Assembly (NCBI GenBank): GCA_002794465.1
Contig: MTSL01000023.1
Coordinates: 1 to 6,978 of the forward strand
DNA from: Paramicrosporidium saccamoebae KSL3
Taxonomy: Eukaryota > Fungi > Cryptomycota
Length of the DNA stretch: 6,978 bases
Direction of reading: 5' to 3'
The notes under the pieces were generated by a model that did no database searches, was not told where the DNA came from, and was given only the letters and a program-made list of their open reading frames with translations. A program made the position numbers and the translations under genes. Positions 1 through 6,978 of the stretch are shown here, piece after piece. Positions within the stretch are counted from its first letter, which is position 1. The number at the start of each line of letters is the position of its first letter.

Positions 1-1
1 C

Positions 2-205
2 GGCAGTGGCCAGGATGTTAACCCAGATTTTGAGAGGTTGGTGGACTGTCGAAAGGAAGTGGCCCGAGAACTAGCTGTGCCAGACGATTCAATAGAACTC
101 AGTATGGGCATGTCTCAAGATTATGTCCAAGCCATAAAACAGGGAACCACAAGTGTTCGAGTTGGCAGTGCCATTTTCGGGGACAGGGTCAGAATAAAGA
201 GTTGA
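2..205 (+). CDS. PLPBP: 3' end (5'-partial) of pyridoxal-phosphate homeostasis protein, PLPBP/PROSC/YggS family
   Basis: My translation of frame 2: [67 protein letters not shown], with TGA at 203-205. It contains the family C-terminal signature LSMGMSxD...A...G.T.VRVGS.IFG.R and the upstream NPDF motif of eukaryotic members. It is absent from the ORF track because the start lies outside the window. Confidence 0.95.
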
Positions 206-236
206 TAAAACACGAGTACAATTGTTGTTGTGTAAG

Positions 237-352
237 TCCACATGTCGCGTAGTGGGGATAATACCACGGACTTTGTCACTACTATTTATTTGGGAGGCAA
301 GGGAACTCGTTTATTATCAATTTGTAAGTCATTTTATAGCCTCCCGAGCTGC
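237..352. repeat. Copy 1 of an unidentified modular non-coding element (candidate ncRNA gene or structured element)
   Basis: Core 237-278 TCCACATGTCGCGTAGTGGGGATAATACCACGGACTTTGTCA matches 6877-6918 at 41/42. GGGAGG 292-297 matches 6922-6927, GAACTCG 303-309 matches GAACCCG 6929-6935, and TTTTATAGCCTCCCGAGCTGC 332-352 matches 6958-6978 at 19/21. The repeat is directly observed; its function is unknown. Confidence 0.9.
332..352 (-). promoter_or_regulatory. Putative TATA-containing promoter block GCAGCTCGGGAGGCTATAAAA (minus strand)
   Basis: TATAAAA at 338-332 on the minus strand, conserved in copy 2 (6964-6958), with an identical 22-nt non-conserved spacer to the next conserved block. The promoter function is an inference. 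Confidence 0.4.
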
Positions 353-532
353 ACAGTAATAATCCTCAAATGGTAAGATATAGATCTCATTGTCCTTCAT
401 CGATTGTTCTGATTTTCTCTTCTCCAAACTAGGGAACTATTTCCAAAAGACATGCTAATCAGTCTTCTACGTCACACACAGATTTGATAATCTATTACCA
501 TATATCAGGATCAGGTTAACAATAAAATAATT

Positions 533-541
533 ATCGGTTAA
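533..541 (+). promoter_or_regulatory. ATCGGTTAA motif just upstream of the CFD1 ATG (Myb-like YAACNG on the minus strand)
   Basis: An identical 9-mer lies at 1614-1622 upstream of the TPR ATG. Function is not demonstrated. Confidence 0.25.
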
Positions 542-550
542 GCTGCACGT

Positions 551-1372
551 ATGTCAGGACTGGAAAATGTCAAGAACATTATAGCAGTATTATCAGGAAA
601 GGGGGGAGTTGGCAAATCGTCTGTATCTGTGCAGCTAGCAGTGACTCTTGCCCTCCAGGGAAAAAAGGTATAGCAGCTACAGTGTCTGTAACTCTAGGTC
701 GGTATTCTTGACGTGGATTTGTGTGGCCCCAGCATCCCACGAATGCTCAATGTAGTGGATGAACGTATTAAACAAGGCGCATCCGGCTGGATCCCCGTTA
801 CCGTCATCCACGAAGCGTATTCTCTCTCGGTCATGTCTATCGCGTTCCTTCTCCCCAACCGCGATGACGCTGTTGTCTGGCGCGGCCCCAAGAAGAATTC
901 CATGATCAAACAGTTTCTTTTCTCTGTTGAGTGGGGCCACTTGGACTATCTGGTTATTGACACTCCCCCCGGAACCTCGGATGAACATCTTGCCATTGTT
1001 GAATATTTGGCGCCGTTGGGGCCACGAGCCGTGATGGTGAGCACCCCGCAATTGGTGGCATTGGCAGATGTTGAGAAGGAAATTAACTTTTGCCGACAAG
1101 TGGCGCTGCCCGTATTGGGACTGGTTGAGAACATGAGCGGATACCTTTGTCCACATTGCGAACATTGTACAAACGTCTTTTCCTCAGATGGTGGAAGGGG
1201 ACTCGCTGAACGATACCAACTAGATTTCCTGGGCCGAATCCCTATATTTCCAAAATTAACAAGACTGTTGGAATCTGAAGACTCTAATCTGCTTCGAGAC
1301 TATGCCTTACAGACGCCCGAGATGTATGCCAAATTCAGAGAAATAGTGCAGCAATTAAATCTTGTATTGTAA
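551..1372 (+). CDS. CFD1: Cytosolic Fe-S cluster assembly factor Cfd1/NUBP2 (Mrp/NBP35 P-loop NTPase); join(551..667,698..1372), 263 aa
   Basis: Exon 1 encodes [39 protein letters not shown] (deviant Walker A GKGGVGKS). Exon 2 starts [17 protein letters not shown] and includes [30 protein letters not shown] and [14 protein letters not shown] (bridging CPxC at 1148-1159). There is no N-terminal four-Cys ferredoxin-like extension, which argues for Cfd1/NUBP2 rather than Nbp35/NUBP1. The spliced length of 792 nt is in frame. Confidence 0.93.
668..697 (+). other. Spliceosomal intron of CFD1, 30 nt, phase 0
   Basis: GTATAG...CTGTAACTCTAG. Removal joins GKK to VGILDVD, the continuous family sequence. 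An in-frame TAG lies at 671-673. Confidence 0.93.
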
Positions 1373-1613
1373 GCATTAAGATATTGTGAGGTGGTGGCTG
1401 GGTATTTAATGTTTTATGTGAGCCAATGTAAAAGGAGGAATCAGAGGCGAGAGACAGGGCGGTTGGCATTCTACCCATATTTGAGCATCTTGTCCATTAC
1501 GCAACAACACTCAACTTTGATAAAGCTGGAATGATATTGCAAATTTTCATTCCCCATTGTATCGCGATACTAGACTTGGAGTCTTGCCTTTCAACCACAT
1601 TACATCAGTATAC

Positions 1614-1622
1614 ATCGGTTAA
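1614..1622 (+). promoter_or_regulatory. ATCGGTTAA motif upstream of the TPR ATG
   Basis: Identical to 533-541. The motifs end 10 and 30 nt before the respective ATGs. Confidence 0.25.
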
Positions 1623-1651
1623 AATTAAGAAATTAATTTGCCGTTTTGGAA

Positions 1652-4600
1652 ATGGCGGACGAGGCAGTTGGCCGACTTTGCCAAATTCTCTCGTTGACTG
1701 ATGTACCTCAATTACCAGAACAATTGCAACACGACGACTCATGGAGGACGTTTCTGCAATCAATGGCCGAGTCTATCAATGACCGAGTCCAACGCACTGA
1801 GGAATTGGAAAAGTTGTCTCAGGAGTCTCGTTTGAGACAAGTTAATCTGGGTATGGTTGACTGGATAGCTTATTGGTAGAGCAAATGCTGAAAAATTTGC
1901 AACGAAAGCGAACAGAGGAACAGACAGAGCTGAATCGCATCACAAGCGCCTTGGAAGAATCGTCGGCCCGCATCTCTGAGCTTGGTAATAAGGCTGGGTC
2001 TGTGACTAACCTCCTTAGAGGTGGAGGCTAATAAAGGTGTGGGCGACAAGTCACTAATCCAGGTGGATTTGGAAAAGTCGCAGAGTCAAATTGAGATGCT
2101 GCGAGCCCGATGCGAGCGTCTGGAAGCAGAAAAGGCTGATATGCTGAGACTGGTGGACAGGCGACAACTCGACATTGACAGCCTAAACCAACAAATAGAG
2201 GACGTCACCAGCCGCATGCGAACGGTCCGAGAGGAAGCATTAAAACATGATTCAGAAGTGTCAGAAATGCGATCCAAGGCGACGGCTGCTCAACGACAAC
2301 TGGAGCTTGTAAAGGAAGAGAGCGACAAGCATCGCCAACAAGCTGAATGGAACTCGCAGGAACTTGACCAGCACATACAAGAATTTAGCAACTACCGAAA
2401 GCAAAAATCAGCAGAATTAGCGTCTTTGCAAGTGCAGTTGGAGAGGACCCAGGAGACAAATCTCCAATTAGATGAGCAGAATCGAGTCCTTCGGACAGCA
2501 CTTGAGGAGAAGGATTCCAAGGTAGAAGAATTGCTTCGACGCACACGAGATGCAGAATCGGCTTTGGCTGAGCAAGAGTCCATGTTTGTCCAGGAGATGA
2601 ACGCCAGAAGTCGGCTTGCTGATCTGTACAAGGAGGGAATGGAGGAGACCACAGTGCGACTGGAGGAAACTGAAGCCCTTCTCCAAATTTCACAATCCAA
2701 TGGCACTGATGTGGACGAACGCATTAGGCAGGCTCTGCAGGACAAGGAAAGCGAAATTTCCCTGTTGCAATCCCAATTACACGAGAAGGATAAGGAGACT
2801 GCGCTTCTTCGAAAACACATGGATGAATTGGGGAGTGGACATGTGCGATCGCATTCTGGCGCTGACAAGACTTTGTCAGAGGTATACGCGGAATCTGCAA
2901 AGGCCAAGACGGAACTGCTCAAAGCGCATCAGGAAATTGAGCGTCTTAAGGGATGCATTCAGGACATTTGCCAGGACATTGAGGCTCGTGTGCCCGTGTT
3001 GCAGATGGAGAGACGAGAAAATGAGCGTCTCAAGGTGGATGTGTCAGCTCTCTCCCAACAGCTGCTGGAAGTCTCAAAGTCACGCGACGAGTTGGAGAGG
3101 AAACTTTGTCGAGTGGAGGAGGAGCTTCGGGGAGGAAGAAAGGAAAAGATTTTACTTGAGCAACAAGTCAAGGATCTTGGCAAACAGATACAGGCGCTTC
3201 TTGGACAGATGGAGGGAATTGTGCCCAACGATTCAGGAGTTTTGGATTCAGAGCAGGTCATTGATGAGCGGTTAGTAGTATTCCGGAATATTCAGGAGCT
3301 ACAAGTGAGAAATCAGGAGCTTGTGAGGGTGCTCCGTGAGCTTAGTCAGCAGCAAGAAACGGCCGAGATTGAGCGTCTCCGAAAGGTGGAGCAGGAGATG
3401 CGGGGAGCGCTGGATCAGAATGCAGCAGAGCTGGCAGAATTAAAGGAGACGCGACAAAGACAAAGTACTCTGATGGAGTCTCTAATCCGACAGCGAGACA
3501 TGTTGCGGGACATGCTGGGACAGCAGCGCAGCCCAGTTGAGGAAAGTGCACAGGACATGCATGCTGACGGAAAAGAAGTGTCAGAGATGAGGGCAGAGCT
3601 GGAAATGTTCCGGACGGAAAAGGCCGAGAGCGAAAAGTACTTGATGGAACAGTTGGAGCATTGTCGAAACGAAAAGGGAGAACTATCTGGACGGGTTGCA
3701 CAGTTGACGGCTCAATTAGAATTCAAGCAGGAACGATACACCCTGCTAAAGCAGAACTACGACATGGAACGGGTGGAGCTGGATGGACTACGCAAGAGCA
3801 ACAACACGGCCCTCTCCTCTATTATGCAGCATCAGAGTCAGGTGCAGCAACTGATGGGAGAGATGCTTGCAGCTAAAGATGCACAACAACGTTCAGCGAC
3901 TCAGCTTTCGTCCCTGCGGGTAGAACTCGACATGACCCGAACCAGTGAACGCCGTCTAACTGGCGAGCTTACTACTCTACAACAGGAAAAGGAACGCCTC
4001 TCGCAACTATTAAGTGGACTGCAGGCAATGTCAGTAGAACATGAGGGATCGGAAGTTGCCCTGAAGCATCGCCTGAATGAGCAGATTGAATTTTTGGAAC
4101 GCGAACTGCAATCAGCTCGTCACAAGGTGGTGGAGGAAGTGGAGGCACACAAACTCGCCGTGGCAATTTCTGATCGTGAATATCGGGATCTCGTCCGTCG
4201 CTATGACCAATTGGTAATTTTATAGTGCTCACTAATAGCTTAGATGGAGACACATAATCGCATTAAGGAGGAAACGAATCAGACCAAATCCGCCAATGCT
4301 GAGCTGACTAGAGAAGTGTCAGATCTCAGAGTTTTGCATCAAAAGAGCGAGGAACGTCTTGCTCAGTTTATGGTTCCCACTGGGGAGACGGATGCAGATT
4401 TGCCCCGAGAGCTAGCGGCTTTGCGGATGAAATTTGGAGCGGTGGAGGATGAGCTACGCTTGGAGCGGGAACATGTAAGTACCTACAAAATGTTGGCCAA
4501 GAATGCCGAAGACGGATTGAACGACCTGACCCGCACCTTTGATGAGTACAAGGCCGCCTCGGAGCGTCGCATTTCCGAGTTGACGGGGCAGGCAGATGTT

Positions 4601-6811
4601 CTCTCTGTCAGACTGGAGAATACCGAGGAGCGGTGTCGTCAGTTGGAGAGTAAGGCAACCAATTTGACGGCCACTTTTACTGCTGAAAAGAATCAACTTG
4701 TCCAACAGCTTGCAGAATTGAAAGAATATGAATCAATGGCCAAAAGCCACAGCAGTCTGCGCAAGGAAGATGTGGATAGACTGCAGTCCTTGGTGAGTGA
4801 GACCCAAAGCAAATATGAACAAGAAGTGGTGGCCCATGGACGTGATTTGGAAGCTCTGCAAACTCTGAAGGGAGAGATGGGGTCGTATCAGCAACAAATT
4901 TCAGAACTGTCCCAAAACCTCAATGCAGCACGTGATCAGCTTGGAATATATGAAAAGATGTTGCAGAGTGAGCGCGAACAATGGAACGCTGAACGCGTTG
5001 ATACGCAACGCCGCGTCAGCGAGTTGGAGGGACAGAACAGTATTTTGTTGGGTCAAATCGAGTCTATGGCGGGACGAGCCTCCCGTCGAACATCGGATAT
5101 TCCAACTGAGGGAGGCGATGCAACCGACCTGATGGAGGTGGTTCGTTATCTGCGGAGACAAAAGGACATTTTGCAGATTGAGCACGACTCCATGTCCATG
5201 GAGTATCGCAGAGTCAAGGCACAGGCTGAGCAATTGCAGAGGTCTTTGGATGAGACGCGATCAGTGTTAGCGGAAGAACGACAGGGGAGTCAATGGCAGG
5301 AGCAGATGGCCTCGGAATATCGTGCACTTTTAGAAAAGGTGTCGCAAATGAATATTCTTCGAGAATCAAATGTCACCCTTCGACAGGAGGCTGATTCATT
5401 GTCGATACAGGTCCGCTCTCTCCAAGCACAGCTTCAGAACGCCCATGATGCAGTGGTGCCAAAGGAGGAAGAGTGTCGCATTCTTAATGCCAAACTTGTG
5501 GCCTCGGGTGAGGAACTGCGGGTGGTGCGTGATGATCGTGACAATTGGAAACGTCGTTTTGATCAGCTTTTGACAAAGTACCGGGTTGATCCTGCCGAGA
5601 TGGAACAGCAGAATGCACAACTGACCGCTCAATTGGCGCAGATGACGACAGAGTTGGAAGAGCTGAAGGAGCAGCTTGAAGAGGCCACCGATGATTCGGA
5701 TAAAGTAAAACAATTAGAGGAACAATTGGTCGAGAGGAATGCTATCCACGAACAAGTCACTAATAAGCTAGCCCAACTGGACACTAAGCATCGTGGACTC
5801 CTTCAAACATCTCGACAAATCCAAAAGACCCGCGATGAGTTGGCAAAGCGTGTTGCTGAGCTAGAATCAGCCGCCGCTCCCACTGTTGACAATGAGCAGC
5901 TTGTTGCTCTACAAGCGGAGAAGGATCGCCTAGACGCCGAGTTGGCCGAAAAGACGACCAAGCTGGAAAAGTATGTAGAGGCGTTTAAGAAGCTAAACAA
6001 GGTAAAGGAGCAATACAAGGACTCTCAGACGCTGATTAAAAACCTCCAAGATCAGGTACAGAATTCAGAACAGAGGTTGGAGGAGGTCAAGAAAGAGGCC
6101 GAATTGCGCAATAATCTGTTAAATTCAAATTGGCAGGCCAAGATGCGCAAACTCACCGAGCAGCTTGGACAAGGGGAAACGAAGCAAATCACTCCAGAGA
6201 CGCAAGAAACACCCATGAAAAGGGCCAAAGTCGAAGCCATGGCAGTGGAGGATCTGGATGATTTCCTTGCCGAGACTAAGCAGGAAGAAGAGAAAATTGA
6301 TATGAATGATTCGGATGAAAGGAGAGAACAAGCAGGCGATCAAATGGGTGTACAGATAGATGGTCCAATGGGTGGTCAGGCTGATGAACAGTCAAGAGAA
6401 CAGCACTTCCGTGAACAGGCTCATGAGCAAGCAGGAGAACAGTTTAGGGAAGAAGAGCCTCACGAAGATGACCATGAGTCTGTTGATCCAACGGCGGGGC
6501 CTTTAGAGCTTGTTGCCGTGTCTGCAGACCCCATGCTTGGGTTCAGCGATATGGAGGACGAAATGATGGGCGGGATGACTGATGAGGACACTTCAAACCC
6601 TGTTGAAGAGGCCCCCATTGTCCCTACCGAGGAGCCCGTCAGAAAAAGAGTGATCGATTTATCAGAGATTGGAAAGCGCCCAGTTATGAGGCATGTCCCC
6701 CTTCCTGCCCGTGGAGGCCATCTTCAACGCGGCCGCGGTCAACCATCACTAAGAAGAGTTCGTCGAGGTGGTCCTAGTACAAGTGGAGGGACTAGTAATC
6801 CTTCCGAATAA
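1652..6811 (+). CDS. TPR: Nuclear pore basket nucleoporin TPR/Mlp1-like; join(1652..1850,1880..1984,2019..4213,4244..6811), 1688 aa
   Basis: Long heptad coiled coil with segments recognisable from TPR/Mlp1: VFRNIQELQVRNQELVRVLREL, TQSKYEQEVVAHGRDL, LMEVVRYLRRQKDIL, EKVSQMNILRESNVTLRQE and NWKRRFDQLL. An acidic disordered tail and an Arg/Gly-rich end follow. Three GT-AG introns join track ORFs 1646-1879, 2021-4225 and 4244-6811, plus an unlisted 105-nt exon 2, into one 5067-nt frame. Confidence 0.9.
1851..1879 (+). other. TPR intron 1, 29 nt, phase 1
   Basis: GTATGG...TATTGGTAG. Removal gives ...RQVNL-E-QMLKNLQ..., an open frame. The branch site is not obvious. Confidence 0.85.
1985..2018 (+). 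other. TPR intron 2, 34 nt, phase 1
   Basis: GTAATA...GACTAAC (2004-2010, branch point)...CTCCTTAG. Removal restores the frame into ORF 2021-4225. Confidence 0.92.
4214..4243 (+). other. TPR intron 3, 30 nt, phase 0
   Basis: GTAATT...CACTAAT (4230-4236, branch point)...CTTAG. It contains the in-frame TAG (4223-4225) that ends the track ORF. Removal joins YDQL to METHNR. Confidence 0.92.
6320..6478 (+). repeat. Degenerate 12-nt / 4-aa coding tandem repeat (xxEQ/xxxQ) in the TPR acidic tail
   Basis: Translation RREQ AGDQ MGVQ IDGP MGGQ ADEQ SREQ H FREQ AHEQ AGEQ FREE EPHE DDHE, with recurrent GAACAG/GAGCAA at about 12-nt spacing. Confidence 0.65.
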
Positions 6812-6876
6812 TAAACGTATAATATATATTACATGAGATGTACTAACTTGCCAGTATTAGTAGTTGCTAGTCAGCC

Positions 6877-6978
6877 TCCACTTGTCGCGTAGTGGGGATA
6901 ATACCACGGACTTTGTCAAGCGGGAGGAGAACCCGCTCATTTTTAATCCAATAGCCCTTTTATAGTCTCCCGAGTTGC
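6877..6978. repeat. Copy 2 of the unidentified modular non-coding element (may extend past the window end)
   Basis: Core 6877-6918, GGGAGG 6922-6927, GAACCCG 6929-6935 and TTTTATAGTCTCCCGAGTTGC 6958-6978 occur in the same order and orientation as 237-352. Confidence 0.9.
6958..6978 (-). promoter_or_regulatory. Putative TATA-containing promoter block GCAACTCGGGAGACTATAAAA (minus strand)
   Basis: 19/21 identical to 332-352, with the same 22-nt spacer. The promoter function is an inference. Confidence 0.4.

Follow-up and report, generated by a model that had tools for sequence, protein, structure and literature searches.

Solo LTRs of gypsy-type retrotransposons, for example the yeast sigma and delta elements, are a few hundred base pairs long, have TGTNR ends with a short, imperfect inverted repeat, are flanked by a short target-site duplication of fixed length (4 bp in the family described here), lie as dispersed single copies between genes, have their TATA and poly(A) signals on the same strand, and fall into subfamilies distinguished by part of the LTR sequence. 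TGTNR is the pattern of gypsy LTR ends (Bao et al., PMC2836005); TGTNR termini and 4-bp duplications are found also in the Ginger1 and Ginger2 elements, the inverted repeats of which are 40-270 bp long and the targets of which are CCGG/CCGT or RTATAY (PMC2836005). In stringent-type SINE/LINE pairs, such as UnaL2/UnaSINE1, the members share a 3' terminus that contains a small hairpin, and they form a series truncated from the other end. The family of short repeats described here resembles each of these three groups in the features listed, its TATA and poly(A) signals and its truncation series being candidate ones, except that it differs from Ginger in repeat length and target sequence; it also resembles small RNAs of the Pol III/snRNA type in that it is multicopy, does not code for protein, contains a motif like an A box and might form a terminal helix.

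The repeats come from Paramicrosporidium saccamoebae, a parasite of amoebae with a 7.3-Mb genome. The assembly was made from short reads with Velvet (k=53). In the published description (Quandt et al. 2017, PMC5701793), genic sequence makes up 76% and repeats make up 0.53%, and transposons go unmentioned; the low repeat figure and the lack of transposons weigh against the interpretation of the present repeat as a mobile element. The window, that is, the whole stretch of DNA that was analyzed, is the complete contig MTSL01000023.1 of 6978 nt (NCBI GCA_002794465.1). Using as queries the proteins of a relative (L003, see below), we found, through their P. saccamoebae orthologs, the ends of two further contigs, MTSL01000126.1 (L004) and MTSL01000005.1 (L005), and the repeat survey covered 30.9 kb on the three contigs. 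Window positions 6947-6978 are identical to L004 11881-11912, and this exact contig overlap of 32 nt, which lies inside a copy of the repeat, indicates that MTSL01000023.1 and MTSL01000126.1 are adjacent in the genome. The L005 contig bears the N-terminal part of the YggS gene of the window and adjoins the left end of the window, with a gap of roughly 60 codons.

All four introns of the window (668-697, 1851-1879, 1985-2018 and 4214-4243) are tiny (29-34 nt), start with GTA and have branch sites resembling CTAAC/CTAAT, which the AG follows after a few bases. The deposited gene model of 286 aa (window 2-1372) joins the C-terminus of the YggS-like protein to exon 2 of Cfd1, omits the true exon 1 of Cfd1 (551-667) and calls as an intron a stretch of about 500 nt within which the first copy of the repeat lies; the correct Cfd1 protein consists of 263 aa and its gene contains a single 30-nt intron (668-697).

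A sequence-only reading of the window had described two intergenic regions that share several blocks and had proposed that these represent a novel small-RNA family. The block pattern itself is real: the 42-nt core matches at 41 of 42 positions between 237-278 and 6877-6918 (BLAST E 1e-17), GGGAGG, GAACYCG and the 21-nt block TTTTATAGYCTCCCGAGYTGC (19/21) follow downstream of the core in the same order in both copies, and the spacers between the blocks have the lengths that were claimed (13/3, 5/1 and 22/22 nt). A BLAST search of the window with word size 7 recovered both copies of the core and yielded no third copy. The extent of the repeat proved to be different. A three-way alignment of the two window copies (c1 and c2) with a third full copy on L004 (c3) defines a unit of 234 nt, of which c2 represents a shorter, 220-nt version, and both boundaries of c1 are set by the alignment with c2 and c3 (Table 1), so that c1 occupies window positions 243-476 rather than 237-352. 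The window ends (6978) within c2, the rest of which is on MTSL01000126.1; the flanks, taken to be unrelated, in fact continue to be homologous on the 3' side for another 124 nt, as can be seen through the adjoining contig. The 6 nt preceding the unit (237-242 and 6877-6882) were excluded from the element because TCCACW is not found in c3.

Table 1. Genes, repeat copies and parts of the repeat in the window and on the two neighboring contigs (L004, end of MTSL01000126.1; L005, end of MTSL01000005.1; positions without a contig label refer to the window; c, full copy; f, fragment)
Feature	Position	Strand	Remarks
YggS-like gene, C-terminus	2-205		
Cfd1/NUBP2 gene, spliced	551-667 + 698-1372		
Mlp/TPR-like coiled-coil protein, 1688 aa	1652-6811		three introns, 29-34 nt
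c1, complete 234-nt element	243-476	+ (strand starting TGTCGCG)	nhmmer E=1.9e-85; 93.6% identical to c3 over 234 nt
c1 target-site duplication, left, CACA	239-242		direct repeat of 477-480
c1 target-site duplication, right, CACA	477-480		
Left terminal inverted repeat, TGTCGCGTAG	243-252		TGTNR-type end
Right terminal inverted repeat, CTACGTCACA	467-476		reads TGTGACGTAG on the opposite strand, which matches the left end at 8/10 positions
M1 ("core"), element 1-36	243-278	+	identical in c1, c2 and c3
M2, element 37-96	279-338	+	c1 and c3 100% identical; c2 version about 55% similar, 14 nt shorter
M3, element 97-234	339-476	+	89-94% identity among c1, c2 and c3
Internal inverted repeat, 5' arm, UGGGAGGC	291-298	+	can pair with 339-346 (centroid structure)
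Internal inverted repeat, 3' arm, GCCUCCCG	339-346	+	GGGAGG/CCTCCC inverted repeat
TATAAAA, then AATAAA motifs further along the same strand	332-338	-	common to c1, c2 and c3
c2, first 96 nt of the 220-nt element	6883-6978	+	other 124 nt on MTSL01000126.1, L004 11880 down to 11757
c2 flank, TCCACT	6877-6882		resembles c1 flank TCCACA (237-242); absent from c3
c3, full copy	core at L004 5371-5405	-	
f4	L004 1419-1401		19/20; first 20-33 nt of the element
f5	L005 11541-11570		28/30; only the first 30 nt of the element
f6	L004 about 5442-5528		c2-type, about 70% identical; element ~1-99 (about 90 nt); separated from c3 by 48 nt

The unit starts with TGTCG and ends with CGTCACA, both ends fitting TGTNR...YNACA. 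Terminal inverted repeats had been reported as absent; at the true ends, TGTCGCGTAG and the reverse complement of the opposite end, TGTGACGTAG, form an imperfect inverted repeat of 10 bp (8/10). The absence of a poly(A) tail was noted correctly, and so was the lack of coding capacity: the start codon of a 44-aa open reading frame in c1 is missing in c2, and the other frames carry stops. A micro-exon of a coding gene was considered and rejected given that its 5' splice site would be GTCA, compared with GTA in the four real introns. Direct repeats of exactly 4 bp flank c1 (Table 1) and c3 (ATTG/ATTG); the 4-bp flanks of c2, CACT and CCAG, differ from each other. As measured on the same sequences, the empirical chance of a 4/4 flank match at a fixed spacing is 0.0038, and that of flank repeats in at least 2 of the 3 full copies is 4e-5.

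Searches with an nhmmer profile of c1-c3, mismatch scans and local alignment revealed three partial copies, bringing the family to six loci in 30.9 kb, of which half are full copies and half are decayed or truncated; these are spread over the three contigs, occur in both orientations and lie without exception in spacers that follow genes (a stop codon is located shortly upstream of c1 and of c2 in the window), and bear out the expectation of a dispersed multicopy family. No other dispersed repeat was detected in the 30.9 kb. The alignment score of f6 is 45, compared with 20±3 for shuffled sequences, and none of the fragments shows homology past the extent given in Table 1, that of f4 and f5 stopping at about 30 nt. 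The copies are of different age, to judge by their similarities (93.6% between c1 and c3, 28/30 for f5, 19/20 for f4 and about 70% for f6). That the family reflects an assembly artifact or a local segmental duplication, which might be suspected from the position of c2 at a contig end in a short-read Velvet k=53 assembly, has a virtually negligible probability and is rejected by these data: the copies differ from one another, have unique, gene-bearing flanks and lie on three contigs, and decayed versions are among them. The repeat gave rise to the contig end at c2, not vice versa, and the sequence-only reading was justified in disfavoring a simple recent duplication.

Comparison of the three full copies further shows that the element consists of three modules. 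M1, the 36-nt sequence TGTCGCGTAGTGGGGATAATACCACGGACTTTGTCA, is the sole module that remains in f4 and f5; M2 contains GGGAGG, GAACYCG and the "spacers" of the original description; and of M3, only the first 14 nt were covered by that description. The copies differ in M3 at 9-15 positions per pair, mostly by transitions (12:3 against other changes), and the proportion of variable columns is 0/36 in M1 versus 19/138 in M3 (P=0.005). Between c1 and c3, there are no differences in the 96 positions of M1 and M2 versus 15 in the 138 positions of M3 (Fisher p=5e-4). The module boundaries, 36/37 and 96/97, are supported independently by the comparison of c1 with c2, the comparison of c1 with c3, and the extent of f6. 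The blocks had been thought to be kept by selection among unrelated spacers. However, the 22-nt spacers are identical at 11 of 22 positions (by hand count) and so are diverged homologs, and c1 and c3 are identical across the very "spacers" that differ in c2; being perfectly kept in c3, these are not fast-evolving linkers between selected blocks. Rather, c2 comes from a subfamily with another M2 and shared end modules, which produces the appearance of conserved blocks and diverged spacers. The mosaic points to recombination or conversion among lineages of the element, not to selection at each locus, as the likely source of the pattern seen in the alignments. The greater conservation of M1 than of M3, together with the substitutions in GGGAGG/CCTCCC that keep pairing on the plus strand, could reflect some constraint beyond neutral decay, a point against the solo-LTR reading set out below.

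Taken together, the defined ends, the 4-bp duplications, the dispersed copies of differing age, the absence from relatives and the lack of an RNA signal (see below) make a mobile element the best reading, and we consider it highly probable, judging from these sequence features, that the repeat is a mobile element of some class. It is a new representative of a known kind of element and appears to be unannotated in the P. saccamoebae genome. With regard to the class, the TGTNR ends, the fixed 4-bp duplication and the short inverted repeat together argue for integrase-type insertion and, consequently, for gypsy-type solo LTRs; we give an even chance to the possibility that each copy is a solo LTR left by an LTR retrotransposon of the Ty3/gypsy type, the sense strand of which would be the minus strand of the window. 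Two hallmarks of LTRs are present, namely TG...CA/TGTNR ends with a short inverted repeat, and, in c1 and c3, a target-site duplication of fixed length within the 4-6 bp range, exactly 4 bp in this case. The modules, too, can be accommodated: the U3 region would extend from window position 476 to 339, with TATAAAA at its end; R, with AATAAA, from 338 to 279; and U5, which would correspond to M1, from 278 to 243. The module boundaries, the extent of f6 and the order of the motifs all fit such a U3-R-U5 layout on the minus strand. The TATAAAA and AATAAA motifs lie on one strand in an order that fits U3-R and might be the promoter and poly(A) signals of the proposed LTR, although on their own they are weak evidence; both motifs are fairly frequent by chance in AT-rich DNA, which counts against the solo-LTR reading. 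Under the solo-LTR scenario, an integrase-type enzyme would insert the element, creating the TGTNR...YNACA ends and the 4-bp target-site duplications; recombination between paired LTRs would then delete the internal part, leaving single LTRs; and these would reside in gene-poor spacers downstream of genes and decay through substitution and deletion.

Several observations set the family apart from typical solo LTRs. All copies in the 30.9 kb are solitary, and this region contains no parent, that is, no full-length element with paired LTRs, a primer-binding site (PBS), a polypurine tract (PPT) and gag-pol; neither a PPT nor a shared PBS adjoins any of the copies. The mismatched flanks of c2 likewise count against this reading. 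Furthermore, all three P. saccamoebae fragments retain the M1 end, the U5-side end of the proposed LTR, which random erosion of solo LTRs would not predict. There is no clear association with tRNA genes: a tRNA-Leu(CAA) gene (L004 11512-11596) is located 160 nt from c2, the other five loci have no tRNA gene nearby, and, with c2 alone in such a position, tRNA targeting is not indicated. The sequence TCCAC is common to c1 and c2 directly before the element, so that, on the minus strand, GTGGA follows two bases after ...ACA and resembles the first bases of a primer-binding site; the sequence is missing from c3. This shared flank may reflect a target-site preference or chance.

The retention of one terminus by all the fragments is what brings in the main rival of the solo LTR, a 5'-truncating non-LTR retroposon, either non-autonomous and similar to a SINE or derived from the 3' tail of a LINE, that would be propagated by target-primed reverse transcription of a minus-strand RNA. 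Reverse transcription would start at ...CCCCACUACGCGACA-3', and incomplete copying would yield 5'-truncated insertions; indeed, f4 (20-33 nt), f5 (30 nt) and f6 (about 90 nt) keep the same terminus with varied reach, this terminus bears a small hairpin (GUGG-N8-CCAC), and, in keeping with a tail recognized by reverse transcriptase, M1 is the most conserved module. Nevertheless, we regard a retroposon as unlikely. In all three full copies, the 5' boundary is sharp and the same, and the ends are TG...CA; both clear duplications are exactly 4 bp long, whereas variable length would be expected; no poly(A), A-rich or simple-repeat tail is present; and no duplications flank f4 or f6. The repeat also differs from SINE/LINE pairs in the lack of a recognized head: no tRNA-, 7SL- or 5S-derived sequence with Pol III A and B boxes was detected, with ARAGORN and the Rfam tRNA, 5S and SRP models all failing to register a match. 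The 5' end on the minus strand lacks a convincing pair of A and B boxes, judged by eye against the Pol III consensus, and the only A-box-like motif is on the strand on which the fragments would be 3'-truncated.

A further possibility is that the repeat is a MITE, which could have arisen, for instance, by internal deletion from a Ginger-type element with its gypsy-like integrase. The TGTNR ends, the presence of a terminal inverted repeat and the 4-bp length of the duplications are all as in Ginger (PMC2836005); yet the inverted repeat is imperfect and 10 bp long, the targets are CACA and ATTG, and the one-ended fragments always retain one and the same end, and this origin is very improbable.

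The proposal that had drawn attention to the window, a novel small-RNA family under selection, fares poorly, given that the unit is a 234-nt sequence with transposon-type ends, 4-bp target-site duplications and decayed copies. Restated for the complete unit, it would be a plus-strand family of structured non-coding RNA genes of about 230 nt, or of a shorter form based on M1, and we find it very unlikely. In favor of such genes, M1 is invariant in the three copies and M3 is variable (P=0.005, as above); M1 resembles the Pol III A box consensus, TRGCNNAGTGG, at 10 of 11 positions; the terminal inverted repeat could form a 9-bp helix that contains a G-U pair on the plus strand only; and 5 of the 7 substitutions within 291-298/339-346 preserve pairing on that strand (hand count). 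The terminal helix (243-252/467-476) and the GGGAGG/CCUCCC helix would then be structural elements of the RNA. A search with the Rfam 15 covariance models, however, found no match at either copy in the window (E<=10), in line with the statement of the sequence-only reading that no known RNA could be recognized, and none on L004 and L005 (E<=1) at the repeat, with the tRNA-Leu gene in L004 recovered as a positive control; there is likewise no tRNA or snRNA match. ARAGORN predicted no tRNA with default settings, and, when introns were allowed at thresholds of 80% and 70%, made only implausible calls with introns hundreds of bases long. The minimum folding energy of the full unit is not below that of shuffled sequences (z-scores of -0.13 for the plus strand and -0.86 for the minus strand), and the same holds for the intervals originally described. 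With RNAalifold, which has low power for three copies, none of the 62 predicted pairs is compensatory, several are broken, and the covariation term is +0.24. Target-site duplications, decayed and truncated copies, relatives that lack the element, flanks without a shared upstream promoter or T-run terminator, and a middle third that is freely replaceable (M2 of c2) all count against RNA genes. The same mobile-element hallmarks, along with the lack of a covariance-model match, a folding signal or covariation, distinguish the repeat from tRNA, 5S, U snRNAs, SRP, RNase P/MRP, Y and vault RNAs.

The substitutions within the internal helix deserve a separate comment. Of the 7 changes in c2 and c3, the 5 that retain pairing leave a G-U or U-A pair in a plus-strand RNA, and 4 of these 5 would be A-C mismatches if the minus strand were transcribed; all of these are C-to-T or G-to-A transitions and are confined to one arm, and three sequences provide little power. 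This pattern is the one remaining point in favor of an RNA, but we take it as unexplained rather than as support. Also rejected was a minus-strand small-RNA gene with a TATA element, suggested by the fixed 22-nt spacing: the spacing amounts to mere ungapped homology, conservation reaches 138 nt upstream of the TATA motif, and a terminator is absent. Comparisons with U1, U2, U4, U5, U6, U11, U12, U3, 5S and 7SL/Alu RNAs yielded short resemblances, none of which is backed by Rfam, and the outcome was the same for RNase P/MRP CR-I, vault, Y and spliced-leader RNAs and for hammerhead ribozymes; AAAGUCC, CUCGGGAGGCU and GUAGUGGG are examples of such leads, none of which held up.

The location of the copies raises the question whether M1 could have been spread by a mobile element and then retained by selection, the 30-36-nt core being co-opted as a cis-acting element of 3' UTRs or transcription ends. 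At 6 of the 6 loci, M1 has the same orientation as the gene that precedes it and follows the stop codon at a distance of roughly 12-134 nt; the fragments always keep M1, and the three intact copies contain it in invariant form. Given, however, that 4 of the 6 loci lie between convergent genes, where either orientation qualifies, only two loci are informative (p=0.25); M1 is mutated in f4, f5 and especially f6; and most genes in the 30.9 kb lack M1. Co-option in this form seems very improbable. A broader formulation, in which M1 would be a selected functional module on the sense strand closely downstream of genes, for example a 3'-end/terminator element or a source of small RNA, spread by a mobile element in a compact genome, or else the family would be a new, promoter-less kind of retroposon in Rozellomycota, is quite unlikely.

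The closest relative in the protein database is represented by L003 (Logan DRR438482), with 65% identity in Cfd1 and a syntenic gene array (PCI+, TPR-, YggS+, Cfd1+, ANKRD13-); it contains no element between YggS and Cfd1, nor between PCI and TPR. The element is missing from the orthologous spacers in both syntenic relatives, L003 and L006 (GCA_047514055.1). Searches with 20/21-mers of the core and with the 21-nt block gave no match in bacterial or archaeal genomes or in viral contigs; a single match to the core in a metagenome contig (L001) was dismissed as chance, lying inside an unrelated coding region.

In itself, the finding is ordinary biology of low general interest, but it is useful for the annotation of the P. 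saccamoebae genome. The presence of six copies in 30.9 kb, set against the published 0.53% repeats, suggests that the repeat content may be underestimated; the repeat coincides with the contig break between MTSL01000023.1 and MTSL01000126.1; and c1 lies inside the erroneous gene model in which YggS and Cfd1 are fused. Should the copies prove to be solo LTRs, they would be evidence that retrotransposons are or have been active in a reduced genome close to Microsporidia, and could be used as markers for strain typing and for tracing rearrangements.

Several additional features of these genomic regions were observed. Between TPR and ANKRD13, P. saccamoebae has the YggS-Cfd1 pair in the opposite orientation to that in L003 (window 1-6811 against L003 1002-10499), and copies of the repeat lie within and beside the inverted block, not demonstrably at the breakpoints. 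In L006, a perfect 55-nt direct repeat (5466-5520 and 5621-5675, 155 nt apart) is located downstream of a HORMA gene and is unrelated in sequence to the P. saccamoebae family. The octamer AGCTGCAC occurs in the window at 346-353, at the start of M3 in c1, and again at 541-548, 3 nt before the start codon of Cfd1; the recurrence is probably due to chance. Finally, AGGAAGAATAAA-CTT-AA is present in three direct copies at L005 11487-11668, with a spacing of 84 and 66 nt; Tandem Repeats Finder reported nothing for these 3'-end repeats, which a separate repeat search did detect. The first copy overlaps the stop codon of ANKRD13, and the end of f5 is the exact start of the second copy, indicating that the 3' end of ANKRD13 is duplicated around f5; these repeats may have arisen as a target duplication, in which case it would be very long and diverged, or by local tandem duplication.
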